DNA of 11,893 nucleotides from Promethearchaeota archaeon. Its GTDB lineage: Archaea; Asgardarchaeota; Lokiarchaeia; Sigyniarchaeales; SOKP01. The position numbers were made by a program, and so were the translations under genes. The stretch spans positions 1-11,893 of the forward strand of contig JABCSY010000117.1 of the NCBI GenBank assembly GCA_018238625.1, in the 5' to 3' direction. Positions 1 through 11,893 of the stretch are shown here, piece after piece. A model generated the notes under the pieces. The model saw only the letters and a list, made by a program, of their open reading frames with translations, ran no database searches and was not told where the DNA came from. Numbering within the stretch: the first letter of the stretch is position 1; every line of letters begins with the position of its first letter.

Positions 1-2
1 AA

Positions 3-824
3 AGCGAAATCGAGACTCTAAAGATGTTAGATGTTAAAGTTGAGTATAACGTAATTATTGGTAAAACTTTAACGATCGATGATTTGAAAGAAATGGGATT
101 TAAAGCCTTTTTTATTGGAGTAGGAGCAGGACTTCCAATATTTATAAAGGTACCGGGATTAAACTTAAACGGCGTCCTAACTGCTAACGAATTCCTCACT
201 CGATCGAATTTAATGAAAGCTTTTAAGTTTCCTGATTACGATACTCCTGTTAAAATTGGAAAAATAGTAGCTGTTTTAGGAGGGGGTAATGTCGCTTTAG
301 ATTCCGCTAGAACTGCCTTACGATTAGGTGCTGAAAAAGTCATCATTGTTTATCGCAGATCCGAAGTAGAAATGCCTGCAAGAAAGGAGGAGTATCATCA
401 CGCTTTAGAAGAAGGCGTTATCTTTCAATTCTTAACAAATCCAGTGAGATTTATTGGAGATGAAAACGACGATCTTAAACAAATGGAAGTTATTCAAATG
501 AAATTAGGGGAACCTGATGAATCTGGACGTAGACGTCCCATTCCAATCGAAAATTCAGAATACATAATCGATATAGATACGATCATTATAGGCATAGGAA
601 CAAGAGCAAATCCAATCATAACTAGATCAATACCGGAATTGAAAATAAACAAATGGGGCTACATCGAAACGGATGAAAAATCTCAAACCAACATTGAAGA
701 GATATTTGCTGGTGGAGATATCGTAACGGGTTCCGCTACTGTTATCTCTGCTATGGGAGCTGGCAAGCGAGCAGCTCACGGAATTGATAAGTATCTTCAA
801 GAAAAATATTTAGATAAAAAATAG
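3..824 (+). CDS. sudA: NADPH-dependent oxidoreductase, SudA/NfnB (GltD-like, homotetrameric glutamate synthase family), 5'-truncated
   Basis: The frame is open from position 3 (SEIETLK-MLDVKVEYNVIIGKT), so the ATG at 24 is internal. Family motifs: FIGVGAGLP, GVLTANEFL, NADPH-binding VAVLGGGNVALDSARTALRLGA, YRRSEVEMPAR, LGEPDESGRRRP, FAD motif IFAGGDIVTGSATVISAMGAGK. The N-terminal Fe-S domain lies outside the window. Confidence 0.9.
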   Translation, partial: SEIETLKMLDVKVEYNVIIGKTLTIDDLKEMGFKAFFIGVGAGLPIFIKVPGLNLNGVLTANEFLTRSNLMKAFKFPDYDTPVKIGKIVAVLGGGNVALDSARTALRLGAEKVIIVYRRSEVEMPARKEEYHHALEEGVIFQFLTNPVRFIGDENDDLKQMEVIQMKLGEPDESGRRRPIPIENSEYIIDIDTIIIGIGTRANPIITRSIPELKINKWGYIETDEKSQTNIEEIFAGGDIVTGSATVISAMGAGKRAAHGIDKYLQEKYLDKK

Positions 825-835
825 ACTTTTTTTTT
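816..835. terminator. Probable bidirectional archaeal oligo-T terminator between convergent genes
   Basis: T9 at 827-835 follows the TAG of the + gene. A6 at 816-821 reads as T6 on the - strand downstream of the convergent gene. Confidence 0.5.
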
Positions 836-842
836 AAATAGT

Positions 843-1706
843 TTAGTTATGCCCTTGGGGGCATATTTTTAAACAATAAGAACAATAATTATTGTTCAAT
901 AAACTTTCCATGCATTTTGAGCGATCTATGTGAGTGAAAATGCCAGAACCCTTTATTTTCTCAATTGGTTCTTCATAAGTAGCTCCACCTAAACAATCCT
1001 TTATGCAAATACCGCAATTCTCGCAAAAATCCTCCATATCGCTAAGATCTACTTTCTTTGTTTCGGGGATATTGGCATCCGTAGTTATCGCACTCCATCT
1101 TTGTCTCGGACCAAACTCGGGACTAATGATTAACCCATTCCGCCCCTTTATCCCTAACCCCGCAGCTACAGCGTGAGCCGTAAACAAGAGTTTTCCTCCA
1201 AAGGGATGATGAGCCTCCGTCTTGTAACCTTTTTCTTGCAGAAACTGCGTTAACTCGATTGTTTTTTCTCCTAAGTCGTAATACACTCTAAAGGCTTCAA
1301 TACTAACATGAACGCTTGGCGCTGTTTCGATCTTATCCCAATCCATTTCCATGCCAAAAATTATCGCGTTCTTTCCTACAATTGGAAGGTTTTTGAAAAT
1401 ATAGTTTTCTAATACGGGTGTATAACCAATAAGAGCAATTCCCTTTTCTTTAGCTAGATTCTCAAACTCTACCCAAAATTCAGGTGTCGTCTCGGTTTTA
1501 TTATTATCGCCATTTTGATATTTCGTTTTGTTCGCCTTTTGAAAACCTTTAAAAGTCCCTGTTAAATACTTGCTATATTCTTTTGCGGTTTCTCGGTCCA
1601 ATTTCTCTTCGGTTGATAATTTCATTGTAAAAAGCTCTTTTGGAACGACAAAGACTAAATCGTTGTTCTCTCCAACAAAAGTAGGCTCAACTTTTTTAGA
1701 TTCCAT
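843..1706 (-). CDS. Reductive dehalogenase-like (RdhA/QueG superfamily) cobalamin-binding protein with two [4Fe-4S] motifs
   Basis: GIALIGYT, NAIIFGMEMD, LQEKGYKT, AVAAGLGIKGRNGLIISPEFGPRQRWSAITTD (RdhA-type AGLGxxGRxGxxIxPEFGPRxR), then CENCGICIKDC and C-x9-CSYCLKICP. No twin-arginine signal. GAGGTA RBS upstream. Confidence 0.8.
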   Translation of the reverse strand: MESKKVEPTFVGENNDLVFVVPKELFTMKLSTEEKLDRETAKEYSKYLTGTFKGFQKANKTKYQNGDNNKTETTPEFWVEFENLAKEKGIALIGYTPVLENYIFKNLPIVGKNAIIFGMEMDWDKIETAPSVHVSIEAFRVYYDLGEKTIELTQFLQEKGYKTEAHHPFGGKLLFTAHAVAAGLGIKGRNGLIISPEFGPRQRWSAITTDANIPETKKVDLSDMEDFCENCGICIKDCLGGATYEEPIEKIKGSGIFTHIDRSKCMESLLNNNYCSYCLKICPQGHN

Positions 1707-1712
1707 AAAAGA

Positions 1713-1718
1713 TACCTC
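1713..1718 (-). promoter_or_regulatory. Shine-Dalgarno site (GAGGTA) of the RdhA-like gene
   Basis: TACCTC on the + strand reads GAGGTA on the - strand, 6 nt before the ATG at 1706. Confidence 0.65.
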
Positions 1719-1789
1719 AATAATTTATAATAACAAAATTTTTACTTTTATTTGTAATATTTAGATTAAATAGAGAGAATAATAATTTT

Positions 1790-4700
1790 ATGATTAACAA
1801 TCCTAAGGCTCTTAAATATAAGTGCCCTTTTTGCAGTAACTCGTTAGAATCCCGATTTTCAAAGTGCTTTAATGTATATTGTCCAGGGCATAAATTCAAC
1901 TTGGGTAATTTAGTCATCTTCAGATTAAATTCTGATTTAAGCATTGGTAGAATTGTAAAAAAAATAGACATCCCAGCTTCCAAGTCGTTAGATGGCGAGG
2001 ATTCTTATTTTATAACCAAATATAAAGTTTTATTTGAAAATAATATAATTAAAATTATTCACCCTCTTGATCTCATACATTACGTCTTTGAGGTTAACGA
2101 AAGAATAATTACTAAGAAAGGAGTTGGAGTAATTAATTCCAAAAACTTCGTAATAAAAGATGGAAATTTATCCTATGAATCTATATTTCCAAATGGGAAA
2201 TTAGCTCAAGTTTACGAATCTGAAATAATTTCAAAGTATGAAACTCCCGTAAAAAGAATAATTTCAAAGCAAAGAGTTGACCCTCCAGAGAACTTCTTAC
2301 TAAAGTACTGGGCTAATCTTTTTTATTCTTATTACACATCTTATCAAATTAAATGTATAACCAATTCTAGACTTTCCCTTATGCCACACCAAATAAATGT
2401 GGCCCATCGATTGTCAGAAGAATACTTTCCAAGAATTATATTAGCAGATGAGGTCGGACTCGGAAAAACTATTGAAGCCGGTATTTATATTAAAGAAATG
2501 ATGGCGAGAAATCTTGCCGAGAGAATTTTAATAATTGTTCCTGCTACTTTAGTAAAACAATGGCAATTTGAAATGCAAAACAAGTTTAACATTGAATTTA
2601 CTATATACGATGGGAAAAAAATCAAAGAATTAAAGAAAATCGGAAATCGTACGGGCACTGAATTGTTTCAAAACCCATTCTATTACGATAATCTAATTAT
2701 TTGTTCTCTACAATTTGCGAAAAATAGAAAATATATAAACTTTCTTTCTCAAATTTCATGGGACATAGTTGTTTTTGACGAAGCCCATCATTTGCGAAGA
2801 TATTTAATCAACGCAGCTACTGGAAATTATAGAGAAACCTTAAATTACGACTTAGCAAGGAATATAAGCCTTTCTACCGAATCATTATTGTTATTATCGG
2901 CAACACCTTTACAACTACACTCGTTTGAATTGTATTCGCTTATAGAATTAATCCAAGGAGAAGCTTTTGACAATTTTTCAGATTTCGAACATTTTAGAAA
3001 AAATATGCCGTTTATAAATTTACTAGTTGCTAACGTTAATAACATTGATAAATTAAATAATTTCGAAGTAAAAAATACTATAAAACTTCTTAAGAACCTA
3101 AAGTACATAAGTAGTAACAAAAATAATGAAGGAATACTAGAACTGTTAAAAAACAATAATTATAAATTAAATTTATTAAAGAAAATTGAAGAGGACCACA
3201 CATTATCAAAGTTTCTAATTAGGAATCGTAAAAAGAATGTATTTTCAGAAGAATTTTTAAACAAACGAGTTGTTAAAACTATTGTTATAAATCCTACGAA
3301 GCAAGAATTAGAAGTTTATGACGAGATTAGACTCTATTTAGCGAAGATTTACAATTCTGCAACAAATAAAGAGAACATAGGAATTGGATTTATTATAACG
3401 ACTTTGCAAAAACTACTTACAAGCTCTAAATACGCGTTTTTAAAAAGCCTAGATAGAAGACTAGAACAGATTGAGCGCTTAAAAAGCATTTCTCTTGAAT
3501 TAGATATATTAAAGAACGAAAACCCGGAATACTATGAATCGGAATTGAAAGATCAATATATCGATTCTGACTTTACTTACAATAACGATAACAACTCGGT
3601 TAAAAAATCAGAAAAAACTTCCTTAGGTTTGCTTAACCAAGAAAAAATAATAAGACAATTTTATAACAATTTAAAAGCATTACCTTACGACTCTAAATCT
3701 GAGAAACTAGTTGAATTGTTAAATAAGATTTATTCTCAAAATTCTAACGAAAAGATATTAGTCTTTACGCAATTTGTAGACACTCTGTTGTATTTAAAAG
3801 ATTTGTTGAACAAACAAAATGAAGGTTACTATATGGAAACTTTTTACGGAGGCTTAAATAAAGTTGAAAAAGATGAAGCTGTAGAGAGATTCCGGGAAAG
3901 CAAGAAATTCTCTATTTTACTTTCTACGGAAATCGGTGGCGAGGGTAGAAATTTTCAATTTGCGCGTGTTTTAATAAATTACGATTTACCATGGAATCCT
4001 ATGAAATTGGAACAACGAATTGGTAGACTTGATAGGATAGGTCAAAAGTCCAAAGAGATTTACATTTATAACTTTTATATGGAAGGAACTGTAGAAACAG
4101 ATATTATGTTCGCGCTCGATAAAAGAATTCACCTATTCGAAGAATCTATAGGGCAGCTAGAACCGATAATAGGTAGAATACAAAAAGATATAAAAAATAT
4201 TATCTTTACTGAAGAAAAGGGCAATAGAAGGAAAAAATTAAACGAGTTCAACAGAAGATTAGACCTTGAAGTAAAAAGGGCAAGAGAATTAGAAATGCAA
4301 CTAGACGATTTACTGATTGACAAAAAATCTTTTCGAATCGACGATTTAATAACTTCTTGGACGACATGTAAAGAAGTAAGGCTTAGTCATAACGAATTGT
4401 TTTTACTAACGAAATATTTCTTTAGCCTCAATCATAATAAGTTTGGTCTTGTAAATGTCTTTAAAGAAGAAGGTATCAAAGCTTCTGAAAAAATAGGTCT
4501 TGAGACAAAAATTACGATAAACGACATTTTACTTAAAAATCCCAGGTATAAATTCTTACAGGAATATGTAGGTACGTTTGATTTGAATCTAGCAAGAGAA
4601 CGAGAAGAGATCGACTTCTTTGCGTTAGGACATCCGTTAATTAACGAAGTGTTAGATTATTGTACATCAGGAGATTTAGAGGGAACATTTACGGTACTAA

Positions 4701-5398
4701 ATTTAACGAAGGATAACTTGCCTGAACATTTAATCAATCTTTTATCTTCTAAAAAAGACCTTTATTTATTCGTATTTAACGTAAAATTTCAAGGTTACAT
4801 ATTAGAAAATCAATTCTCTGCTGTAATAGTAGATAATAATGGGAATGAGATTCCAGATTTAGCAGATATCGTGCTAGATATTAAAAGGTTTCAAGATTAT
4901 TTAGTTAGTGATCTAGATTATCCTTATAAAGCTCAATTAGACCTAAGTTTTCTCGAGCAACTTACTCAAAAAGCTAAAAATCTTGTAAAATGGAAGACTT
5001 CTCAATGGAAAAAAGAGATTAGAGTTTTAAACGCTAAAATATTTGATATTGAGACCTCTAAGAAAGAGAAAATATTTAGTTACAAAAAGAGAGTATTAAG
5101 TTTTAGACAAGAATCTTTAAGACAAAAATTAGGGAAAAAAAAAAGCCAGAGCCCAACCGAAAGACAACTATTAAACATTAAGAATATGGATGATAGAATC
5201 AAAAAGCAAGAGCGTTTAGATAAAATTGAGAATTTGAAGGAAGAGGTACAATTTCTCCGTAAGAATATATCATCTATCGATAAAAAGCTAGACGATCTGG
5301 CCTTTGAATACGAGGATCTCAAAAAAGAGATGGATAAAAGAAATATTGCAAAATATTACACTAATTTAAGCTCATTTGCTATTATTCAAATTAAATAA
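1790..5398 (+). CDS. rapA: Snf2-family ATPase/helicase, RapA/HepA-like, with N-terminal Cys4 zinc ribbon
   Basis: SRLSLMPHQ; motif I RIILADEVGLGKTIEAG; Ia RILIIVPATLVKQW; NPF..NLIICSLQF; motif II WDIVVFDEAHHL; III LLLLSATP; IV EKILVFTQF; V STEIGGEGRNFQFA; VI YDLPWNPMKLEQRIGRLDRIGQ; RapA C-terminal-like GTFDLNLAREREEIDFFALGHPLI. The Snf2 call is secure; true RapA orthology is less certain. Confidence 0.85.
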   Translation: MINNPKALKYKCPFCSNSLESRFSKCFNVYCPGHKFNLGNLVIFRLNSDLSIGRIVKKIDIPASKSLDGEDSYFITKYKVLFENNIIKIIHPLDLIHYVFEVNERIITKKGVGVINSKNFVIKDGNLSYESIFPNGKLAQVYESEIISKYETPVKRIISKQRVDPPENFLLKYWANLFYSYYTSYQIKCITNSRLSLMPHQINVAHRLSEEYFPRIILADEVGLGKTIEAGIYIKEMMARNLAERILIIVPATLVKQWQFEMQNKFNIEFTIYDGKKIKELKKIGNRTGTELFQNPFYYDNLIICSLQFAKNRKYINFLSQISWDIVVFDEAHHLRRYLINAATGNYRETLNYDLARNISLSTESLLLLSATPLQLHSFELYSLIELIQGEAFDNFSDFEHFRKNMPFINLLVANVNNIDKLNNFEVKNTIKLLKNLKYISSNKNNEGILELLKNNNYKLNLLKKIEEDHTLSKFLIRNRKKNVFSEEFLNKRVVKTIVINPTKQELEVYDEIRLYLAKIYNSATNKENIGIGFIITTLQKLLTSSKYAFLKSLDRRLEQIERLKSISLELDILKNENPEYYESELKDQYIDSDFTYNNDNNSVKKSEKTSLGLLNQEKIIRQFYNNLKALPYDSKSEKLVELLNKIYSQNSNEKILVFTQFVDTLLYLKDLLNKQNEGYYMETFYGGLNKVEKDEAVERFRESKKFSILLSTEIGGEGRNFQFARVLINYDLPWNPMKLEQRIGRLDRIGQKSKEIYIYNFYMEGTVETDIMFALDKRIHLFEESIGQLEPIIGRIQKDIKNIIFTEEKGNRRKKLNEFNRRLDLEVKRARELEMQLDDLLIDKKSFRIDDLITSWTTCKEVRLSHNELFLLTKYFFSLNHNKFGLVNVFKEEGIKASEKIGLETKITINDILLKNPRYKFLQEYVGTFDLNLAREREEIDFFALGHPLINEVLDYCTSGDLEGTFTVLNLTKDNLPEHLINLLSSKKDLYLFVFNVKFQGYILENQFSAVIVDNNGNEIPDLADIVLDIKRFQDYLVSDLDYPYKAQLDLSFLEQLTQKAKNLVKWKTSQWKKEIRVLNAKIFDIETSKKEKIFSYKKRVLSFRQESLRQKLGKKKSQSPTERQLLNIKNMDDRIKKQERLDKIENLKEEVQFLRKNISSIDKKLDDLAFEYEDLKKEMDKRNIAKYYTNLSSFAIIQIK

Positions 5399-5548
5399 CT
5401 AGTTTATTCCATTCTTCAATGCTTTTATAAAGCTCTACTAAAAGCAGAAATAATCTTACTTCATACGCGTCATACATGAACTAATCAATTAAAAATATTT
5501 AAATCCTATAATAGTTATGGTTAATATGGTGAAAGAAACAACATTAAA

Positions 5549-6073
5549 TTGGTGATTAAAATAATTAATGAAAATAATATCCAAAAAAATGATGAAATAT
5601 TATTTGCAGAATGGGTTCCAGCGGGAAAATTTATAAAAATTTTAGTGCTATTTGTATGTTTATTAATTTCTTCAAATGGTATTATAATTACCGCTTTCAT
5701 ACCCAAAGAGCTTGCGTTTTTAAGAATAACATTTGGTGTTGGAAGTATTGTTGTAAGTATAATTATCTTTCTTATATATTGGAACTACAGAGGACTAAAA
5801 ATCACCTTAACCAAAAACCAACTTGATGTAGAATATGGAATTTTTAACCATAAAAAAATTCCTATAAAAAAAATAACCAGATGCGAAATAACTAAAGCAA
5901 ATTTTAGAAAATATTGGGGCGTAGGAATTCGATTTGGATTAGATGGTTCATTGGTCTACAACACAGATTTCGGAGAGGCTGTAAAACTAACATTTCAAGA
6001 TGGTAAACCATTCGTTTTCTCTACAAAAAATTCACAGGAAATATGCAATCTAATAAACAAATTATCAAATTAA
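5549..6073 (+). CDS. Membrane protein with two TM helices and a probable bacterial-type PH (bPH) C-terminal domain; start uncertain (TTG 5549 or GTG 5552)
   Basis: Hydrophobic segments ILVLFVCLLISSNGIIITAFI and ITFGVGSIVVSIIIFLIYW, followed by the beta-rich LKITLTKNQLDVEYGIFNHKKIPIKKI...WGVGIR...AVKLTF...FVFST and a terminal helix, typical of bPH-type membrane proteins. Confidence 0.7.
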   Translation: MVIKIINENNIQKNDEILFAEWVPAGKFIKILVLFVCLLISSNGIIITAFIPKELAFLRITFGVGSIVVSIIIFLIYWNYRGLKITLTKNQLDVEYGIFNHKKIPIKKITRCEITKANFRKYWGVGIRFGLDGSLVYNTDFGEAVKLTFQDGKPFVFSTKNSQEICNLINKLSN

Positions 6074-6106
6074 AAAAATTTTCTCCGAAATCATTGGGGA
6101 TTTGAG

Positions 6107-6133
6107 TTTTTAAAAAAAAGAGTATATTTTTTT
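6107..6133. terminator. Probable bidirectional oligo-T terminator region between convergent genes
   Basis: T5 (6107-6111) and T7 (6127-6133) on the + strand, and A8 (6112-6119, T8 on the - strand), in a 61-nt gap between convergent stop codons. Confidence 0.5.
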
Positions 6134-6134
6134 G

Positions 6135-7586
6135 TTATTTTAACTTATTCAGCGCGTCTTTTAGAGTCATTTCAAAATTTTCTAATATAAAATCGGTATC
6201 TTCTTCCGTTACAACTAAAGGTGGCTTGATTTTGATTACATTTCGTCTTCTAAGTTTACCTGTGGCCGTTAGAATTGGCATACTTGGTCCTAAATATAAG
6301 TTATGTTTTGGTGCTAGTAATACCATCTCTTCAGAAAGTTCTGTGAAAGGTTCTCGTGTCTCTCTGTTTTTAACTAATTCTATCCCGATAAATAATCCAG
6401 GACCTCTGATATCTCCAATCTCTTCGTATTCTTCTTGCATTTCAAATAGTCGTTTAGTGATCTTATTACCCATTTTTTCGCAATTTTCGCCATATTTGGC
6501 TTTCTCGATAACTTTAATTGCTGCCAGTGAAGTTGCAAATGATAATGGGTCAGAGCTAAACGTAGTGTGCTCTTCCGAAGGACCAAATCTTTTCTTGATT
6601 TTTGGAGATGCTACTAAAACACCTAAAGGAAACCCGCCTCCGATTCCTTTTGTGAATGTCATCATATCTGGTGAAACATCTATGTTTAATTCCTTTTCGT
6701 ATCGTTCGGTTATTGTAAAATATTTTCCACATCTCCACATACATGTTTGACATTCGTCGTATATTAGGAATACTTTTTCTTCTTCACATACTAACTTCAA
6801 TTTTCGTAAAAATTCGGGTGGTGCGGGTATTTGACCTCCAGCAGCTTGAATTGGTTCAAGCATAATACCTGCAAATCTTTTTGGTGCCATCCCAAGTATA
6901 TAGTTTTCTACTAAATCAAAACATTCTAAATTGCAGCTAGGATCCTTTTTACCGTTTAAACCTCCTTTATAATTCCACAAACATCTATAACAATAAGGAT
7001 AAGGCATTCTGGTGAAGTGCTCGTGTCCAAAGCTAGTGAAACGGTTTACTCCATGCATTGGTTGAGTTGCCGTAGCCATCACTAAAGTGGAGCCGTGATA
7101 ACCGCCCCAAAAAACTCCAAAATGATCAGCTCCTCTTGATGCCATCATTGCTAATTTGATAGCCGCTTCGTTAGCTAAACCGCCCCCTTGATTGTTTAAA
7201 GAAACTCTTCCTCCTTTAAGCTTTCCTGATACTAATTCTGCGATTTTATTTACCAATTTTGCTCTAGCAGGAGTTAATACGTTATATCTAACGTGATTTA
7301 GTCTAATCATTTGTTGATAGGCTGCATAATTAACATCCGGGTGTGCAAATCCAAGAGATAAAGTCCAATTCATGGATGTGGCATCAAGAATCTCTTTTAC
7401 ATTGCCTTCTTTATCCATTACTTTCACCCACGAAGACCCTGGTTCTTTTGCCTCTATAGCAGTTAAAGCTTCATAAAAAGAATTAAGTGCGTGTTTATCA
7501 AACTCAATAAGTTCTTCCTCGTTAATTCCCGATGGAATTCGCTCAATTTCTTCCTTAGTTAAAATTTTAGGTTCAATTTCTTTCAT
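6135..7586 (-). CDS. PLP-dependent class III aminotransferase (GabT/ArgD-like), substrate unknown
   Basis: SLGFAHPDV, GGLANEAAIKLA, FWGGYHGST, MLEPIQAAGG, LIYDECQT, PDMMTFTKGIGGGFPLG (PLP lysine codon at 6648-6650), HTTF, IGDIRGPGLFIGIELV, NVIKIKPPL. Confidence 0.92.
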   Translation of the reverse strand: MKEIEPKILTKEEIERIPSGINEEELIEFDKHALNSFYEALTAIEAKEPGSSWVKVMDKEGNVKEILDATSMNWTLSLGFAHPDVNYAAYQQMIRLNHVRYNVLTPARAKLVNKIAELVSGKLKGGRVSLNNQGGGLANEAAIKLAMMASRGADHFGVFWGGYHGSTLVMATATQPMHGVNRFTSFGHEHFTRMPYPYCYRCLWNYKGGLNGKKDPSCNLECFDLVENYILGMAPKRFAGIMLEPIQAAGGQIPAPPEFLRKLKLVCEEEKVFLIYDECQTCMWRCGKYFTITERYEKELNIDVSPDMMTFTKGIGGGFPLGVLVASPKIKKRFGPSEEHTTFSSDPLSFATSLAAIKVIEKAKYGENCEKMGNKITKRLFEMQEEYEEIGDIRGPGLFIGIELVKNRETREPFTELSEEMVLLAPKHNLYLGPSMPILTATGKLRRRNVIKIKPPLVVTEEDTDFILENFEMTLKDALNKLK

Positions 7587-7710
7587 AATTAATATAAAAA
7601 TAAATTATTTTTTTAAATTAGATTTGAGATCATAGTTTTTAAAAGTAATGCTTTCTCTACTTGGAAAATAATTCAATATGAAATATACTTGACTGAAGAT
7701 ATAAATCAAA

Positions 7711-8976
7711 TCACACTTCAAAAACCCATTCTCCATTTCGCATTATTGGTTCTGTGGTTCCATCTTCTAACACTCCATCTACACTCATCTCTCCTGAGCC
7801 GATCATAAGATCAAGATGGATAGAGCTATTATTGCCTCCAGCAGCCATAAATTCTTCATCAGTAAGTGCTTTACCATTTTTCAACGAATTTCTGTAAGCT
7901 TGGCCTATTGCAATATGATTTGAAGCATTTTCATCAAGTAAAATATTATAAAAAAGCAATCCTGTCTGTGATATAGGAGAACTATGGGGCACTAAAGCTA
8001 CCTCCCCTAATCTTCGAGCTCCTTCATCGATATTAATTAGTTTATCTATAACATCATCACCAACCGTAGCATTTGCCTCAATTATATGCCCCTTAGAAAA
8101 CTTAAAAATACAACCCTCGATAACTTGTCCTTGAATTAAAACTGGTCTAGTAGTTTTAACAACCCCATCAACTTGATCTTTATCTGGGAGCGTAAAAATT
8201 TCTTCTGTAGGTAAGTTTGCTGTAAAATCAATCCCATTCTGTGATGTTACACCTCCACCATCCCAGACATGGTCCTTAGGCAACCCGACTGTAAGATCTG
8301 TTTCTGGAGAAGTTAGTTTTAGTGCTTTATATTGCTTCTGATTTAAATAATTACATCGCTTTTTGAGGTTTTCATTATGATTTTGCCAAGCAGAAATTGG
8401 ATTTTCTTCAGTTATTCGACAAATTTCGAATATGATATCCCACAATTTCTGGACTCGTTCATTCGAAGGAATGTGTGGAAGTATTTTGTCTGCCCAAGCC
8501 TTGTTTGGCGTTGAAATGATTAACCAGTTTGAAGCAAATTGACTAACAAGATCTGAAACAGGTCTGAGATGCTTAATCATGAAGAGTGAAAATTTTAAAA
8601 TCACGCTGAGGTCCACATCTTTCAGTAAATCAGGATTCGGGCTCATAATGCCAAGACTCGCATCTCCTGCTTTAAGATTCTCGAGTCTCGCATCTATTTT
8701 CCATTTTGGATATTCTCTAAGCGATTTTTTAGGACCGTATTGAAATCGAATCAAGCGCATTCGCTCATCTGCCCATACCACATCAACTAATCTTGCTCCC
8801 ATTTGATATGCTTTTTTCGCAATTATTCGTACCAACGGAGCTGTTCCAAAAGATATACCATCACCGGTAATAGAAGGCCCTCCAATAAGTAAACGCTGTT
8901 TAGGTTGGAGATTTAAACCTACCTTTAATATAACTTCTGCATATTTCTCTAAATTTCGTTCAAAGTCGGATGACAT
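7711..8976 (-). CDS. ampS: Aminopeptidase, M29 family (AmpS/AmpT/PepS, aminopeptidase II)
   Basis: LEKYAEVILKVGLNLQ, TDLTVGLP, ANLPTEEIFTLP, GARRLGEVALVP, NILLDENASNHIAIGQAY, NNSSIHLDLMIG, IMRNGEW. The Glu/His/Asp metal ligands and catalytic Tyr appear intact. GGTGG RBS at 8984-8988 on the - strand. Confidence 0.93.
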   Translation of the reverse strand: MSSDFERNLEKYAEVILKVGLNLQPKQRLLIGGPSITGDGISFGTAPLVRIIAKKAYQMGARLVDVVWADERMRLIRFQYGPKKSLREYPKWKIDARLENLKAGDASLGIMSPNPDLLKDVDLSVILKFSLFMIKHLRPVSDLVSQFASNWLIISTPNKAWADKILPHIPSNERVQKLWDIIFEICRITEENPISAWQNHNENLKKRCNYLNQKQYKALKLTSPETDLTVGLPKDHVWDGGGVTSQNGIDFTANLPTEEIFTLPDKDQVDGVVKTTRPVLIQGQVIEGCIFKFSKGHIIEANATVGDDVIDKLINIDEGARRLGEVALVPHSSPISQTGLLFYNILLDENASNHIAIGQAYRNSLKNGKALTDEEFMAAGGNNSSIHLDLMIGSGEMSVDGVLEDGTTEPIMRNGEWVFEV

Positions 8977-9173
8977 TACATTTCCACCAAATCTGTAAAT
9001 ATTTTTTATAGTAGTTGATAATTACGTTAAATTTCTTTATATATGTTTTGCATTGCTATCCAATAAAATGGCTATTGATTCTAAATAATAACTAATGCTA
9101 ATATGAAAAAGATTTAAGATTCTTTTTGAATTTCTAAACATACTCTATTAATATATGATATTAGAAGAATATC

Positions 9174-10394
9174 ATGAAATTATTTTCCTTATTAATCAAA
9201 CCCGCCTCGGCAGATTGTAACCTAAGATGTGAATACTGTTTTTACATAGATCATCTTGAAAATGGAAGCAATAGCCCTCGAATGACTGATGAGACGTTAG
9301 AAATCATGATAAAAACTTATATGAGTACGGATCAGGAGGGACGATATGCTTTCGGATGGCAAGGTGGAGAACCTACTTTAATGGGCCTAGATTTCTTTAA
9401 GAAGGTCGTAGAATTCCAAATAAAATACGCTCCACCGGGTTCTTCAATTAGTAATGGAATTCAAACCAACGCTACTTTAATAACGGAGGAAATGGCTAAG
9501 TTTTTTGGAGAATACAAATTTCTTGTGGGAGTTAGTTTAGATGGACCAGATTATCTTCACGATTACTATAGGAAAACCATTGGTAAGAAGCCGACCCATG
9601 CGCTAGTGAAGCGCGGTATAGAGCGTCTCAAGCAACATGGTGTAGAATTTAATATATTAACATTAATTAACAACCAGACCGTAAAAAAAGCTAAAGAGAT
9701 CTATCGTTACCATTGTGATAATGGCTTTTTTTTCCATCAATATATCCCCTGTGTTGAATTTGATGAGGATGGTAATCTTAAGTCATATTCTATTAATGGA
9801 GAAGATTGGGGTAGATTTCTCTCTGATTTATTCGAGGAATGGATAAAAGAAGATGTTAACCGGGTTTCTATTCGTTTATTCGACTCAATTATGGAATATT
9901 TAGTCTACGGACGCTATAATGTTTGTTATATGGGAAAAAGTTGCGTTCAATATTTTGTTGTTGAATACGACGGTAGCGTATATCCGTGTGACTTTTTTGT
10001 ACGCGATGACCTATTATTAGGAAACGTTAAAGCCGATTCATGGGAAAGTCTTTTATTATCTAAGAAATATCAAAACTTTGGAAATAAAAAAGCAAATTGG
10101 AATAAAAAATGCGATTCATGCCCTTATCTTAAATTATGTCATGGAGATTGCCAAAAATTTCGCTTTGGCGCGCCTAACTTTTCAAAAGAGTTAAGCGTTC
10201 TATGCAAAGGTTGGAAGATGTTTTATTCTCGTACATTACCTCGTTTTAAAAGTGTGGCAGAAAACTTTAAATCTGGGCACCAAATTAACGCTCCCACGCC
10301 CTTTAAAACAAAAAAGATTGGAAGAAACGAGCCGTGTTCATGCGGTAGCGGAAAAAAGTATAAATATTGTTGCGGAAATAGAGGTTTACCTTAG
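9174..10394 (+). CDS. Anaerobic sulfatase maturase (anSME/ChuR/AslB-like radical SAM/SPASM protein) with C-terminal SEC-C motif
   Basis: [19 protein letters not shown] (CxxxCxxC), [30 protein letters not shown]; SPASM cysteines [20 protein letters not shown]-x5-CHGDC, LC; SEC-C tail [20 protein letters not shown]. Confidence 0.92.
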
Positions 10395-10430
10395 TTTATC
10401 TTCCTAATTATTCATTTAGTAATGAATTAC

Positions 10431-10446
10431 AAAAAAATATATATAA
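10431..10446 (+). promoter_or_regulatory. Putative archaeal BRE/TATA promoter of vapBC (leaderless)
   Basis: A-run followed by TATATATAA ending about 20 nt before the ATG at 10467. No SD before that ATG. Confidence 0.45.
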
Positions 10447-10466
10447 TTTATAGATATTATTCTATT

Positions 10467-10691
10467 ATGGTAAATAAAACTATTTCATTACCCCTTGAAA
10501 CATATGATAAGTTACGTAAAGAAAAGCGGAAAGGGGAATCTTTTGCTGATCTAATTAACAGATTGCTAAAAAGAACGAAATCTAAAACAAAGTTGTTGGA
10601 GGATTTAGCTGGAGTTTTCAAAGATGATGATGAATGGGATGGAATCATTGAAGAAATCTACGAAGATAGAAAAAGACCAGCGAGAATTTAA
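10467..10691 (+). CDS. vapB: Archaeal-type VapB antitoxin (DUF217/VAPB_antitox-like); true start probably ATG 10467 rather than 10422
   Basis: MVNKTISLPLETYDKLRKEKRKGESFADLINRLL fits the KTI...Y..L...K..GESFSD.I.RL family pattern, followed by an acidic C-terminus (LAGVFKDDDEWD). It lies directly upstream of a PIN toxin gene. Confidence 0.88.
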   Translation: MVNKTISLPLETYDKLRKEKRKGESFADLINRLLKRTKSKTKLLEDLAGVFKDDDEWDGIIEEIYEDRKRPARI

Positions 10692-10702
10692 GGTGATTGA
10701 AG

Positions 10703-11110
10703 ATGGTTGTATTAGATACGGATGTATTAATTTTTTATCTCAGAGGTAAGAATGAAAGCTATTTGAAGATTAAAAATCTTAAAAAAAAAGAGGAATCTTT
10801 GAATACAACAATATTTAACGTAGCTGAATTATTTAAAGGCTGTTATTCCATGAAAAATGTCGCAAAGGGATTAATAAAGGTGAAATCTGTAGTTGAAGCT
10901 TTAGATGATATCTATTTATTTGATAACAATTCTGCTGATGAATATGCCAAAATATCTTCAGATCTCAAAAATAGAGGGCAACCTATTGGAGTAATGGATG
11001 AATTAATCGCTAGTATATGCATAACACATCAAGAAACATTATATTCAGGAAATATCAAACACTTTGAGCGAATAGAAGATCTTAATATAAAAGATTGGAA
11101 TAAAACTTAG
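10703..11110 (+). CDS. vapC: VapC PIN-domain ribonuclease toxin; start probably ATG 10703
   Basis: VVLDTDVLI, NVAELFKG, GQPIGVMDELIASI, LYSGNIKHFERI carry the PIN acidic residues. AGGTGA RBS at 10691-10696 overlaps the vapB stop and is 6 nt before the ATG. Confidence 0.92.
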   Translation: MVVLDTDVLIFYLRGKNESYLKIKNLKKKEESLNTTIFNVAELFKGCYSMKNVAKGLIKVKSVVEALDDIYLFDNNSADEYAKISSDLKNRGQPIGVMDELIASICITHQETLYSGNIKHFERIEDLNIKDWNKT

Positions 11111-11280
11111 AGATTTTTATGATTTGGTTCTATTACCTTGTTTTAAAAAATAGAGATCCAAAAATAAATTTATTAACCATGGGTATTTATAAGAGTAAGG
11201 TTGATCATATAGGAACTATTGAGATTTATATTCCCCTCCCTAATAAAATTTAGTTTCTAGAAGATGAGATGTGAAATATC

Positions 11281-11892
11281 TTGTATTGTCATTATTGTGG
11301 TAATGAAATCAATAGCTTCCCTTTTAGATATAAATACTGTGGTTATCAATTTTGCCCAATTCACCATTTACCCGAATTACATGAATGTACCAAAGAATTA
11401 ATAATCGAATCATCATTGAAAATAGAAAGCCTTAAGAAAAAGCAGATACCGTTAAGCTTATCCAAGAAAAAAATAAATTTAAAGAATAGGACTATATTGT
11501 TTTTGATGTTTATTTCAATTTTATCCATTCTTGATGATAGCTGCTTAACATTGCGCAATTCTACAAATGCTCTAACAATAAAAACACTCATTTTTGAAGA
11601 TGGGTTTTTCAGGCCAAATACTGTTGTCTTAGACGAAAAAGGTGTTAACTTTAATAATTCTTGTCCCAGAGATCGAGATTTCTATGAGCATTTGGTTATA
11701 GACCAGAAGAGATTTCATATTTTTCTCAATGAAGAAAAATCGAAAATATCTAAACCTAAAGGAAGATTTCCATTATCACCAAGTCATATTTTGGGTATAG
11801 TGAGACATCCCAAAAAGATACTAACAATCTATTCCGGATTAAAATTATATCTTCAGAATAGCTTCTATCAAAGAAAAGAGATGGAAGATTAT
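11281..11892 (+). CDS. AN1-type zinc finger protein with hydrophobic segment, 3'-truncated (absent from the ORF track)
   Basis: 204 sense codons from TTG 11281 to the window end with no stop. It begins MYCHYCGNEINSFPFRYKYCGYQFCPIHHLPELHEC (AN1-like) and later reads KKKINLKNRT-ILFLMFISILSIL. SD-like GATGTGA at 11268-11274, whose in-frame TGA fixes the 5' limit. Confidence 0.78.
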   Translation, partial: MYCHYCGNEINSFPFRYKYCGYQFCPIHHLPELHECTKELIIESSLKIESLKKKQIPLSLSKKKINLKNRTILFLMFISILSILDDSCLTLRNSTNALTIKTLIFEDGFFRPNTVVLDEKGVNFNNSCPRDRDFYEHLVIDQKRFHIFLNEEKSKISKPKGRFPLSPSHILGIVRHPKKILTIYSGLKLYLQNSFYQRKEMEDY

Positions 11893-11893
11893 G

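Follow-up and report, generated by a model that had tools for sequence, protein, structure and literature searches.

A RapA-like Snf2 motor from one Lokiarchaeial order as a candidate for clearing RNA polymerase from DNA

Does a RapA-like ATPase in an archaeal genome act on RNA polymerase (RNAP), as its bacterial counterpart does? The question is raised by a Snf2 gene on the 11,893-nucleotide stretch analysed here (the window), which a sequence-only reading had described as a full-length RapA-like RNAP-recycling ATPase in an apparently archaeal host. In archaea, disruption of transcription elongation complexes, the role that we propose for the query protein, is carried out by Eta and FttA (aCPSF1). 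Eta, an SF2 helicase outside the Snf2 group, and FttA, a beta-CASP nuclease, belong to families unrelated to the query. According to excerpts of one source (PMC9371683), no more than two factors that remove RNAP from DNA are known in archaea. In the literature we found no RapA-like protein described from Loki- or other Asgard archaea; supplementary tables of Asgard or chromatin-evolution studies may list the family.

The open reading frame is uninterrupted from its ATG through 1202 aa, which bears out the description of a full-length gene (Table 1). Its catalytic motifs DEVGLGKT, DEAHH, SATP and QRIGRLDRIGQ are intact and vary little or not at all among 83 aligned relatives; Pfam recognized both motor lobes (SNF2-rel_dom, 95 bits; Helicase_C, 90 bits). 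All four motifs quoted in the sequence-only reading were present in the protein, namely FNLGNLVIFRLNSDLSIGRIVK at residues 36-57, FEVNERIITKKGVGVI at residues 100-115, TFD..ARE..F..HPLI at residues 929-951 and the terminal hydrophobic strand FAIIQIK at residues 1196-1202. The gene is under purifying selection: dN/dS was 0.10-0.12 against two orthologues (94% identity); taken by segment, seven in all, it stayed within 0.05-0.20, and none of the segments evolves fast.

Table 1. Features of the RapA-group gene and of the protein it encodes (positions in the window).
Feature	Positions	Strand	Details
RapA-group Snf2 ATPase gene	1790..5398	+	complete ORF, 1202 aa + stop codon
N-terminal four-Cys zinc ribbon	1823..1882	+	CPFC residues 12-15, CFNVYC 26-31
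Tudor-like beta-barrel 1	1895..2083	+	residues ~36-98; AF2 strands 41-97
Tudor-like beta-barrel 2	2084..2242	+	residues ~99-151; AF2 strands 105-149
Helical linker, N-terminal domain to motor	2246..2431	+	residues 153-214; helices 153-159, 166-183
Snf2 lobe 1 (SNF2-rel_dom)	2432..3349	+	residues 215-520; Walker A DEVGLGKT 220-227, DEAHH 330-334
Helical inter-lobe insertion	3350..3700	+	residues 521-637; long helices 504-629
Snf2 lobe 2 (Helicase_C)	3701..4042	+	residues 638-751; motif VI QRIGRLDRIGQ 742-752
RapA_C-like C-terminal domain	4157..5059	+	residues ~790-1090; holds TFD..ARE..F..HPLI
Lys/Glu-rich helical tail + terminal hydrophobic strand	5060..5395	+	ends in FAIIQIK

Among solved proteins, the best relative by sequence was Escherichia coli RapA (HepA; PDB 6BOG, 4S20, 8T0L) at E 7.7e-72, followed by CHD1 at 2.8e-23. 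Comparison of the fold model gave the same answer: Foldseek matched 6bog_A at E 1.3e-43 over 967 columns (next non-RapA match, 5.9e-21), and VIA aligned RapA at Z 27-29 over 666-696 residues (model 151/152-998/1000), with a fifth RapA entry, 4s20_K, at Z 24.5 over 706 residues and other Snf2 chains at Z ≤ 22.4 over ~410. In these alignments the model, which covers residues up to 1000, pairs with RapA 108/110 to ~823 from its residue 151/152 to ~999. The resemblance to RapA therefore extends beyond the Snf2 core, as had been claimed, and it holds for the whole model and for the N-terminal domain alone. The two proteins share a tandem Tudor-like N-terminus, a linker and a two-lobe Snf2 motor, probably followed in the query too by a RapA_C-type C-terminus, but identity is just 24-29%, E. 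coli RapA lacks the N-terminal zinc ribbon, and the query has a longer inter-lobe insertion and C-terminal tail (1202 versus 968 aa). Part of that insertion was modelled with low confidence (pLDDT <50 at residues 588-602). The query scored 342 bits with the NCBIfam RapA model (NF003426; cut-off 576, reached by none of 46 sampled relatives), a near-equal 336 with DrmD (NF038317; cut-off 610) and 259 with DpdE (NF041062; cut-off 500). Because all of these scores lie below their cut-offs, the query is an equivalog of none of the three families, and RapA equivalog identity, at 342 versus 576 bits with DrmD scoring nearly as high, was rejected.

The N-terminal segments had been called Tudor/KOW-like, which the fold upheld and the sequence models did not. 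AF2 folded residues 1-185 into two small beta-barrels (pLDDT 86.5), and the best VIA match of this domain was RapA 4s20_K (Z 9.6, rmsd 3.2 Å, 100 residues aligned), which pairs model residues 35-151 with RapA 2-108 and was the sole match with Z ≥ 8 among 48,161 chains. Barrel 2 (residues 99-151) also aligned with single Tudor, KOW and SH3 domains at Z 6-7.4, and the NCBIfam RapA alignment begins at residue 98 of the query. In Foldseek searches tandem Tudor folds of chromatin readers such as 53BP1 and that of RapA were similarly good matches to the N-terminal domain. In contrast, Pfam Tudor_RapA and Tudor_1_RapA gave no match to the query at E ≤ 0.01, although they matched the E. coli control, and the Tudor_RapA models matched none of 16 scanned non-RapA proteins at E ≤ 0.05. 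Orthologues from three families (f1, f2 and f3) have the zinc ribbon in front of the barrels, as do three outgroup proteins (P0131, P0135 and P0157); family f4 and Chloroflexota relatives lack it. When 400 Asgard genomes were searched with P0131, no match was closer than those to the Loki orthologues.

At the C-terminus, the proposed RapA_C domain was matched by Pfam (PF12137) in the query only weakly, over residues 929-980 at 20.4 bits against a cut-off of 26.8. What speaks for the assignment is that the fold aligns as far as RapA ~823 and that the domain recurs in relatives: the match spans 929-1090 in orthologue L038, passes the cut-off in orthologue L051 (29.0 bits) and in L068b (42.7 bits), and was found in 24 of the 120 close homologues listed. 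Eight of 14 Loki and sister-group proteins matched RapA_C, unlike the canonical DrmD-clade proteins (none of four scanned). The helical tail that follows is, because of its composition, probably a coiled coil; together with the terminal hydrophobic stretch it can be aligned across Loki and bacterial relatives.

The RNAP contacts of E. coli RapA count against the RNAP reading of the query. According to excerpts of PMC8501970, the key ones are made with the flap-tip helix of the beta subunit and with the zinc-binding domain of beta'. In the sequence alignment RapA L216, V217, L220 and L229 correspond to Q259, F260, Q263 and I272 of the query, so that two of the four flap-tip-binding residues of lobe 1A, read against those excerpts, are polar, and R226 corresponds to E269. 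Because these contact residues are replaced, the bacterial RNAP interface appears poorly kept, and the flap-tip-binding patch only partly conserved. Co-folding of the N-terminal 185 residues with Rpo1N 1-480 gave a score of 0.00 (mark 0.32), which speaks neither for nor against binding.

The same architecture might serve something other than RNAP. The protein could remodel nucleoprotein or serve as a repair translocase: it might slide or evict archaeal histones, displace other DNA-bound proteins, resolve R-loops or remodel stalled forks, with the tandem Tudor-like domain and the zinc ribbon reading DNA or a non-RNAP partner. The poor conservation of the bacterial RNAP-contact residues and the 53BP1-type matches are consistent with this, as are excerpts that describe the Snf2 class of motors as remodelling many different DNA-protein complexes (PMC1616948) and the archaeal Snf2 protein SsoRad54 as remodelling DNA in recombination (PMC2677860). 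However, the whole protein is built like RapA and like no chromatin remodeller, its relatives are bacterial, and the genome, which holds one copy of the RapA-like gene, encodes a second, more classical Snf2 protein (SNF2-rel_dom at 248.6 bits plus DUF3670, beside a SWIM protein) that is a more obvious candidate for generic remodelling. We consider a remodeller or repair translocase of this kind rather unlikely.

DISARM DrmD belongs to the same RapA-group superfamily, is of similar length and yields HMM scores near those of RapA; the query could be an orphan or domesticated defence-type helicase, a relative of DrmD, BrxH or SNF2-Hsp70 proteins that acts on or senses foreign DNA and whose partners were lost or lie elsewhere. 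Its top PADLOC defence models, DrmD (284 bits) and BrxHI (283 bits), and the parity of the NCBIfam DrmD and RapA scores fit such an origin. Against this, the query fell outside the DrmD clade (99% support) in three trees. In an AU test Loki+RapA was the best of three trees and Loki+DrmD the worst, not formally rejected (delta lnL 44.5, RELL 0.03, p-AU 0.057); these numbers are rough, coming from fast iqtree2 searches under LG+G4 in which the unconstrained search ended worse than one constrained tree. No canonical RapA above the cut-off was found in five bacterial genomes carrying related loci; E. coli RapA therefore stands alone on a long branch in every tree, and its position rests on that branch. 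The DrmD cut-off was exceeded in one of 400 genomes of the phylum, by a different gene (G056, 669 bits), and all three DrmD-clade paralogues in the phylum adjoin DrmMI-type methylases; one of them occurs in the same genus as the query, where the DrmD-clade gene is a separate one. Canonical DrmD identity was rejected for the query, which scores below the cut-off, lies outside the clade and lacks DISARM neighbours.

The phylogeny set the query apart from canonical DrmD, as the RapA-like reading demanded, but placed it within a mostly bacterial assemblage that includes a DISARM-embedded copy and copies from SNF2-Hsp70 cassettes. Its closest non-Loki relatives are bacterial 'HepA / helicase-related' proteins (~1000-1130 aa; Chloroflexota and others; 34-42% identity), which align end to end and share the tandem Tudor-like N-terminus, a weak RapA_C and the terminal helical tail, but mostly lack the zinc ribbon; we found no tested function for any of them. 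Their genes stand alone at three loci (L065, L066 and L069) and form a tandem duplicate at a fourth (L068). Two further contexts favour the defence origin: at L067 the SNF2 gene is followed by an Hsp70-like gene, and L070, a member of the sister assemblage, is part of a DISARM-like operon (C5 methylase, Vsr, SNF2, helicase, MZB/DUF1998, PLD). References from plasmids, 28-32% identical, are named just 'helicase-related' or 'SNF2-related'; one protein, P0167 (2370 aa), has a C-terminal extension of ~1480 aa with no Pfam domain.

The neighbourhood of the query points away from defence. The gene had been said to stand alone, and this was confirmed: none of the nine neighbouring ORFs of the window matched any PADLOC model at E ≤ 1e-10, BREX partners such as PglX and BrxC included, Pfam found no methylase, PLD or DrmA/B-like neighbour in the window, and dpd-type neighbours were likewise absent there by Pfam and PADLOC. 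The window and 20 related loci contain no drmA, drmB, drmC or methylase partner, and the neighbours are metabolic or housekeeping genes in conserved synteny.

Orthologues occur in 105 of the 134 genomes of the query's own family and in all 19 of three sister families. Outside the order only 19 of 246 genomes of the phylum gave matches, all of them weak; the gene is confined to one Lokiarchaeial order, and conservation across Asgard archaea, for which the sequence-only reading had proposed a survey, was not observed. The gene tree mirrors the family groupings. GC content ranks at the 16th percentile within the genome, with GC3 equal to that of the neighbours, and neither gives a compositional sign of recent transfer. 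Within this order the SNF2 gene is chromosomal, vertically inherited and dispensable: in G147, a 100% complete genome, the neighbouring Fer4 gene is kept and another gene occupies the SNF2 position, a true loss in at least one genus. While dispensability in some genera would suit a defence gene, vertical descent along the families, neighbour-like composition and uniformly low dN/dS argue against one, and we judge a defence-type helicase to be an unlikely explanation.

Of four RNA-labelled sequencing runs, some contained related sequence. A 1847-nt metatranscriptome contig from run X19 covers positions 2150-3985 with 95 differences, and run X24 gave short pieces only, one of which (window 1493-1630) lies outside the SNF2 gene; run X22 gave nothing on the window, and run X20 is probably DNA. 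The X19 contig hints at transcription of a near orthologue but, being a contig like the X24 pieces, does not prove it.

A bacterial host would have undercut the RapA-like reading. The genome carries a full-length archaeal SSU rRNA on contig C22 (1458.7 bits), and close homologues bear the names Lokiarchaeota or Promethearchaeota, as expected of the archaeal host that had been claimed. Although the estimated contamination of the MAG is 7.59% and the contig spans just 11.9 kb, it is scarcely credible that the contig is a contaminant or that the gene is decaying, either of which would make it no working gene of the host, given orthologues across most genomes of the family and in five genomes of this order that each consist of one contig (G189, G135, G138, G143, G279), an intact frame and motifs, and a dN/dS of ~0.1.

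We are left with a protein that has an intact motor, a RapA-like fold and domain order, a non-defence context and a place apart from canonical DrmD, and from which RNAP recycling or chromatin remodelling may be inferred. Our preferred reading, to which we give a probability of roughly 40%, is that of a RapA-group double-strand DNA translocase with RapA-like action, most likely on stalled or post-termination RNAP. The protein would be an active, ATP-dependent translocase in which the RapA domain order is extended at the front by a zinc ribbon and at the back by a long helical tail rich in charged residues. As in RapA autoinhibition, the N-terminal domain would keep the motor off until the target is met; the motor would then pull on duplex DNA and strip off a protein bound tightly to it, in the likeliest case a stalled or post-termination polymerase. 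Unlike the bacterial enzyme on which RapA acts, the polymerase of this host is archaeal and Pol II-like. The ribbon of TFB docks on RNAP close to the RNA exit and dock region. The zinc ribbon of the query may play a part in docking. The full scheme, in which a bacterial-type RapA motor with a zinc ribbon pulls stalled or post-termination Pol II-like RNAP off DNA in Lokiarchaeia while the ribbon docks near the RNA exit/dock region, is the boldest reading of these data and an unlikely one.

A conserved, RapA-shaped motor in Lokiarchaeia is a concrete candidate for a factor that clears RNA polymerase. If it does so for a Pol II-like enzyme, a bacterial recycling motor would be re-targetable across the divide between bacterial and archaeal RNAP. 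If it does not act on RNAP, it is still a distinct branch, with genes that stand alone, of the superfamily comprising RapA, DrmD and DpdE, and one that may help to separate the housekeeping from the defence uses of these motors.

The Snf2 gene of the window starts with an ATG and runs uninterrupted for 1202 codons, which bears out the claim of the sequence-only reading that the gene is full-length; all four strings quoted in that reading were found in the product (residues 36-57, 100-115, 929-951 and 1196-1202). ATPase motifs I, II, III and VI are intact, and in 83 aligned relatives they vary little or not at all. The C-terminal tail can be aligned across bacterial relatives and the orthologues within the order (the Loki clade). 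The source genome (4.29 Mb in 201 contigs, 97.9% completeness, 7.6% contamination) holds one copy of the gene and carries a full-length archaeal SSU rRNA (1458.7 bits), in agreement with the presumed archaeal host. That this short contig might be a contaminant was ruled out, because orthologues lie on single-contig genomes of the same order. Named close homologues are labelled Lokiarchaeota, Promethearchaeota or other Asgard. Those of 64-73% identity bear submitter names from five Asgard 'phyla' (Loki, Thor, Odin, Hod and Hermod), a naming that is probably inconsistent, since our genome survey placed the orthologues in one order only. One 1847-nt contig from the metatranscriptome run X19 covers window positions 2150-3985 with 95 differences and attests presence only; RNA libraries can include DNA.

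Features of the Snf2 protein and of the genes in its window
Feature	Position	Strand	Basis and remarks
Snf2 gene	window 1790-5398	+	open frame
Four-Cys zinc ribbon	CPFC, residues 12-15; CFNVYC, 26-31	+	sequence motif; not in the sequence-only reading
SNF2-rel_dom	residues 215-520	+	Pfam; first half of Snf2 motor
Helicase_C	residues 638-751	+	Pfam; second half of Snf2 motor
RapA_C match	residues 929-980	+	Pfam, 20.4 bits, below 26.8 cut-off
C-terminal tail	residues 1001-1202	+	Lys/Glu-rich, helical by composition; ends in hydrophobic FAIIQIK
Pyr_redox_2/CCG oxidoreductase	window 3-824	+	Pfam; truncated by contig start
287-aa Fe-S protein	window 843-1706	-	Pfam; transcribed divergently from Snf2 gene
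174-aa ORF	window 5549-6073	+	downstream of Snf2 gene; Pfam sub-threshold only (bPH_4, DUF6560)
Class-III aminotransferase			Pfam
M29 peptidase			Pfam
Radical SAM/SPASM protein	window 9174-10394	+	Pfam; C-terminal SEC-C motif (residues 384-402, 30.5 bits), an unusual pairing
VapB	window 10422-10691		Pfam
PIN/VapC	window 10697-11110		Pfam
AN1 zinc-finger protein			Pfam

In NCBIfam searches the protein scored 342 bits against RapA, the RNA polymerase (RNAP)-associated Snf2 ATPase of Escherichia coli (cut-off 576), 336 against the DISARM helicase DrmD (610) and 259 against DpdE (500), all under cut-off, and its top PADLOC models were DrmD (284 bits) and the defence helicase BrxHI (283 bits). The best sequence match among solved structures, by a wide margin, was E. 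coli RapA (E = 7.7e-72, query residues 150-483 and 605-978), followed by CHD1 (E = 2.8e-23). Judged by these profile scores and by RapA as the best solved match, the protein belongs to the superfamily of RapA, DrmD and DpdE (the 'RapA group'), and is the equivalog of none of its named members. According to PMC8501970, the group has both bacterial and archaeal members. The RapA domains anticipated by the sequence-only reading were recovered in part. RapA_C matched 24 of the 120 close homologues listed and 8 of the 14 proteins that were scanned from the Loki clade and from the bacterial group sister to it (query 20.4 bits, L038 21.9, L051 29.0, L037 14.2, L065 19.4, L067 22.1, L068a 26.2, L068b 42.7), being weak in the query and above the Pfam cut-off in two of the 14; it was absent from all four canonical DrmD-clade proteins scanned (L055, L056, L063 and L064). 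The Pfam Tudor_RapA models matched neither the query nor 16 other non-RapA proteins, the positive control, E. coli RapA, being matched in the same scan.

Structure modelling extended the likeness to RapA beyond the motor. Residues 1-1000 were modelled with AF2 (83-row alignment, pLDDT 79.3, pTM 0.67), and Foldseek matched the model to RapA 6bog_A over 967 columns (E = 1.3e-43, TM 0.55), the top non-RapA chain following at E = 5.9e-21. Five RapA entries led the VIA alignments, the first four at Z 27.2-29.2 with 666-696 residues aligned and the fifth, 4s20_K, at Z 24.5 with 706; the matched span ran from model residue 151/152 to 998/1000 against RapA 108/110 to 822/824. All other Snf2 remodellers reached Z ≤ 22.4 with ∼400-450 residues aligned, confined to residues 183-851. 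Because the RapA alignment continues past these limits, the linker ahead of the motor and the domain behind it are also RapA-like in the model. The two Tudor/KOW-like N-terminal segments proposed earlier came out as two five-stranded barrels when residues 1-185 were modelled on their own (pLDDT 86.5); their only VIA match at Z ≥ 8 among 48,161 representative chains was RapA 4s20_K (Z 9.6, rmsd 3.2 Å, 100 residues, model 35-151 on RapA 2-108). Next came single domains of the Tudor, KOW and SH3 types (Z ≤ 7.4). In the Foldseek ranking, RapA took places two and three (E = 3.4e-4), with tandem Tudor entries of 53BP1 around it.

FastTree runs of 151 and 177 rows recovered the Loki clade as monophyletic (99-100% support) and grouped it with a bacterial assemblage (81-90%); the canonical DrmD clade, which includes the sole Asgard gene above the DrmD cut-off, stood apart (98-99%), and E. 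coli RapA lay on a long branch. Under LG+C20, IQ-TREE (44 rows) made the Loki clade (99%) sister to the outgroup protein P0131 (94%) within the bacterial assemblage, with the DrmD clade (99%) outside and E. coli RapA, the one sequence that fixes the position of RapA in these trees, basal to the assemblage (86%). In an AU test under LG+G4, a forced Loki+RapA clade was best and the fast free search second (ΔlnL 22.6); a forced Loki+DrmD clade came last (ΔlnL 44.5, RELL 0.03, p-AU 0.057), and for this reason a DrmD affinity of the Loki clade is disfavoured, though not formally excluded.

The earlier remark that the gene stands alone was confirmed: no methylase, PLD, DrmA/B-like or Hsp70-like partner was found in the window or in 20 fetched related loci, and none of the nine window neighbours matched PADLOC at E ≤ 1e-10. 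Among the 20 loci, an Fe-S and oxidoreductase pair, aldehyde:ferredoxin oxidoreductase and Ras-family GTPases recur in family f1, and an MFS transporter recurs in f3 and f2; in f4 the gene is surrounded by housekeeping genes, namely those for an M24 peptidase, an adenylate-kinase-like AAA protein and a PF01877 RNA-binding protein. One f4 locus (L052, 5888-12402) is a tight same-strand run of M24 peptidase, NTP_transf_3, SNF2, adenylate-kinase-like AAA and PF01877 genes, whose ends overlap or nearly so on the upstream side of SNF2. The 287-aa Fe-S protein neighbours the Snf2 gene in 7 of 21 loci, these seven coming from four f1 genera, and is directly adjacent except in L049; a ∼920-aa Fer4/Pyr_redox_2/CCG oxidoreductase lies directly beside it in four of these seven (three in genus g1, one in g12). 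The 174-aa ORF was found again in L049 alone (78% identity). A contig from the RNA-labelled run X20 joins window position 10380 to 11151, with 770 bases missing and 32 other letters instead; the VapBC pair seems strain-variable. The source genome also encodes a second, more classical Snf2 protein (contig C42; L002 466-3414, minus strand; SNF2-rel_dom 248.6 bits plus DUF3670), with a SWIM zinc-finger gene directly downstream and 32% identity to the query in lobe 2 only.

Separate DrmD-clade paralogues occur in the phylum, and the three examined are all immediate neighbours of DrmMI or type IIG methylase genes. One genome of the window's own genus, G249, holds both such a paralogue and the Snf2 orthologue, the latter in a housekeeping setting. 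At the three loci (L178 on G249:C24, L179 on G138:C1 and L180 on G056:C3) the helicase is followed by one or two giant DrmMI/type IIG methylase-like genes, L180 adding a DruE/DrmA-like helicase and L178 an upstream AriA/NsnB-like ATPase; they have the appearance of DISARM-type defence clusters. Another Asgard lineage is reported to carry DISARM drmD (PMC11529989).

When residues 1-1000 were searched against 1.84 billion cluster representatives, 3881 matched at E ≤ 1e-30. The Loki-order clusters came first, and after them ∼80 clusters of 1000-1130 aa that share 34-42% identity with the query. No NCBIfam cut-off was reached by any of 46 sampled relatives; nearer relatives had about the same score on the RapA and the DrmD model, and more distant ones leaned to DrmD or PLD-helicase. 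The nearest in species-representative genomes came from Chloroflexota, Dehalococcoidia and Thermomicrobiales MAGs and one Proteobacteria MAG. Three loci (L065, L066 and L069) hold RapA-like SNF2 genes among ordinary genes; within the sister assemblage, SNF2 precedes an Hsp70-like gene in L067, and a Thermomicrobiales MAG (L068, 9548-16560) has two tandem copies (1245 and 1093 aa) that fall in separate sub-branches. The Proteobacteria locus (L070, 1848-13421) is a DISARM-like operon of C5 methylase, Vsr, SNF2, a 1143-aa helicase, MZB/DUF1998 and PLD genes, mixing features of class 1 (DrmD) and class 2 (C5 methylase) DISARM. Relatives P0131, P0135 and P0157 share the zinc ribbon of the query, and in 400 Asgard genomes the nearest matches to P0131 were the Loki orthologues. 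A fused relative, P0167 (2370 aa), is RapA-like over residues 7-888; its remaining ∼1480 residues contain no Pfam domain.

The survey across Asgard genomes proposed in the sequence-only reading placed the gene in one order at orthologue level. Matches at E ≤ 1e-20 occurred in 149 of 400 genomes of the phylum: 110 of 134 in the window's family (five weak and paralogue-level only, leaving 105 orthologue-level), 1/1, 14/14 and 4/4 in the three other families of the order (38-41% and 33-36% identity across most of the length), and, outside it, 19 of 246, where every match is weak (best E 2.1e-21 to 4.5e-56). With strong support, the gene tree reproduces the families (f4, then f2, then f3 and f1), which fits vertical descent within the order. 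Recent transfer left no trace in GC (0.297, 16th percentile of the genome's 3.6-kb windows, mean 0.320) or GC3 (0.268, equal to that of the neighbours). The gene is non-essential, and two genera are without it. In the 100% complete genome G147, the conserved Fer4 neighbour is kept (60% identity), the divergent position holds another gene and the N-terminal 400 aa of the query found no match; an absence within the genus (G262) reflects a contig edge. Against two orthologues of 94% identity, dN/dS was 0.10-0.12, and 0.05-0.20 in each of seven segments. Protein identity is 65% in g12, ∼39% in f3 and ∼34% in f4, compared with 91%, 74% and 70% for Rpo1N residues 1-480; the Snf2 protein thus evolves much faster than the RNAP core, at about the rate of the adjoining Fer4 gene.

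In the Loki protein, the Snf2 motor is intact and under selection, its regulatory domains are arranged as in RapA, and the gene lies in stable surroundings unrelated to defence. In RapA, according to PMC8501970, the N-terminal domain autoinhibits the ATPase, the β′ zinc-binding domain opens it by acting as a wedge, and the motor lobes offer a hydrophobic patch on which the β flap-tip helix packs. By the same logic, the Loki protein would work as an autoinhibited translocase with archaeal RNAP as its most likely target, and we speculate that the zinc ribbon may offer a new docking point. In the sequence alignment, RapA flap-tip patch residues L216, V217, L220 and L229 correspond to Q259, F260, Q263 and I272, and R226 of the salt bridge to E269; these differences speak against carrying the RapA model over unchanged. 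The flap-tip helix, moreover, is a bacterial element. A literature search over the main text of articles found no description of the Loki clade, its zinc ribbon or a functional test; archaeal RapA-group members are already known as a class (PMC8501970). The finding is of moderate significance because the protein is a putative factor for RNAP clearance in Asgard archaea and can be tested as such.
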